DNA of 51,410 bases from a virus (taxonomy: Duplodnaviria; Caudoviricetes), in the IMG/VR virus record IMGVR_UViG_3300035703_000130, positions 1 through 51,410 of that record; one strand, 5' to 3'. A program made the position numbers and the translations under genes. Positions 1 to 51,410 of this stretch are shown here, one piece after another. How positions within the stretch are numbered: the stretch's first letter is position 1; each line of letters begins with the position of its first letter. The notes under the pieces were generated by a model that did no database searches, was not told the DNA's origin, and saw only the letters and a program-made list of their open reading frames with translations.

Positions 1-127
1 TATGCACACAGGCTCTCAGATTGGAGAGATTGTTCACTCGCTACCTGTAACTAACGAAATTGCTGCCTCTTTAGGATTAACCACTGACCGTGAGGGTTGG
101 ATTATCTGCGTTAAGGTGCATGATGAT
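1..127. repeat. Terminal direct repeat (assembly overlap), copy 1
   Basis: Bases 1-127 are identical to 51284-51410; 127 is a common assembler k-mer, so the contig is circular. Confidence 0.95.
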
Positions 128-208
128 GCTGTGTGGGATCAAGTTAAGAGTGGCAAGTTGTCGGCCTTTAGTATTGGGGGCCGTGCTTTGAGGGGAACTG
201 ACGAATGA
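2..208 (+). CDS. C-terminal part of XkdF-like prohead serine protease (gene begins at 51087 and wraps the origin)
   Basis: In frame with ATG 51087 through the overlap; MH...W...VKSGKLSAFSIGG motif; upstream of scaffold and capsid genes. Confidence 0.8.
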   Translation: MHTGSQIGEIVHSLPVTNEIAASLGLTTDREGWIICVKVHDDAVWDQVKSGKLSAFSIGGRALRGTDE

Positions 209-897
209 GTGTAGAACTTACTGATCTTGATCTTTTCGAGGTTTCTCTCGTAGATGCGGGGGATGATCCTCTTGCAAAGGTCACGTTACTTAAAAGAAAA
301 GGAACTTCCGATATGTCCGATGAGACACTGGAAAAACAGCTTGCCGACGCCAATCAAGAGATTGAAACGCTGAAAGCTAAAATTACTGAACTCGAAACTA
401 TCACCCAAGAGGTAGAAACTCTCAAGGTTCGTGTTGAAGAGTTTGAAGCGGCTGAGATTGAAAAGTCCAAACCCGCAGAAGAAATGATTGACATTGATGG
501 AGAAATGGTGGCTAAGTCTGCTGTTCCTGCACCTGTCCTCAAAAAACTAGAAGAGTTGGAAAAGGCCAAAGAAGCCGAAGAACTCCGTAAGCGCGCTGAT
601 GAGAAGCTTCCTAACTTTAAGGGAAGTGCAGACCAACGCGGCAAACTGCTGAAATCCATCGGTGATGATGCTGAACTCCTTGAACTGCTTGTTGCGGCTG
701 ACGCTCTGTTCGCCCAATTGTTCGTGGAAAAAGGTAAGACTGACGCCGAGGAAGACCTCAAGGATGCTACCGCTAAGCTTGATACTATGGTGAAAGCCAA
801 GCAAGCAGAGGGAAAAATGACTTACGAACAAGCTTACCTTGAAGTGTCGAAGACCAAAGAAGGTCTTGCTCTTATCAACCAAACTTACAAGAAATAA
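205..897 (+). CDS. Capsid scaffolding protein with N-terminal protease-like EVSLVD segment
   Basis: Acidic coiled-coil protein between protease and capsid genes; ATGA overlap with the protease gene. Confidence 0.7.
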   Translation: MSVELTDLDLFEVSLVDAGDDPLAKVTLLKRKGTSDMSDETLEKQLADANQEIETLKAKITELETITQEVETLKVRVEEFEAAEIEKSKPAEEMIDIDGEMVAKSAVPAPVLKKLEELEKAKEAEELRKRADEKLPNFKGSADQRGKLLKSIGDDAELLELLVAADALFAQLFVEKGKTDAEEDLKDATAKLDTMVKAKQAEGKMTYEQAYLEVSKTKEGLALINQTYKK

Positions 898-908
898 GGA
901 TAATCTAA

Positions 909-1274
909 ATGGCTTTCCATGAAAACATTCAAGCCCGCACTTATATCTCTTCGGCGGCTATCTCTCAGTTTACCTTTGTAACAATGCCCGACTCGAACAA
1001 CCGCGTTGCTACGCTCGCTTCGGGAACCCGTTCGGCTGGTGTTGCTCTGCAACCTACCACGGGTGCTGGACAGGCTCTTGCGGTCGCCTATGACGGCCGT
1101 GTGCAGGTCCTTGCTGGTGGTGCTATCACCGCTGGTGCGGCTGTTATGTCGAACGCTTCGGGCCGTGCTGTTGCTGCTACTGCTACTAACGTTGTGCTTG
1201 GCTATGCTGTCGAAGGTGGCGCTAACAACCAAGTTATCACGATTGAACTCGCTCGTTCGGAACGTGTGGCCTAA
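909..1274 (+). CDS. Capsid decoration/cement protein
   Basis: Small Ala/Gly-rich beta protein (AGGAITAGAAVMSNASGRAV) directly before the major capsid gene; AAGGA RBS. Confidence 0.7.
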   Translation: MAFHENIQARTYISSAAISQFTFVTMPDSNNRVATLASGTRSAGVALQPTTGAGQALAVAYDGRVQVLAGGAITAGAAVMSNASGRAVAATATNVVLGYAVEGGANNQVITIELARSERVA

Positions 1275-1299
1275 TAACTCTATAGGAGAATAATAGAAA

Positions 1300-2307
1300 A
1301 TGGCTTTACTTACTGCTTCTCAGGTCCACATTGACCAACCGCTGACCAATCTCACGATTGCGTTCCTGCAAAACACTACCGGCTTTGTGGCTGATAAAGT
1401 GTTCCCTCGCGTTTCGGTTATGAAAAAGACTGACCGTTACTATGTCTGGCCGCGCGGTCAGTTTAACCAGATCGACGACATTAAAGAACGTGCGCCATAC
1501 ACTATGGCCCCGGAAGTCGGTCTGACGCTCTCGACTGACACCTATGCGGTTAAAGTTTACTCGGAAGCTGCTCCGATTGACTTTGAAACGGCTGCTAACG
1601 AAGATGCAATGCTGAATATCAAAGCGGCTCTCGCTGCTCAGAAAACCCAGCGTTTCCTTCTGCACCGTGAACAACTCTGGGCTGATCGCTATTTCGCTCA
1701 GGGCGTCTGGTCTACTGATTGGGAAGGTATTGCTGGTGTTCCCGGCGCTAACCAAGTCCGTCAGTGGTCGGATTATACCAACTCGAACCCGATTGTTGAT
1801 GTTACCAACATCAGCCGCACCATGCAACTCCGTTCGGGTGGATTTAAGCCCAACGTCATGGTTATCGGTAAAGAAGCTCGTGACATTCTTGTCAACCATC
1901 CGATTATCCTGAACCGTCTGAATGGTGGCGCTACTGTCACTAACACGGCTCTTATCACGGATGCTAAGCTTGCGGAAATCTTTGGCGTTGAGAAATTCCT
2001 CGTCATGGAAGCTGTCCGCAACACTGCCAAAGAAGGTCTGGCTGAAACCAACGCCTTCATCGGTGGTAAGGCTGTCGCTTTCTTCTATGTTCCGCCTGCC
2101 TCGGGTCTTATGGTCGCTTCGGCTGGTATGACCTTTACGTGGGATGAACTGGAAAATGCTTCGGGTTACGGTATCACGATCAAGTCGTATACTGGCGACT
2201 ACCTGACCGAGCGTGGCATTGCCGAAAAGATCGAAGTCAATATGGCTTACGACCAAAAGGTTGTGGCTGCTGACCTCGGCGCTTTCATCCGCACTGTTGT
2301 TGCCTAA
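1300..2307 (+). CDS. Major capsid protein
   Basis: 335 aa; HIDQPLTNL-type N-terminus; highly biased codon usage; AGGAGA RBS; position in head module. Confidence 0.9.
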   Translation: MALLTASQVHIDQPLTNLTIAFLQNTTGFVADKVFPRVSVMKKTDRYYVWPRGQFNQIDDIKERAPYTMAPEVGLTLSTDTYAVKVYSEAAPIDFETAANEDAMLNIKAALAAQKTQRFLLHREQLWADRYFAQGVWSTDWEGIAGVPGANQVRQWSDYTNSNPIVDVTNISRTMQLRSGGFKPNVMVIGKEARDILVNHPIILNRLNGGATVTNTALITDAKLAEIFGVEKFLVMEAVRNTAKEGLAETNAFIGGKAVAFFYVPPASGLMVASAGMTFTWDELENASGYGITIKSYTGDYLTERGIAEKIEVNMAYDQKVVAADLGAFIRTVVA

Positions 2308-2319
2308 TATTGGAGGGAG

Positions 2320-2736
2320 TTGAAAATGTCCCGACTCATCTTTGACTCCCGCCGCCCTCTGTTCGTCGCTCAACCGTTTCAAGCTTATGGTAAGAATTGG
2401 ACGGTTGACGACCACTTTCCTTGGGAACTCATAGGTATTGACTTCCAAGATAGAAGTCTTCATATGTTATATGATAACAACTTTCTACAGCATCGTCCTG
2501 ATTTAGAGAGTTCAATGCTGGATATTGTTAAGAAGACTATTGGGGATGGCTTAGAGTCCTTGACTATTGAGGCTCTACACAATCTTAGAGACAGTATTAA
2601 CAAGCAAGTTAAAGCTAAAGTTTCTACTGCCAGAGACTACGAAAAAAAGAAGTGTGCTTTCTCAAGCATCAAAGACAAGCAAATCGGCAAGATTAGAAGC
2701 TGGCGCGCTGCTTACGGACACATGGAAAATTACTAA
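2320..2736 (+). CDS. Hypothetical protein (head module)
   Basis: ORF with GGAGG RBS after the capsid gene. Confidence 0.6.
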   Translation: MKMSRLIFDSRRPLFVAQPFQAYGKNWTVDDHFPWELIGIDFQDRSLHMLYDNNFLQHRPDLESSMLDIVKKTIGDGLESLTIEALHNLRDSINKQVKAKVSTARDYEKKKCAFSSIKDKQIGKIRSWRAAYGHMENY

Positions 2737-2751
2737 ATACCGGAGGGGTAA

Positions 2752-3213
2752 ATGGCCTATACTTATGATCCATTGGATTTGGTGACTACTACCCCTGCTG
2801 GTAGACTTAATGTCGTCAGGTTACTTATTGGTGACAACAACACTGACGATCCTCAGATGCAGAATGAAGAGATTAACTTTGCTCTGTCTGAGAATGGAGA
2901 TAACGTTTATTTCTCCGCATCTTTCTGCGCTAGGCTTCTCGCTAGTAAATACGCTAGGATGGTTAATACCCAACTTGACGGTGCGCTTGAAGCAGAATAT
3001 AGCGACAGGATTAAACAATACACTCTGTTGTCCATCCAACTCTCTGAGCTTGGTAAAAAGATGGGTGGCAAGAGCATGGGTGTTAGCGCAGGCGGTATTT
3101 CTAAAGCCGCTATGGATTTGGCTAACCAGAACACAGATCGTCCAAAACCTGCTTTTGAGGTTGGGCAGTTTGACGCTTATAGCCAAGTAGGTTATTTCCC
3201 GGAGTATGACTAA
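2752..3213 (+). CDS. Head-tail adaptor/connector protein
   Basis: VRLLIGD...Q.EEI.F.L motif; GGAGG RBS; synteny. Confidence 0.7.
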   Translation: MAYTYDPLDLVTTTPAGRLNVVRLLIGDNNTDDPQMQNEEINFALSENGDNVYFSASFCARLLASKYARMVNTQLDGALEAEYSDRIKQYTLLSIQLSELGKKMGGKSMGVSAGGISKAAMDLANQNTDRPKPAFEVGQFDAYSQVGYFPEYD

Positions 3214-3572
3214 TGTTTGATCCCGCCTCTCTTAGAGCTTTAATCTCAGAGCATGGGGTAACAGTCACTCTTAGGAAAAAGGCTGCTGGTGCCTATAACG
3301 TAACAACGGGTTCTGTAACCCAAACAATTACTGACTACCAAGTCAAAGCTTACTTCTTTAACAATGACCCTTCGGTCGGGGAGTTTGCTGTTCATCAAAC
3401 TGGTGAAAGGCGAATGGTAGTTTCTGATAAACTAACGAATGGGGCCATTACCCCAGAGATTGACTCAACAGATGAGATTGTATTCGGCAGCAAAACCACT
3501 ACAGTTACTCGTTCCTCGGTGATTGCATCTGCTGGATCGACAATGTGTCAACTCTTATACTTGAGGGATTGA
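3213..3572 (+). CDS. Head closure/head-tail joining protein
   Basis: G.TVTLR...Y...TG pattern; TAATG coupling; synteny. Confidence 0.6.
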   Translation: MFDPASLRALISEHGVTVTLRKKAAGAYNVTTGSVTQTITDYQVKAYFFNNDPSVGEFAVHQTGERRMVVSDKLTNGAITPEIDSTDEIVFGSKTTTVTRSSVIASAGSTMCQLLYLRD

Positions 3573-3573
3573 T

Positions 3574-3999
3574 ATGGCACAGAGAGAGTTCCTTGGTAAA
3601 CTTAAGGTCTTGCAAGACAAGATCGACAAAATTCCACGAAACATTCTGACAGAACTTGTGACAGATGTAGTGGCTATGTCGCCAGATGATACCGGGGCTT
3701 ATGTCCTCTCTCACTCCGTAGGACAGTCTGGTAATGTTGGTAGAAGTATTTCTTCTCACGGTAGACCCTCTGCTCCAAATACCCACAGAGAAGATGCTCT
3801 CGCAGGTTTGATGGCACAGGTCGCTACTATCCCACCTGATAGCTCTTTAATCTGGATGGGTAATAACTCTCCACACGTAAACGCTGTTGAGTTTGGGTTG
3901 CCTTCTTGGCGTAGGCCGGGGTATTTTGTTTACACAACTCTCCGCTCCAACATTAAACAGATAGTAGCAGATGCTATTGCACAGGCAGGGCTTAAATGA
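3574..3999 (+). CDS. Neck/tail completion protein (HK97 gp10-like)
   Basis: SPDDTGAY...N..PH...VEFG motif. Confidence 0.65.
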   Translation: MAQREFLGKLKVLQDKIDKIPRNILTELVTDVVAMSPDDTGAYVLSHSVGQSGNVGRSISSHGRPSAPNTHREDALAGLMAQVATIPPDSSLIWMGNNSPHVNAVEFGLPSWRRPGYFVYTTLRSNIKQIVADAIAQAGLK

Positions 4000-4406
4000 G
4001 TATCGTAAACAAAATTAGGGCTGCTCTTGAAAATCATCTGATTTCTACTGTAGGTATCCCACCAGTATATCCTTCTAACTTAGCTTTCGATGCAGACCCT
4101 AACACTAACTTTATCAAAAGCACATTTGTTGTTACTAGGGTTGATGCTGCCAACAGGGGTCTTAACCCTCAGTTAAGATACTCGGGCTTCTTTACCATGC
4201 TTGTCTGCACACCGGAAGGTAATGGGCTTGGTGAAGGGATGAGTATTGCTGAGACTGTATTAGATAGGTTCGCTCCAACCACAGACATTCCAGGAGACGG
4301 TATTATCGTTTCCCTTGAGGGTTCGCAATTATCCTCTGATTATTTCTCTGCACCTTTTAATTGCTTACCGATTACTGTTAACTGGTATATCTACCACAAC
4401 AACTGA
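3996..4406 (+). CDS. Tail terminator protein
   Basis: Size and position immediately before the tail tube gene. Confidence 0.6.
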   Translation: MSIVNKIRAALENHLISTVGIPPVYPSNLAFDADPNTNFIKSTFVVTRVDAANRGLNPQLRYSGFFTMLVCTPEGNGLGEGMSIAETVLDRFAPTTDIPGDGIIVSLEGSQLSSDYFSAPFNCLPITVNWYIYHNN

Positions 4407-4417
4407 GGATAATACAG

Positions 4418-5344
4418 ATGCCTTTTTCCCAAAATTCGAGAGCCGGTCTCTCTTACGTTCCAGAAGTTACCTTTGGCGTAACACCGGGCACCCCTTCTCT
4501 GGTCCAATTACCTTATACGACACACAGTCTGAACCTTAGCAAAGAGACTCTGCAAGGTAATGATATTCTTCCTGATCGTATTCCGCGTGTTCTCCGTCAC
4601 GGTAACCGCTCGGTTGCAGGGGATATTGTTGCTGACCTTCGTAAAGGTGACTACGATCTTTTCCTTGAGAGTGCTTTCCTTAACACCTTCTCGACAAACG
4701 TGTTGAAAATTGGAACAACTCCCCGCTTCTTCTCTATTGAAGATGCCGCTGCTGATCTTCCTCAATTCCGACTCTTCACAGGTTGCTCGGTTTCTTCGCT
4801 CGCTGTCTCTATCAAACCTAACCAGATGGTTACTGCAACCTTTGGTATGATTGGTAAGGATATGACGATTGCAGGGACTTCTCTTGATGCAGTCAAAACT
4901 CCAATCTCCACCAATGCTCCGTTTGACGCTTACTCTGGTCTTATGCGTATTGGTAACGCTGGTGGTGCTTTAGCTTCTATTGCTACGATCACTGGTATTG
5001 ACTTTACCATCAATAACAACTTCAACCCAACCTATGTTGTTGGTAGTGCCTCCACTCCGCAGCTTGAATTTGGACAGGCTTCTGTTGAAGGAACGGTCAC
5101 TGCATACTTTGAAGATGCTACGCTTATTAACCGCTTCATTAACGAAACTGAAACCGCTATGGAAGTTTCTGTTGATGATCCTACCGGGGCAAGCGACTAT
5201 ACTTTCCTTTTCCCGCGTGTGAAGTTTAATGGTGCTGATGTTCCTGTCGATGGAACTACAGGATCGCGTATCATCACTATCCCGTTCGTTGCTCTGTTTG
5301 ATACGACAGAAGCTACTAACGTTAGGCTTACTCGTTCGACGTAA
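4418..5344 (+). CDS. Major tail tube protein
   Basis: YVPEVTFGVTP N-terminus, FTGC.V and GTVTAYFED motifs of siphovirus tail tubes. Confidence 0.85.
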   Translation: MPFSQNSRAGLSYVPEVTFGVTPGTPSLVQLPYTTHSLNLSKETLQGNDILPDRIPRVLRHGNRSVAGDIVADLRKGDYDLFLESAFLNTFSTNVLKIGTTPRFFSIEDAAADLPQFRLFTGCSVSSLAVSIKPNQMVTATFGMIGKDMTIAGTSLDAVKTPISTNAPFDAYSGLMRIGNAGGALASIATITGIDFTINNNFNPTYVVGSASTPQLEFGQASVEGTVTAYFEDATLINRFINETETAMEVSVDDPTGASDYTFLFPRVKFNGADVPVDGTTGSRIITIPFVALFDTTEATNVRLTRST

Positions 5345-5356
5345 TCCCTTCGGGGT

Positions 5357-5400
5357 AAGGTGGGCTTGGTTGTCGGGGCTAGGCTCACCTTTTCTATTTT
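5357..5400 (+). terminator. Rho-independent terminator after the tail tube gene
   Basis: 14-bp stem AAGGTGGGCTTGGT/GCTAGGCTCACCTT (with G-U pairs), loop TGTCGGG, T-rich tail. Confidence 0.7.
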
Positions 5401-5413
5401 CACCCGACACAGT

Positions 5414-5929
5414 TTATCTGTCTATTACATTTAGTTTGGCAAAAGATTTAAACAAACTTTTTGCAGCGGCATTATAGGCTATGGCAGCTTCCTCTTCGGT
5501 ATCAAAAGATCCAAGATGTTTACTTTTCCGGTTGTGTTGAATAACAGCCCTCCAATTGTTCTTAGCTTTGTGAAAAGAGACCCCTTTGAAACGAGAAGTG
5601 CCACCCCTAGATTGGGTATTAAACTGGTTTTGCCAGTTACTAGCCTCTCTAAGGTTTACCAACCTGTTGTCTGTTTTTACACCGTTTATGTGGTCAATCT
5701 GCTCCTTTGGCCAAACTCCGTAGTATAAAAACCACGCAACCCTATGAGACAACAGTCTTTTCTTATTTCCGCTCAGGGTTATACTAACTGTGTAATAACC
5801 TTTTTTGTTTAGGCCCCCGGCAGGTTTTGTCAAGTCTCGGCCTTTAGAGGGTTGCACCCACCAGAGTTGCCCCGTTTGCGGGTTGTATTTTAGGCTGTCC
5901 TCAATACAAGCGTCTAGTTCTTTTTTCAT
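5414..5929 (-). CDS. Free-standing HNH homing endonuclease with C-terminal AP2 domain
   Basis: HRVAW...IDHING.KTDN...NLR and SRFKGVSFHK...HLGSF.TEEEAAIAYN; start refined to ATG 5929 after AGGAGG; antisense insertion in the tail operon. Confidence 0.9.
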   Translation of the reverse strand: MKKELDACIEDSLKYNPQTGQLWWVQPSKGRDLTKPAGGLNKKGYYTVSITLSGNKKRLLSHRVAWFLYYGVWPKEQIDHINGVKTDNRLVNLREASNWQNQFNTQSRGGTSRFKGVSFHKAKNNWRAVIQHNRKSKHLGSFDTEEEAAIAYNAAAKSLFKSFAKLNVIDR

Positions 5930-5948
5930 TTGTCCTCCTTGAGGCCAT

Positions 5949-5977
5949 AATATAGTAACACCCCCGATAGTTTTCAA
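5949..5977 (-). promoter_or_regulatory. Sigma70-like promoter for the HNH-AP2 gene
   Basis: TTGAAA-17 nt-TATATT on the minus strand. Confidence 0.6.
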
Positions 5978-6004
5978 CCCCCCTCAAAAGGAAAAATTCC
6001 CGAC

Positions 6005-6400
6005 ATGGACCTTTCTAATTTCGTTCCTAAAAGCGACACCGCTACTTTTGAAATTCGTCACCCCATCACTGGTGAAATCCTCGCTAAAGATGACGGCACT
6101 GAAATGACGATTACCGTCTATCTCCCCCACAGCAAAGAGTATAAGGCTGTTGTTCACGAACAGAATAACAAGCGTATTGCTCGGGCACAAAAGGGCAAGG
6201 CAGTCTATACGTCTGAGGACCTTGAAGAAGCCACCCTTGATCTTCTGGTTAAGACGACAAAGGATTGGAATATCCAATTCAATAAAAAGAACATTAAGTT
6301 CAGCCAAGAAGAAGCTAGGGAAATCTATACAAAGCTTCCTTGGGTTAAAGCTCAAATCATGCAACAGCAGGAAGACCTGACAAATTTTTTGAGCAACTAG
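6005..6400 (+). CDS. Tail assembly chaperone (gpG-like)
   Basis: Between tail tube and tape measure genes; ends at a slippery site. Confidence 0.8.
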   Translation: MDLSNFVPKSDTATFEIRHPITGEILAKDDGTEMTITVYLPHSKEYKAVVHEQNNKRIARAQKGKAVYTSEDLEEATLDLLVKTTKDWNIQFNKKNIKFSQEEAREIYTKLPWVKAQIMQQQEDLTNFLSN

Positions 6401-6747
6401 TCTGTGAATTAGAAGACTATGCCGCGTGGGACTTTAAGCTCGCTATCCCAGATAAAGATGGCGTCCCTGAGAGAGAACACTTAAAGCAAGTTGAAATCCA
6501 GACTGGTAGAACACCTTTACCACTTGTATCGCCCCCTTTCCCTAAAGAGCTTAATCACTTGTGGTCAAAATTCTTAGAGCTATCCAATACAAGGTCTATG
6601 GGTTACAGTGGGCCTATGCCTATTACTTATCAGGAAATCTTGGCTTGGGTAGCTCTCACTGGTAATACACTTTCCCCTTGGGAAGTTGAAGTTATCAAAC
6701 GTCTAGACAAAATCTATGTGAAGGTAGTGAGCAATGGCCGATCTTAA
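6382..6747 (+). CDS. Tail assembly chaperone -1 frameshift extension (gpT-like)
   Basis: Slippery A AAT TTT TTG at 6382-6391; the -1 frame is open from 6382 to 6747 (FEQLVCELEDYAAW...PMPITYQEILAW). Confidence 0.8.
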   Translation, partial: KFFEQLVCELEDYAAWDFKLAIPDKDGVPEREHLKQVEIQTGRTPLPLVSPPFPKELNHLWSKFLELSNTRSMGYSGPMPITYQEILAWVALTGNTLSPWEVEVIKRLDKIYVKVVSNGRS

Positions 6748-8458
6748 TATCAGCGTTGACATGACTCAGTTGAAAGAACTCAACAGGGAAATGTTAAAGA
6801 CTACCTCCACCTACAATATTGCCACCCGAGAGTTAGAAACTTTCTCTGGTGCTCAAATGCGTTCGGTTGGTAGTATGAACCGTATGGGGGTTGTTACTCA
6901 GCAGGCGGGTTATCAAATTGGTGACTTTTTAGTTCAAGTCCAATCTGGGACTAATGCTTTTGTTGCTTTTGGTCAACAGGCCACTCAGTTAGCCGGTCTT
7001 ATGACTACTTTTGGTGGTAAGTTCATTGCTATCGGAACTGCATTGGGTATTATTATTCCATTAGCCACCGCTCTTGGTGCCGTTTGGATGAGGACTTCCC
7101 AAGAGGTTGACCCCGCAACAGATTCTCTCAAACGGTATGAAGAAGCTCTTAAGTCTATTATTGATAGAACAGAGGAAGCTCGTTTAAAAAGTATTGGACA
7201 AATCTTAGGTGTCACGACCGAAGAAGTAACTGTCCTTGAACGTATTAAACAAGTAGAGGCTGAGAGAGAAGAGATTGCCAATAATATTCTCAACATTCAG
7301 AGGAACGCTGTTGTTGCTCAGGGTATGTATGATATTGTTGCGGCTGGCGCTGCTTGGCAACAAGAAAGACAGCTAAAAGCTCTTGAAGGTCAGTTAAAAA
7401 CTGCGGAAGAGACGTTAGAAAATCTTCGCTCTCAAAACTACGAGACGCAATACACTAACGCTATGCTTGCCAAACAAGAAGCTTTATACGTTCGCCAACT
7501 TCAAACCCAAACTAGAGTGGTTGTTCTTACAAAGGAACAGGCTGCTGCTTTAGAAGAGGGACGTAAAAGAGCCGAACAAATCAACACCGCAATTAGTAAG
7601 TTTGCTGGAACAACCGTTAAGGTTGGTGTAGAGTTTCAAGCTAGTTTTGTTGGCTTCACTGATCAAGCTATGGGTTGGGCCAGTGGTCTTTACAACAATA
7701 TGAAAGACCTTGCCAGTAATGAAGGCACAATGTGGAGTTCCCCTAGACCTCGTAGCGCCCCTGCTATGTTGGGGGAACCGGAGCTAGGTTCTGGTGGCGG
7801 TGGTGGGGGAGGCGGAGGTAATGCTCGCCTTGAATCTCTTATCTCTGAATTACAAACTGAGAGTGAAACTTTAGCCGCTTGGTATGAAGAATCTCAAGCT
7901 GCACTACAAGCCGCCTCTGACGCTGAACTTACTATTCTTGGCGGTAAGCACGAAGCCATGCTTCGCCTCACAGAAGAATACCACAAGCGTAAAAACGAGA
8001 TTGATGAAATGGGGAACCAATGGTCCCTAGAATCTGCTCTCGGGGGTGCTGCTGAAATTGCTGGCGCTTTAGGCGCTTTCAATAAAAAGGCTCTTAAGGC
8101 TCAGGCTGTATTCGCTGCTGGTGCCGCTTTGATTGATACCTATCAGGGGGCTGCTAGGGAACTTAGAAAAGGAACCTTTGGTTTCGCTACCGCTGCTGCG
8201 GTTATTGCTAAGGGTCTTGGTTTTGTCGCGGCAATTAAATCTGCCGGTGAAGGTAACACTAGCATTAGTGCTGGTGGTGGTGGACGAGGAACTTCTACAG
8301 TGCCTCAGCAAGCTGCTGCCCCTTCCCCACAAACAGTTTACATTGACTCGCTTGATCCTGCTGGCTTGTATAGCGGACAAACACTCATCAATCTGTTTGA
8401 TGCGTTCTATGATGAAAATGATAAACGAGGGAAAGTCTTCGTAGTAGCAAGAGGATAA
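6734..8458 (+). CDS. Tape measure protein
   Basis: QQAGYQIGDFLVQVQSGT..FGQQATQL motif; long Ala-rich helical protein after the chaperones. Confidence 0.85.
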   Translation: MADLNISVDMTQLKELNREMLKTTSTYNIATRELETFSGAQMRSVGSMNRMGVVTQQAGYQIGDFLVQVQSGTNAFVAFGQQATQLAGLMTTFGGKFIAIGTALGIIIPLATALGAVWMRTSQEVDPATDSLKRYEEALKSIIDRTEEARLKSIGQILGVTTEEVTVLERIKQVEAEREEIANNILNIQRNAVVAQGMYDIVAAGAAWQQERQLKALEGQLKTAEETLENLRSQNYETQYTNAMLAKQEALYVRQLQTQTRVVVLTKEQAAALEEGRKRAEQINTAISKFAGTTVKVGVEFQASFVGFTDQAMGWASGLYNNMKDLASNEGTMWSSPRPRSAPAMLGEPELGSGGGGGGGGGNARLESLISELQTESETLAAWYEESQAALQAASDAELTILGGKHEAMLRLTEEYHKRKNEIDEMGNQWSLESALGGAAEIAGALGAFNKKALKAQAVFAAGAALIDTYQGAARELRKGTFGFATAAAVIAKGLGFVAAIKSAGEGNTSISAGGGGRGTSTVPQQAAAPSPQTVYIDSLDPAGLYSGQTLINLFDAFYDENDKRGKVFVVARG

Positions 8459-8459
8459 C

Positions 8460-9254
8460 ATGGCGATTACAATTACAAACGTCCCCACTCCTACGGACAG
8501 ACTTCCTACTATTCTTTGGAACAATCTTCTATTAGGTAAAACATTGACAGCTTCTTCGGAGGCTGTCGATTACCCTAAAGAGAATATCCGAACAGAGAAT
8601 ACTGTTAAATCTTGGAGACCCACTGCTTTACCGGCTACCTTGTCTGTAGACCTTGGGTCTTCCACTTCTGTAGATAGCTTTGCTATCGTTGGGCATGACT
8701 GCGGCACTAAAGGTAACACTATCCTGTTGCAGTCTTCCCCGGATAACTCTGTGTGGACTACTCGCTGCACAATTGTTCCGACAGACAACACTACGATTAT
8801 GGGACTTTTTACTGCCTTCTCAGCGCGCTATTGGAGAATTAATATCTCTGGGGGAACGGTTCCGACTATTTCAGTGTTCATGTTGTCCCAGAGGTTTACT
8901 TTCCCTGCTGGCGTTAAGCCCCCTTATACTCCTGTCTGGTTAGCTCAAGATTTTGATCTACTCACAGGTATGACTATGGGCGGTCAGTTTCTTGGTAACC
9001 GGGTATTAAGGAAAGGCGGTAGAACTGCTATTTCCCTTGTCTCTCTTGAAACTAACTTTGTAGAAGCTAGTCTTTTACCGTTCAGGGAACACTACAACTC
9101 GGGTAAAGCTTTTGTCTTTGCTTCCTCTCCATCAGCGTTTGCCAAAGATGTTGGCTATGTCTGGCGAACAGAGGGGGCTGTTATGTCTCCCTCATTCGAT
9201 GACAATGGTAATTGGATGAGCGTTGCAATGGAAGTTTATAGTTATGGCGAATAG
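8460..9254 (+). CDS. Distal tail protein with discoidin/CBM-like domain
   Basis: SWRP...VDLGS...ARYWRI pattern; follows the tape measure gene. Confidence 0.6.
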   Translation: MAITITNVPTPTDRLPTILWNNLLLGKTLTASSEAVDYPKENIRTENTVKSWRPTALPATLSVDLGSSTSVDSFAIVGHDCGTKGNTILLQSSPDNSVWTTRCTIVPTDNTTIMGLFTAFSARYWRINISGGTVPTISVFMLSQRFTFPAGVKPPYTPVWLAQDFDLLTGMTMGGQFLGNRVLRKGGRTAISLVSLETNFVEASLLPFREHYNSGKAFVFASSPSAFAKDVGYVWRTEGAVMSPSFDDNGNWMSVAMEVYSYGE

Positions 9255-11016
9255 AGAACCTATCCAATACGTTGAGATTGATGTAGACTACTGTTCCAGA
9301 ACCTATGGGGTAGCCCCTTGTGCGGCTATCCTTGGAACAACAGGGGATCGAAAGTGCTTTAACACTTACGCCACTTGTCAAGATAAGACAAACTTCCTCA
9401 AAACAACTAAGACGATCTCTTTCATCAACAACAGGTCTAACCTTCCTAAAGGTTTGATTGCTTACCCTGCCCTTAAGGATAACGGTATTAGTGCTTTCTC
9501 TAGCACTGTTAACGTTGCAGGGTCTAACCCAAGGATGAACGCTTTCGGGCGTAGGGCTTCCGTCACGGTGGCCTTGAAAGATTTTGTTGATGATGATGTG
9601 TGGTTTGACAAATACCAGTTACAGCGTATCTCCGGGGCTGCACAGGCCAGTGCTATTGGCTATGACCCCGGCTCTGTAGGAACCTTCTTCACCCGTCTTA
9701 AAGCTCGCTGGCCTTACTATGCTGGTCGTCCATTACGAGTTATTGATGGTTATGTGGATGATGGTATCCTTACTGTTACTCAAACTCGTCACTTCATTAT
9801 CACAGACCTTAGTGGTCCTGATAGTAATGGCGATGTGACTTTTGAAGCCAAAGATGTTCTTGCTCTAGCTGACGACAAGAAGGCTCTCGCCCCTACCCCT
9901 TCTCGTGGTAAGCTTGGAGCTAACGTTACTAACGCTGTCGGTCAGACCTTTGCTTTAACTCCTACAGGAATTGAAGCAGAGTATCCCACCTCTGGTTGGG
10001 GGACAATCGGCTCTGAGGTTGTGACATTTACTCGTTCCGGTGCCACTGTTACTCTTACGGGTCGTGGACAAGAAGGAACTGTTGCTGCTGCTCACAATCT
10101 TGGAGATACTTTCCAGGTTGCGCTATACATTAATAATGAGAGGGTAGATGACACTATCTATGATTTGTTAGTGAATTATGCTAAAGTCCCTGCCTCTTTC
10201 TGCCCCCTCGTTTCTGAATGGGAACCAGAGATTACCAAGTGGATGAGTTCTGTTCTCTTGAAGACTGTGATTACAAAACCTACGGGTGTTGCACAGTTGG
10301 TCGGGGAGCTTTCTGATATTGGTGTTTCTGTTTGGTGGGATGATGTTAACCAGAAGGTTAAGCTTTTAGCTACTCACCCTATTGATCAAGAACTTATCGT
10401 TCCTGTCAGTGACAACTTAGATATCAAGACTATCGCTCAGGAAGATTTCGATGAGGATAGGATCACTCAGGTTCACTTCTATACTAAGCAATCTGATCCT
10501 ACCAAAGATTACAAAGACAAGAACAACTATGACAGATTGAATGTGTTGATTGACACTGATGCTGAATCTGCCAATGCCTATAACGACACAAAGGTTCGAG
10601 AGGTGTTCTGCCGCTGGTTAAACAGTGGTGCGGATGCTATCGTTAGAACCCTGTCCCTTAGACTTCTAAAGAGGCTTAACACTCCACCTGTTCACTACAC
10701 AATCCTGCTTGATGCTGTGTTGAAAGACCTTAATCTTGCAGATGTTATTGAGTTGGATAGTAGGGTGGCTACAGATGAAACAGGATTACCTGTGAAGAAA
10801 CTTCTTCAAATCATCCGTAGAACTGAAAAAAAGTCTGGCCACGAGTTGGAGGTAGAGGCTCAATCCTTCCGCTATGACGGTCGCTACGGTCAGATTATGG
10901 CTAATACTACCCCTAACTATGGTTCTGCCACAGATGAGCAAAAGAGATTGGGTGCTTTCTTTGTAGGCCCTACCCTTGTGTTTAGTGACGGTCAACCTGC
11001 CTACTCATTTATTTAA
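9244..11016 (+). CDS. Tail tip/baseplate hub protein
   Basis: Cys-rich N-terminus (YCSRTYGVAPC..KCFNTYATCQD); start refined to ATG 9244; synteny. Confidence 0.7.
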   Translation: MANREPIQYVEIDVDYCSRTYGVAPCAAILGTTGDRKCFNTYATCQDKTNFLKTTKTISFINNRSNLPKGLIAYPALKDNGISAFSSTVNVAGSNPRMNAFGRRASVTVALKDFVDDDVWFDKYQLQRISGAAQASAIGYDPGSVGTFFTRLKARWPYYAGRPLRVIDGYVDDGILTVTQTRHFIITDLSGPDSNGDVTFEAKDVLALADDKKALAPTPSRGKLGANVTNAVGQTFALTPTGIEAEYPTSGWGTIGSEVVTFTRSGATVTLTGRGQEGTVAAAHNLGDTFQVALYINNERVDDTIYDLLVNYAKVPASFCPLVSEWEPEITKWMSSVLLKTVITKPTGVAQLVGELSDIGVSVWWDDVNQKVKLLATHPIDQELIVPVSDNLDIKTIAQEDFDEDRITQVHFYTKQSDPTKDYKDKNNYDRLNVLIDTDAESANAYNDTKVREVFCRWLNSGADAIVRTLSLRLLKRLNTPPVHYTILLDAVLKDLNLADVIELDSRVATDETGLPVKKLLQIIRRTEKKSGHELEVEAQSFRYDGRYGQIMANTTPNYGSATDEQKRLGAFFVGPTLVFSDGQPAYSFI

Positions 11017-11025
11017 GGTGCTTTG

Positions 11026-11607
11026 ATGACAACCTATATCGACATTACTGATCCAGAAACCGATCCAGATGCGCCTTTAACCTCTGAGCTTGCTAAAAAG
11101 TGGAGGGATAACGCTATTGCTATCGCAGAGGGGGATTCCACTGCGGTAGTAAACTCTGCGGCTTGGCATCCTTATAACATGGTCAAGGCAAACGACGCCA
11201 ATACTGGTAACTTCTACAATGGCACGGTAGTTACAAGTATTGCAGTCCCTACTATGGTTGCAGGTTACGACTATGCTTTTAGGGGGGTAGGTCTAAGTCA
11301 CAACAGCGGAACCTCACAATCTTTCTTAATTAACGGGACTACACCGGGGGGTGGTGCTTTATCTAACGCGGTCACTATGAGTTTCTATTTTGAAATCATA
11401 GCCCCCTTAAACACAAACCACCCTAAGATTGCTCAAAACGGAGTTTTTAAACGTTCTGACGGTAACAACACTGTGTTTGCTGCCTCAAGCCTTTTTAGTG
11501 ACTTTGCTACAGCACTGAGCACTTTTAACTTCACTTGGTCCGCAGGTAGTTTTGATGCTGGACAGATTTACATGTATCGTCGTAGAAACTATATGGCTAA
11601 CTCATAA
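11026..11607 (+). CDS. Putative tail fibre/receptor-binding protein
   Basis: DPDAPLTSEL..WRDN.IAIAEG anchor followed by a beta-rich domain; last tail gene. Confidence 0.55.
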   Translation: MTTYIDITDPETDPDAPLTSELAKKWRDNAIAIAEGDSTAVVNSAAWHPYNMVKANDANTGNFYNGTVVTSIAVPTMVAGYDYAFRGVGLSHNSGTSQSFLINGTTPGGGALSNAVTMSFYFEIIAPLNTNHPKIAQNGVFKRSDGNNTVFAASSLFSDFATALSTFNFTWSAGSFDAGQIYMYRRRNYMANS

Positions 11608-11615
11608 GGTAACAA

Positions 11616-12371
11616 ATGAACAAAGAAATCTTTTTCACAACCTTACGAAAGTCTTTGTTCAAAAGGCTTAACCAATCTCAAGTAGATGGTATTAACGGTA
11701 TCCTTGAAGCTTTCGATCAAGTCGGTGATGGTGACAAGGATACCCTAGCCTATGCCCTTGCTACTGCTTACCATGAAACAGGTAAGAGGATGGTTCCCGT
11801 TCGAGAGGGCTTTGCGATTACGGATGCAGGCGCTAGGAAGGCCGTTAACAATCTTGCTAGGAAGCGTGGCCCTAACTCTGCCGTGGCCCGCTACGCTCAA
11901 CCTGCTGGCCCCTATGGGCATGTCTATTATGGTCGCGGTCATGTTCAACTGACTTGGCTTGACAACTACAAGGACTCGTCCGCTGATGCTGGTGTTGATC
12001 TGGTTAAAGACCCAGATAAAATGCTTGATCCGGTTATTTCCGCTAGGGTTCTCGTTAAGGGGCTTATTGATGGGCGCTGGTCGGGTAAACGTAAAGGGTT
12101 AGCGCATTACGAAGGTAATGATGATTTCCTGGATCAACAAGAAGCTACTAATGCACGACAGACGGTTAACGGCTCTGATAAAGCTGCTTTGATTGCTGGC
12201 TACCATAAACAATTCTATGATGCTCTGACTACTGCTGACTGGCAACCCAAAAAGAAGGCAAAGCCTGTTGTTGACGGCAAGACTGTTGCCGGTGCTGGTT
12301 TGGTTGTTGCTCTTGTTGCTTTCTGGGAACAGATTAAAGAGTGGGCTGCGTTCTTATACTTACTGTTCTAG
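11616..12371 (+). CDS. Endolysin, glycoside hydrolase family 19-like, with C-terminal hydrophobic segment
   Basis: AYALATAYHETG, YYGRGHVQLTW..NY and ARQTVNG motifs. Confidence 0.85.
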   Translation: MNKEIFFTTLRKSLFKRLNQSQVDGINGILEAFDQVGDGDKDTLAYALATAYHETGKRMVPVREGFAITDAGARKAVNNLARKRGPNSAVARYAQPAGPYGHVYYGRGHVQLTWLDNYKDSSADAGVDLVKDPDKMLDPVISARVLVKGLIDGRWSGKRKGLAHYEGNDDFLDQQEATNARQTVNGSDKAALIAGYHKQFYDALTTADWQPKKKAKPVVDGKTVAGAGLVVALVAFWEQIKEWAAFLYLLF

Positions 12372-12383
12372 GAGAACTAATAA

Positions 12384-12608
12384 ATGAAACTGGTAGAAAA
12401 CTGGAAAGAAGCTTGGACGTGGTTTTCTGTGCAAGCTATTTCTTTAGCTTTCATATGGGAAGCCTTGCCACAAGAGACTAAAGACTCTTTGTTCGTGTTG
12501 ATCCCTGATGTGGCTGAACCACACGTTACTGCTATTTTGCTAGTGGCGGGTCTGTTTGGTAGAATGGTTGATCAACAGAAGCAGGCTAAGAATGTGGATA
12601 CTGAGTAA
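12384..12608 (+). CDS. Holin
   Basis: MKLVENWKEAW.WFSVQA type, two TM segments, after the endolysin. Confidence 0.7.
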   Translation: MKLVENWKEAWTWFSVQAISLAFIWEALPQETKDSLFVLIPDVAEPHVTAILLVAGLFGRMVDQQKQAKNVDTE

Positions 12609-12975
12609 ACTACTTGGGTTATTCACTGGCTCCACAGGTTTAGGGGAAAGCTTACGTAAAGCCTATGAGGCTAAGCTTACTGCTGAGACCGATGTAGAGA
12701 AGATTTCCGCTGAGCGAGACCTACAGCGGATTGAAGCTGCAATTGAAATGTCTAGGATAGCGGCTAACGATAGGTGGGGTGCCACTTCCCTCGGTCGCTA
12801 TCTTATTGTCTTACCCTATGGTGTGTGGTGGACTGCCGTCTTTGTTGACAGTATCTTCAACATGCCTTGGGATATTCTAGCTTTACCCCCACAGATTGAT
12901 GGTATGGCTAAAATCTTAATCCCTGCTATCCTTATTGCTGAGGTTGGCAGAACAATAATACCAAAAAGAAAATAG
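12592..12975 (+). CDS. Membrane protein of the lysis cassette
   Basis: Start refined to ATG 12592; two hydrophobic segments. Confidence 0.55.
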   Translation: MWILSKLLGLFTGSTGLGESLRKAYEAKLTAETDVEKISAERDLQRIEAAIEMSRIAANDRWGATSLGRYLIVLPYGVWWTAVFVDSIFNMPWDILALPPQIDGMAKILIPAILIAEVGRTIIPKRK

Positions 12976-12984
12976 GTCTTGGAA

Positions 12985-13290
12985 ATGCACTTGATTTCAG
13001 AGTATATAGAGCAATTCATTACGGGTATAATCGTTATGCTTATCGGTGGGATAACTTGGCTGTTTAGAACAGTCTTCACCAACCAGAAAGAGATTGCTCT
13101 GTTAAAAGAAGATATCCTCTTTCGAGAAGAAAAACTGAACGAAGAAATTAAGAACAGGGAAAGAATGAGGGCAGAGGACAGAGAGATATTACTCTCTATG
13201 AAGGTTGAACTCAAAGAAGACTCGAAAGAAATGAAACAGAAGGTGGAGAACCTTCAAGTTCAAATATCTGAACTCTGGAAGAACAAATAG
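12985..13290 (+). CDS. Membrane-anchored coiled-coil protein
   Basis: N-terminal TM helix and charged coiled coil. Confidence 0.55.
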   Translation: MHLISEYIEQFITGIIVMLIGGITWLFRTVFTNQKEIALLKEDILFREEKLNEEIKNRERMRAEDREILLSMKVELKEDSKEMKQKVENLQVQISELWKNK

Positions 13291-13333
13291 AAAAACCCGC
13301 TAGATTCCCTCGTCAGGAGTCTAGCGGGTTTTT
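13291..13333. terminator. Bidirectional terminator between convergent genome arms
   Basis: AAAAACCCGCTAGA...TCTAGCGGGTTTTT. Confidence 0.9.
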
Positions 13334-13524
13334 CATGTCTTATTGTTCCATTGAACACATTGGTAGTCGTATGATACAACGGTCAGATCAATACCTGTAG
13401 TTTCTGCCACAGCAAAATCCATACACTGCTCATACGATTCAAATACAATAGGTGGAGTAGCGGGAACACAAATTCCCTTATCTGGTTCTGCTAGATTGCA
13501 GAACAACGCAATCACTGTCCACAT
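13333..13524 (-). CDS. Small Cys-containing hypothetical protein
   Basis: ORF coupled to the upstream gene. Confidence 0.55.
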   Translation of the reverse strand: MWTVIALFCNLAEPDKGICVPATPPIVFESYEQCMDFAVAETTGIDLTVVSYDYQCVQWNNKT

Positions 13525-13775
13525 TAATATGTGTCCTTCATTGTATCGTGAACCTTTTGAAGCTCATCAATAAGAACTTTTAGAGATTTCTTGGAGAAAT
13601 AACTTTTGTATTTGGCTTTGTAATTAGCACCGACAACAAGATAAATCCCTCCATCATACTTTGCAGGGACAACACTTACTGCCGCGTCACTAGGCAGAGG
13701 AAGATTACCATTAATAACCTCTTTAATTTTGAGGGTGGTAGTAGTGACAATTTTTTCTTCTGTAAACAGACCCAT
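13524..13775 (-). CDS. Hypothetical protein
   Basis: AAGGAG RBS. Confidence 0.6.
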   Translation of the reverse strand: MGLFTEEKIVTTTTLKIKEVINGNLPLPSDAAVSVVPAKYDGGIYLVVGANYKAKYKSYFSKKSLKVLIDELQKVHDTMKDTY

Positions 13776-13843
13776 GATTTACTCCTTGAAATAGCAAAGA
13801 TAGATGATTACGCCGAAGGCGATTATTGCGAACACAATGTCCA

Positions 13844-14203
13844 TTATTTGTCTCCACCAAACTGTTTGTCGTCTAGAAGCTCTTGAAGATAAGCTCTAGT
13901 CTTTTCCACCCCTACTAGCATCTTGTATACTCGAACGCCATAGTAAATGATCTTCCTAGAGTCATACTCCACTGTGGTTCCATCTTTTTCTCCCCAACGG
14001 CAAAGACCCTTGAAGATATCTTTCAGGTGGATACCAAACTTACCCCACTTGTGTTCAGCAAGATGTTCCATCATATCATTGGTTGTTACCCAATCTTGGA
14101 ATGGAAAGTCGTAGTAGGGGGCGGGACCCCCTGTAGGTTTAGGTTTCTGGTGTAGTGGATTATCATCTGGATGCCAATAGCTTTCCGAATACTGTTTAAT
14201 CAT
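13844..14203 (-). CDS. Hypothetical protein, possibly DUF3310-like
   Basis: GGPAPYYD...IFK...RWGEK.G...YD..KI pattern. Confidence 0.45.
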   Translation of the reverse strand: MIKQYSESYWHPDDNPLHQKPKPTGGPAPYYDFPFQDWVTTNDMMEHLAEHKWGKFGIHLKDIFKGLCRWGEKDGTTVEYDSRKIIYYGVRVYKMLVGVEKTRAYLQELLDDKQFGGDK

Positions 14204-14871
14204 TTAGGCCAAGACCTTTCATACCTGTCAAAGTTAATAATCCAATCCTTGCACACTTTGGACCTGACGATATCATCAACTCCGAAGTCAATCATAGGAA
14301 CATCTAAGTCCCATTTATCGACAATAGAAGTCAATACAGATAGGCCAGAGGTGCCTCCCCTAAGATCACTCTGACGAATATCCCCGTTAATAACTACCTT
14401 ACAATTTTCCCCCACTCGGGTCAAGAACATTTTGATCTCATCGTAGGTAGTGTTTTGAGCTTCGTCTAGAATAATAAAGGCGTTCTCAAAGCTTCTCCCC
14501 CGCATGGTAGACAAGGGGGCGATTTCAATCTTGCCTTCCTTAATATAGGTAGTCACCTCGGTTTTGCCAAGGGCTGAGGTCAAAACATCTAGCACAGGTT
14601 GCGCCCAAGGGGTGATCTTCTCTAGCAGGGTGCCGGGGAAATACCCCAGATCACGACCAACAGAGACAGAGGGGCGGGTAAGAATGATCTTTCCCACTAA
14701 CCCCTGTTGGAACATTTGAGAAGCATAGGTAGCGGCAATATAGGTTTTGCCCGTGCCGCTATACCCTGTGACGATTACTTGCTCCCTATCATTCAAGGCA
14801 TCAATATACCTCGCTTGATTCTCATTGAGAGGGGAGAGATTAATGTTAGTCTTGTTCTTCCGTGGCGGCAT
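14200..14871 (-). CDS. phoH: PhoH-family ATPase
   Basis: GYSGTGKT, LGYFPG, MRGRSF, LDEAQN, GD.RQSD motifs. Confidence 0.95.
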   Translation of the reverse strand: MPPRKNKTNINLSPLNENQARYIDALNDREQVIVTGYSGTGKTYIAATYASQMFQQGLVGKIILTRPSVSVGRDLGYFPGTLLEKITPWAQPVLDVLTSALGKTEVTTYIKEGKIEIAPLSTMRGRSFENAFIILDEAQNTTYDEIKMFLTRVGENCKVVINGDIRQSDLRGGTSGLSVLTSIVDKWDLDVPMIDFGVDDIVRSKVCKDWIINFDRYERSWPK

Positions 14872-15049
14872 CTACTACTGCTTTCAAGGCGTGTGCGTTA
14901 TTATCTACTACTTCACCCATACGGGCAATCTCGTCCCAAAGTTCGTCTACTTCATCTTCTAATACTTCCACTCTGTATCTGTCAATCCAGAGAAAGGTTG
15001 CCACACCCGCAAGCATGGCAAAAATCAGTGCATCAGCAATTGTAATCAT
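14846..15049 (-). CDS. Small membrane-anchored acidic protein
   Basis: N-terminal TM helix. Confidence 0.5.
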   Translation of the reverse strand: MITIADALIFAMLAGVATFLWIDRYRVEVLEDEVDELWDEIARMGEVVDNNAHALKAVVDAATEEQD

Positions 15050-15101
15050 TATCCACCAACATCTACGATTTCACACACTTTGTCAAATTAAGTCAACAAA
15101 C

Positions 15102-17018
15102 TTATACATCAACTATCTCACAATTACCAACACAAGCGAAGGTTTGACTAGAAACAGTGTTGTCTTTCTTTTCAAACTCCGACAGTTGCGACCAGTCGAT
15201 CTTCTCAGGCATAACCGCTAAAGCTTTTTCATAGGTTTCCTTGTCTACCTCTTGATAAGGTGCTTGTTGATAAGTGTGATCCGAATAAGGAAGGAACGAG
15301 ATACCAGACACTTCATCAAAGTGCTTGTATACCCATGCCCCGACTTCCATCCACTCACCCTCTCTAACGTTAACAGTAATAGAGGGTTTATGTTCACACC
15401 AATAGCGTTGATAAGTAAGCCACAACTCCAATTGTTCGATAGCAGTAAGGTTAGCCCGAGTGATTGCCCCATCAGGAGATTTCACAGGGAAACTAAACAC
15501 AGTAGTAGAAGCAGGCTTCATAACATCTGGTTCAGCCGGGATACCCTGAGCCGCCATAAACTTAGTCAGAGGGTCTTTATTATCCCCACGGACAGTCCGA
15601 ATATAATACTCACTATGACGCGGGTGGATACCAGAAGCACTATCAACCAACTGGCTAACAGTGCCAGAAGGCTTAACGCAAGTGATTGCAGCCGATACAG
15701 GAATACCAAGCTTATCTGCCCACTCTTTGTTTGTGTTGATAGCTTCTTGTTTTAGATTAGTTAATTGATTCTCTAAATAATCCCCGCCAACAAAACATAG
15801 ATTATAGTTATCCATAATACCAGTCAGGCTTACCCCGAGGAGTCTTTCTTCCTCAGTATTAGCGCGCCAGATATCTCGCAGATATGGAAAGTGTGTGTAT
15901 GTTGCTTGGACAGTGCCAAGTATAGTTGCAAGACGGACTTTCCTACGCAACGACTCGAAAGTATCGTCTGCCCTGACAACCACTTCCGTAAGGTTGCAGA
16001 ACTGATAGGGTCGGAGAATAATCTCAGAACACGGATTTGTTCCAAACTCAAAGTTGGGGTTGCGTCGTCCATTCTTTCCTGCTTGCTTCTGTGAAGCCAC
16101 ACGACTAAAGATACCACGTTCACCAGACTTACTCTCCATCAGGGACAACCATTCCCGCATGAAGCTTTCTTCATCTGGCTTCTCCGTATAAGAGACAGAG
16201 TTGTTAGCCAAAGCGCGATGAGCATTTTGTTCCCACCATTGGCCCGACTTAGCATAACGCATACGATTGTCAGAAAGGTTAGACAGAGAAATCATAGCAG
16301 AGCGACGAACACCGCCAACAACTACAACCTCACCAATCTTACACATAATGTCGTGACACTCAAGGCTATTAAGCTGACGACCTTTAGCAGCAGCAAAAGT
16401 GTTGATCACAAAAGTAAAGAGTTCAACCAGAGGCCCCGGCCCAGATGCACGACCGCCAAAGGTCTTAAGCTTTGCTCCTGCTTTACGAACACGACTAATA
16501 TCCCAATTAGGAATCCTGCCTTCGTAGAGAAAACCAATCAGTTTACGAAGTGCATCGGCCCAACCCTCTTTGCTATCCTCAACAACAATAGTATCATCCA
16601 CTTTGAATAGGGCAGCAGGGATAGAGGGAAGCTGAGAGATAAACTGACGCTCTACCGAGAAACCCACACCAGTTCCGCAAAGCAAAATAAACATCGCCTC
16701 ATCAAAGGAACGGGGATCATCTACCGGAAGATAAGAGCAGTTGTATGCACAGGTATTATCACGATTGAGAGCAGCCCCAGCCGTCATAAGAGCGCGCATG
16801 GAAGGCATGATATCCAGATTAAGGATTGCCTCACGGATATCGTTGTAAGTTTTGGGATCAAAGTGATCATCCTCATCACTCAACTCAGGTGCAACTACGT
16901 TAATCATATAGCGGTCAACAGTCTCTTCCCAAGTTTCCCTGCGTTTTTCTGTGTCAAGCCAGCGGGCATACCTTGATGTGTGAATGAAGGCCATATAGTC
17001 GGTCATAAGTTTACTCAT
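15102..17018 (-). CDS. nrdJ: Class II (B12-dependent) ribonucleotide reductase
   Basis: YNCSY, GTGVGFS, GVRRSA, TNPCSEI, TCVKPSGTVS and C-terminal CxxxC; no NrdB gene. Confidence 0.92.
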   Translation of the reverse strand: MSKLMTDYMAFIHTSRYARWLDTEKRRETWEETVDRYMINVVAPELSDEDDHFDPKTYNDIREAILNLDIMPSMRALMTAGAALNRDNTCAYNCSYLPVDDPRSFDEAMFILLCGTGVGFSVERQFISQLPSIPAALFKVDDTIVVEDSKEGWADALRKLIGFLYEGRIPNWDISRVRKAGAKLKTFGGRASGPGPLVELFTFVINTFAAAKGRQLNSLECHDIMCKIGEVVVVGGVRRSAMISLSNLSDNRMRYAKSGQWWEQNAHRALANNSVSYTEKPDEESFMREWLSLMESKSGERGIFSRVASQKQAGKNGRRNPNFEFGTNPCSEIILRPYQFCNLTEVVVRADDTFESLRRKVRLATILGTVQATYTHFPYLRDIWRANTEEERLLGVSLTGIMDNYNLCFVGGDYLENQLTNLKQEAINTNKEWADKLGIPVSAAITCVKPSGTVSQLVDSASGIHPRHSEYYIRTVRGDNKDPLTKFMAAQGIPAEPDVMKPASTTVFSFPVKSPDGAITRANLTAIEQLELWLTYQRYWCEHKPSITVNVREGEWMEVGAWVYKHFDEVSGISFLPYSDHTYQQAPYQEVDKETYEKALAVMPEKIDWSQLSEFEKKDNTVSSQTFACVGNCEIVDV

Positions 17019-17020
17019 AA

Positions 17021-17248
17021 TTACTCCTGTAAATTTTTGGTTTGACCGTTTAATGCTCTGTAAATTGTCAATTTGTCTTCATAAGCTTGACAAGCTTTGA
17101 TGGCTAAAAGTTGACTAGGGTAGGTGCCTATCCAAGATAAACCTGCCACTGCGCTATACCCTTTATACGGAATCCTTCTAACCTTGTAATTAAGGGTTCC
17201 ATTACGAGTCCAAATTTTATCCCCACCCTCTATCCAACTTAATTTCAT
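17021..17248 (-). CDS. Hypothetical protein
   Basis: ATG 17248 overlaps the upstream stop (ATGA). Confidence 0.55.
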   Translation of the reverse strand: MKLSWIEGGDKIWTRNGTLNYKVRRIPYKGYSAVAGLSWIGTYPSQLLAIKACQAYEDKLTIYRALNGQTKNLQE

Positions 17249-17382
17249 CGTATAATAAGCCCCCAAGGCAAGTCAATTACGTTTTCTTCTTTTAGTTCGG
17301 TGCAAGCCCCACTACTAGAGTAGTAGAGTTTTTTCGTGGGGCGTTGCTTTTGTAACAGTTCAATTAGTTGCTGGACTGTCAC
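17245..17382 (-). CDS. Small hypothetical protein (MTVQQLIELLQK...), below ORF-track cutoff
   Basis: GTGA and ATGA overlaps with both neighbours. Confidence 0.55.
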   Translation of the reverse strand: MTVQQLIELLQKQRPTKKLYYSSSGACTELKEENVIDLPWGLIIR

Positions 17383-17753
17383 ACTAGGTCACTCAAATCT
17401 GGTGGGATATAACTCTTAGACTTAAGCACTTTTCCATCTTCACGATAGATAGGCTTACCCTCTTCACCAAGCTTACTCATGTTGCTTTCGTGCACTCGGT
17501 TAAATGCTGTATCAATATCCCAACCAAAGGTTGCAGCGAAGCCGTAGACAACATAAAGAAGATCAGCAAGCTCTTTTAGGTTATTCTCCCAATCCCCAAT
17601 GTCTACTTCCATAACTTCATAAAACTCTTCTGCGATAAGTCTAGATCGCAGTGCAAGAAGGTCTTCCGCGCTTTTAGAGGGATCAACATCGAGAGGGTGT
17701 CCGAAAGCTTGGTGAAACTCTCGGACTTTTTCGTAATTGGTTTTAGACCTCAC
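17379..17753 (-). CDS. MazG-like/PRA-PH NTP pyrophosphohydrolase
   Basis: VREFH..F, LI.EE..E, KELADLLYV.YG, VHESNMSK, REDGKVLK. Confidence 0.85.
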   Translation of the reverse strand: MRSKTNYEKVREFHQAFGHPLDVDPSKSAEDLLALRSRLIAEEFYEVMEVDIGDWENNLKELADLLYVVYGFAATFGWDIDTAFNRVHESNMSKLGEEGKPIYREDGKVLKSKSYIPPDLSDLV

Positions 17754-18082
17754 GAAATATCTCCCAGCAGGGTTTTAGCAATTTTGGCTTTTTGAGCCGC
17801 ATCTACCATAATCTCCCCAACCAGAAGACCAGCATCTTTTGGTTCCATAGCTGTGACAAGGAACAGTAGATTAGCATAAATGCTGTCTACAGCCTCTTGT
17901 GCCACATTCTCTTCTGGTAGAAGACTAAGCTGCATGATTTTAGAAAGAACGTTAGCATTGAGGTCGATAAAGACCTCGGTTTTGATATAATCATTCGTCA
18001 TCAAAATGCTCCAAGTTGTTAAGTTTTGCGTAATCTGCACCAAGTCTTTTAAGTCTTTTGTTGGATTTTTAATCTGTGTCAT
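17750..18082 (-). CDS. Hypothetical protein
   Basis: ORF in operon. Confidence 0.55.
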   Translation of the reverse strand: MTQIKNPTKDLKDLVQITQNLTTWSILMTNDYIKTEVFIDLNANVLSKIMQLSLLPEENVAQEAVDSIYANLLFLVTAMEPKDAGLLVGEIMVDAAQKAKIAKTLLGDIS

Positions 18083-18224
18083 CGAAGTTTTCTAGATATA
18101 TATACCCAAGTTCGTCTAGAATTTCCAGGACTTTCCACTCGGTCAGGTTAAAACGTAGTAAGATTTCCTCAAACCCATACGTCTCAATTAGGTTTAAGAT
18201 TTTCTTCTTATTGTAGTCGCTCAT
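18069..18224 (-). CDS. Small acidic hypothetical protein (MSDYNKKKILNLIETYG...)
   Basis: 51-aa ORF read manually, coupled start. Confidence 0.55.
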   Translation of the reverse strand: MSDYNKKKILNLIETYGFEEILLRFNLTEWKVLEILDELGYIYLENFDDTD

Positions 18225-18286
18225 TTTAACTTAATCACTTCAACTGGCCCACCGTGAATATCTGCAATTACATATGTTTTGTTCAT
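18221..18286 (-). pseudogene. 21-codon remnant of a metallophosphoesterase (MNKTYVIADIHG...)
   Basis: Carries only the first DxHG motif; ATGA-coupled on both sides. Confidence 0.55.
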
Positions 18287-18441
18287 TCAAAGTTACCAGT
18301 CACTTCGTTGTAGGTTCGCCCCATGCTTGCCATAGCGTAAGCACCAGCCGGGCTATACGTCTTAAACACCGTCCACCAGATAAGACCAAACTTTAACTCT
18401 TGAACGTAGAGTAAACCTGTCTTATCCTCTAACACTCTCAT
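18283..18441 (-). CDS. Small hypothetical protein
   Basis: 52-aa ORF read manually. Confidence 0.45.
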   Translation of the reverse strand: MRVLEDKTGLLYVQELKFGLIWWTVFKTYSPAGAYAMASMGRTYNEVTGNFE

Positions 18442-18446
18442 TTTTG

Positions 18447-19007
18447 TCATCGCGGATGAAACCTCGTGAAACCTTCGTAGTTGAAGTCAAACTTATACCA
18501 GCAGAAATTATCAACACCTTTGACTTTCTTACCGTCTTCATTCTCGAACCACCAAAGCCTACCTACAGACACAACGTCTTGGCAAATAGACATATAAGGC
18601 GACATGCGTTTGTTGTGCATCATATCCGCAGGCAGCAACAACCAAGTTGGCATCAGTCTAGGAAGATGCTCTAGAATAGGTTGAAGCATTTTCCATTCGT
18701 AAGGTGGATTAGTGATGAACTCGTGGGCAGACATACAATCTAGCTTAGTTAAAAACAAACAGTTCTTTTGCACTACATCTGCTCTTAACGGTTCAATATC
18801 ATATGCCGCCACACACGTCACAGGAGGCCCGCTAGAGGCCAGCAAGTCAATCAGGCTACCATCCCCAGCGCAAGGTTCGATATAGCGTGTCTGTAGCCCT
18901 GTAGGGTGCCACAGGAAAGGCGCTAGGGCAGCTACAGCGGCAGGGTCCTTAGTCGGATACCAATCCCTCTCTAGGCGAGGCTTCTTAGTCTCTTCTCGTT
19001 TACCCAT
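18447..19007 (-). CDS. DNA N6-adenine methyltransferase (compact)
   Basis: DWYPT, EPCAGDG (SAM-binding) and ITNPPY (catalytic). Confidence 0.85.
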   Translation of the reverse strand: MGKREETKKPRLERDWYPTKDPAAVAALAPFLWHPTGLQTRYIEPCAGDGSLIDLLASSGPPVTCVAAYDIEPLRADVVQKNCLFLTKLDCMSAHEFITNPPYEWKMLQPILEHLPRLMPTWLLLPADMMHNKRMSPYMSICQDVVSVGRLWWFENEDGKKVKGVDNFCWYKFDFNYEGFTRFHPR

Positions 19008-19266
19008 TATAGCCTTCCAGTGTTTTTAATCCCAACCAGTTTTTAGGCGGCTCAGATAAGACTTTTTTGTAGGACAGGGTGGGTAGAAGCTTAACCAGTT
19101 CACTAGTGCATCTTGGGCAAACCTCTTTCCATGAGGTAGTGTTTGTATGCCACTCTTCCTCAATCTCAAAAACTACCTTAACAGAGTAGTAATCTTTTGA
19201 AGGTCGCTTGTCGTGAACCTCTCCACACCTATCGCATTGCCATTTTTCAATAACAAGTTTACCCAA
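19000..19266 (-). CDS. Zn-finger hypothetical protein
   Basis: CDRC...CPRC. Confidence 0.55.
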   Translation of the reverse strand: MGKLVIEKWQCDRCGEVHDKRPSKDYYSVKVVFEIEEEWHTNTTSWKEVCPRCTSELVKLLPTLSYKKVLSEPPKNWLGLKTLEGYNG

Positions 19267-19287
19267 CTTTAATCCCCGTGCTGATTC

Positions 19288-19800
19288 TCATAGAATTTCC
19301 TCAATGTTAAGGGGCTTGTAGTAAATCTGCTCAACACACACGCACTTATAGGGACCATCAGGGGAAGGGTTCTGGTGAATGTGTCCATGAACGTTAATCA
19401 TTTCTTTTCCATCGAACCTGTGTTCCTGTAGCGTAGTAGGGTGAACAGGAACGTGAGTAAGAAGAAGGTTCTCAAACTTACGCCACAGCATTACCTTCTC
19501 GAAGAAAGCCCCAGAGGAAAGAAACTTTACGTCATCATGGTTCCCCACAACAAGACGCTTCCTGCCATTAAGACGGGGCCAAAGAGCTTTGAAATGCACA
19601 GGCGAACCAAAGAATACATCACCAAGATGGTAGACTTTATCTCCGGGTTTTACTACAGAGTTCCAGTTATCCACCATAGTTTCATTCATATCGTGAACAG
19701 TGTCAAAGGGACGAACAGATTGTCCAGAGTGACGATCCGTAAACTTTAGAATGTTACCGTGATTAAAGTGGGTATCTGAGATAACGAATATATCAGCCAT
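19288..19800 (-). CDS. Calcineurin-like metallophosphoesterase
   Basis: SDTHFNH, HLGD, GNHD, HGHIH. Confidence 0.9.
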   Translation of the reverse strand: MADIFVISDTHFNHGNILKFTDRHSGQSVRPFDTVHDMNETMVDNWNSVVKPGDKVYHLGDVFFGSPVHFKALWPRLNGRKRLVVGNHDDVKFLSSGAFFEKVMLWRKFENLLLTHVPVHPTTLQEHRFDGKEMINVHGHIHQNPSPDGPYKCVCVEQIYYKPLNIEEIL

Positions 19801-20566
19801 ATTCTTTTTTCAACCTTTCCATTGAAACAAATTCTGGATCGTAGACCCCATTGTCAACTTCACGCTTAATGATCACTCCCGACCACCACTCGTTATTGCT
19901 TTGCCCTGCCCAAGCTTCCTCTTTACCTTTAAAGTTACCTGCAACAAGCCCGATAAGAGGACGAGGGTAAGCAGAGTCCCTGAAATAGAGACCGCGCTTA
20001 TGGCTATGACCGCAAGTAGATGAATGGTGACGGTGTTGTAGTAAAGCGTAAGCGTGGTGAAGACCTGAGATAGCAGCACCATAATTACCGGCACTAAAAT
20101 AGTGAGAGTAAGATACCCCATCCAAGTCAACAATAGCTGGCCCAGAGTTCTTGTATTCGTGGTATTCATCAAACCAGTGATCCGTTTGCAGGTGCGAGAA
20201 GCTGATACCATATGTAGTGCCTTCCAGCCGTGGATCAAGGGCTACTGCTTTTTTAATTCTATTCTCGTGGTTGCCTTCTAACCCAATACGGTATGGTCTA
20301 CGCTTTTTCTTGAGGCTATAGCGATCCCACAACCTAGACTGCGCGTCGTTATAAGAGTTGATATCTCTCTCATAAGACTGAGCCACAATAGCTTTAGGGT
20401 AGCGTGTGTCATAAGAGTTAAGGGATGACATATCAGCACCATCCCCCAAGTCAACAACATAGTCAGGTTTGATATCTTCAATCAGATCGCCCAACCAATT
20501 GAAACGCTCATTTCCTACTTCCGGGTTAGCATGGGCACAGGTATATACGATTACTGTGCGGCTCAT
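19793..20566 (-). CDS. Metallophosphoesterase/nuclease
   Basis: DLGD, GNHE, GHSH. Confidence 0.8.
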   Translation of the reverse strand: MSRTVIVYTCAHANPEVGNERFNWLGDLIEDIKPDYVVDLGDGADMSSLNSYDTRYPKAIVAQSYERDINSYNDAQSRLWDRYSLKKKRRPYRIGLEGNHENRIKKAVALDPRLEGTTYGISFSHLQTDHWFDEYHEYKNSGPAIVDLDGVSYSHYFSAGNYGAAISGLHHAYALLQHRHHSSTCGHSHKRGLYFRDSAYPRPLIGLVAGNFKGKEEAWAGQSNNEWWSGVIIKREVDNGVYDPEFVSMERLKKEYG

Positions 20567-20745
20567 TGATGGAAATCCAATTCTTGAAAGCCAATCAAGT
20601 TTTCTTCAAAGAGTTCATCAAAAGGCTCTTCAATACCAGAATCTTTTAGAGCAGTAATAGCCCAACTTCTAGCTACTTCTTTTGTAGAGAAGATGTGGTT
20701 TTCTAATCCAATATCCCACTCAGAATAAATTTGATAGACTTTCAT
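20563..20745 (-). CDS. Small acidic hypothetical protein
   Basis: Coupled ORF. Confidence 0.5.
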   Translation of the reverse strand: MKVYQIYSEWDIGLENHIFSTKEVARSWAITALKDSGIEEPFDELFEENLIGFQELDFHQ

Positions 20746-20969
20746 TAAACATACCCATGCACTTCATAAGGAATAATCTGTCCCTTAAACCACTTCACAA
20801 CCTCGTAGGCTTCATCAAAGGTATCGAAGATGATTTCTTCTTCCTCTAATGCGCCACTAGGTTGCTCTACAAGACAGACCATAAGCCAACCCTCTTTGTC
20901 TTTCCAATCTGGAATATCATAGGTTGAGATAGGCCCCTCAATAACGTTGTATACTTTTAGTGGGTTCAT
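20745..20969 (-). CDS. Small acidic hypothetical protein
   Basis: Coupled ORF. Confidence 0.55.
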   Translation of the reverse strand: MNPLKVYNVIEGPISTYDIPDWKDKEGWLMVCLVEQPSGALEEEEIIFDTFDEAYEVVKWFKGQIIPYEVHGYV

Positions 20970-21331
20970 TTCTCGCTCACTTGTTTCAGTAGATCAAGAT
21001 AAGCAGCCGCAGAGAGAATTACAAGGGCAGGCTCCCGATCAGCGCGCATAAACACAACAGGCTCATGTGGGCCGTGGGCTTTGGCTTGACCATACCATTT
21101 GTAAATGCCTTTGGCTGACTTAACCCTTTTGCACTCTGTTTGAATTGGTAGAAGCTTTCTGGCAGCAGGAGAGAGTTTTACGTCTTCACCCCCCGACCCC
21201 ATGCTTGTAGAAACCACGTCTCCCGGTTCTAATTGCTTGAACCTATCTAGGATAGCGTCTCTAACCTCTTGTTGAAAACTTCTGCCTTTAGCTTTAGCAC
21301 TTGCAGGTTTCACTTTTGAAATATACTCCAA
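20966..21331 (-). CDS. PD-(D/E)XK Holliday-junction resolvase-like nuclease
   Basis: SAKAKGR..QQ, SMG..GED, ECK motifs. Confidence 0.75.
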   Translation of the reverse strand: MEYISKVKPASAKAKGRSFQQEVRDAILDRFKQLEPGDVVSTSMGSGGEDVKLSPAARKLLPIQTECKRVKSAKGIYKWYGQAKAHGPHEPVVFMRADREPALVILSAAAYLDLLKQVSEK

Positions 21332-21380
21332 ACTAAGTAGCTCAATACTAAAAAGGCCAACAGGCCCATTAGGCCATTTA

Positions 21381-22040
21381 TCATAAACTTCTCCAAGTCA
21401 AAGGTGTTTGCAAAGCGTCAATCCTAGTTGCCATTTGTTTTGGGCATTTTTCTGCACCCTTGTTCTTAAAATTTCTGGCTATATTGGTGCTATCTGCACT
21501 AGCAAAAGGCCAACGTTTACCTGAAACGGACAACCCCCTCATCATATGGACATAGGGCCGAGTTCCAGTTTTATCAATTAACTCCCAAGCTTCATCAGCA
21601 CGATCTGCCCAATCAGGGGAGCTAAGTTTCCAGTATTTACCAGAGGAACCAAAAGCCACTTTTGGGTATGTTTCCACCAATCTCTTAAGCCAATCAAGAG
21701 GCAAATCCATGTGCCAAACGTAACAGGACAAATGATCTGGATAAGGCCAATCTTTAGCAGATTCTACTTGTTGTTCTACAGAACCACCTATAATGTCAGG
21801 GACAACAGCCCAATTGGCCCCGTAAAGTTTGTCGTCTAACCAACGGTAGTAAGCTTGTTTATCAAACTGGATTCCTCTTGTGTAAGAGGAAAAAGCACCA
21901 TTATCCCACATAATAGATTGTGCGTTTCTGATGCACCAGTTGGCATTTTCTGGTCTAGCGAAAGAGACACAGAAGTTGTGTCCCTTAAGCTTTTCCAACT
22001 CACTGTTTGGGGTTAGAGGGGTTCCATGATAATGAAGCAC
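21381..22040 (-). CDS. Compact TGT/DpdA-fold transglycosylase-like protein
   Basis: WDNGAFS, VVPD, HMMRG and ASADST motifs in TGT order; GGAGG RBS before GTG. Confidence 0.6.
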   Translation of the reverse strand: MLHYHGTPLTPNSELEKLKGHNFCVSFARPENANWCIRNAQSIMWDNGAFSSYTRGIQFDKQAYYRWLDDKLYGANWAVVPDIIGGSVEQQVESAKDWPYPDHLSCYVWHMDLPLDWLKRLVETYPKVAFGSSGKYWKLSSPDWADRADEAWELIDKTGTRPYVHMMRGLSVSGKRWPFASADSTNIARNFKNKGAEKCPKQMATRIDALQTPLTWRSL

Positions 22041-22542
22041 GATACCTCCAATACAGATAAACTGCTACGACAAGACTTGCATAGATTTTAGCCACAAAAT
22101 TACCAAGGGCAAACTCTAACGCGCCAAAGGCGATAATAGTGAACAAAACGCTATCAACGGCAGCACCGACTACACCAGAGGCAACTACAGCCCAATGCTT
22201 ACCCTTTTTCCGAAGGGGGGTATATACAGCAAGGTCAAACACCTCGGCCACAGTAAAAGCCACCATAGAGGCCAGAGCAACAAATGGGTCGCTTGTTAGG
22301 TAGGAAACAAAACCCCCTAAAAAGACAGCAGCAAGAGACCATTTCCATCCAGCCAACTCTTGCAACCAATCCCGTAAGACAAGAGCAAAGCCAATCATAA
22401 GAACACCAGAAGGTGCCATAAGACCAAACCCAACAGGAATAAGGCAAGGCCCGTTCTCAACGCATACGGTTCCTACAGAACCAATCAAAAGGTTTGCCAC
22501 CCATACAGAGGCAGCAAGTAGTAGAGTAACTAAGTATTTCAT
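22000..22542 (-). CDS. yhhQ: VUT/YhhQ-family queuosine-precursor transporter
   Basis: Multi-TM; G.ALVLRD..QE..G, AS..AF..AE..D..VY, SG.VGA.VDS.LF; start refined to ATG 22542. Confidence 0.8.
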   Translation of the reverse strand: MKYLVTLLLAASVWVANLLIGSVGTVCVENGPCLIPVGFGLMAPSGVLMIGFALVLRDWLQELAGWKWSLAAVFLGGFVSYLTSDPFVALASMVAFTVAEVFDLAVYTPLRKKGKHWAVVASGVVGAAVDSVLFTIIAFGALEFALGNFVAKIYASLVVAVYLYWRYRASLSWNPSNPKQ

Positions 22543-23276
22543 TTTGGAGGCTCCCATAGCTCACCGGGGTATCGTCTAATCCAAAGCAACCTAGCGTTTT
22601 CTAGAACACGAGACTCTGCCTCTTGGTAGCTGTGGTCGTGTGGGTGCTTAGAACAAATTTCATAATCATAGGCACTAACACAAGCATTATAAAGAGCTTT
22701 CTCACTATCACAACCTTCCAAGAGCTTTTCCGCTTTGACAGGTCCAATACCATAGATACCAATAATGTTATCTACTCGGTCACCCATCAAGATTTGCTTA
22801 TAGAAGTTCTTGGTTGCTTCCCAATTATCTACTGTTTTCCACTCCCACCTAGAGGGGTTGAAGATAGTGGTAGGAAGTTGCTCAAAATCCTTGTCGATAC
22901 TGACAATGACAACTCTGTCGTAGCCATAGTAATTAGCGTGAATACCAATTGCATCGTCTGCTTCACAACCTTCTGTGACTAAAGCATCATACTTGAAAAT
23001 TAAGTGTTCTCGTAAGGCAGAGAAGTGAGGTGGCTTTTCGGTGTCTTTTCGGTTTCCTTTGTAAACAGCCGTTTTGGCAATATCATTACGAAAGTTACCT
23101 TTTCCAGTGAGGAAGAACTTTCTATAGTTTGTGGTTCCCCAAGGATCGACTTCTTCGATGATGTGTCCAATTAACTCATCCAGTTTAAGCTTTGCGGTTT
23201 GTTCATCAGAGTCTTTCTCTGCCCAAGCACAACGATAGACGAGAACATCACCATCAAACAGTAAGTATTTATTCAT
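22539..23276 (-). CDS. 5'-3' exonuclease (T7 gp6/FEN-like)
   Basis: DGD, NFR, YKGNR, EADD, SIDKD, GDRVDNI.GI.GIG. Confidence 0.9.
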   Translation of the reverse strand: MNKYLLFDGDVLVYRCAWAEKDSDEQTAKLKLDELIGHIIEEVDPWGTTNYRKFFLTGKGNFRNDIAKTAVYKGNRKDTEKPPHFSALREHLIFKYDALVTEGCEADDAIGIHANYYGYDRVVIVSIDKDFEQLPTTIFNPSRWEWKTVDNWEATKNFYKQILMGDRVDNIIGIYGIGPVKAEKLLEGCDSEKALYNACVSAYDYEICSKHPHDHSYQEAESRVLENARLLWIRRYPGELWEPPK

Positions 23277-23976
23277 GCTTCAAACTCTTAAATACTGTTG
23301 GAAAGGCAGGGGCTAGAGCTTTCTTAATTTCCCTCGCCAGCATAACATGCTCCCATTGAGTGACACCCGGATCATCCCGAACATCTAGGTAGTGCAGCCA
23401 GCTACGCAAGGTTCCATTGACATAGAGGCGCGACATAGTAAGCCCTTCTGGCAGGATTACCCTAGCACACTCTTTAGCTACACCGGATGCCCTCATCCAA
23501 GCATAGTCTTCTTTAGCAACCTTAACAGTCCCATCTACAATAAGACTAGCCTCATTAAAAACTGCTTCTGGCAGATCATCAATAGAGTTTTGTCGGTTCT
23601 TAGTATCCTGTCGTCTAAACTCACGATCAGTAAATTCAATCTCGTCAGAGTAACGTTGGCTAAACTCTTGAACTCCACCATAGTCATAGTTAAAACCGGG
23701 GGCTTCAAAAGGGTCCGGACAGTATAAACTAGAGTGTCGAGTGAATTGACGAGTAATATCTCTTGGCCCCTCAATTTCCACAATAGCATTAACCATTTGG
23801 AAAACTGACCAGTGTTTATTACGAACACAGTAGTCTAGAAGAGAACCTAATTCCTTATCTTGATGTTGCGGATTACTGACCCTAGCGCAATAAGCTACGA
23901 GTCCCTCAGCATTAGGAACCCGTAGCTCAATAAGCGGTTGTGTCAGTGCGATAAGTTTTGCACTGAGTTTAGTCAT
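23269..23976 (-). CDS. thyX: FAD-dependent thymidylate synthase
   Basis: ARVSNP, HWSVF, RH, QEFSQRY, KECAR..LP, RSWLHY. Confidence 0.92.
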   Translation of the reverse strand: MTKLSAKLIALTQPLIELRVPNAEGLVAYCARVSNPQHQDKELGSLLDYCVRNKHWSVFQMVNAIVEIEGPRDITRQFTRHSSLYCPDPFEAPGFNYDYGGVQEFSQRYSDEIEFTDREFRRQDTKNRQNSIDDLPEAVFNEASLIVDGTVKVAKEDYAWMRASGVAKECARVILPEGLTMSRLYVNGTLRSWLHYLDVRDDPGVTQWEHVMLAREIKKALAPAFPTVFKSLKHE

Positions 23977-24227
23977 TAGAGAGGCTTAACTTTTGGATTA
24001 GCTAGGACATTACCATCCATACCGAGGATAGAATAAGTCTCTATTTTTGCATGGCGTCGTAGACCGGAGTGGAGTCGATTTACAATTGGACGCCAACCTA
24101 GATCGTTGTCATAACCCCCCGTTTTATTAAGGACGGCATACAAAACCTCAAGCTCATTCTGATCAAGGGTTAGAACATACTCTTTCGGAGGCTCTACAGG
24201 CTTAATTTCACGAACTTCAAGTTTCAT
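23976..24227 (-). CDS. Hypothetical protein
   Basis: Coupled ORF. Confidence 0.55.
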   Translation of the reverse strand: MKLEVREIKPVEPPKEYVLTLDQNELEVLYAVLNKTGGYDNDLGWRPIVNRLHSGLRRHAKIETYSILGMDGNVLANPKVKPL

Positions 24228-24814
24228 TAGAACGGGACCTCATCATCATCACGCGGAGGGGCATCATACTTAACGTGTTCAGTAATAGCAACCTCTTCCA
24301 GTTGAACCACACAGGTGGGCTTACCTGCTTTGTTAGTGCCACGGTAGACAGAGAGCTTAACTTTACCTTTGGAACCGTTACCGATCAAACCGTCAGTAGC
24401 AATATCCCATTGGGTCTTGTGCTCGTCCATGATACGACCAGTGCCACCAGCCTCTTTCCAAGCCGCAACAGCCTTGTTAAAGTCAAAGACTTTCGGGGCA
24501 CCAACCAACTGAGGATTACCATCGTCGTCTTTCAGATACTTACTGATCCAAGGGCGCTTGGCAACCATGCCACGGAAGTTGACACCATCAATAGTGTAGT
24601 TCTTAAACGTCTGGTAACCAAGGGCAGTCGGAGGGACGCCAAGGCCCAGAAGTTCTTGTTCTTGCTCATCCGTCAGAGAGATAGTTACTTTAGTAACACC
24701 ATCTGTTTCTGCGTGAACATTTCCACGGTCCCGGTTAGCTTCAAACAGTTGCGGGTAGTAGAGGGTAACGTCATGCAGAGTAACCCAAACGGTTTTAGAG
24801 TCTTTATCAGCCAT
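24227..24814 (-). CDS. Single-stranded DNA-binding protein (T7 gp2.5-like)
   Basis: IGNGS motif; acidic C-terminal DDDEVPF tail. Confidence 0.8.
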   Translation of the reverse strand: MADKDSKTVWVTLHDVTLYYPQLFEANRDRGNVHAETDGVTKVTISLTDEQEQELLGLGVPPTALGYQTFKNYTIDGVNFRGMVAKRPWISKYLKDDDGNPQLVGAPKVFDFNKAVAAWKEAGGTGRIMDEHKTQWDIATDGLIGNGSKGKVKLSVYRGTNKAGKPTCVVQLEEVAITEHVKYDAPPRDDDEVPF

Positions 24815-25086
24815 TAGTTGATTGCCTTATATTTAGTTACAGTTTCTTGGTAAGGTTCTACTTGAACAAGAACCAAGTCTTCAATACCCTCATCTTGATA
24901 CTCTGTAGAACCCCGGCTCCAAGAAGCCCGCCAGAGAGTCCCATCTTTATATTTCAAGATTTGGTTAAAGTGAGTGGACCACCTAGTTTGGTCGGTAATC
25001 TCTTCATCAGTTACAGGTGTAAAATCGTCACTAGAAAACACATACTCTTCCGGGTATGATTCGCCACTTAGGTCAAAGTAGACCAT
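24814..25086 (-). CDS. Acidic hypothetical protein
   Basis: AGGAGA RBS; GSTEYQD motif. Confidence 0.65.
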   Translation of the reverse strand: MVYFDLSGESYPEEYVFSSDDFTPVTDEEITDQTRWSTHFNQILKYKDGTLWRASWSRGSTEYQDEGIEDLVLVQVEPYQETVTKYKAIN

Positions 25087-25110
25087 TGTTTCTCCTATTG
25101 TGGACTAATA

Positions 25111-25139
25111 GATATAGGTGTTGAGGGGGGATTTTTCAA
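25111..25139 (-). promoter_or_regulatory. Sigma70-like promoter
   Basis: TTGAAA-17 nt-TATATC upstream of an RBS. Confidence 0.6.
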
Positions 25140-25148
25140 CCCCCACCA

Positions 25149-25727
25149 TCAGATTTTCTTGAGGTAGTTAATCTCTTTGGTCGCATTTTTGGACTTGGTA
25201 TCCACGTCAACAACCATAGCGATTTGGTAGTTACTACCTGCGTAGCCTTCCATAACGAGAGCGTCACCTTTTACAAGGTCTTTTGCTTCGTTGAAGTAAT
25301 GGTAGATAGTTCCGTTAGTTGCGAACTTAACCCCAATCGTATACGGAATGACTTCCGACACAGAGGCTTTGTCCACAGCAATAACATCACCGGAACCCTT
25401 AATTTCCATTACCCACTGGCCTTGACTATTCACTGCCAGTTTGTAACCGTAGGACTTGATATCGCCACGGTTGATTTCGTAGAGCGTCTTTTCATTAGCC
25501 ATGTTGGTTTCTCCTTGTTTTGGCGGTTCAAAAGTAGAATAACCCTTTGACACTAGAACTACGTTGTTTCTAGAGATAGTTGTCTTTTCAACACTGTCAC
25601 AAATAACATGCTCTAGGTTTAGCATATGTGCGCCGCGAGTTGACGCCACACGCCATATTTTTTTTGTTTCTCCTAAATAATGAGCTTGTTTCTTTACAAA
25701 ATCACCAACCTCAATAAAACCCTTCAT
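25149..25727 (-). CDS. Hypothetical protein (strong internal start at 25502)
   Basis: ORF after the polymerase; internal AAGGAGA-ATG. Confidence 0.55.
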   Translation of the reverse strand: MKGFIEVGDFVKKQAHYLGETKKIWRVASTRGAHMLNLEHVICDSVEKTTISRNNVVLVSKGYSTFEPPKQGETNMANEKTLYEINRGDIKSYGYKLAVNSQGQWVMEIKGSGDVIAVDKASVSEVIPYTIGVKFATNGTIYHYFNEAKDLVKGDALVMEGYAGSNYQIAMVVDVDTKSKNATKEINYLKKI

Positions 25728-26302
25728 CAGTGCACCATATCGTAAGATTTACCGAACTTAACATCAATACCAAGAGGCACGTTAAGCTTTAGATCGTCGT
25801 TAGTCATCTGCATAGCTTTCTCCAACAGGTCTTTTCTCTCCTGCTCTTTTCCCACGGGAACGATAGAACCCTTTTCGTCGTGGAATTGGAAGTTGATTTT
25901 GCAACCCAACCCGCGCACATAGTAAAGCCACTTATCAAAGCAATAGACACCTGTCCCTTGGTTCAGGGTTGAGAAGCGATCTTTTTCATTCCGTAGTTGA
26001 TACCAAAAACCAGATACAGGGTTCTTAAGCCACATGCTTTGGCCAGTGTGCTTTACCTCGCAATCGTTAGCTACTTTCTGCACAGCCCAATTCTTCTTCC
26101 AGAAGGCATCCAGAAGACTTTTGGCAAACTCTACCGTGCAATTAAGATCACGAGCGAGCTTTTTCTCCCTGATACCATAGGTTGAGCTATAGTTTGTAAC
26201 TTTTGATGGTTTTCTAATTTGATGTATTTTATCATACAACTCTTTTTGTTTGTCTTTCGGTAGGGCTTTCATCTGTGCTAGGGTAAGTGTGTTTCCTGAC
26301 AT
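25727..26302 (-). CDS. polA: DNA polymerase family A, C-terminal fragment (motifs B and C)
   Basis: RKPSKVTNYSSTYG (motif B), STLNQGTG, QFHDE (motif C). Confidence 0.88.
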   Translation of the reverse strand: MSGNTLTLAQMKALPKDKQKELYDKIHQIRKPSKVTNYSSTYGIREKKLARDLNCTVEFAKSLLDAFWKKNWAVQKVANDCEVKHTGQSMWLKNPVSGFWYQLRNEKDRFSTLNQGTGVYCFDKWLYYVRGLGCKINFQFHDEKGSIVPVGKEQERKDLLEKAMQMTNDDLKLNVPLGIDVKFGKSYDMVH

Positions 26303-26684
26303 ACTCAGCGGCGCTTTCTAAATACTTAGGGTTGTCTTGGAAAAGTCCCAAGCCTCGGTTGCAGTTGTGACATAACAAAGCCCTAACCTCTCCCGTTTTG
26401 TGGTTATGATCAACGTTAAGTCCAGACACGTGATCTTCTCGCATTTTAAAACCAAAGTCTCTACAAATAGCACACTTAAAGTCCTGCTCTGCAAGCATAC
26501 GATGCACGTCTCTGACGCTTATACCATAAGACCTTTTATAGTGCTTATCACTGTGGGCCTGTTGTCTACACTCTTCACAACAATAGTGATGTGATGGAGC
26601 CATAGGTTCAAAACTATCTCCACACCATTTACAAAGCTTATCTCTAAAACTACCTTGAGGATACTTACTCCTATGGGCTGTCAT
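26232..26684 (-). CDS. Endonuclease VII-family homing endonuclease with N-terminal Zn finger
   Basis: YGIS...Q..KCAIC...VDHNH.TG.VR.LLC..CNRGLG.FQD; start at ATG 26684 is a guess. Confidence 0.88.
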   Translation of the reverse strand: MTAHRSKYPQGSFRDKLCKWCGDSFEPMAPSHHYCCEECRQQAHSDKHYKRSYGISVRDVHRMLAEQDFKCAICRDFGFKMREDHVSGLNVDHNHKTGEVRALLCHNCNRGLGLFQDNPKYLESAAEYVRKHTYPSTDESPTERQTKRVV

Positions 26685-26694
26685 TGGTTTTAGT

Positions 26695-28089
26695 TTAAGA
26701 GGCGTCTTTACTTTTAAACCATTTATAAAACTCATACTCATCTTCTGTAATAAGGCCAGCAAACACGGCCAAGCTTAGGTGAGGGTCATACCCTTCCTGT
26801 TGCATTTCCTCAACGTATTCTGGATCATGCGGTTGGATATAATGCCTCTTGGTTGTATCTTCCAACGACACCATATCAGAGCCACAGATTGAATAGCCTT
26901 CTGGTGCAATAATACAGGAGCGAATTTCTTTGCCCCAAGGCTTATCAACTCCAGGAATATTAGCCAAAGGCTTCCGGTGTTGGAACCTGAGAGTGTTAGT
27001 CAAACCATCAATAGAAGCAGTAAGCTTTCCATCTTTGTGAGACTCAAGAAAACCCTTGAAGAAACCTACGCGGTGTTTGATGATGGAGAGTCCCGCCAGA
27101 ACTTGAACAGCGGGGTCTTTTTCAGCCAGTTCCAGAACTTCTTCACACAATTCTCCTTCATTAGGATGACCTTTAGGATACCTGATCTGAGGTATCTGCT
27201 TATTTTCCCCTGTTACCTTATTACGTTCAAACTTAAAAGTCTTGCACTCCCAACCAAGATCGGTGAGCCAAGCCTTAATCTGAACATCAGATTGTGGGTT
27301 AGGTTCGACATACTCTTTAACATAGGTAACATCAGACACCGTGTCTAGAGGCAGGTTGAGAGAGGCCAGCAGAGCTTGCCACTTGATCCCGTGTGCACTC
27401 AATCCACCGTCTTTGAGGAAAGGTTTTTTGGGATAACTTTTGGTTTCGTAAACCGCAACTTTAGGCATAGAAGCAGCGAGTTCAACAAATTTTTCATCAC
27501 GTTGCCTTTCAAGCTCAGTCAAATGTTTTTGTGCAGATACAAGATCAACCGTAATGGGGTTAGCCTCTTGTTCCCTCGCACAGTCCATCTTGAAAGCAAG
27601 ATAGGAAGTATACCTAAGCCATTCCTTCTGGTCTTTGTCATAGAGGATATTAAGCTTACGCTCAAGGTCCTTCCACAACAGCCAGTTGATCTTTACGTCT
27701 TCCGTGACACGGTGTGCGTATTCTTCGTAGCTAAGGTTATTCCAGTCTTCGACTTTTGGTTTTGGGACTCCGAAGGTTTCTCCGTAGCTTTCAAGTCCGT
27801 GCTTGTCTCGTTGGTAATTGATTGTCCACGATAACGGGAGCGTGTCCACAAAATCATGATAAAGCAAATCAAGACCAAGGATACGATTAAATACAGGTAG
27901 GTCAAATCGAATGGCATTGTGGCAAACCAACTTTCTATCTCGGGGGTGTCCAGACAGAACAGCCCTCATTTCAAAATAGTCACCTGTAGTGCGATAGTTT
28001 ACTCCATCTTCGGTCCACCCAAGCACATGAATCTTAGTGCATACATCTTGAAACCCGTCAGTTTCACTATCGACTACAATAAACTTCAT
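26695..28089 (-). CDS. polA: DNA polymerase family A, N-terminal fragment (3'-5' exonuclease and motif A)
   Basis: DSETDG, HNAIRFD, TNTLRFQH, GSDMVSLE (motif A), DPH; start refined to ATG 28089. Confidence 0.9.
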   Translation of the reverse strand: MKFIVVDSETDGFQDVCTKIHVLGWTEDGVNYRTTGDYFEMRAVLSGHPRDRKLVCHNAIRFDLPVFNRILGLDLLYHDFVDTLPLSWTINYQRDKHGLESYGETFGVPKPKVEDWNNLSYEEYAHRVTEDVKINWLLWKDLERKLNILYDKDQKEWLRYTSYLAFKMDCAREQEANPITVDLVSAQKHLTELERQRDEKFVELAASMPKVAVYETKSYPKKPFLKDGGLSAHGIKWQALLASLNLPLDTVSDVTYVKEYVEPNPQSDVQIKAWLTDLGWECKTFKFERNKVTGENKQIPQIRYPKGHPNEGELCEEVLELAEKDPAVQVLAGLSIIKHRVGFFKGFLESHKDGKLTASIDGLTNTLRFQHRKPLANIPGVDKPWGKEIRSCIIAPEGYSICGSDMVSLEDTTKRHYIQPHDPEYVEEMQQEGYDPHLSLAVFAGLITEDEYEFYKWFKSKDAS

Positions 28090-28265
28090 TAGATATCCCT
28101 TGTCGTCAACGATTGGTATCGAGCGTTCCAACCCGCTTCAAAAGCGCCTCGAATAGCTTCAACTAAGTCGTCCCAATCCCCACCTGAAACATCGTATAGC
28201 CACTCGTCAAAATCAATACCACTTTTATTATTTACCCAATTATCATAAGCCTCATCAACAGTCAT
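28089..28265 (-). CDS. Small acidic hypothetical protein (…AFEAGWNA…)
   Basis: 58-aa ORF read manually, coupled at both ends. Confidence 0.55.
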   Translation of the reverse strand: MTVDEAYDNWVNNKSGIDFDEWLYDVSGGDWDDLVEAIRGAFEAGWNARYQSLTTRDI

Positions 28266-28693
28266 CCCATCTTCTCCACAAATTTTCCATTACGGACTAC
28301 AAAAGAGGTTGCTTTAGGGATAACAGAACCCCCTAAGCGAGTGTATGCACGTCCACCATCAATAAAGCCGACAGCAGTAGTTACCATATCGTGTCTGTGA
28401 GAACTGTAGAACCAATACCCCTCTGACTTAATCATGTCAAAGGTAAGGTCCTCAACCCAATCAGCAGAGCCAATCAGAAGGGTTCCACCCGACTCAGGAA
28501 TAGGATTACGATAGAGACAGAAATACTTATTTCCAAACTTGGGGTGTGGTGTATCACGATAGAAGATATCCCTAGCGTAAGTGTCATTCTCCCGCCCGGT
28601 AGTGCAGACGTAGGAGACAGGCACCCCATCTTTTTGGGAATACAAATCTTCTACAGCCTCAGTGTTAAAGATGGGGTAGTGCCTGATTTTCAT
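28262..28693 (-). CDS. Conserved-looking phage hypothetical protein
   Basis: YSSHRHD...IDGGRAY pattern. Confidence 0.6.
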   Translation of the reverse strand: MKIRHYPIFNTEAVEDLYSQKDGVPVSYVCTTGRENDTYARDIFYRDTPHPKFGNKYFCLYRNPIPESGGTLLIGSADWVEDLTFDMIKSEGYWFYSSHRHDMVTTAVGFIDGGRAYTRLGGSVIPKATSFVVRNGKFVEKMG

Positions 28694-28702
28694 TGTATCA
28701 CC

Positions 28703-28927
28703 TTAAAACGTGATTGTTACGGAGTCACCTTCATAGAAGACTTTTTCTGCGGATTTAAAAGTCCCTGTTAACAACAGATTGGGCCAAGGCATTTGCCCTT
28801 TATAGTTTGCTGCTCCGGAAAGGATTAGGTAATACCCCTGAGACTCCTTAAGGTAAAGGGTTTTATTACAGATAAACGCCACAACATTATTTTTACTTTT
28901 GGCTTTTTCATAGGTAAATCTCATCAT
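28703..28927 (-). CDS. Hypothetical protein
   Basis: Coupled ORF. Confidence 0.5.
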   Translation of the reverse strand: MMRFTYEKAKSKNNVVAFICNKTLYLKESQGYYLILSGAANYKGQMPWPNLLLTGTFKSAEKVFYEGDSVTITF

Positions 28928-30495
28928 CAGAATCCTTGTTCCCGAGGGGTTAATGTAAACGTTGCACCGTCGAATGTCAAGGCCCCAGCATCACCTTCTA
29001 GGCCACACGGACGGTTTTTTGTCACCTTAAGGTAGGTAGTATTCTTTTCTACAAGAGAATCTGCCTCTTTGTTCCTGGACAATACGATACGAACAGATGC
29101 TCGTTGACTAATCATCTTACAGTATTTAGGGTCGCCATTCTCGTTAGTGTGAGCAATGGTAACAATACCTACGTTAAGCTTAGCCGCCATCTTAGACAAC
29201 TGGATACTCAGAGAAGCAAGCTTACTCTCTTTCTCTTTCTCATCGGAGATAGACAGAACGTCTTGGATAGGCTCAAAGAAGATATACTGGCAACCGCAGG
29301 CTTCACTCAGGAACCTGATTTGATCCGTGAGAGCTTCAACGCTATCCGACTCCTTAAGAGTGAATTGCATGTAGTTCCCATTGGCCGAAATCTTTTTGAT
29401 GGATTCCTTAACCTGTTCGACTTTACCTTTTTTCTCTACCAAATCCTTCCTAGTCAGGTTGTCATTAAGATCATATGATACCAGACCCAACAGAGAACGT
29501 AGCGGGGTTTCTTCAAGGTGCCAAGCTGCAAACTTGATATCAGGATGGTTCTTGATCAGGTTATATTGCAGGTAACGCATCAACTCCGTCTTACCAATAC
29601 CCGTCTCAGCCAAAAGCACAGTGAAGTGCCCTTGCATAAGTCCCAGAATCTTAGCATCCAACTCTGGAATACCCGTAGGAACATAAGTATGATCCGGTGT
29701 ATCCTCATAAAGCTCTAGGAAGTCAGATGAGTCTGCAATGATAGTAGACGGTGTGAATATCTTAGCATTATACCATGCACTAGTATAATTCTGTGCTGCC
29801 CCGGCTTGCAGGAACTCGTTTGCATCCTTAAACTTGTCGTGACTAATCTTGTAGACCCGGCCCGGAAAGAGGTTCATCAGATTAATTGCAAAAGCTTCTG
29901 CTTTATCGTCTGTATCCAGAGACAGATAAATACGCTCAAAGCTATTCAGCCACTCAAAGCAATTCTCAAGGATCGTTCGCTTAGGAGTAGCACTTGGCAG
30001 AGATACGACAGGATACTTAGACCCGAGCATCTGGAAGGCAGACATAGCATCAAGCTCACCCTCACAGATAGTAACAGCCTTTTGCCCACCGTTAAACTTA
30101 TTCATACCCCAGAATACATCAGTCTTCAACCCAACATCAGCAACGAATTGCTTAGGAAAGACACGATACTTTACTTTTCCATCGGGATACTTGTAGCCGT
30201 GGCGAATTTCTTTGTTGTTTTCATCTACGTCAGTTTCTACATCATAGAAACGCATAGTCTGTTTAGTAATTCCCCTGTGGTCCCTATACTCTTTTTTCAT
30301 TTCGTCTTCGATTACCTCAAATTGACCACTGTTCTTTGTTGGGTAGCGAGCTTTCGCCCAATCTGTCATTTTCTTACTAGAGGGGTAGGACGAGCCGCAA
30401 CTATGGCAATATCCCACCCCTTTGTCAGTGTTGAAAGTAAAGGCGTCAGAGCTACCACAAGCTTTATAAGGGCAAGGCTTATGGATTAACTCCAT
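28927..30495 (-). CDS. T7 gp4-like primase-helicase
   Basis: Zn finger CP...CGSSDA...CHSC, TOPRIM ICEGELDAMS/KDANE, Walker A ETGIGKT, KNR. Confidence 0.92.
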   Translation of the reverse strand: MELIHKPCPYKACGSSDAFTFNTDKGVGYCHSCGSSYPSSKKMTDWAKARYPTKNSGQFEVIEDEMKKEYRDHRGITKQTMRFYDVETDVDENNKEIRHGYKYPDGKVKYRVFPKQFVADVGLKTDVFWGMNKFNGGQKAVTICEGELDAMSAFQMLGSKYPVVSLPSATPKRTILENCFEWLNSFERIYLSLDTDDKAEAFAINLMNLFPGRVYKISHDKFKDANEFLQAGAAQNYTSAWYNAKIFTPSTIIADSSDFLELYEDTPDHTYVPTGIPELDAKILGLMQGHFTVLLAETGIGKTELMRYLQYNLIKNHPDIKFAAWHLEETPLRSLLGLVSYDLNDNLTRKDLVEKKGKVEQVKESIKKISANGNYMQFTLKESDSVEALTDQIRFLSEACGCQYIFFEPIQDVLSISDEKEKESKLASLSIQLSKMAAKLNVGIVTIAHTNENGDPKYCKMISQRASVRIVLSRNKEADSLVEKNTTYLKVTKNRPCGLEGDAGALTFDGATFTLTPREQGF

Positions 30496-30671
30496 TAGTT
30501 ATCATACGCCTCCAAAGATTGAAGAAGGAGTTTCAGCATGTTTTTACCCAGACGGTTTTGGATAACTCCGTCATAATAAAATTCCGCAGATTTAACCCCG
30601 TCCTCTTGCTCGTAAACCCTTACTTCAATTTCACTAGCATGAATATATCCAATTTGTTTTGCACCGCTCAT
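30495..30671 (-). CDS. Small hypothetical protein
   Basis: 58-aa ORF read manually, TAATG coupling. Confidence 0.5.
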   Translation of the reverse strand: MSGAKQIGYIHASEIEVRVYEQEDGVKSAEFYYDGVIQNRLGKNMLKLLLQSLEAYDN

Positions 30672-30753
30672 TAAAACAACCTCACCTTCTTGACACGAAG
30701 AACCGCCCGGCCAAGGACACGATCATATTCACACGACAGAATGAAATCATACA

Positions 30754-31683
30754 TTAGAACAGGTCCTTTCTGATTTCTTTGACCTTAGCAATAGTCAGAC
30801 GTTGCAGGAGTTTGAAGTCAACTTTGGGATTATTGAACTTCTTCATAAAGTTCCAGGTTTCTTCGGTGATCAGATCATACCAAACTACACCAAGTAGTTG
30901 CCCGATATATTTGCTATTCCAACCGTCATGTTGCAGAGTAATCTTAGCAACAACCTTATCAACCAAATGCTGATTGACAAAATCGTTGACGATCTTTTCC
31001 TCTACAAGATCACCGTTGATAATCGGTGCACCCATTTCCTTGTGGTGGACTTCCTTGAAAGCGTTGGTAATCATCTTGGCCCAAACAACACGGCCAAAGC
31101 GATTGCTCCAACCGTAATTCTTTAGGACAATACCTTCACCGACACCCTGACCGTCTTTAATCAGGAAGACGTTACGCTCTAGGACACCTTGCAGTTGCTC
31201 ATAAGAGGGGTTCTTAAGGATAGCTATAGGCGCAAGGTAATCAATACCGTAAGCATCAAGCAGCGGTTTGTAATCTTCGTATTTCAAAAGATCGCCGTTT
31301 GAACCCATCACGTCAAACACATAGAACTTACGCCATGCGTCATCCCGGTAGGTTTTAAGCGAGTGAGGCACAAGCCATTCACCCACCAGCCGCAAGGTCG
31401 GGAAGGCCATAAAAAAGGCCGTATACCGCTTGTCCGCGAGGGCATGGGCATAGAACCCAGCGTTATCGTTACCCACGCTCAGGACGCGATTCCGAGAGCC
31501 TGCACATAGGCCAAGCGACCCGGCAGGGGCAAGCGCACCATCAGCAGCAATACCACCCTGCCCCCACCAGAGTTGACCGTTAGTGCCATCCAGCTTCGGG
31601 AAGGCGTAAACAATACCTTCCGTGATCCCTTCAACCTCGTCATTGCCAAGGCGCTCAAGGTGCATATACTTAGCGAAATCCAT
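30754..31683 (-). CDS. ATP-dependent RNA ligase (Rnl2-like)
   Basis: PKLDGTN (KxDG), GSR, GEW, FYVFD, GEGIVLK, WAK motifs. Confidence 0.85.
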   Translation of the reverse strand: MDFAKYMHLERLGNDEVEGITEGIVYAFPKLDGTNGQLWWGQGGIAADGALAPAGSLGLCAGSRNRVLSVGNDNAGFYAHALADKRYTAFFMAFPTLRLVGEWLVPHSLKTYRDDAWRKFYVFDVMGSNGDLLKYEDYKPLLDAYGIDYLAPIAILKNPSYEQLQGVLERNVFLIKDGQGVGEGIVLKNYGWSNRFGRVVWAKMITNAFKEVHHKEMGAPIINGDLVEEKIVNDFVNQHLVDKVVAKITLQHDGWNSKYIGQLLGVVWYDLITEETWNFMKKFNNPKVDFKLLQRLTIAKVKEIRKDLF

Positions 31684-32630
31684 TATTTTCTCTTTCTGTC
31701 GTTACAAGCCCAATAGTCTGGATTATCAGGGTCACCGAAGGCAACAACACCAGCAGTAGAGTTGCTCGTATCTCTAAGCCCAGACCCAATGACTAGATAG
31801 TCTGCATCATATACCCGAACATAACGGTAGTTGTCAATATAAGGGCAAAGGAAGCGGTCAGTCCGGTAAGGAACCCTCAGAAGCTTTAGACCATGCCAGC
31901 CACCATCGCCAACTTCAAGAGCACCAACACTCTTAAGATAATCCTTAATAAGTCCCGTAGAATGATTACAAGAGCTATAAATTCTGTTGGGAATATACTT
32001 CCCATCTTTTACTCCGACAACACAGCGCGCCCTAGTCTTACCTTTCTTATTCCTAACGGTCACTACAATAAAATCACCAGAGGCATATACAACAGAGGGG
32101 TGATCTGGTAGAGGGCTAAAAGGATATCGCATACAACTATCTGAGATAGAGGCACAGTCGTAAGCGTAGGAGAAGTTGCCACGGGTTCTAACGTAAGACG
32201 TAAAAGCCCTCTTGAAATCCTCTTTGGTATTTCCTACGTGGAGAACAAAATCGTCATCATCAAACAGGATATTGGTTTGCCAGAAGGCAGCAAAAGCCTC
32301 TACCAATTGATCAGGCGCTTTGGGGAAAATGCGACGGAAGAAGCGGCCCGCAGTCGTCTTAGTGCGATGACGAACCAACCCACCCATATACTTGTTGTAG
32401 CTATCAAAGTAGCTAATGTTTTCCCCATCAGACGCTTGCTTAGGAAGCATAAGCTTCATCAAAGTTTGAACCTGATCAACACTTTCCCCTAGAAGATCAG
32501 CAGCATTAAGCAGACCGTCAACAATCTTCTTGTTTTGAACACGCTTAGTAAGCCGGGGACGAGGGGTATCTGGGTTCTGGAAATGAAATGACTTCCACCA
32601 ACCTTCAATCATGCTTTCAATATGGTTCAT
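31683..32630 (-). CDS. SCM-motif hypothetical protein, paralog of 38638-40092
   Basis: AGRFFRRIFP, SCMR, HP..VY, RAR, PYID shared with the early protein. Confidence 0.7.
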   Translation of the reverse strand: MNHIESMIEGWWKSFHFQNPDTPRPRLTKRVQNKKIVDGLLNAADLLGESVDQVQTLMKLMLPKQASDGENISYFDSYNKYMGGLVRHRTKTTAGRFFRRIFPKAPDQLVEAFAAFWQTNILFDDDDFVLHVGNTKEDFKRAFTSYVRTRGNFSYAYDCASISDSCMRYPFSPLPDHPSVVYASGDFIVVTVRNKKGKTRARCVVGVKDGKYIPNRIYSSCNHSTGLIKDYLKSVGALEVGDGGWHGLKLLRVPYRTDRFLCPYIDNYRYVRVYDADYLVIGSGLRDTSNSTAGVVAFGDPDNPDYWACNDRKRK

Positions 32631-32794
32631 TTCTTTTCCCGGTTAGCTTTCTTGAGTGCAGTGAGTTCTTTAGACACTTTGACTAGCTTTTCTCTAGTTT
32701 CAGTAAGAAGGGTTCCTTTTCGGATAGCTTCATCCCTGTGTTCAATCACAAGCTTAGCCAACTCTTCTTTTGTATAATCTTGTGGAAACCTCAT
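32627..32794 (-). CDS. Small coiled-coil protein
   Basis: 55-aa ORF read manually, ATGA overlap. Confidence 0.5.
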   Translation of the reverse strand: MRFPQDYTKEELAKLVIEHRDEAIRKGTLLTETREKLVKVSKELTALKKANREKK

Positions 32795-32810
32795 GGAACC
32801 CTCTTTAGTT

Positions 32811-32882
32811 TGGAGACCTTGGCGGGAATCGAACCCGAAGGAAAGTTTTGCAGACTCTCACATGAACCATCAACCCAAGGTC
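32811..32882 (-). tRNA. tRNA-Cys(GCA), atypical
   Basis: Acceptor GACCTTG/CAAGGTC, CT-GCA-AA loop, TTCGATT, TCCA end. Confidence 0.75.
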
Positions 32883-32887
32883 TAAAC

Positions 32888-32920
32888 TGGTAGGTGTGGT
32901 AGGACTTGAACCTGCACGGA
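32888..32920 (-). pseudogene. Orphan tRNA 3' half (T arm, acceptor strand, ACCA)
   Basis: CCGTGCAGGTTCAAGTCCTAC-CACACCT-ACCA directly after the HNH stop; no 5' half adjacent. Confidence 0.7.
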
Positions 32921-33289
32921 TTAATTAAATGTCAACCCTACACAACGTTTCGAGCAGTAAGGGCCATCCTTACCTTGGCTTCTGTTGTGTTTTTCTTGGC
33001 TTAAAGCCCTTTGAAACTTGTTTCCACAGCGTTTGCAAGTTAACTCTACAGTAACAGCTTTTGGAGAAGATTTCCTTGCATTTTCTGTTTTAAGTAGAAG
33101 TTGAAAATTGTCAAGACTGTTATTAGTCAAATCATCGTCTTTGTGATCTACCTCATAACCAAAAGGTATTTCACCAAAAGTCTGTTTCCATAGATATCTT
33201 GGATAGGACTCTGTTGTTCTTTTACCCTCAGAGTAATGCACAACGTGTTGTCTACCGTCTTTTCTAGTGTAAGGTCCGTAAGTTTTCAT
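32921..33289 (-). CDS. HNH endonuclease in tRNA cluster
   Basis: YGPY..KDGR, SYPRY, VDHKD.D..NN.LDN, C-terminal CxxC...YCSKRC. Confidence 0.85.
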   Translation of the reverse strand: MKTYGPYTRKDGRQHVVHYSEGKRTTESYPRYLWKQTFGEIPFGYEVDHKDDDLTNNSLDNFQLLLKTENARKSSPKAVTVELTCKRCGNKFQRALSQEKHNRSQGKDGPYCSKRCVGLTFN

Positions 33290-33294
33290 AGTTT

Positions 33295-33371
33295 TGGTCC
33301 GGGTGGCGAGATTCGAACTCGCATTGGAGAGGGTTTAAGGCTCTTGCCGTTACCAGTTAGGCTACACCCGG
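33295..33371 (-). tRNA. tRNA with TAA anticodon (nominal Leu), short variable loop
   Basis: CCGGGTG/CACCCGG-ACCA, D loop AACTGGTAA, CT-TAA-AC, GCGAG-TTCGAAT-CTCGC. Confidence 0.8.
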
Positions 33372-33430
33372 CAGGAATATCGTGTCGGTCTTTCCCGACT
33401 GTCAGATACCATTAGGTATCAATCAGACCT

Positions 33431-33646
33431 TTAATCCGCAAGGTCGGTGGTGGCGTTGACAATCTCCAAGCGGGAGTCAATCAGGAACTTTTCTTGAGCA
33501 AGCGTTGCCAGCGTATCATCCCTTTGGACAGGATTATAGTGACGAACGATGGTCAGAGGAATCCGAGTCCCATCCGGTTGAGAAACAAATTCTTCCTTGA
33601 TACCCCTCTTGATAGCATCACTAATGACACTAACAACAAAGGGCAA
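33431..33646 (-). CDS. Small hypothetical protein between tRNAs
   Basis: Open frame from TTG after tRNA-Glu; start uncertain. Confidence 0.4.
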   Translation of the reverse strand: MPFVVSVISDAIKRGIKEEFVSQPDGTRIPLTIVRHYNPVQRDDTLATLAQEKFLIDSRLEIVNATTDLAD

Positions 33647-33651
33647 GTTAT

Positions 33652-33726
33652 TGGTAGCCCCACCGAGACTCGAACTCGGTTTCCCGCCTTGAAAGGGCAG
33701 TGATCTAACCCATAATCTATGGGGCC
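33652..33726 (-). tRNA. tRNA-Glu(TTC)
   Basis: GGCCCCA/TGGGGCT-ACCA, CTGCC-CTTTCAA-GGCGG, TTCGAGT. Confidence 0.88.
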
Positions 33727-33740
33727 ACACTCAGACAACC

Positions 33741-33768
33741 TATATAGTGCGCGACAAGAGAACTTCAA
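33741..33768 (-). promoter_or_regulatory. Promoter of tRNA operon
   Basis: TTGAAG-N12-GCACTATATA, same layout as 41846 and 43286. Confidence 0.7.
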
Positions 33769-33841
33769 GTGTAGTAATTTTGCCACACCTACCAAGTGTT
33801 GCATAAACGACACACTGTCAACTTTATTTTTAGGTTGTCTC

Positions 33842-33955
33842 TTGACAAATTCTTTCACGACCCCATCTATTAATACTAGAGTCTTAGTTCTAGAGTCTCT
33901 TTGATTATTCATGTAAGATTAATAAGAGACTCTAGTATAAGATACTATAGTATTA
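33842..33955. repeat. TTGACA followed by AT-rich AGACTCTAG/GATACTATAGTA repeat block (origin-like)
   Basis: Three AGACTCTAG copies in mixed orientation; 20-bp identity with 41956-41975. Confidence 0.55.
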
Positions 33956-34297
33956 GCGTTGAGTGAAAACTTCTTTTACCTCCCCACTCTTGTAGAAGAT
34001 ACGGATATCTGGTTTAGTCCAGCCGTAGTTATTAGCAAGATATTGGGCATAATCTTCTATGTTGTCTTCTTTAATCCAAGGTTTCTCTAGATTGATTTCT
34101 TTACCAGAAACCCACCTATCACCACAGCAACTACAATCATAGCCATCATCTACACCATTATAGTAGACCCCAAAGTCAAGGGCTTTTTGTTCGGCTTCAT
34201 CATAATTATCAGCTTCAATAAAGATTTGATGACAAATCTTGTCATCAGTATAGAAAGTTCCACCAGAGTTATTCTGACTCCATTCATAAAAAGCCAT
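33953..34297 (-). CDS. Hypothetical protein (QNNSGG...DCSCCGDRW)
   Basis: GGAGG RBS; phage-typical motif. Confidence 0.65.
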   Translation of the reverse strand: MAFYEWSQNNSGGTFYTDDKICHQIFIEADNYDEAEQKALDFGVYYNGVDDGYDCSCCGDRWVSGKEINLEKPWIKEDNIEDYAQYLANNYGWTKPDIRIFYKSGEVKEVFTQR

Positions 34298-34452
34298 CAG
34301 TAATCCTCCTCATCTTCGTAGTAATCATCATAGTCATCATCTGTATTACAGAATACACAGATATCATCATCTTGAACTGACCTGTAGTATTCCTTTGTTT
34401 CTCTTCCACATTCAGCACAAATAAATGTGTCTTCTGGATCATATGGTTTCAT
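34297..34452 (-). CDS. Small Zn-finger protein with acidic tail
   Basis: CAEC...CVFC and D/E/Y-rich tail; 51-aa ORF read manually. Confidence 0.55.
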   Translation of the reverse strand: MKPYDPEDTFICAECGRETKEYYRSVQDDDICVFCNTDDDYDDYYEDEEDY

Positions 34453-34697
34453 GCTGCTACCGCCCTAAGCTTTCTGTATGTTGCGACATTAGCTGCCGCA
34501 GGTGACCCACCCGAGGTTGGGGGTTCGGGGAAATTGTGACTGCCGGTGGCCCAGATCAGAAAACTGATGCCAAAATACGGATGAGACCAAAGTTCATCAC
34601 GGTTTCCAGGTTTTTCAATGAGGACAGGTTGGTTGTATCTCCAAGGATCAACAGGTTTTGGCCTACGGTCTGCCAAATTGATGACATTATTACTCAT
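34449..34697 (-). CDS. Hypothetical protein
   Basis: Coupled ORF (NNVINLADRR). Confidence 0.55.
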   Translation of the reverse strand: MSNNVINLADRRPKPVDPWRYNQPVLIEKPGNRDELWSHPYFGISFLIWATGSHNFPEPPTSGGSPAAANVATYRKLRAVAA

Positions 34698-34948
34698 ATC
34701 TTCACTCTTTGGTAAGCTTCTGTTATATGTTTAACAGCCCAATCAAGGTCTTCTTTAGGGTTTAGTCCGAACATACCTCTCCCAGAAATCACATCATCAA
34801 CAGATTTATTTACAACCTCTCTTGTAAAAAGAAGATGCTCTAAAATATCTGCGATTTCATCGGCCTCAAAACAATCTATCGGCTTTAAATCGCTAAGCCT
34901 CAGTCTTTTTATAAGAGGTCTTGCTTTGTCTTCAATAATATCAACCAA
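34694..34948 (-). CDS. Hypothetical protein
   Basis: Coupled ORF. Confidence 0.5.
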   Translation of the reverse strand: MVDIIEDKARPLIKRLRLSDLKPIDCFEADEIADILEHLLFTREVVNKSVDDVISGRGMFGLNPKEDLDWAVKHITEAYQRVKI

Positions 34949-35360
34949 TCAGAATCTCCCCATCATAATCTTGAAAACGAGCTTTCATCTGCCTGATTTT
35001 GTCGTCAGGAACCCCGTGAACGTTCTGGTATTCTTTAGTCATACGATAGACCACAACCGGAATGTCGTTCTCTTTAGCAAAATTGATATACGACCTCATT
35101 TCCCAAAGCTGAGTAAACGTATTAGCTACTGCAACAGAATACCCTTTCTGCAAAGCAACCATAGTTTTCCACAGGCAGTGACGGTGGGCATCACTAATAA
35201 GGTCAGTTTCGTAGTTGTAGATGAAAGCACCATTGACACCATCCAACCAGAAGTAATCGTCCGCTTCAAAGACAAAATCCACATTCGGGTTCTTCTGAGC
35301 CGCAGTAGATTTGCCACTACCGGGGATACCACGATAAAGATAGAGAGTGGGTTTTTTCAT
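34941..35360 (-). CDS. P-loop kinase (AAA_33/polynucleotide-kinase-like)
   Basis: RGIPGSGKST, EADDYF, VANTF, NVHGVP. Confidence 0.85.
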   Translation of the reverse strand: MKKPTLYLYRGIPGSGKSTAAQKNPNVDFVFEADDYFWLDGVNGAFIYNYETDLISDAHRHCLWKTMVALQKGYSVAVANTFTQLWEMRSYINFAKENDIPVVVYRMTKEYQNVHGVPDDKIRQMKARFQDYDGEILIG

Positions 35361-35521
35361 TATTCACACTCCCCTACAAAAGCGAATTGACCGTCTAGCG
35401 GACAATAGATAACGTATCCGCGGTTGATAAGATCATTGCGCCATTCATTATTCAAAAACATAACTGTAAACCCAGTGCCGAAGACCAAGCCAAGGATTAT
35501 ACCCCAAGAGAAATCCTCCAT
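35360..35521 (-). CDS. Small membrane protein
   Basis: 53-aa ORF read manually, TAATG coupling at both ends. Confidence 0.5.
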   Translation of the reverse strand: MEDFSWGIILGLVFGTGFTVMFLNNEWRNDLINRGYVIYCPLDGQFAFVGECE

Positions 35522-35763
35522 TATTCATCCTTTCCGAATTTGAACGACACAACTTTAGTTTGATAGAACGAGCGCCAGCCTTTGTCGGTATAGACGGGCA
35601 CGATATCTTTTTCAAGAAGGCCAAGCGTATAAGCCAGAACCTCATTGTCAGAGCCAGTAAAGTTAGGTGCAAACAGCTTGCCGGTAACCTTACCAAGTGA
35701 ACCGTCTTGCTTGGTAAACTCTACAGTAAAGAGGTTGCGGCCTACAGTCAGAGGGTTGAACAT
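35521..35763 (-). CDS. SH3/WYL-like small protein
   Basis: FTVEFTKQDGS...KGWRSF; start refined to ATG 35763 after GGGAGA. Confidence 0.6.
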   Translation of the reverse strand: MFNPLTVGRNLFTVEFTKQDGSLGKVTGKLFAPNFTGSDNEVLAYTLGLLEKDIVPVYTDKGWRSFYQTKVVSFKFGKDE

Positions 35764-35789
35764 CGGTCTCTCCCAAGGGTTGATGGTAT

Positions 35790-35827
35790 CTTCTAGCATG
35801 TCTAGCAAGTTGTTGTCAAGTGATTCG
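35790..35827 (-). promoter_or_regulatory. Sigma70-like promoter with an adjacent YGAKTCG site
   Basis: CGAATCA immediately upstream of TTGACA...GCTAGAAG. Confidence 0.5.
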
Positions 35828-35930
35828 CGCAGCCACCTGTCAAGATTCATCTTACACAACCTCATCTAGAACGAGGTGGGACCCCTTGCGACCCCACCCC
35901 AAACGTGGACTTTGAGATTGACAAAAATTC

Positions 35931-36959
35931 TTAGAACTCATATTCGTCTTCCTCAAATCCAGGGTTTTTCTTGTAGTTGTATACTTCATCAATCAAATCA
36001 TAGGCGTCATAACCGATATCTTTCAACAACCTAGCAACCTGAATAGGATTGTTGCGGATAAGATCAACCATATCGTCCATGTCTTTGTTTTCAGGATGAA
36101 TAATCTTCTCACCCTGCGGCTTATGGCTTGACTTAGGGCCGCTGTAGTAAGATTTGGAACCGCCCTCTGAATAGGTGGAAGTCCCATAATACTTTTCCCA
36201 ACCAGCCCAACGGTCATACTCCACGACAGAAGGATCACGCTTGATAACCAAAGAAGACCAGTCAGCCTTAATCAGTTGATCAATCAGAAGCTCAACAAAG
36301 TTGATATCCTGAGTTTCCGACTTAGTGTGTTGCAGGAAATAACCGACAGAAATGTTTGTGCACTCTGCAATTACTTCACGATACTCGTTCGAGTCAGTGT
36401 AAACACCGCCATCATCCAAGCTATAATCCATATCAAGGATATTAGCAAGGCTCTCACCAAAAGCATCAGAGCAAGTGCGCTCTCCCAACTGGTGAGTAAT
36501 AATTGACGAATAACCCTTGCGGTCAAAGCTGATAGCAGCATCAACGTGCTTGATCCAGTCAGGGTTAGAGGCAACCATACCCCTAGCACCGATGCAACCA
36601 ATCTCTTCTGCGCCGTGGACAACGTAGACGCCCGGAATACCAGCCTCAATCATTTTGAGGATGATATAAACACCCGTGGTGCAGTCAGCACCCAAGCAAT
36701 TGCTAGTGCCAAATTGGGGAACCTTATAGAAGTTACCCTCTTTTACAACCTGCTGTTTACCGCCTTCCCGGTGCACCGTATCATGGTGAGCCATAAAAGC
36801 TACATTAGGTTTGTCCCCTATGATCTTGATATAATTACCAAAAAGGTCAGGGCCGTCCATCACAGGGCGAAGATAACGATTGCAGAACTTCTTCTGGTGA
36901 CGCGAGCCATCAGGTCTTTTGTAAGCAAGCATTTCACCAAGATGATATTTCTGATACAT
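35931..36959 (-). CDS. Zn-dependent M20/M28-family peptidase/amidohydrolase
   Basis: AHHDTVH, LGADCTTG, AEEIG, SFDR, YTDS, NISVGY...H; start refined to ATG 36959. Confidence 0.85.
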   Translation of the reverse strand: MYQKYHLGEMLAYKRPDGSRHQKKFCNRYLRPVMDGPDLFGNYIKIIGDKPNVAFMAHHDTVHREGGKQQVVKEGNFYKVPQFGTSNCLGADCTTGVYIILKMIEAGIPGVYVVHGAEEIGCIGARGMVASNPDWIKHVDAAISFDRKGYSSIITHQLGERTCSDAFGESLANILDMDYSLDDGGVYTDSNEYREVIAECTNISVGYFLQHTKSETQDINFVELLIDQLIKADWSSLVIKRDPSVVEYDRWAGWEKYYGTSTYSEGGSKSYYSGPKSSHKPQGEKIIHPENKDMDDMVDLIRNNPIQVARLLKDIGYDAYDLIDEVYNYKKNPGFEEDEYEF

Positions 36960-36993
36960 TACTTTCGTCCTTTTAGTTTTATGGAAGTCGTCT

Positions 36994-37263
36994 TTAGACA
37001 CCTCCCGTCTGATTCGTTTGGGTAGTATACGGGGTTGGACTGCCGTTGTCAACAAGTTTCCCGTCGAGTGCGCCCGAAGCAATCTCCCAAAGAATTTCTG
37101 TATAAGCTGCGTCTGGGTTAGTTTCATAATAAATATCTGAGTTCTTGTAGTCCTTTGTATAGTTATTTATGAAGTATTGTCCAAATCTCAGGGGGCAATT
37201 TCCAAACGCTGTGTCTAGTCCCCATTCGTGCCAAGCTTTATTAAAAATATCTACAGATTGCAT
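36994..37263 (-). CDS. Hypothetical protein (LRFGQYFIN)
   Basis: ORF with upstream AAGG. Confidence 0.55.
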   Translation of the reverse strand: MQSVDIFNKAWHEWGLDTAFGNCPLRFGQYFINNYTKDYKNSDIYYETNPDAAYTEILWEIASGALDGKLVDNGSPTPYTTQTNQTGGV

Positions 37264-37360
37264 GGTAAACCTTTTCTCGTCCCCTCGAAATGGGACCCCT
37301 TTTTGGTCCCTATCGTGGGACCCCTTTCGATTTGACTTTTTTCTGATGACTTCAAACTAA

Positions 37361-37603
37361 CTAAAAATTGAAGTCTAGTTGCTCTTCTAAGTTGATAATA
37401 GTCAGTTCAGCATCATAGCCACTAAAATACATTTTAACCCAATCACGGCCCTCTTGTTTAAAAACCCAACCAACATCATCTATAAGGTAAACATCTCCTT
37501 TTTTGTAGGCGTAGTAACAACTATTTGTCACTAGGACCTTCTTATTATAGAAAGAAACTGGAATATGTTGACCCATAGGTTTAATCATGTTCTGACCTCT
37601 CAA
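37361..37603 (-). CDS. Hypothetical protein
   Basis: First gene of the leftward arm. Confidence 0.5.
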   Translation of the reverse strand: MRGQNMIKPMGQHIPVSFYNKKVLVTNSCYYAYKKGDVYLIDDVGWVFKQEGRDWVKMYFSGYDAELTIINLEEQLDFNF

Positions 37604-38637
37604 TCTCGTTGTGAAGTGTATCTCACAAGTGCTAGTGATTCGTCAAGCGATCATTTCCACCGTAGCCCTGCTCATTTCCCTCATGGGTGGGTATACCCTA
37701 GCTGGGTGGGGTGCTCATTTCCACCGTGGGGGTGAGCTTTTCCATCGTGGGTTGTGTTTTCAGGCTTTGACCCTAAACTTTTGTTTATGTGACATTTCTG
37801 CCAATTTGAAACAATTCGTGATTTGACAAAACATAAATGCAACATGTGTGACATTTCTGCAACTGTGTCTGATTCGCGACAGTGTGACAATATTGTTGCA
37901 ACACTCCCGATTGACTGACGAGTCATTGACTAGCGAGTCAGTGGATTTGGCCTGTCACATTTCAGCAACAAACGTGACATATCGGCAACATGGGTCTAGG
38001 ACGCGATAGAAAGGCCGCCAGAGGGGCGATAGGCTTGCCCGGTATCCTGACCTGAAAACTTTCGACTTGACAGGTTAGCGGCGAAATTGGGTTTTCCGTA
38101 TGTGATTCGGACCCACGACACACAATATCTTGTGCCTTTCGCTGCATTGCAGCATCACAATATTTCTGACTCTTTCGCTTATTGTAACATTCCGTTACCA
38201 GTGCCTAAAATTTAGACTCATCAAGTTTTGTGACAACACAGCTTTGTGATTTGCTGTAACAATAGCAAAGAATCATTTGACAAATTCAGAATCACTAGAT
38301 TAGGTCCGAAGCGGACTGATTCGCAGTCGTCCAGTCTCCCTGTTTTTTGCGAGTCGAGTGCCGACCCCCGCCGAGTCCCTGCCCGGTTCATACGAATCAA
38401 TATAATCGAGTATCCAGGCGGACACAAGCCCTTGTAACAATTCGTGATCTAGGGAAGCTGGCACATGACACTAAAGGAATCGGGCGCGCGCGTAGTCCAA
38501 CATCTAGGTGGAAGTCAATAGGGAATCGTATCAAAAATCAAAATATCCAGGAAACGTGACATTTTTACATCAGTTGTCCAGCTTGGCGCTATCTGGCAAG
38601 GTGCAGTTAATGAGTCGTCAACCCACGGAGTCACGCC
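37604..38637. promoter_or_regulatory. Large divergent non-coding control region with GANTC and TGT-N12-ACA-like arrays
   Basis: No credible ORF; about 17 GANTC sites; repeated TGTGACATTTCTGC and TCATTTCCACCGT. Confidence 0.7.
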
Positions 38638-40092
38638 ATGTCACATGAGTCGGCAATTCCCGAGAAGATTAAAAACGCTGAAAAGCTTTTGTCTGAAATG
38701 CAAAAGGTTCGGGCAAATTTTTATACTTTTACGACACGCTGGTCTTATTTTATTATGGATCATATCACGTTCCCATATCGCCAGCAAAATGTCCTTGATT
38801 GGGAATCCATCACGGGAATTGATGTATATTCGTCTTTCAATCGCTACATTGCCGCTAATTATGCGGATGGATACATTGAAGGATTCACTAGCCTTTCCGA
38901 TATTTACCGCAGACGTCCAGTCAAGGCGAAAGCTGGAAAATTCATCCGCAAAATATTCCCCTTTATGACGGACTCCGAAGTTGAAAAGGCAGTCCAGAAT
39001 CTAAAGGAACAATTCAGCCCACTAGAATTTGATATCGTTATGGGCAATGACGCGGAGTCGTTCCGTTATGCATACGTAACAGAACATACGCCTAAGCGGA
39101 GTCCTAAGTTTGAACGTGGCGACTATTACCCAAAGCGCCTTGATTGCTCGTGCATGAGAGGGGATAACTTTGAAGGCTGGAAACAGCATCCGGCCGAGGC
39201 TTATGCACATTCGGACCTTGCGATTGTTTACGCGAAACAGAAAGGCAAGGATTATATTGGCGCGCGTGTAATTGTCTGGCCGGATAAGAAAACCTGCCAA
39301 TCTATCTATACGGCGGATGATGAAGCGACTCGCGTTATTTCCGAATATCTGAAAGCTAATGGATATAAGGAAAGCGGAATCCGTGGCGCTAAAATGTCTA
39401 AGATTCATTATAGAGGCGATTATTACCTTATGCCGTATATTGACGGCGAGGATTTTGTAGAGGATTGCGAGGATCACTTTGTCATTGGGCAAGGTGGGAT
39501 TGCGCTGTGCGGCACTAGTGGACGTGTTAGCGTTGTTCCTATGGCCTATTGTGACGATTGCGGGGATATGTATGAGGAGTCCGAATTAGAGTCCATTAAC
39601 GGGGAATGTTATTGCCCATCCTGCCGCTATAACAATCTCATATGGTCGGATTTGATGGACTCCTATGTTCGTCGGGATGAAGTTTGCGAGTCTGGCAATG
39701 GCGACATTGCGACTAGTGATTATTTCGAGTCGAATGGGTATGTGATCGACTATCGCGGCACATATCAAGATGAGTCAGAATGTGTGGAATTTGACGACGA
39801 ATATTACCACAATACGGATCACTATATCAAATCTGTTGACGGGGAATATTATCACGAAGACTCCGACGAATATCAAACTGCCTTGGATTTGAAGGCAAGA
39901 AAGGACGCGGCATATCAGACAATCACGACAATTCAATTCGGATGGACTCAATCTATGGATTGGAATTGCCAAATCCCGAAAAGGACTCCGCATATGGGAA
40001 TCGTCACGACACAAGAAAGGGTATTGCGCGACAACTACCAACTAGACGAAAACGGAATCCCGGAAAGATTGCCGGAATTTGACTTCGCCTAA
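38638..40092 (+). CDS. Early SCM-motif protein with C-terminal Cys/acidic repeats
   Basis: AGKFIRKIFP, SCMR, HP..AY, GAR, MPYID, then CDDC...CPSC; GGAG RBS. Confidence 0.8.
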   Translation: MSHESAIPEKIKNAEKLLSEMQKVRANFYTFTTRWSYFIMDHITFPYRQQNVLDWESITGIDVYSSFNRYIAANYADGYIEGFTSLSDIYRRRPVKAKAGKFIRKIFPFMTDSEVEKAVQNLKEQFSPLEFDIVMGNDAESFRYAYVTEHTPKRSPKFERGDYYPKRLDCSCMRGDNFEGWKQHPAEAYAHSDLAIVYAKQKGKDYIGARVIVWPDKKTCQSIYTADDEATRVISEYLKANGYKESGIRGAKMSKIHYRGDYYLMPYIDGEDFVEDCEDHFVIGQGGIALCGTSGRVSVVPMAYCDDCGDMYEESELESINGECYCPSCRYNNLIWSDLMDSYVRRDEVCESGNGDIATSDYFESNGYVIDYRGTYQDESECVEFDDEYYHNTDHYIKSVDGEYYHEDSDEYQTALDLKARKDAAYQTITTIQFGWTQSMDWNCQIPKRTPHMGIVTTQERVLRDNYQLDENGIPERLPEFDFA

Positions 40093-40141
40093 ATCCAGGC
40101 GGAATAGCCTAAACCTGAAACTGAAAGAAAGTAGGAATAAC

Positions 40142-40357
40142 ATGGTAAAAACCTATCAACTGGCAATCCTTGGCGAGTATGGCAACAAGCGTTTCATTGG
40201 CCCTAAGATGACGCTAAATCAGGCAGAACGTTATCAAGCTGATATGACGGCGGGCGGATTCCCTGTTGTGATTGTCAATCGGGCGGAAGGCTTTGACCCT
40301 ACCCTTAAGACTGGCGGGCGGAAAGTCTGGCAACGTTTCACTCTCTTGACAGTCTAA
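40142..40357 (+). CDS. Early hypothetical protein
   Basis: ATG 40142 after AGGA. Confidence 0.6.
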   Translation: MVKTYQLAILGEYGNKRFIGPKMTLNQAERYQADMTAGGFPVVIVNRAEGFDPTLKTGGRKVWQRFTLLTV

Positions 40358-40375
40358 CGCAAACAATGCTAGGAC
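40346..40375 (+). promoter_or_regulatory. Sigma70-like promoter with nearby GANTC sites
   Basis: TTGACA...GCTAGGAC; GACTC and CGAATCA just downstream. Confidence 0.5.
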
Positions 40376-40429
40376 TCACTTGTGGCAAGCGAATCAACGC
40401 TTAGCCCATAACCTCGAAAGGCTAGAAAG

Positions 40430-40792
40430 ATGACGAAAGCACAAGACACCACCGCGGCCACCGAGTCGAATGTTCCGGCTGTTGACCTCTCGACTCTGTC
40501 GGTGAAAGAGCTTGCCGATATGCTGGCAAAGGCCCGCCAAGCCGAAAAGGCTAAGAAAGCCGAAGTTTCCAGCTTGCCGCAATTCGCCTATGTGCTGGTA
40601 ATGGAAGACTCCAGCCTTGTTTACTGGTCTGGACGTGCCGCTAGTGCAGCGGATGCAACGCAAGCCGCGATTGCCTATGCCGAGAGTGAAGGCAAGAAAG
40701 TGTTTGTTGATGGTGACGGACTCAAGGGGATTGCCGCGCGTCCTATTCCTCAACCCCGTGGTCGCAAGGCTAAGGCACAAGACGCAAGCTAA
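40430..40792 (+). CDS. Early protein with H-NS-like N-terminus and AT-hook-like C-terminus
   Basis: DLSTLSVKELADML, WSGR, PRGRK. Confidence 0.6.
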   Translation: MTKAQDTTAATESNVPAVDLSTLSVKELADMLAKARQAEKAKKAEVSSLPQFAYVLVMEDSSLVYWSGRAASAADATQAAIAYAESEGKKVFVDGDGLKGIAARPIPQPRGRKAKAQDAS

Positions 40793-40873
40793 GGATTATT
40801 GATTGAGGCGCTAGGGTATCAAGCCCTAGCGTCTTGAATGAGTGATCCAAACAAGCTGGAAAGGGAATGAGAT

Positions 40874-41023
40874 ATGAAGACTCTGTGCACTTGGGATAAC
40901 GTGGCTTGTATCGTGGACTCTGCCATTGCTAATCCATCCGAGTCCGTTGCCTTTGGTGCGGTTGTGATTGGCTTGGCTTTGATTGCCAGTCTTGCCTTTG
41001 CATCTTACTGGAAAGGGTTTTAA
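40874..41023 (+). CDS. 49-aa single-TM early protein
   Basis: MKTLCTWDNVACIVDSAIANPSESVAFGAVVIGLALIASLAFASYWKGF, read manually. Confidence 0.55.
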   Translation: MKTLCTWDNVACIVDSAIANPSESVAFGAVVIGLALIASLAFASYWKGF

Positions 41024-41025
41024 TC

Positions 41026-41097
41026 ATGGCTGGAGTCGTGGTGATCTTTGCAAGCTTGGCCTTCTGGCTTGCCTTGTTTGTCGCATGGCTGATTTAG
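41026..41097 (+). CDS. 23-aa hydrophobic peptide
   Basis: MAGVVVIFASLAFWLALFVAWLI, immediately before a terminator. Confidence 0.45.
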   Translation: MAGVVVIFASLAFWLALFVAWLI

Positions 41098-41126
41098 CTT
41101 AGCCTTTGTCGCGTGATCTATAGTTT

Positions 41127-41154
41127 ACCCCGCCTAGCGCGGGGTTTATTTTTG
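41127..41154 (+). terminator. Terminator of the early operon
   Basis: ACCCCGC-loop-GCGGGGT followed by TTATTTTT. Confidence 0.8.
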
Positions 41155-41632
41155 TCATATGTATTCACATATTCAAACCTGTATGATCCAGGCGGATAGG
41201 CCATAGGAAGGCCATAGAATAGGGGTTAGCCTTACACGGTATGGGGGTAGCGGGCAGGTCCTTAGCGGCCCTCTGGCGGCCCTCTCTGGCGCTGTAGCGG
41301 GGTATTGCAAAGGCAAGGGGATTCAATGGTCTAGGAATATTCTGGAATATATCTGATGAGTCCAGATACGCTATATTGACAGTGTAAAGATATAGCCAGA
41401 TTGGTAACCGAATCACTCCCCTATTTCTAAATTGTCAAGTAGAATCAGCATACTAGCGCATTATGTTCATATGTGTTGCACCTATGCCACTATGAGTCCA
41501 GATGTGTGATTAATGCAACAGGTCCAGGATTTCTGGTGCTATGATGCGATTGTCTCTTGACACGACAGCGGGAGTGTGAGTGGGACCCTCCAGATTATGA
41601 GCGGGTGATTCGCTGCGGTGTGGTTAGCAGAT

Positions 41633-41709
41633 ATATATCCAAGGAAAAAATACAAAGGTGTAATAATCTACAATGGGATATATCCAAGGAAAAAATACAA
41701 AGGTGTAAT
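41633..41709. repeat. Two 32-bp direct repeats, period 45 bp
   Basis: ATATATCCAAGGAAAAAATACAAAGGTGTAAT at 41633 and 41678. Confidence 0.9.
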
Positions 41710-41845
41710 GATTATGGCTAAAAGGTAACAATACATTTGTTTTTTGATTTGCTGCAGAATCTTGTCAAGGCCCACGACCAAAAAAAGAATCGTTTAGAAT
41801 CAACGAAAGATTGTAACCGATACAATATTTTTTGTAGGTCCCCTC

Positions 41846-41873
41846 TTGACAAACTCGCTTCGAGCACTATATT
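41846..41873 (+). promoter_or_regulatory. Promoter TTGACA-N12-GCACTATAT
   Basis: Shared layout with 43286 and 33741. Confidence 0.7.
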
Positions 41874-41990
41874 AAGACTCTAGTCTTTCAACCCATAAGA
41901 TGATTAGTTAATATAATAATTATTCATATACTAGAAATAACTATGATACTATAGTAACTAAGACTCTAGTATTAAGGATAATTCTAGAAT
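41874..41990. repeat. AT-rich AGACTCTAG/GATACTATAGTA block (origin-like)
   Basis: Shares motifs with 33870-33955. Confidence 0.55.
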
Positions 41991-42143
41991 CTGCTCAAGG
42001 CTCCTATAGAGTTGGTTGTGAATATTGATATTTTATAGGATTCATAACAGAATCTTGTATATTTCATCAATCTTATGTCGTGAAAGCGAGAATCGCTGTT
42101 GATTCTCATGTGTTTTATACGTTATAGCGAGAAAAAAGCCAAA

Positions 42144-42443
42144 ATGGTCGAAATTATACATGAATGGGGTGGTCCTCTATCATCTATCATATCTGTAGAT
42201 AGAAAAGGTCAATGTATTGACTTCATCTATGAGAACACAGTAGTTCCAACCCCCGGAGATTACCTTTCTTGGGACTACAACATTGATGGGCACATTCTTA
42301 CCATAGAAAATGCTATGGATAAGGTTCCAGATGGAATGTCAGTCACTCCACTGCCCGGTTGGGAAGCTGTCACTGAGCTTTCTGTCGTTGCACCTGATTG
42401 GGCCACCACTGTTATTACTATTTGTCAGCAGCTACTTGGATGA
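42144..42443 (+). CDS. Hypothetical protein
   Basis: ORF; likely ATG 42144. Confidence 0.5.
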   Translation: MVEIIHEWGGPLSSIISVDRKGQCIDFIYENTVVPTPGDYLSWDYNIDGHILTIENAMDKVPDGMSVTPLPGWEAVTELSVVAPDWATTVITICQQLLG

Positions 42444-43042
42444 GAGTATTAGTTGCGTGTGAGTATTCTGGTGTCGTGAGGCGAGCCTTTAGGGCCAGAG
42501 GGCATGAAGCTTGGTCTTGTGATTTACTGGATAGTGAAGATAGTAGTCCATTTCATTATAAGTGTGATGTGATAGAGGTTTTAGATAATTCCTGGAACTT
42601 AATCGTTGCTCACCCCCCTTGCACCTATTTGACTGTCGCAGCTAACAAATGGCTGTATCACCCAGAAGATAAGCATTTACCCGTTAGTGAACGTAGACCA
42701 CACCCTCAATACCCTACCAGACAACAAGATATGCTTGATGCGGTAGAGTTTGCCAAGATGTTCTATGATAAAGCTGAGAAGGTTGCTGTTGAGAACCCTA
42801 AAGGCAGATTGTCTACTTTATGGAGGCCACCGGATCAAATCATACAACCTTGGCAGTTTGGTCATGGTGAAGTTAAGGGAACCCACTTGTGGTTAAAGAA
42901 TCTGCCTAAACTCACTCCAACTGATGTTGTCGAGGGTCGAGAGGCTAAGATTTGGAAGATGGGGCCTAGAGAAGATCGCTGGAAAGAGCGTAGTAGAACT
43001 TATGAAGGAATTGCTAAAGCTATGGCGGAGCAGTGGGGCTAA
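42440..43042 (+). CDS. DNA C5-cytosine methyltransferase-like protein
   Basis: MRVLVACEYSG, AWSCD, AHPPCT (PC), ENP, RSRTY.GIA.AMAEQW; start refined to ATG 42440. Confidence 0.8.
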   Translation: MRVLVACEYSGVVRRAFRARGHEAWSCDLLDSEDSSPFHYKCDVIEVLDNSWNLIVAHPPCTYLTVAANKWLYHPEDKHLPVSERRPHPQYPTRQQDMLDAVEFAKMFYDKAEKVAVENPKGRLSTLWRPPDQIIQPWQFGHGEVKGTHLWLKNLPKLTPTDVVEGREAKIWKMGPREDRWKERSRTYEGIAKAMAEQWG

Positions 43043-43266
43043 TGGATAAAGATCAAAGAATCGCTGAATTGGAGGAGTTTGTGCAGAGACTACAGTGGGA
43101 AGTCAGAAATGCCTACTGTCTAGGTTATACTGCTGCTAAGCCGGGTAGAGGACAAAGTAAGATCAATCCCGAAAAGGGAGAATGGTTTGACCATTGGTTG
43201 TTGTCGAAATCCCGTCAAATGCTGGTAAATTGGGGTGTTATCGGAGAAAAAGACACCTATCGCTAA
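43042..43266 (+). CDS. Hypothetical protein
   Basis: TAATG-coupled start. Confidence 0.55.
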   Translation: MDKDQRIAELEEFVQRLQWEVRNAYCLGYTAAKPGRGQSKINPEKGEWFDHWLLSKSRQMLVNWGVIGEKDTYR

Positions 43267-43285
43267 AAATATTTTCATTCACCCC

Positions 43286-43313
43286 TTGACAAATCAAGAT
43301 TTCGCACTATATA
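43286..43313 (+). promoter_or_regulatory. Promoter TTGACA-N12-GCACTATAT
   Basis: Shared layout. Confidence 0.7.
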
Positions 43314-43438
43314 TACTAACATGAAGGGCAACCTACAGAAGTCCCCAACACTACGATTGATTTAGGCTCTCTCGTAGCCGATGCCCTTCTGATAACTTAA
43401 ACGGGCGGTATGCCCATAATCTTTAAAGAAAGCTTAAC

Positions 43439-43690
43439 ATGAAAAACTTCCTTTTTGCTACTGTCACGGCCTTCTCGCTTCTGGCTTTCCCGGCCCTTGC
43501 TTGTGAAACCAAAGCTGTCGCTGGCTCGAACTACACTGTGAAAGTTGACCCGACTTGTCAATTCGCAGATAATCGGGGTGGTGAAGGTTTCCTTTTCCTC
43601 TCGGTTGATGACGATCAAGACGTGACGACTCCGAACAAGGCCGCTGTTGCCCTGTCGAAGACCCCGGATGCTGTCGCGGTCATTAACTAA
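43439..43690 (+). CDS. Small exported protein (Sec signal peptide)
   Basis: MKNFLFATVTAFSLLAFPALA then mature domain with two Cys. Confidence 0.65.
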   Translation: MKNFLFATVTAFSLLAFPALACETKAVAGSNYTVKVDPTCQFADNRGGEGFLFLSVDDDQDVTTPNKAAVALSKTPDAVAVIN

Positions 43691-43813
43691 CTACTACTAA
43701 CTGAAAATACCTTTGGGGGTTGGTTGGATAAACCCCTATCTATTTTCTATCTGGCCCTTCCCTCTAGTGGCGCGCTTAGACTTTTGGTCGGGGTTAGACA
43801 GTAAATAGATTTT

Positions 43814-43888
43814 AGGGGTGATGCGATACAGTTTCGCCAGCGGTCTCCAAAACCGTCAGACAGGGTGCAAGTCCCTGCACCTTTGCCA
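43814..43888 (+). tRNA. tRNA-Trp(CCA), atypical T loop
   Basis: AGGGGTG/CACCTTT-GCCA, GCGGT-CTCCAAA-ACCGT, T loop TGCAAGT. Confidence 0.8.
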
Positions 43889-43892
43889 AATA

Positions 43893-43970
43893 TGCTAGGA
43901 AGGTGTTGTTGGTATACATTCCTGACTGTTAATCAGGTTTAAGCTTGGTTCGAATCCAAGAGTAGCAGCA
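43893..43970 (+). tRNA. tRNA-Asn(GTT), degenerate acceptor
   Basis: CCTGA-CTGTTAA-TCAGG, CTTGG-TTCGAAT-CCAAG; two acceptor mismatches, no encoded CCA. Confidence 0.7.
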
Positions 43971-44003
43971 TTAATCTTACCATATCATCTACGAAGGTAA
44001 ACG

Positions 44004-44417
44004 ATGAGTAAGAACACAGACTTAAAAACCAAACAGTTGGGGATGCCTATCGGCACAGCCTCTAACAAACTAAGAAAAAGTATACTTTGGAAGTATATAG
44101 TTTTATCAGGGGATAACTTCTGTTTCCAGTGTGGTTCTGAGATTATTAGTCAGGACGACCTATCCATAGAACATAAAATTCCGTGGTTACATTCAAAAGA
44201 CCCCCTATCTCTGTTTATGGATTTAGACAACATAGCTTTTTCGCACTTGTCTTGTAATGTCGGCGCTGCCAGAAAACAACAAGCCCCTCACGGAACACCC
44301 ACTAAGTATAACAAAGGGTGTCGTTGTGATCTTTGTAGGGTTGCTAATGCAGCCCGAGCTAAAAAAGACTATACTACAGATAAAAGACGAGAAAAATATC
44401 TGCGCTCTGGACATTGA
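44004..44417 (+). CDS. HNH endonuclease in tRNA cluster
   Basis: CFQCG...IEHKIPW...NIAFSHLSCN, C-terminal HGT...GCRCDLC. Confidence 0.85.
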   Translation: MSKNTDLKTKQLGMPIGTASNKLRKSILWKYIVLSGDNFCFQCGSEIISQDDLSIEHKIPWLHSKDPLSLFMDLDNIAFSHLSCNVGAARKQQAPHGTPTKYNKGCRCDLCRVANAARAKKDYTTDKRREKYLRSGH

Positions 44418-44603
44418 GCAGCAGCCATTCCCACCCTATGTTTGCCGTGTAGGGTTCGGAGTATCGCCGCTTTGTTTTGTTGGCTTTCTCAAGCGGAAAC
44501 GGCTAATATAAACTACCGCCCGAGTCGATTGTGACAGGATTAATAGAACCCGTTCTTGAAGGTTCCGGTAGTAATTATCCCCAATTATCCAGAAAAAATA
44601 ATT

Positions 44604-44678
44604 GCTGCCACGCGCACGGGTTGCGTCCTCCGCCTTCCAAGCGGTAGAGCACGGGTTCGAGTCCCGTTGGCCGCTCCA
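44604..44678 (+). tRNA. tRNA-Gly(TCC), atypical
   Basis: GCTGCCA/TGGCCGC-TCCA, CCGC-CTTCCAA-GCGG, ACGGG-TTCGAGT-CCCGT. Confidence 0.8.
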
Positions 44679-44752
44679 ATACAACGCCATAAGGTGCGCC
44701 CTGTGGCCCCCTCAGAGGCTACGGCCTTTGGGGTTATTCCTGTAGGTGAAAT

Positions 44753-45142
44753 ATGCACAGTCAAGCCCTCCCATACGATATGAAGATTGCCGAGACTGTT
44801 CAACGAATGGTCGCTTCTGGCGTTAGTGTCAATGTCATCTTTGATACTACCAAAGAAATGAAAAACGGACCTCAATCCCTCACCACATTTTATAAGCTTT
44901 ACCGAAAAGACCTTGTTGCTGCTAGGGCGGCTCTCCATGAGGGTGTTGGTAACCTTATTGTAAAGAAAGCTATGGATGGTGACGTTAAGCTTCTTGAACT
45001 CTTAGCTAAGACTAAACTTGGTTGGAGCGAGAAGGTTATCGTTGAAGAGCAAGACCCGAATAGTATGGATGAAAACACCAGTGCTATTGATGATCTGCTC
45101 GCCAAGCTGAACCTGAAAGCAAAACAGGATGAATCAAACTAG
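44753..45142 (+). CDS. terS: Terminase small subunit
   Basis: TFYKLY...G...KA.DGD...KTKLGW pattern; directly upstream of terL. Confidence 0.75.
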   Translation: MHSQALPYDMKIAETVQRMVASGVSVNVIFDTTKEMKNGPQSLTTFYKLYRKDLVAARAALHEGVGNLIVKKAMDGDVKLLELLAKTKLGWSEKVIVEEQDPNSMDENTSAIDDLLAKLNLKAKQDESN

Positions 45143-46538
45143 TTTAGGTAAGAATGGCCTCAATCTTCACGCCGATGACCTCAGATCAATGGGGTATGAC
45201 GTAGAAGACATGCTTAGGCAGTTAGATGCCAAAAAAGCAGAGGAACTTCTGTTCACTTGGAGATTCTGGGCTAGGCCCGAACAACTTCCTCCTAAGACAA
45301 CCTTATCAGGCGAACCGTGGAATAACTGGCTAATCAATGCTGGTCGTGGATTCGGTAAAACCCGTGCTGGTGTTGAATGGTGTCGTGAAAAGATCAAACG
45401 CGGTTTTAGACGCGGTATGGCTGTTGCTGCTACCAACTCTGATATTGAACGTGTTATGATCAAAGGGGAAAGTGGTTTCCTCGCTTGTTGCTGGAAAGGT
45501 GACAGGGACGTTAACGGAAAAGAAATTGGTGCGCCTGAGTGGTCCCCTACTAAAAGGACCTTAACTTGGGCTAACGGTGCTACTATTACGTTCTTCTCAG
45601 CGGAAGAACCTGAACGCCTCAGAGGACCGCAAGGCGACTTTGCTTGGTGTGATGAACTCTGTGCTTGGAACAGAGACCGTGATACTTGGGACATGCTGCA
45701 ATTCTGTTTGCGCTTGGGTAAACACCCTCAAGTCTGTATCACAACAACTCCCAAACCAACTAAACTTATCCGGGATATCTTAAAGCATCCCAAAACAGTT
45801 GTTACTACTGGTTCTACATTTGATAACAAAGCGAACCTCGCTGAAACATATGTAGAGAACGTTAAGGCCACGTATGAAGGCTCCAGGATTGGCCGTCAAG
45901 AGCTTTATGCTGAAATTCTTGATGAAGCTTCTGGTGCGTTGTGGACAAGAGACCTTCTCTCTAAATGCGAGATTGAAATCGAAGACCCGGTAGAATTTGC
46001 TAAGACACTCAATCGTGTTGTCGTCTCAGTAGACCCGCAGATCACAGTTAACGAAGAATCGGACATGACAGGTATTGTTGTGGCTGGTATCGACGTAAAC
46101 GGTATTTGCTATGTTCTCCAAGATGCAACCGAGAGGTTTACCCCAGAGGGTTGGGCGTCTAAAGCAGTAGAACTTTATCATCTATATGAAGCTGATCGTA
46201 TTGTCGCTGAGAGAAATCAAGGTGGCGAAATGGTCAGACACACGTTTAAGACTGTAGATGAAACAATCCCAATCAAGCTAGTCCACGCTTCTCGTGGTAA
46301 GTTTGCCCGTGCTGAACCTGTGTCGTCCCTTTACGAAAGGGGTAGGGTTAGGCATAATCGCGGCTTGGACGCCTTAGAGGATCAGATGGTTCAATGGTGC
46401 CCACTAGGGTCCATAGGATCACCGGACAGGTTAGATGCCTTAGTCTGGGCTATCACCGAGTTGGCTCTTAAGGGTGTTTCTCGTCCAGAGTTAAGTCTTA
46501 GTTACGGTGATGCAAAAGGTATCAGTATTCATGTTTAA
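45129..46538 (+). CDS. terL: Terminase large subunit
   Basis: AGRGFGKT, PERLRGPQ, AWCDE, TTTPKP, VSVDP, SPDRLDA. Confidence 0.95.
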   Translation: MNQTSLGKNGLNLHADDLRSMGYDVEDMLRQLDAKKAEELLFTWRFWARPEQLPPKTTLSGEPWNNWLINAGRGFGKTRAGVEWCREKIKRGFRRGMAVAATNSDIERVMIKGESGFLACCWKGDRDVNGKEIGAPEWSPTKRTLTWANGATITFFSAEEPERLRGPQGDFAWCDELCAWNRDRDTWDMLQFCLRLGKHPQVCITTTPKPTKLIRDILKHPKTVVTTGSTFDNKANLAETYVENVKATYEGSRIGRQELYAEILDEASGALWTRDLLSKCEIEIEDPVEFAKTLNRVVVSVDPQITVNEESDMTGIVVAGIDVNGICYVLQDATERFTPEGWASKAVELYHLYEADRIVAERNQGGEMVRHTFKTVDETIPIKLVHASRGKFARAEPVSSLYERGRVRHNRGLDALEDQMVQWCPLGSIGSPDRLDALVWAITELALKGVSRPELSLSYGDAKGISIHV

Positions 46539-46980
46539 GTGTGCTGGTTGTAAAACTTATAAGGACTCGGAGTTCTTTAGCAAAAATGCTAGTCGATCTT
46601 CCGGTCTATCACACATGTGTAAAATTTGTATATCTTCTCGTAACGAAAGTGTTGGAGCGGATCATGCAAAGCACTATGCTAAAAATAAACTATACTACAA
46701 GATTAAAGCTTCTTTTAGGAAAAAGTCTGTCAAACAAGCTACCCCAAAATGGCTTAGTGCAGAAGACAAAAGCAAGATTATATCTATCTATCTTCACGCC
46801 AGAGATTGTCAAGCGGTAACGGGAGAACCTTACCACGTCGATCACATTATCCCCTTACAAGGGGAGACTGTCTGTGGCCTTCATGTTCCGTGGAATCTCT
46901 GTGTATTGCCTGCGGAGGTTAATATAAGAAAGAGCAACAAAACATGTTTGGACGGTTTTTCAATAAAAGCACAGAACTAA
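46531..46980 (+). CDS. HNH endonuclease between terL and portal
   Basis: C..C...C..C, TPKW, YHVDHIIPLQG..VCGLHVPWNL...N..KSN; overlaps both neighbours. Confidence 0.88.
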   Translation: MFKCAGCKTYKDSEFFSKNASRSSGLSHMCKICISSRNESVGADHAKHYAKNKLYYKIKASFRKKSVKQATPKWLSAEDKSKIISIYLHARDCQAVTGEPYHVDHIIPLQGETVCGLHVPWNLCVLPAEVNIRKSNKTCLDGFSIKAQN

Positions 46981-48404
46981 GTGCGCCAAAAGCTAAAGTA
47001 GAACTTGGTGTCTCTGGTCGTAACACTTATACGGGTCAAATCCGTGCCGATGAATTTCTTCAAGAACTCAAAGGCAAGAAGGCTATCCGCAAGTATCAAG
47101 AAATGCGAGACAACAACAGCGTTATTGGTGCAGTCCTTTACGCTATTGAACAAACCCTCCGAGACGTGAAGATCAAGGTTAAACCTGCTGATGAATCCGA
47201 AGCTGCTCAAAAGGAAGCTAAGTTCCTAGAGGAAGTCCTTGCGGACATGGATCATAGCCTTGACGATCATATCTCTGAGGCTTTGTCGCACCTGACCTAC
47301 GGCTTTGCTTGGTTCGAGGTTGTATATAAAATTCGTGGTGGTGACACTAACAACCCTAAGAAGAAGTCAAAATACACTGACGGCCGTATTGGGGTAAAGA
47401 AGCTCGCTATTCGCGCACCTTGGACAGTTGATCGTTTTGAGATTGATCAGGACACAGGGGATACGCTTGGTGTTTGGCAGGAGTCTTATTGGGGTAAGCC
47501 CGCAGTAATGATCCCTACGAACAAGTCCCTTTACTACAGGACTACCACTTTGAACAATGATCCTTCGGGACGCTCTGTTCTTCGTAATGCCTACGTCTCT
47601 TATACATACCTGAACAAGATTCAAGACTTTGAAGCTATTGCTATTGAGCGTGAACTCCACGGTGTTCCTGTTGGCCGTATGCCTGCTGAATATCTTAGCT
47701 CGGATGCTACGCCAGAACAGCAAGAGTTACGTGCAAGCTTTGAACGTATTCTCCGCGACCTCAAGAAGAATGAACAAGGTTTTGCCCTGCTTCCTTCGGA
47801 CCTCTATGTTGATGCGGATGGTAAACCCACCAATCAAAGGCTGATGGACCTTGAACTGATTACCGCTAATGGTAGCCGTTCTATTGACATTGACCCTGTG
47901 GTTCGCAGGTATCAGCACGATATCGCTCGCTCGGTTATGGCTGAGTTTATGATGCTTGGTAGTGGAAGTGGTTCTTATGCTTTGTCGAAGTCTAAGACAG
48001 ACCTTTTCCTTCGCTCCCTTGAAAGCTATATCAACACTATCGTTGATGTTCTGAACAAGCAACTTGTCGAACGCCTGTGGGCTTTGAATGGCCTTCCTTT
48101 CGAGACAATGCCTAAGCTTGAGGCTGGCGATGTTGCTCCGCATGATCTTAAAGAGATCGCTTCCTTCCTTCGTAACCTCAACGGTGCTAACATTAACGTT
48201 GCTGATAACGTTGAAGTTGTCACTGACTTGATGGAAATCGCTGAGCTTGACTTTGATAGTGACGCTTATGTTGAGAACAAAGAGAAGCAAAAGGCTGAGG
48301 AACAAGCTGCTAAAGAACGAGAGTTTGAGCTTCAAACACAAGCTGTTCAAGCGAAGACGCAACCACAAGAGGCTCCACCTCAGAAACCAAAAGGTAAAAC
48401 CTAA
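46944..48404 (+). CDS. Portal protein
   Basis: DEFL.EL.G, YGFAWFEVVY, P.GRS.LR.AY, GSYALS. Confidence 0.9.
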   Translation: MFGRFFNKSTELSAPKAKVELGVSGRNTYTGQIRADEFLQELKGKKAIRKYQEMRDNNSVIGAVLYAIEQTLRDVKIKVKPADESEAAQKEAKFLEEVLADMDHSLDDHISEALSHLTYGFAWFEVVYKIRGGDTNNPKKKSKYTDGRIGVKKLAIRAPWTVDRFEIDQDTGDTLGVWQESYWGKPAVMIPTNKSLYYRTTTLNNDPSGRSVLRNAYVSYTYLNKIQDFEAIAIERELHGVPVGRMPAEYLSSDATPEQQELRASFERILRDLKKNEQGFALLPSDLYVDADGKPTNQRLMDLELITANGSRSIDIDPVVRRYQHDIARSVMAEFMMLGSGSGSYALSKSKTDLFLRSLESYINTIVDVLNKQLVERLWALNGLPFETMPKLEAGDVAPHDLKEIASFLRNLNGANINVADNVEVVTDLMEIAELDFDSDAYVENKEKQKAEEQAAKEREFELQTQAVQAKTQPQEAPPQKPKGKT

Positions 48405-48787
48405 TGTCTAGTTTTTCCGATTATCTTGAGAACGCAGTTTTAAACCATGTGTTCCGCAACACTGCTTTGACTGCCCCTGCAAGTGTTTGGTTGGCCCTTT
48501 ATACTGTCGCCCCAACTGATGCTGGTGGTGGAACACAGGTTACTGGCGCTGGCTATGCTCGCCAACAAATTACTTTTGGTGCCCCTTCTGGGGGCGCTAT
48601 TTCTAACACTGCCGCTGTTTCTTTTACTGCTACAGGTGGTAACTATGGAACTGTTGTTGCGGTGGGTATCTTTGATGCTTCTACTGCCGGTAACCTCCTT
48701 GCGTGGGACGACATTACTTCCGCAGTAATTAACGATGGTGATACGCTCAACTTCCCAATCGGTGATATTGACGTTACCCTTACCTAA
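48404..48787 (+). CDS. Small virion fibre-associated protein
   Basis: SDYLEN..LNH, LALYT..P, GYARQ, GIFDA.T.GNLL motif. Confidence 0.7.
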   Translation: MSSFSDYLENAVLNHVFRNTALTAPASVWLALYTVAPTDAGGGTQVTGAGYARQQITFGAPSGGAISNTAAVSFTATGGNYGTVVAVGIFDASTAGNLLAWDDITSAVINDGDTLNFPIGDIDVTLT

Positions 48788-48807
48788 TCTAGTCACGAGG
48801 TTTTAAT

Positions 48808-49755
48808 ATGGCTGATATTGATCTTTCTACGTTAACACCTCGTGATCAAGACACTGCCGATAAGTTTGTAGTTATGAAGGAAGGCTCCCCCGACGAAATG
48901 GGATTGGTGGACACTTTTACACAAGTTCCACTTGCCCCTGTTGCCGACCCTTCCGCCCCGGCAAGCGGGCTGCTGCTTTACGCCCAAAGCTTCGCTAACC
49001 GCCTGCTGCCAAAGATCATCGGGCCGTCCGGGATCGATACGGCGTTGCAGGTGGGCCTGCACGGCAACAGCGTCATGCTGATCAGCCCCACTTCAGGCAC
49101 TTCTGCGCCCAGCATCATCGGCGGCACCCTGACCACCGCGGCCACTATGTCGCTGCAGTACACTTCCGGATCGTCGAACCGCTGGTCCTCGACGCAGCGC
49201 AAGCGGTTCCAGACATCGACGACGGCAGGCAACACATCAGGAATGCGCACGGCCTATTCCATCGTGCACCGTGGCAACGCGCCGGGCTTCGGTGGCTTTT
49301 TCTTCCGCGCGCAGTTCGGGATGCAAATCAACCTGAACGGCGGGCAGAAGTTCGTCGGCCTCTGCAACTCGACCGGGGCGCTGACAGGCAATCCTTCGGC
49401 ATTGGTCCGCATGTGCGGCATGGGCTATGACGCATCGGACGCGTCGACCGGCAACTGGTTCTTCATGCGGAACGACAACACCGGAACGGCGACGAAGGTT
49501 GACCTCGGGGCCGACGCAGCGCGCAACACAACCGACGCATATGACCTGATCATGTTCATGCCACCGAACAGCGGGACGCTCTACGTGCGGATCACCAACA
49601 TCGTCACCGGGGCCCTGGTCCTCGATACCTCCTACACGACCGACATCGTGGACGCGAACAACGGCATGTCCTTCAAGGCCGAGGTCCACAACGGCGCGGT
49701 GGCCGCAGCGGATAATATTGAGGTTGCCAAGGTCTATATTGAAAAGGACTACTAA
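48808..49755 (+). CDS. Putative fibre/receptor-binding protein with high-GC core
   Basis: Beta-rich; abrupt GC and codon shift over about 48945-49712. Confidence 0.6.
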   Translation: MADIDLSTLTPRDQDTADKFVVMKEGSPDEMGLVDTFTQVPLAPVADPSAPASGLLLYAQSFANRLLPKIIGPSGIDTALQVGLHGNSVMLISPTSGTSAPSIIGGTLTTAATMSLQYTSGSSNRWSSTQRKRFQTSTTAGNTSGMRTAYSIVHRGNAPGFGGFFFRAQFGMQINLNGGQKFVGLCNSTGALTGNPSALVRMCGMGYDASDASTGNWFFMRNDNTGTATKVDLGADAARNTTDAYDLIMFMPPNSGTLYVRITNIVTGALVLDTSYTTDIVDANNGMSFKAEVHNGAVAAADNIEVAKVYIEKDY

Positions 49756-49838
49756 GTCTACCCATAAGGGTGTAAATTTAGGATATAGATTGCCCTTTAA
49801 ACAATCCTTCTTTCAAGTTAAATAAGAAAGATTAAATC

Positions 49839-50720
49839 ATGGGTCTTATTCTTCTCGGACCCGATAGGGTTGTCCTTGGGACAGATACAATCAGTTTAGG
49901 TGGACCTAGCGGCGGCACAACGTATGACAGGGCTGCCGTTGTAACTTCTGCTTCTACGGTTGCTGTAGCTCGCTCTATAATTAGAAATCGTGTTGCTGTT
50001 GTATCTGCCGTCTCTAGTCTTTCTGCGGTATACACTACTTCTAGCGGTATTTCTAGAGCCGCAGCAATTAGCTCTGCTTCTTCTCTGATTGTTAATAGAA
50101 CTATCCGTAGAAACAGGATAAGCTTAACACAAGCACAATCTAGTGTTACTGTCTTAGCGAGAGTTATTAGAAATCGTGCAAGTTTAGTTCAAGCTCAATC
50201 TACTGCTACAGTTCTTGCTAGAGTAACAAGAAACAGAACAAGTTTAATCTCTGCTACCTCTAGCCTTGTAGCTAACTATGTTGTCTCTGGGACAATCAAT
50301 AGAGCCGCCCTATTCCAATCTGTAAGCTCTCTCGCCGTTAATCGTGCGTTGACAAGGTTCCGTGCTGTTGTTGTCTCTGGACAAAGTTCTGTCGCGGTAA
50401 ATAGGAATAGGCGTCTTTCACGTCTGGCTGTTGTTTCCTCTACTAGCTCTCTGAGTGTTCAGAGGCAGAAGATTTCTAACGTTACTGTCTCTATCCTAGC
50501 CACCTCTTTGGTTGAGGTTAGAGGGCAAGTTTCTAATGGTAAGTCTTCTCTTACTCTTATAGGAAACCCAAACCCATCGGCAGTTATTGAGGCTCTGCTT
50601 AGCACAGCTTCTATTCAAGGCTCACCAACAGACTTTAGCTTCAATGGAAACCCTAGTGCCTTCGTGATTACTGGTAGTCCAAATGATTTACCTGTGTTGA
50701 CAGGTTCCCCTTCTAATTGA
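49839..50720 (+). CDS. Ser/Ala/Val/Arg-rich ~20-aa repeat protein, probably structural
   Basis: About nine repeats like RNRASLVQAQSTATVLARVT. Confidence 0.65.
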   Translation: MGLILLGPDRVVLGTDTISLGGPSGGTTYDRAAVVTSASTVAVARSIIRNRVAVVSAVSSLSAVYTTSSGISRAAAISSASSLIVNRTIRRNRISLTQAQSSVTVLARVIRNRASLVQAQSTATVLARVTRNRTSLISATSSLVANYVVSGTINRAALFQSVSSLAVNRALTRFRAVVVSGQSSVAVNRNRRLSRLAVVSSTSSLSVQRQKISNVTVSILATSLVEVRGQVSNGKSSLTLIGNPNPSAVIEALLSTASIQGSPTDFSFNGNPSAFVITGSPNDLPVLTGSPSN

Positions 50721-50727
50721 GGTTGAT

Positions 50728-51087
50728 ATGGCCGCAAACACTGACATTACTGGCTTCTTCAAGGGTGAAGTTGTTGACATTAATTTCTTAGCAAAGAACA
50801 GGGATGGTTCGGTTCTTTCTTCTCCCGCTACAGCAACAGTTTCTATGACTATCGGAAACAACCCTGTAGATAACCCGTCCCTGACTTTCTCTACTGCAAC
50901 CGGAGAGATTACCCTTGTATCTGCTCCATTAGGTTCCTTCCGTATTTTCCTGGAACCAACTGATTTGGTTAGCCTCGCAGAAGGTAAAGTGTATTATTAC
51001 AACATTTGGACATGGCAAACCTCAACAGAAAAGACACTACAAGCTTACGGTAGGTTTGTATTGCAAAACTCTATTAGTCCACCATAA
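50728..51087 (+). CDS. Structural protein (BppU-N/Ig-like)
   Basis: G.F...L...D......G..Y.Y.I pattern; GAGG RBS. Confidence 0.55.
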   Translation: MAANTDITGFFKGEVVDINFLAKNRDGSVLSSPATATVSMTIGNNPVDNPSLTFSTATGEITLVSAPLGSFRIFLEPTDLVSLAEGKVYYYNIWTWQTSTEKTLQAYGRFVLQNSISPP

Positions 51088-51410
51088 TGGATATTGACAT
51101 GGATATGGATTTCAAAAGTGAAGTATTCAAGTTCAACGAAGAACAACGTCTTGTTTATGGTTGGGCTTATGTTTCCACTGTAAAGGGCGAGATTAGCTTA
51201 GATCACTCTGGCGAGTATATCAGGCCAGACGAGCTAGTTAAAGCCGCAACAAACTTTATGATGGACGTTCGGGTAGCTAAGGCTATGCACACAGGCTCTC
51301 AGATTGGAGAGATTGTTCACTCGCTACCTGTAACTAACGAAATTGCTGCCTCTTTAGGATTAACCACTGACCGTGAGGGTTGGATTATCTGCGTTAAGGT
51401 GCATGATGAT
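51087..51410 (+). CDS. XkdF-like prohead protease, N-terminal part (continues to 208; 134 aa in total)
   Basis: K.NEEQRLVYGWA...D..GE.I...EL.KAA..FM...AMH. Confidence 0.8.
   Translation, partial: MDIDMDMDFKSEVFKFNEEQRLVYGWAYVSTVKGEISLDHSGEYIRPDELVKAATNFMMDVRVAKAMHTGSQIGEIVHSLPVTNEIAASLGLTTDREGWIICVKVHDD
51284..51410. repeat. Terminal direct repeat (assembly overlap), copy 2
   Basis: Identical to 1-127. Confidence 0.95.

Follow-up and report, generated by a model that had tools for sequence, protein, structure and literature searches.

The window analysed here, a stretch of 51,410 nucleotides that makes up an entire phage genome, carries a pair of overlapping genes that probably serves to insert salvaged 7-deazaguanine into phage DNA as a protection against restriction. 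One gene encodes a YhhQ-like membrane transporter and the other a 219-residue transglycosylase of the DpdA family, and no genes for synthesis of the precursor were found with them. A minimal import-and-install pair built around a divergent TGT/DpdA-fold enzyme had been put forward in a first-pass annotation of this DNA, and that proposal is borne out by the family matches, the predicted fold, the invariant residues, the absence of Que genes and the linkage of the two genes across related viruses. The concept itself is already published, and the window is a further case of a described kind of pair: Hutinet et al. (2019) described 'DpdA-only' phages (group 3), some of them with YhhQ, and the available text of that paper already proposes that such phages use host preQ0 or take up exogenous precursor, and reports that YhhQ correlates with none of the phage groups (PMC6884629).

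The genome is complete, at 51.4 kb with direct terminal repeats and a CheckV completeness of 100%. It is best explained as that of a marine-type, lytic-type siphophage related to Roseobacter phage CRP-6, with the cassette sitting in the replication module, where Pfam and PHROG matches identify ThyX, a 5'-3' exonuclease and a RusA-like resolvase as its neighbours. CRP-6, the closest isolate, lacks the cassette in a replication module that is otherwise syntenic, and a megablast comparison of the cassette region with phage genomes returned no match.

Both genes lie on the minus strand, and they overlap by 41 nt (22000-22040; Table 1). The position 22542 is the second ATG of a 185-residue transporter ORF. 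This codon overlaps the stop codon of the upstream exonuclease gene (ATGA) and more probably starts the transporter, which then has 180 residues. The GTG start of dpdA is supported by the GGAGG box just upstream of it and by homologues that begin at the same position: 37 aligned homologues share this start, with M, L or V at the first codon, I, L or M next and an invariant HYHGTP, and a short N-terminal extension occurs in 3 of the 37. Judged by its sequence, the hairpin past the dpdA stop is probably the end of the transcription unit, although terminator-like sites of this kind are matches to a consensus only: the region holds 8 of them, where shuffled sequence would be expected to give 5.5.

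Table 1. Features of the transporter-transglycosylase cassette and the phage tRNA gene discussed in the text (window coordinates).
Feature	Position	Strand	Details
yhhQ/QPTR-like (VUT, COG1738) membrane transporter gene	22000..22542	-	180 aa
yhhQ ORF from alternative ATG at 22557	22000..22557	-	185 aa
Compact DpdA-family (TGT-superfamily) transglycosylase gene	21381..22040	-	219 aa, GTG start
ATGA overlap of exonuclease TGA stop and yhhQ ATG start	22539..22542	-	translational coupling signal, as read from the sequence
GGAGG, Shine-Dalgarno-like, within yhhQ coding region	22049-22045	-	4 nt upstream of dpdA GTG
Terminator-like GC hairpin followed by T run	21354..21367	-	14 nt past dpdA stop
tRNA-Asn(GTT)	43893..43969	+	found with tRNA-Leu(TAA) and tRNA-Glu(TTC)

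The open reading frames and motif positions agree with the earlier description of a VUT/YhhQ gene overlapping a 219-aa gene that has four motifs and no CxCxxC. DNGAFS lies at residue 46, VPD at 80, HMMRG at 165 and SADST at 181, the CxCxxC Zn site is absent, and the four cysteines (24, 36, 106 and 199) are unclustered. The missing CxCxxC thus stands as an observation, but it is not unusual for a phage DpdA, as the DpdA of Escherichia phage CAjan lacks the Zn site too; its absence distinguishes the 219-aa protein from TGT and the DpdA of bacteria but does not distinguish it from the DpdAs of phages.

By family, the protein is a compact transglycosylase of the DpdA family, related to DpdA1 and belonging to a 7-11-like 'singleton' subgroup. 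It matches phrog_887 ('queuine tRNA-ribosyltransferase') at 2.3e-41, and its family profile matches the DpdA of Salmonella phage 7-11 with an hhalign probability of 99.7% (E = 2.7e-25; HMMER 8.5e-63). The broader of our two profiles, A2, aligns with CAjan DpdA over 159 columns, residues 34-189 (hhalign 98.6%, E = 7.1e-16; HMMER 1.2e-22), whereas the narrow profile A1 does so weakly (hhalign 70%). Matches found by tblastn include BTP1, HK106 and SEN1, and one family member (P0248) is a fusion with a D12 Dam DNA methyltransferase. Sequence comparison gave no significant match to canonical TGTs: the Pfam scan of the protein gave no match at E ≤ 0.1, TGT model included; a six-frame search of the genome with PF01702 (TGT) found nothing; hhalign of both profiles against E. 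coli Tgt gave non-significant probabilities of 1.6% and 0.3%; and PDB sequence searches with the protein and both profiles were empty or returned spurious GCN4 coiled coils. At E ≤ 1, profile A2 matched nothing in the full record of Vibrio phage nt-1 (DpdA2), for which the loose prefilter passed no candidate.

Structure prediction, suggested as a check in the first-pass annotation, points to the same superfamily. The AF2 model of the enzyme (pLDDT 86.6, pTM 0.85) has seven listed strands alternating with helices and is predicted to be a TGT-like (β/α) TIM barrel. In a wide structural search of 48,161 chains (VIA), the archaeosine TGT ArcTGT (1iq8) ranked first (Z = 11.3, 206 residues aligned), with Cap10 at rank 2 (Z = 11.0), DpdA (7ui4) at rank 4 (Z = 9.7), bacterial TGT at rank 8 (Z = 9.3) and QTRT2 at rank 12; unrelated TIM barrels are found among these TGT-family matches at Z = 8-10.5, including PdxJ (10.5) and pyruvate kinases (9.2-9.6). 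No PDB entry reached E ≤ 1e-3 in Foldseek, where Cap10 (9ntn, E = 3.3e-3) came closest, and BFVD gave 11 matches at E ≤ 1e-3, three of them annotated as phage 'queuine tRNA-ribosyltransferases'.

The enzyme shares its TIM-barrel core with canonical TGTs and with bacterial DpdA (bDpdA; Salmonella Montevideo Dpd system, 7ui4), but it is only about half as long as these and lacks the Zn site, Ins8 and the other large insertions. It ends soon after the barrel; in bDpdA and TGT a CxCxxC...H Zn site pins insertion 8. Within its own system, bDpdA requires the DpdB ATPase.

Six residues (D46, D82, H110, G131, H165 and D183) are invariant across an alignment of 61 family sequences with 28-73% identity to the 219-aa protein, and F50 is conserved at 90% or more among 38 closer relatives. 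Four of the six (D46, H110, G131 and H165) are strand-final residues in the model, and D82 is placed at a strand end plus three residues. By alignment, the enzyme thus has a catalytic-type Asp triad (D46, D82 and D183) and a stacking aromatic residue (F50), the Phe standing at D+4 as in the D95/F99/D130/D256 set of bDpdA. Its D-x3-F spacing and the next Asp at +36 parallel bDpdA D95/F99/D130 as given in the available text of PMC10164549, and the triad and F50 would be equivalent to the bDpdA active-site residues, an equivalence drawn from motif spacing and not from superposition.

The transporter is polytopic, with 5-6 hydrophobic windows of 19 residues at a mean Kyte-Doolittle hydropathy of at least 1.6. 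It matches Pfam Vut_1 (PF02592) over residues 89-170 (9.5e-12; 46 bits, the gathering threshold being 27.2) and phrog_4899 (3.7e-38), and shares 36% identity over 91 aa with the CAjan 'putative preQ0 transporter' (E = 6e-14) and, in a pairwise comparison, 25% over 151 aa with E. coli YhhQ (E = 1e-6). The NCBIfam equivalog level is not reached, either for TIGR00697 'queuosine precursor transporter' (1.8e-9; 37.7 bits, under the cut-off of 50.95) or for NF008406 (29.6 bits; cut-off 252). Substrate specificity cannot be read from sequence in the YhhQ family, whose substrates vary: E. coli YhhQ transports preQ0 and preQ1 and not queuine, and the Chlamydia protein transports queuine only (PMC11130926).

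The claim that the phage has no Que biosynthesis genes holds in six-frame Pfam searches of the genome, which at E ≤ 1 found no QueC, PTPS/QueD, GTP cyclohydrolase I, Radical_SAM, QueF, TGT or GCHY-1/FolE2, QueE being covered through the Radical_SAM model only. For every model the loose prefilter passed no candidate to scoring, and the controls, run on 14 reference genomes, were positive in 6-14 of them. Among the ten ORFs neighbouring the cassette, Pfam and PHROG detected no QueF-like, QueC or nucleoside deoxyribosyltransferase (NDT) protein, and a search with the NDT model PF05014 was empty. Related viruses show much the same picture. Among 23 related records of at least 20 kb, QueC was over the cut-off in one, and QueD and FolE in none; in the records that are at least 90% complete, QueC, QueD and FolE were found in 0 of 9. 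Separately, tblastn with 20 intervening ORFs of related loci gave weak matches only, and the best of them (E = 0.014), to an 88-aa ORF with a CxxC...CxxC pattern at 19000..19266, was judged to be due to chance.

Co-occurrence with yhhQ, the other suggested check that we ran, ties the two genes together well beyond this genome. A yhhQ homologue lies on the same strand and within about 1 kb of the enzyme gene in 71 of the best 80 related IMG/VR loci, a pairing that is above chance and near-obligate in the clade. The genes are adjacent or overlapping in 50 of these 71 linked loci, and either gene order is seen. Genes that stand between the two link the pair to the deazaguanine pathway: three of the 71 loci have QueC there (PF06508, 2e-42), 12 have a member of one family of small proteins, a family in which one member matches the T-fold GTP cyclohydrolase I model at 4.9e-4, and one has an NDT. 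This variety of accessory genes (QueC, T-fold-like mini protein, NDT) suggests that different forms are imported.

The same pair is present in named phages of cyanobacteria and rhizobia. Transglycosylase and VUT/DUF165 genes lie on one strand in Pseudanabaena phage Pam5 (gp30/gp28), Rhizobium phage RHph_N3_2 (054/055) and Sinorhizobium phage phiLM21 (gp25/gp26), side by side in the latter two and near each other in Pam5, where a small ORF separates them; in all three the order is reversed relative to the window, with dpdA first. Identity to the 219-aa enzyme is 45% in Pam5 and 41% in RHph_N3_2, and that of the transporters is 58% in Pam5 and 50% in both RHph_N3_2 and phiLM21. The transglycosylase of phiLM21, gp25, has 274 residues and is unmatched by profile A2, and YhhQ is therefore partnered by at least two lineages of DpdA. 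An annotated attR suggests that RHph_N3_2 is temperate.

Nucleoside data exist for 7-11 and CAjan, two of the phages compared here. Phage 7-11 gp032 belongs to the same family as the 219-aa enzyme (about 33% identity) and is likewise compact, at 234 aa as annotated; like the window, 7-11 has no preQ0 or G+ synthesis genes, but its dpdA stands without an adjoining yhhQ, unlike most loci of the window's clade; enterobacterial 'singleton' DpdAs of this type lack an importer. Phage 7-11 is the one member of the close family that has been tested: according to the available text of PMC6884629, dPreQ0 was absent from its DNA and dADG amounted to just 50 per 10^6 nt, about 0.02% of G, and no modification was detected in the DpdA-only mycobacteriophage Orion. 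Given this trace in 7-11 and none in Orion, heavy modification by 'singleton' DpdAs is unproven, and no salvage-only phage with heavily modified DNA has been demonstrated so far. CAjan (Queuovirinae), in contrast, combines DpdA1 with FolE, QueD, QueE, QueC and YhhQ where the window has no more than an importer and a barrel core, and its 306-aa DpdA has some 90 extra C-terminal residues relative to the 219-aa enzyme. As far as the accessible part of PMC7544227 reports, deleting CAjan dpdA abolishes dPreQ0 in DNA, and deleting yhhQ left modification unchanged in this phage, which makes its own preQ0.

In the mechanism that we consider probable, the YhhQ/QPTR-type transporter would be expressed in the infected cell and import an external free 7-deazaguanine base, most likely preQ0 or preQ1, adding to the supply made by the host. 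The 219-aa enzyme, a DpdA cut to the bare TIM barrel, would then swap guanines of the phage DNA for the imported base after replication, by double displacement as in TGT and DpdA. D183 would act as the nucleophile and D46 as general acid/base, with D82 and a His reading the Watson-Crick edge and F50 stacking on the base; phage DNA modified in this way would resist host restriction. The analysis shows how the genes are arranged, their families, the fold, the conserved residues, the lack of genes for precursor synthesis and the near-obligate linkage; we infer which base is used, that DNA is what the enzyme acts on, how far modification goes and that it protects against restriction.

A rather unlikely variant keeps a true base-exchange relative of DpdA but gives it another imported base, such as queuine, preQ1, CDG or a further 7-deazapurine, or limits it to trace-level action at a few specific sites, its role then being, for instance, to mark particular sequences and not to give bulk protection from restriction. 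It would fit the traces of dADG, and not dPreQ0, in 7-11 DNA (PMC6884629, available text), the promiscuity of DpdA2 enzymes for preQ1, preQ0 and CDG described in the accessible sections of PMC10516641, the differing specificities of YhhQ-family proteins for preQ0/preQ1 or queuine (PMC11130926) and the accessory genes that differ among related modules. Those accessory genes are absent from the window, however, the sequence gives no pointer to a particular alternative, and the phage DpdAs assayed in E. coli (9g, nt-1 and VH7D) all inserted preQ0 according to the parts of PMC6884629 and PMC10516641 available, although the VH7D enzyme prefers preQ1. The same portion of PMC10516641 records phiSM DpdA1 as inactive and the tests of DpdA3 and DpdA4 as unsuccessful.

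The first-pass annotation had also allowed for tRNA as the target, and this part of it fares poorly. The imported base would be placed at G34 of GUN-anticodon tRNAs, tuning translation, and the phage does carry the tRNA-Asn(GUU) that had been noted as a possible substrate; furthermore, the top solved fold match is the tRNA enzyme ArcTGT, and PHROG and GenBank label the family 'queuine tRNA-ribosyltransferase'. That name, however, is inherited by annotation. Neither Pfam TGT nor E. coli Tgt is significantly matched, and those significant relatives for which data exist act on DNA. The protein consists of the barrel core only and lacks the Zn-pinned Ins8 and Ins3, which hold the anticodon arm in TGT (PMC10164549, available text), one relative is fused to Dam, and the gene sits within a DNA-replication module that in CRP-6 is otherwise syntenic without the cassette. 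A host TGT would already cover tRNA, and we regard this target as quite improbable.

Still less probable is an inactive or repurposed TIM barrel beside an importer of an unrelated vitamin-like compound, the linkage having nothing to do with 7-deazaguanine chemistry. VUT was named for 'putative vitamin uptake', the transporter falls under the equivalog cut-offs, and generic TIM barrels come close to TGTs in fold-search scores; against this, the three Asp residues are invariant across 61 diverse members, QueC lies inside the module at three loci, and the enzyme and transporter are homologous to the validated DpdA of CAjan and to its transporter. It is most improbable that the enzyme instead acts, like Cap10, on a protein-linked deazaguanine, for example to interfere with defences of the type IV CBASS or QatABCD type, which employ deazaguanylation: Cap10, a TGT-family enzyme remodelled for protein conjugation according to the available text of bioRxiv 10.1101/2025.04.06.647259, is the best Foldseek PDB match and second in VIA, but at 8-9% identity it matches no better than ArcTGT or DpdA, sequence homology favours CAjan and 7-11 DpdA, and close linkage to a base importer suits the supply of a substrate base.

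Modifying DNA with 7-deazaguanines is a recognised means by which phages counter restriction enzymes. Its largest and least understood group is that of the salvage-only phages, of which the two tested so far show little or no modification. The gene pair leaves this known picture unchanged. What the window provides is a clean and complete example in a roseophage-like genome, from a clade in which enzyme and importer behave as one unit and which is therefore a good setting for asking whether real modification of DNA can be driven by imported precursors. As a natural minimal TGT/DpdA barrel, the 219-aa enzyme could also help to define the requirements of the catalytic core. Equally bold as the reading that follows, it may act at few sites or on another substrate, with no bulk modification of DNA. 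The boldest reading, to which we give little weight, is that DNA modification in widespread aquatic phages hinges on an environmental pool of 7-deazapurines. The base taken up might not be preQ0, and the varying accessory genes (QueC, T-fold mini-protein, NDT) would each adapt another form of what is scavenged. If so, DNA protection in these phages would be a nutrient-dependent trait supplied by the community.

We consider it probable that the pair serves salvage-dependent insertion of a 7-deazaguanine into phage DNA. Both genes sit within a long minus-strand block of nucleotide-metabolism and replication genes, in a 51,410-bp genome with direct terminal repeats and a CheckV completeness of 100%, and their GC content (0.445) is close to that of the genome (0.447). 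The coordinate used in the first-pass annotation, 22542, is the second ATG of the transporter ORF; that codon overlaps, as ATGA, the stop codon of the 5'-3' exonuclease gene lying upstream. The GTG start of the enzyme is preceded by GGAGG at a 4-nt spacer, and 37 aligned homologues start at the same place, three of them with short N-terminal extensions, reading M, L or V at the first codon, then I/L/M, then an invariant HYHGTP. This ribosome-binding context and the common start indicate that the 41-nt overlap of the two genes is real. A terminator-like hairpin, with a weak consensus match, lies 3' of the enzyme stop codon.

Features of the window and of related viral loci (L-numbers) carrying relatives of the enzyme
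Feature	Record	Position	Strand	Details
Transporter ORF	Window	22000..22557	minus	185-aa membrane protein
Enzyme ORF	Window	21381..22040	minus	219-aa protein, overlaps transporter ORF
phrog_799-like gene	Window	18447..19007	minus	186-aa protein
Family-A DNA polymerase, N part	Window	26695..28131	minus	478 aa
Family-A DNA polymerase, C part	Window	25727..26302	minus	191 aa
Endonuclease VII ORF	Window	26232..26762		PF02945, 4.6e-21; overlaps ends of both polymerase parts
tRNA-Leu(TAA) and tRNA-Glu(TTC)	Window	33295..33726		
In-module QueC	L052	7173..7721		Between yhhQ and dpdA
In-module QueC	L061	2823..3371		Between yhhQ and dpdA
In-module QueC	L072	9456..10004		Between yhhQ and dpdA
Nucleoside 2-deoxyribosyltransferase-like gene	L043	10680..11078		
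Small-protein genes	L005, L017, L035, L051, L053-L056, L058, L067, L078, L083			Between yhhQ and dpdA
gp25 and YhhQ homologue	phiLM21 (L089)	1623..2974		gp25 lies directly before the YhhQ homologue

The four motifs quoted in the first-pass annotation are present in the enzyme, at residues 46, 80, 165 and 181, and CxCxxC is absent, as it stated. No match was found in Pfam or NCBIfam; in PHROGs the protein belongs to phrog_887 'queuine tRNA-ribosyltransferase' (2.3e-41). A tblastn search of 50,697 phage records matched 103, all below 60% identity, led by Pseudanabaena phage Pam5 (45%) and Rhizobium phage RHph_N3_2 (41%) and including Salmonella phages 7-11, SEN1 and BTP1 and coliphage HK106. The family is large: a 90%-identity collection yields 1,951 cluster representatives at E<=1e-5, and the 50% level yields 1,215 at E<=1e-3. 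Most members are of 215-260 aa and without a Pfam domain. A profile of 38 close relatives reaches the DpdA of 7-11 with 99.7% probability, and a broader one, built from 61 members at 28-73% identity to the window protein, reaches that of phage CAjan (98.6%, E 7.1e-16) over residues 34-189, covering all motifs. With HMMER, the whole records of 7-11 (8.5e-63) and CAjan (1.2e-22) were matched, and those of nt-1, which carries DpdA2, and phiLM21 were not. In one metagenomic member, P0248 (421 aa), a D12-class N6-adenine DNA methyltransferase (PF02086, 8.6e-62, residues 7-193) is naturally fused to a DpdA-like domain (residues 193-355).

The AlphaFold model of the enzyme is confident (pLDDT 86.6, pTM 0.85), with alternating strands and helices. 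Foldseek returned no PDB match at E<=1e-3; above that value the top match is the TGT-family enzyme Cap10, with generic TIM barrels next. Searching BFVD gave 11 matches at E<=1e-3, three annotated as phage 'queuine tRNA-ribosyltransferases'. In a wider, Foldseek-independent search of 48,161 chains, the top rank went to archaeosine TGT (Z 11.3 over 206 aligned residues) and the next to Cap10 (Z 11.0); the DNA preQ0 insertase DpdA came fourth (Z 9.7), bacterial TGT eighth (Z 9.3) and QTRT2 twelfth (Z 9.0), with unrelated TIM barrels (Z 8-10.5) interspersed. On this ranking the predicted fold is a TIM barrel, nearest among solved structures to the TGT superfamily by a small margin over other barrels.

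D46, D82, H110, G131, H165 and D183 are invariant across 61 diverse family members. In the model D46, H110, G131 and H165 end strands and D82 lies three residues past a strand end, predicted positions that are where TIM-barrel active sites lie. In the bacterial DpdA of the Salmonella Montevideo Dpd system (bDpdA), as described in the active-site account of PMC10164549, D95 is the general acid/base and D256 the nucleophile, while F99 provides stacking on the base, whose Watson-Crick edge is recognised by D130 and H181; a large insertion 8 is pinned by a CXCX2CX22H zinc site. The window protein has the identical D-x3-F spacing (D46/F50), its next Asp at +36 (D82) rather than +35, and a later invariant Asp, but none of the bDpdA insertions and no zinc site. 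CAjan DpdA likewise lacks CxCxxC, so the missing site distinguishes the protein from bacterial DpdA and TGT but does not set it apart from phage DpdA.

The first-pass annotation had allowed that the enzyme might act on tRNA, which we now regard as very improbable: the insertions that hold tRNA are missing, those of its significant relatives for which data exist act on DNA, a Dam-type methyltransferase fusion exists within its family, and the host's own TGT would already supply tRNA modification. For DNA insertion, dpdA is genetically needed for dPreQ0 in CAjan DNA, according to the genetic results in PMC7544227. The modification data in PMC6884629 give dADG at about 0.02% of G in 7-11, the sole tested relative, and no detected modification in Orion, a DpdA-only phage.

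The transporter scores 46 bits with Pfam Vut_1, above the threshold of 27.2, has 5-6 hydrophobic segments and resembles 'queuosine precursor transporter' models at scores under their equivalog cut-offs. It shares 36% identity over 91 residues with the CAjan 'putative preQ0 transporter' and 25% over 151 residues with E. coli YhhQ; specificity within the YhhQ family differs among members, being for preQ0/preQ1 or queuine (PMC11130926).

Searching IMG/VR with family patterns gave 599 matching stretches, 575 of which encode an enzyme relative; in 71 of the best 80 of these 575, a homologue of the window transporter lies no more than about 1 kb away on the same strand. In three of the nine loci without one (L016, L021 and L025) the enzyme is within ~110 bases of the locus 5' end, and in a fourth (L046) its gene is cut by the locus 3' end. 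Of the 71, 50 have the two genes overlapping or next to each other; across all 71 the transporter is upstream in 47 and downstream in 24. In twelve loci a 78-96-aa protein that the window lacks lies between the two genes; its family conserves CP.D, QE and H.GV-like motifs, and one member hits a T-fold GTP cyclohydrolase I model below cut-off (4.9e-4). In three others the gap holds a 182-aa QueC (PF06508, 2e-42) with no further preQ0 gene in view, which ties the enzyme clade directly to 7-deazaguanine chemistry, and one holds a 132-aa nucleoside 2-deoxyribosyltransferase-like protein (PF05014, 1.1e-7). The QueC- and deoxyribosyltransferase-bearing loci suggest salvage of CDG or nucleosides in those phages.

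Among isolates, Pam5, RHph_N3_2 and phiLM21 carry the pair. In phiLM21, a Sinorhizobium phage, the 274-aa gp25 is annotated 'queuine tRNA-ribosyltransferase' and the YhhQ homologue is 50% identical to the window transporter; as the window-family profile leaves this record unmatched, it seems that the importer has partners from more than one DpdA lineage.

Absence of Que synthesis genes, noted at first pass, held in six-frame Pfam searches of the genome, whose controls behaved as expected: QueC, PTPS/QueD, GTP cyclohydrolase I, Radical_SAM, QueF, TGT and GCHY-1 gave nothing at E<=1. Scans of ten neighbouring ORFs found no pathway enzyme; these include a family-A polymerase in two pieces separated by an endonuclease VII ORF, as well as a MazG-like pyrophosphohydrolase, a methyltransferase-like protein and proteins without assigned function. 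Across 23 related records of at least 20 kb, QueC occurs once, as the in-module copy, and QueD and FolE never above cut-off; none of the three occurs in the nine records at least 90% complete.

The closest isolated relative of the window is Roseobacter phage CRP-6 (major capsid protein, 51.6% identity), and a marine Rhodobacteraceae host is plausible. The replication modules are syntenic (primase-helicase 56%, polymerase 48-50%, exonuclease 45%, RNR 68.7%). CRP-6 carries neither gene of the pair, which thus forms an accessory cassette between the exonuclease and RusA-like resolvase genes. The polymerase halves match contiguous parts (6130-7494 and 7513-8010) of a single CRP-6 gene, and the window gene (25727..28131) looks to have been split by a mobile endonuclease gene. 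Elsewhere in the module, a protein matching phrog_799 'DNA methyltransferase' (3.5e-17) and CRP-6 gp24 (40% identity), with no Pfam match, may represent a second DNA-modification gene.

Hutinet et al. 2019 (PMC6884629) already defined a 'DpdA only' group of 76 phages, for which precursors from the host or by uptake were proposed; its passages on YhhQ report homologues in some phages and state no correlation with group. The pair is thus a well-conserved, sound example of an already-known system type, with a predicted activity, and what is modestly new is the near-obligate transporter linkage in a barrel-only clade, together with the variable accessory genes of that clade.

What the first reader, a model, noticed from the sequence alone, without database searches (positions are those of the whole stretch)
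37620..42110. GANTC island: early region packed with CcrM/GcrA-type sites
Seen: by manual count about 55 GANTC sites fall in 37.6-41.6 kb (about 65 up to 42.1 kb), against about 5 in the first 4 kb of the structural arm and about 16 expected by chance per 4 kb. The enrichment continues through coding sequence. About 14 sites match YGAKTCG or its reverse complement (TGATTCG, CGAGTCG, TGAGTCG, CGAATCA, CGACTCG), and several sit next to TTGACA promoters (40346; also 35821). Established: GANTC is methylated by alphaproteobacterial CcrM, and GcrA is a sigma70 cofactor preferring methylated YGAKTCG. Inference: the first-expressed segment is a methylation-gated landing pad that recruits GcrA-RNAP, or titrates GcrA/CcrM, tying early expression or DNA entry to the host cell-cycle circuit without a phage-encoded GcrA.
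Basis: partly seen in the sequence, partly recalled or inferred. Interest (0 to 1): 0.88.

Follow-up and report, generated by a model that had tools for sequence, protein, structure and literature searches.

The report
GANTC methylation-site island in roseophage
A family of abundant marine phages has removed the host's GANTC methylation word from most of its DNA but keeps it packed into one 3-4.5 kb control region, including promoters carrying the best known GcrA binding site, so phage gene expression is probably tied to the host's cell-cycle methylation system.

Summary
There are 65 GANTC sites in 37620-42110, against 19.0±4.1 in dinucleotide shuffles. The other 46.9 kb holds 87, half of expectation. 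The excess survives synonymous-codon shuffles.

The window is a complete uncultured phage genome. Its closest cultured relative is Roseobacter phage CRP-6, which has the same island. So do 25 of 26 environmental relatives with enough upstream sequence, across 16 lineages whose islands do not align. Unrelated phages of the same hosts only deplete GANTC.

The selected word is plain GANTC, equally dense in genes and spacers. The top variant is TGATTCG, the published best GcrA site. It sits at about +3..+9 of a conserved sigma-70-type promoter upstream of the terminase operon.

Best reading (0.45): an array of host CcrM sites read through GcrA-RNA polymerase. Methylation, start sites and GcrA binding are untested, and "first expressed" and "DNA entry" are unsupported. 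An origin/hemimethylation clock, a CcrM/GcrA sink, and a phage-encoded reader remain open.

I found no such island in print. Earlier unchecked notes of this scan describe similar islands in about 20 other phage genomes.

The parts
37604..42110 (.). GANTC island: 65 sites, 14.4 per kb, lying between the minus-strand replication arm (first gene ends at 37603) and the plus-strand packaging/structural arm (from 42099)
37604..38637 (.). Left non-coding control region with 17 GANTC (16.4 per kb), including five TGATTCG/CGAATCA at 37636, 37870, 38103, 38317 and 38393, TTGACA boxes and GTGACA-type repeats
37651..37752 (+). Iteron-like repeats ATTTCCACNGTGGGGG. The core TTCCACNGTGG recurs at the left edge of the island in 14 of 82 family sequences (24 hits), always on the plus strand, against about 1 hit in shuffles
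38638..40092 (+). 484-aa ORF of unknown function with 21 GANTC (14.4 per kb). Its paralogue at 31683-32630 (32% identity over 202 aa, E=8e-20) has none
40133..40357 (+). 74-aa ORF with tblastn matches in 11 of the 81 loci then held (L001-L081)
40430..40792 (+). 120-aa ORF of unknown function
40874..41023 (+). 49-aa ORF with 3 GANTC
41127..41145 (+). Terminator-like hairpin with a T run, closing the leader operon
41376..41438 (.). Face-to-face TTGACA boxes (plus strand 41376-41381, minus strand 41433-41438) sharing one CGAATCA/TGATTCG at 41409-41415. The same arrangement is visible in L002, L003 and L007, and in similar form in L040, L042, L011 and L018
41557..41612 (+). Conserved promoter 'element A': TTGACA (41557-41562), GGGACCC (41582-41588), GATTAT (41593-41598), TGATTCG (41606-41612)
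41633..41712 (+). Two 35-nt direct repeats (ATATATCCAAGGAAAAAATACAAAGG...). This word is conserved downstream of element A in relatives
41846..41880 (+). Near-consensus promoter TTGACA-16-TATATT with GACTC starting 3 nt after the -10 hexamer
35815..35850 (-). Outside the island: TGATTCG (35821) between two minus-strand TTGACA boxes
44753..46538 (+). Context: a conserved 129-aa gene (73 of 81 loci; likely small terminase by position only) and the large terminase, used as the anchor for relatives

Best explanation
The island is a cis-acting array of target sites for the host's cell-cycle DNA methyltransferase CcrM (GANTC). It occupies the control region between the two divergent arms of the phage genome. 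A subset of sites, the YGATTCG type, sits in or next to sigma-70-type promoters at the positions used by GcrA-activated promoters. These include a family-wide promoter upstream of the terminase/structural operon. I infer that methylated sites let the GcrA-RNA polymerase holoenzyme find and open these promoters. I also infer that the many surplus sites, inside genes as well, raise local capture of that holoenzyme or make the region's activity depend on its methylation state. That would couple phage expression to host CcrM activity. Shown here: the enrichment, its conservation, selection on the word, and the promoter context. Inferred: methylation, GcrA binding, and the direction and timing of the effect.
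For: Enrichment beyond shuffles and codon nulls. The same island is present in cultured CRP-6, with 38 of its 69 sites in the last 2.7 kb. In 25 of 26 IMG/VR relatives with at least 3 kb upstream of TerL, at least one upstream 1-kb bin holds 7 or more sites. With fixed windows, -4..-1 kb exceeds 0..+3 kb in 24 of 26 loci, and in 12 of 14 loci when one is taken per lineage. The islands fall into 16 DNA clusters that do not align with each other, and the genes inside are mostly not shared. Of 32 palindromic words only GANTC is high inside and low outside (o/e 3.06 against 0.37). Aligned sites are kept more often than control 5-mers, 547 of 1009 against 348 expected. TGATTCG is the top variant and makes up 14.8% of non-coding island sites. 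GANTC peaks 30-39 nt after TTGACA, 29 observed against 9 expected. Element A gave 41 hits in 37 of 82 sequences against about 1 in shuffles, all in TerL orientation except CRP-6, whose record is stored with TerL on the minus strand. It lies 0.9-2.2 kb upstream of TerL in most loci, and was found in 23 of 33 loci with at least 2.5 kb upstream. Haakonsen 2015 (passages) gives the GcrA consensus TGATTCG/YGAKTCK and places sites near -20 and from +2 to +30. [quoted passage not shown] A roseobacter, D. shibae, carries m6A in GANTC (figure legend). The GcrA domain was found in 130 of 201 sampled alphaproteobacterial genomes (the tally includes the unpublished genome G042).
Against: Flanks of the 522 pooled sites are close to background. 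YGAKTCK as a class is 132 of 471 against 25% expected (p=0.07). Density is the same in ORFs (11.3 per kb) and outside them (11.2 per kb), which promoter control does not need. Start sites are predicted, not mapped. With a stricter -35/-10 model the promoter-proximal excess was weak and post hoc, 22 against 12 expected over 54 sites. In the relatives the islands were delimited by GANTC density, so searches are partly circular for enrichment, though not for flanks or position. The window's host and its GcrA specificity are unknown. Three other RCA phages do without an island. Mascolo 2022 reports no positional asymmetry of GcrA sites in the alphaproteobacterial phages it scanned (passages). Its supplement was not visible, so I do not know whether CRP-6 was included.
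Confidence: 0.45

Rival explanations
1. Replication-origin or hemimethylation clock. The site cluster marks the phage origin region, so that passage of a fork (hemimethylation) or re-methylation by CcrM times initiation or the early-to-late switch. This would resemble GATC clusters at E. coli oriC and P1 origins (recalled, not from a call).
For: The island sits at the strand switch and at the minimum of cumulative GC skew. Iteron-like repeats are conserved at its left edge. The replisome is T7-like, and I found no initiator among the proteins I scanned. GANTC rises around ori in four alphaproteobacterial orders (passages). It is also enriched at ori, ter and conjugative plasmids of D. shibae (passage). 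GcrA times RepABC origins in A. tumefaciens (abstract).
Against: The cluster spans 3-4.5 kb and runs through genes, far larger than known origin clusters. No spacing periodicity of the kind a SeqA-like binder would need was seen. GC skew cannot be separated from gene orientation here. The best-conserved sites are in promoter context.
Confidence: 0.2
2. Sink or decoy. The array soaks up host CcrM or GcrA as phage DNA multiplies. This would stall host cell-cycle transcription, or keep the few other phage sites unmethylated.
For: Plain GANTC with background flanks, equal density in coding and non-coding DNA, and no positional order all fit a function that depends on site number. The rest of the genome and other roseophages purge the word.
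Against: CcrM turns over catalytically, so methylated sites stop competing. Individual sites are positionally conserved and a subset is tied to promoters. A sink would not need to lie in one place.
Confidence: 0.12
3. The reader is phage-encoded. A family-specific protein binds GANTC arrays for packaging, genome positioning or regulation, and the host CcrM plays no part.
For: The island is specific to this phage family, not to the host. It lies at a roughly fixed distance upstream of the small and large terminase genes. In D. shibae, DNA methylation lowered GTA packaging frequency (abstract), which links GANTC state to a related packaging machine.
Against: No candidate reader was found. The island proteins have no family assignment. 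A 3-4.5 kb span is far larger than any known pac site. The coincidence with the exact CcrM word and the GcrA optimum would be unexplained.
Confidence: 0.1
4. No function. The island would be a compositional or horizontal-transfer by-product, or simply a region where restriction avoidance is relaxed.
For: The island has its own k-mer history: CpG o/e is about 1.0-1.2 inside against 0.7 outside in most lineages. In CRP-6, CCGG, CCNGG and CGCG are purged outside the island but at expectation inside it. Gene content turns over fast.
Against: GANTC is 3-fold above the island's own dinucleotide expectation, not merely unpurged. It exceeds synonymous-codon nulls. Sites are retained more than control words. 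The pattern recurs in 16 unalignable lineages. In the window, GTAC avoidance does extend into the island, with 0 sites against 9.4 expected.
Confidence: 0.03

Closest known systems
GcrA/CcrM-dependent sigma-70 promoters of Caulobacter crescentus (Haakonsen 2015, PMC4647560, passages read; Wu 2023, PMC9976885, abstract read)
   Same: The word is GANTC, the preferred variant is TGATTCG, and sites sit in the spacer or just downstream of the start of TTGACA-type promoters.
   Different: In Caulobacter these are single or paired sites at scattered chromosomal promoters. Here 40-65 sites fill 3-4.5 kb of a phage, genes included, while the rest of the genome is purged. Binding and methylation are untested.
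CtrA-box clusters in alphaproteobacterial phages, 'lytic deferment' (Mascolo 2022, PMC9437464, passages read)
   Same: A phage borrows a host cell-cycle regulator through clustered cis sites.
   Different: The regulator and motif differ. The window has 2 full CtrA boxes (1.8 expected) and none in the island. That paper found no clustering of GcrA sites.
GANTC depletion in pelagiphage clades (Seong 2022, PMC9516812, passages read)
   Same: Genome-wide depletion of GANTC in marine phages of Alphaproteobacteria.
   Different: Only depletion is described there. No island of enrichment appears in the passages I read.
GATC clusters at E. coli oriC/dnaA and in phage P1 pac and origins (recalled, no call)
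   Same: Dense clusters of a solitary methylase's sites are used as a replication-coupled switch.
   Different: Those clusters span tens to hundreds of bases and have a known reader (SeqA, pacase).
GcrA control of RepABC replicons in Agrobacterium tumefaciens (Fournes 2026, PMC13687562, abstract read)
   Same: An extrachromosomal replicon is coupled to the host cycle through methylation-sensitive GcrA.
   Different: Those are plasmid or chromid initiator promoters, not a phage, and no site island is mentioned in the abstract.

Membership tests
GcrA-activated, CcrM-methylated sigma-70 promoter | A GANTC site within about 40 bp of the start site, near -20 or from +2 to +30, and not on the -10 element | tested here: inconclusive
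   In element A the site begins 8-13 nt after the -10 hexamer, roughly +3..+9. GANTC peaks 30-39 nt after TTGACA. Start sites are predicted only.
GcrA-activated, CcrM-methylated sigma-70 promoter | The site matches the high-affinity consensus TGATTCG / YGAKTCK | tested here: met
   TGATTCG or CGATTCG is present in element A across the family. TGATTCG is the top variant, 55 of 522 sites. Most other island sites do not match.
GcrA-activated, CcrM-methylated sigma-70 promoter | The adenine of GANTC is N6-methylated in vivo | not testable with these tools
   Only contigs of DNA runs were on offer, and these carry no methylation calls.
GcrA-activated, CcrM-methylated sigma-70 promoter | GcrA binds the promoter and raises transcription from it | not testable with these tools
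   This needs EMSA, ChIP or in vitro transcription.
GcrA-activated, CcrM-methylated sigma-70 promoter | The host encodes CcrM and GcrA | tested here: inconclusive
   The window's host is unknown. CRP-6 infects a Rhodobacteraceae strain. The GcrA domain was found in 130 of 201 sampled alphaproteobacterial genomes, shown without family names. D. shibae has m6A in GANTC.
Origin-type methylation-site cluster (oriC/SeqA, P1 oriR) | A compact cluster (up to a few hundred bases) beside initiator boxes and an AT-rich unwinding element | tested here: not met
   The cluster spans 4.5 kb at even density. Iteron-like repeats exist at one edge.
Origin-type methylation-site cluster (oriC/SeqA, P1 oriR) | Helically phased spacing of sites | tested here: not met
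   The 506 spacings show no preferred period.
Restriction-site avoidance | The word is depleted throughout the genome | tested here: not met
   GANTC is depleted outside the island (o/e 0.49) but 3.5-fold enriched inside it. By contrast GTAC is absent from both parts, with 1 site in 51.4 kb.
CtrA-box cluster (lytic deferment phages) | Clustered TTAA-N7-TTAA boxes | tested here: not met
   There are 2 boxes in the window against 1.8 expected, and none in the island.

The most novel reading that the evidence does not exclude
The island is an epigenetic timer. Freshly replicated phage genomes are unmethylated. Only when host CcrM has re-methylated the dense array does GcrA-RNA polymerase fire the conserved promoter ahead of the packaging/structural operon. 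An abundant family of ocean phages would thus use the host's cell-cycle methylase as the clock for its late genes, with no regulator of its own.
Probability: 0.25. Interest if true: 0.85.

Novelty: new variant of a known kind. Interest (0 to 1): 0.72.

Why it matters
CRP-6-type phages are reported to be ubiquitous in the ocean, and in coastal surface viromes about as abundant as T4-like cyanophages (PMC6918029, passage). If their control region is read through CcrM and GcrA, infection of a dominant marine bacterial group would depend on the host's cell-cycle state. It would also be a phage example of a methylation-site island used as a regulatory device in Alphaproteobacteria. The case comes with clear test objects: a cultured phage, a 56-nt conserved promoter and one 7-nt site. 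It also sharpens an open question raised for pelagiphages, namely why marine alphaproteobacterial phages purge GANTC. Here the same genome both purges the word and hoards it, which argues against simple restriction avoidance in these hosts.

Tried and rejected
- **DNA similarity.** A search of the island against 50,697 phage records found nothing. A search of 1-25000 found only short RNR matches.
- **The 484-aa island protein.** It has no Pfam, PHROG or PDB match. In the ESM Atlas it has only unnamed viral look-alikes, with PcfJ as a weak lead at 0.81.
- **The MTase-like gene at 42440-43042.** It matches PHROG 757 only, with no Pfam or PDB match. It has tblastn matches in one relative, so it cannot explain a family-wide island.
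- **RNA families.** Rfam found tRNAs outside the island and nothing inside it.
- **Extended motif and periodicity.** Flanks are near background and spacing is roughly geometric.
- **Strict E. coli-type promoter model.** It gave only a weak, post hoc excess of sites after the -10 element.
- **CtrA boxes.** None lie in the island.
- **TerL relatives in 48 bacterial loci.** These are mostly Kordiimonas and other Alphaproteobacteria. Of the 28 loci I profiled, the 27 that are not L117 have low GANTC and no island.
- **A general island of restriction sites.** I considered this after seeing CCGG, CCNGG and CGCG concentrated in the CRP-6 island. I rejected it because those words are only at expectation there, and only GANTC shows the high-inside, low-outside pattern when pooled.
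- **Sequencing runs.** No RNA holder is listed. Three coded DNA runs of one study were returned and none was laid.
- **Hidden supplements.** I did not see the ranking of the 32 NGANTCN variants in Haakonsen 2015 or the phage list and Figure S3 of Mascolo 2022.
- **Searches behind 'not in print'.** These were 'GANTC'+'phage' (104 papers, 25 listed), 'CcrM/roseobacter/GcrA', 'CRP-6/roseophage/RCA' and 'GANTC'+'Dinoroseobacter'. The CRP-6 paper has 0 occurrences of GANTC.

Full report
**What the window is.** The 51,410-base window is a whole virus record with a 127-base terminal direct repeat. Packaging and structural genes run on the plus strand from 42.1 kb through the end and on to 13.3 kb. 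Replication and nucleotide-metabolism genes run on the minus strand from 37.6 kb down to 13.3 kb. These include a primase-helicase, a split family-A polymerase, RNR, thymidylate synthase, PhoH and a DpdA-like gene.

The finding lies exactly between the two divergent arms. The nearest cultured relative by capsid is Roseobacter phage CRP-6 (51.6% identity), whose host is a Rhodobacteraceae strain of the RCA lineage. The window's own host is not known.

- There are 65 GANTC in 37620-42110 (14.5 per kb), against 87 in the other 46.9 kb (1.85 per kb).
- Dinucleotide shuffles of the island give 19.0±4.1, with a maximum of 34 in 1000.
- The region 1-37619 has 72 sites against 142.8±10.5.
- All four central bases are used.
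- Without any prior motif, GAGTC/GACTC and GAATC/GATTC are the two most enriched 5-mers in the island against the rest.
- Among 16 XYNY'X' words only GANTC stands out (o/e 3.79 inside, 0.49 outside).

**The excess is not an effect of protein composition.**
- Permuting synonymous codons within the four island ORFs gives 17.7±2.5, against 29 observed.
- The same test on 58 other ORFs gives 103.2±7.2, against 68 observed.
- That null is itself three times the genome average per kb, so the amino-acid sequences have been bent towards the word too.
- A natural control is the 484-aa island gene and its paralogue in the minus arm (32% identity over 202 aa, E=8e-20). The island copy has 21 sites and the paralogue has none.

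**The island is a family trait.**
- CRP-6 has 69 GANTC against 174 expected, and 38 of them lie in the last 2.7 kb of the record. That is the same place relative to the two arms.
- Eighty IMG/VR loci were fetched with the large terminase as anchor (62-86% identity).
- Twenty-six of them have at least 3 kb upstream. In 25 of those, at least one upstream 1-kb bin has 7-24 sites, while downstream bins never exceed 5. L062 is the exception.
- With fixed windows chosen in advance, -4..-1 kb beats 0..+3 kb in 24 of 26 loci. Taking one locus per lineage it does so in 12 of 14, with medians of 7.3 against 1.0 per kb.
- The islands fall into 16 groups that blastn cannot align to each other, and most island genes are not shared. 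The word is kept while the sequence around it is replaced.
- Within groups, aligned GANTC sites are retained in 547 of 1009 cases, against 348 expected from all other 5-mers. They are retained at least as often as controls in 33 of 34 pairs, which are not independent.

**Host effect versus family effect.** Three unrelated phages of the same RCA hosts are depleted in GANTC and have no island: CRP-1 (o/e 0.36), CRP-3 (0.30) and CRP-4 (0.40). RDJL Phi 1, a more distant capsid relative, has one site in 62.7 kb. Terminase relatives inside alphaproteobacterial genomes sit in GANTC-poor DNA without an island. One locus from a non-alphaproteobacterium (L117) has 1-9 per kb (mostly 4-9). So depletion looks host-driven and common, while the island belongs to the CRP-6-type family.

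**Restriction avoidance does not explain it.** The window has a true avoidance signature for GTAC, with 1 site in the genome and 0 in the island against 9.4 expected. GANTC is only halved outside the island and is tripled inside it.

I briefly considered a general island of restriction sites, because CCGG, CCNGG and CGCG in CRP-6 are almost confined to its island. Those words are merely at expectation there. When pooled over 16 lineages, only GANTC is both high inside and low outside (3.06 against 0.37). The islands do have their own composition: CpG is not depleted and GATC is low (0.63 against 1.03).

**What the sites look like.**
- Pooled over 16 lineages (522 sites), flanks and the central base are close to background, and spacing shows no period.
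- Density is the same in ORFs (11.3 per kb) and between them (11.2 per kb). The core requirement is therefore plain GANTC, the specificity of CcrM.
- One variant does stand out. TGATTCG is the commonest of the 32 NGANTCN forms (55 of 522) and is present in 15 of 16 lineages. Without L069 it accounts for 45 of 471 sites against 3.4% expected (p=9e-10). CGATTCG is second.
- TGATTCG makes up 14.8% of non-coding island sites and 7.5% of coding ones.
- In the window, 8 of its 11 copies are in the island, all outside accepted genes.
- Haakonsen 2015 derived exactly TGATTCG, more broadly YGAKTCK, as the GcrA consensus in Caulobacter. That paper places sites of GcrA-regulated promoters near -20 and from +2 to +30 (passages).
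- As a class, YGAKTCK is only marginally enriched here (28% against 25%, p=0.07).

**Promoter context.** Exact TTGACA is twice as frequent in islands as outside (1.77 against 0.88 per kb). GANTC peaks 30-39 nt after its start, 29 observed against 9 expected over 80 boxes. Many of these boxes are homologous, so the count overstates independence.

The clearest case is 'element A':
- **Layout.** TTGACA, 6-9 nt (more in the window), GGGACCC, 3-4 nt, a TATTAT/TATAAT-like hexamer, 8-13 nt, then (T/C)GATTCG.
- **Frequency.** A pattern requiring only GGGNCCC, a gap and YGATTCG hits 41 times in 37 of 82 family sequences, against about 1 in shuffles. All hits are in TerL orientation except CRP-6, whose record is stored with TerL on the minus strand.
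- **Position.** With TTGAC also required, it is found in 23 of 33 loci with at least 2.5 kb upstream. It lies 0.9-2.2 kb before the terminase gene in most loci, 3.5 kb in the window and 4.6 kb in L002.
- **Conservation.** In the 24-sequence alignment TTGAC and GGG-CCC are invariant. In L076 the promoter is a perfect TTGACA-17-TATAAT.
- **Window coordinates.** It is at 41557-41612.

Other promoter-linked arrangements:
- A second conserved arrangement has two TTGACA boxes facing each other across one shared TGATTCG (window 41376-41438).
- One lineage carries a tandem run of nine YGATTCG(TTC) units next to the iteron-like repeats (L069).

**Anatomy of the window's island.** All four parts carry 11-16 sites per kb.
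- **37604-38637.** A 1-kb non-coding region with iteron-like ATTTCCACNGTGGGGG repeats. These are conserved at the island's left edge in 14 of 82 sequences. It also holds GTGACA-type repeats and five TGATTCG.
- **38638-41098.** A leader operon of unknown genes, closed by a hairpin terminator at 41127-41145.
- **41099-42098.** A second 1-kb non-coding region with the face-to-face boxes, element A, two 35-nt direct repeats, and a near-consensus promoter at 41846 followed by GACTC.

**Interpretation.** The phage encodes no PF01555 methylase and no GcrA domain, so any reading of GANTC must come from the host or from an unrecognised phage protein.

The most economical account uses the host CcrM/GcrA pair. 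CcrM methylates GANTC. GcrA, bound to sigma-70, prefers methylated TGATTCG-like sites and, according to the abstract of Wu 2023, first finds its site and then loads polymerase on a nearby promoter. That explains the word, the preferred variant and the promoter positions.

It explains the kilobases of surplus sites only if they work as an antenna or as a methylation-state sensor. That is inference, and I put this reading at 0.45. An origin or hemimethylation clock (0.2), a sink for CcrM or GcrA (0.12), a phage-encoded reader or packaging role (0.1) and a by-product (0.03) are set out with their evidence in the Rival explanations section.

The conserved GcrA-type promoter faces the packaging/structural operon, which points to late expression at least as much as to early expression.

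**Novelty.** GANTC depletion in marine phages is published for pelagiphages (Seong 2022, passages). GANTC enrichment at ori, ter and conjugative plasmids of a roseobacter is also published. A search for clustered GcrA sites in alphaproteobacterial phages reported none (Mascolo 2022). The CRP-6 paper does not mention GANTC. The four literature searches I ran did not show a phage GANTC island in print.

After my analysis was done, I read this scan's own earlier notes. They describe similar GANTC islands, and GcrA-type boxes at fixed promoter positions, in about 20 other phage genomes. No look-alike of this window is among them. Those notes are unchecked AI notes and are not used as evidence. They do suggest the phenomenon is wider than this family.

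Noticed in passing
whole window: GTAC occurs once in 51.4 kb (about 139 expected outside the island and 9.4 inside it). This is a restriction-avoidance signature that includes the island. RDJL Phi 1 also has 1 GTAC.
   Followed up: partly
L087+L088 (RDJL Phi 1, NC_015466): There is only 1 GANTC in 62,668 bases (233 expected from base composition, 353 from dinucleotides). This is near-total purging in a cultured roseophage that encodes a CtrA-like regulator.
   Followed up: partly
L001 (CRP-6) 42201-44927: Of 16 CCGG, 14 lie in the island, as do 9 of 12 CCNGG and 13 of 28 CGCG. These words are at expectation inside and purged outside. GATC (0 against 7.6 expected) and GTAC (2 against 7.7) are low inside only. 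The island has a different word history from the rest of the genome.
   Followed up: partly
islands of 16 lineages (window 37620-42110 and L-loci): CpG o/e is about 1.0-1.2 in most islands against about 0.7 outside. GATC is low in islands (0.63 against 1.03).
   Followed up: partly
window 41613-41712; alignment A1 columns 75-130: The sequence downstream of element A is conserved across lineages (GGGTAACC..., then TATATATCCAAGACAAAAAATTTGA). The second word is duplicated in the window as two 35-nt repeats. It could be a leader RNA or a protein-binding site. There is no Rfam match.
   Followed up: partly
window 37651-37752; L069 6100-6220; L076 6860-6940: Iteron-like ATTTCCACNGTGGGGG repeats (1-3 exact cores per locus) mark the left edge of the island in 14 of 82 family sequences.
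   Followed up: partly
L069 6240-6360: Nine YGATTCG units lie in a tandem-like run (GATTCGTTCC...) beside the iteron-like repeats.
   Followed up: no
window 42440-43042 (+): A PHROG 757 'DNA methyltransferase' directly follows the island. It carries PPC and ENP motifs that resemble cytosine-C5 methylase motifs IV and VI (my reading of the translation). It has no Pfam or PDB match and was found in only one relative (L002).
   Followed up: partly
window 33101-34350 and 41846-41990: A small second GANTC cluster (10 sites) lies at the tRNA region. Its TTGACA promoter is followed by TAAGACTCTAG-type repeats that resemble those at 41873-41973.
   Followed up: no
L117 (Fimbriimonadales MAG locus): This is the one non-alphaproteobacterial terminase relative with long flanks. 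It has 1-9 GANTC per kb (mostly 4-9), unlike the alphaproteobacterial loci (0-2 per kb).
   Followed up: no
L062: This is the only relative with long upstream sequence and no island (0-2 sites per kb). It still carries homologues of the 484-aa gene and the M28-like peptidase.
   Followed up: no
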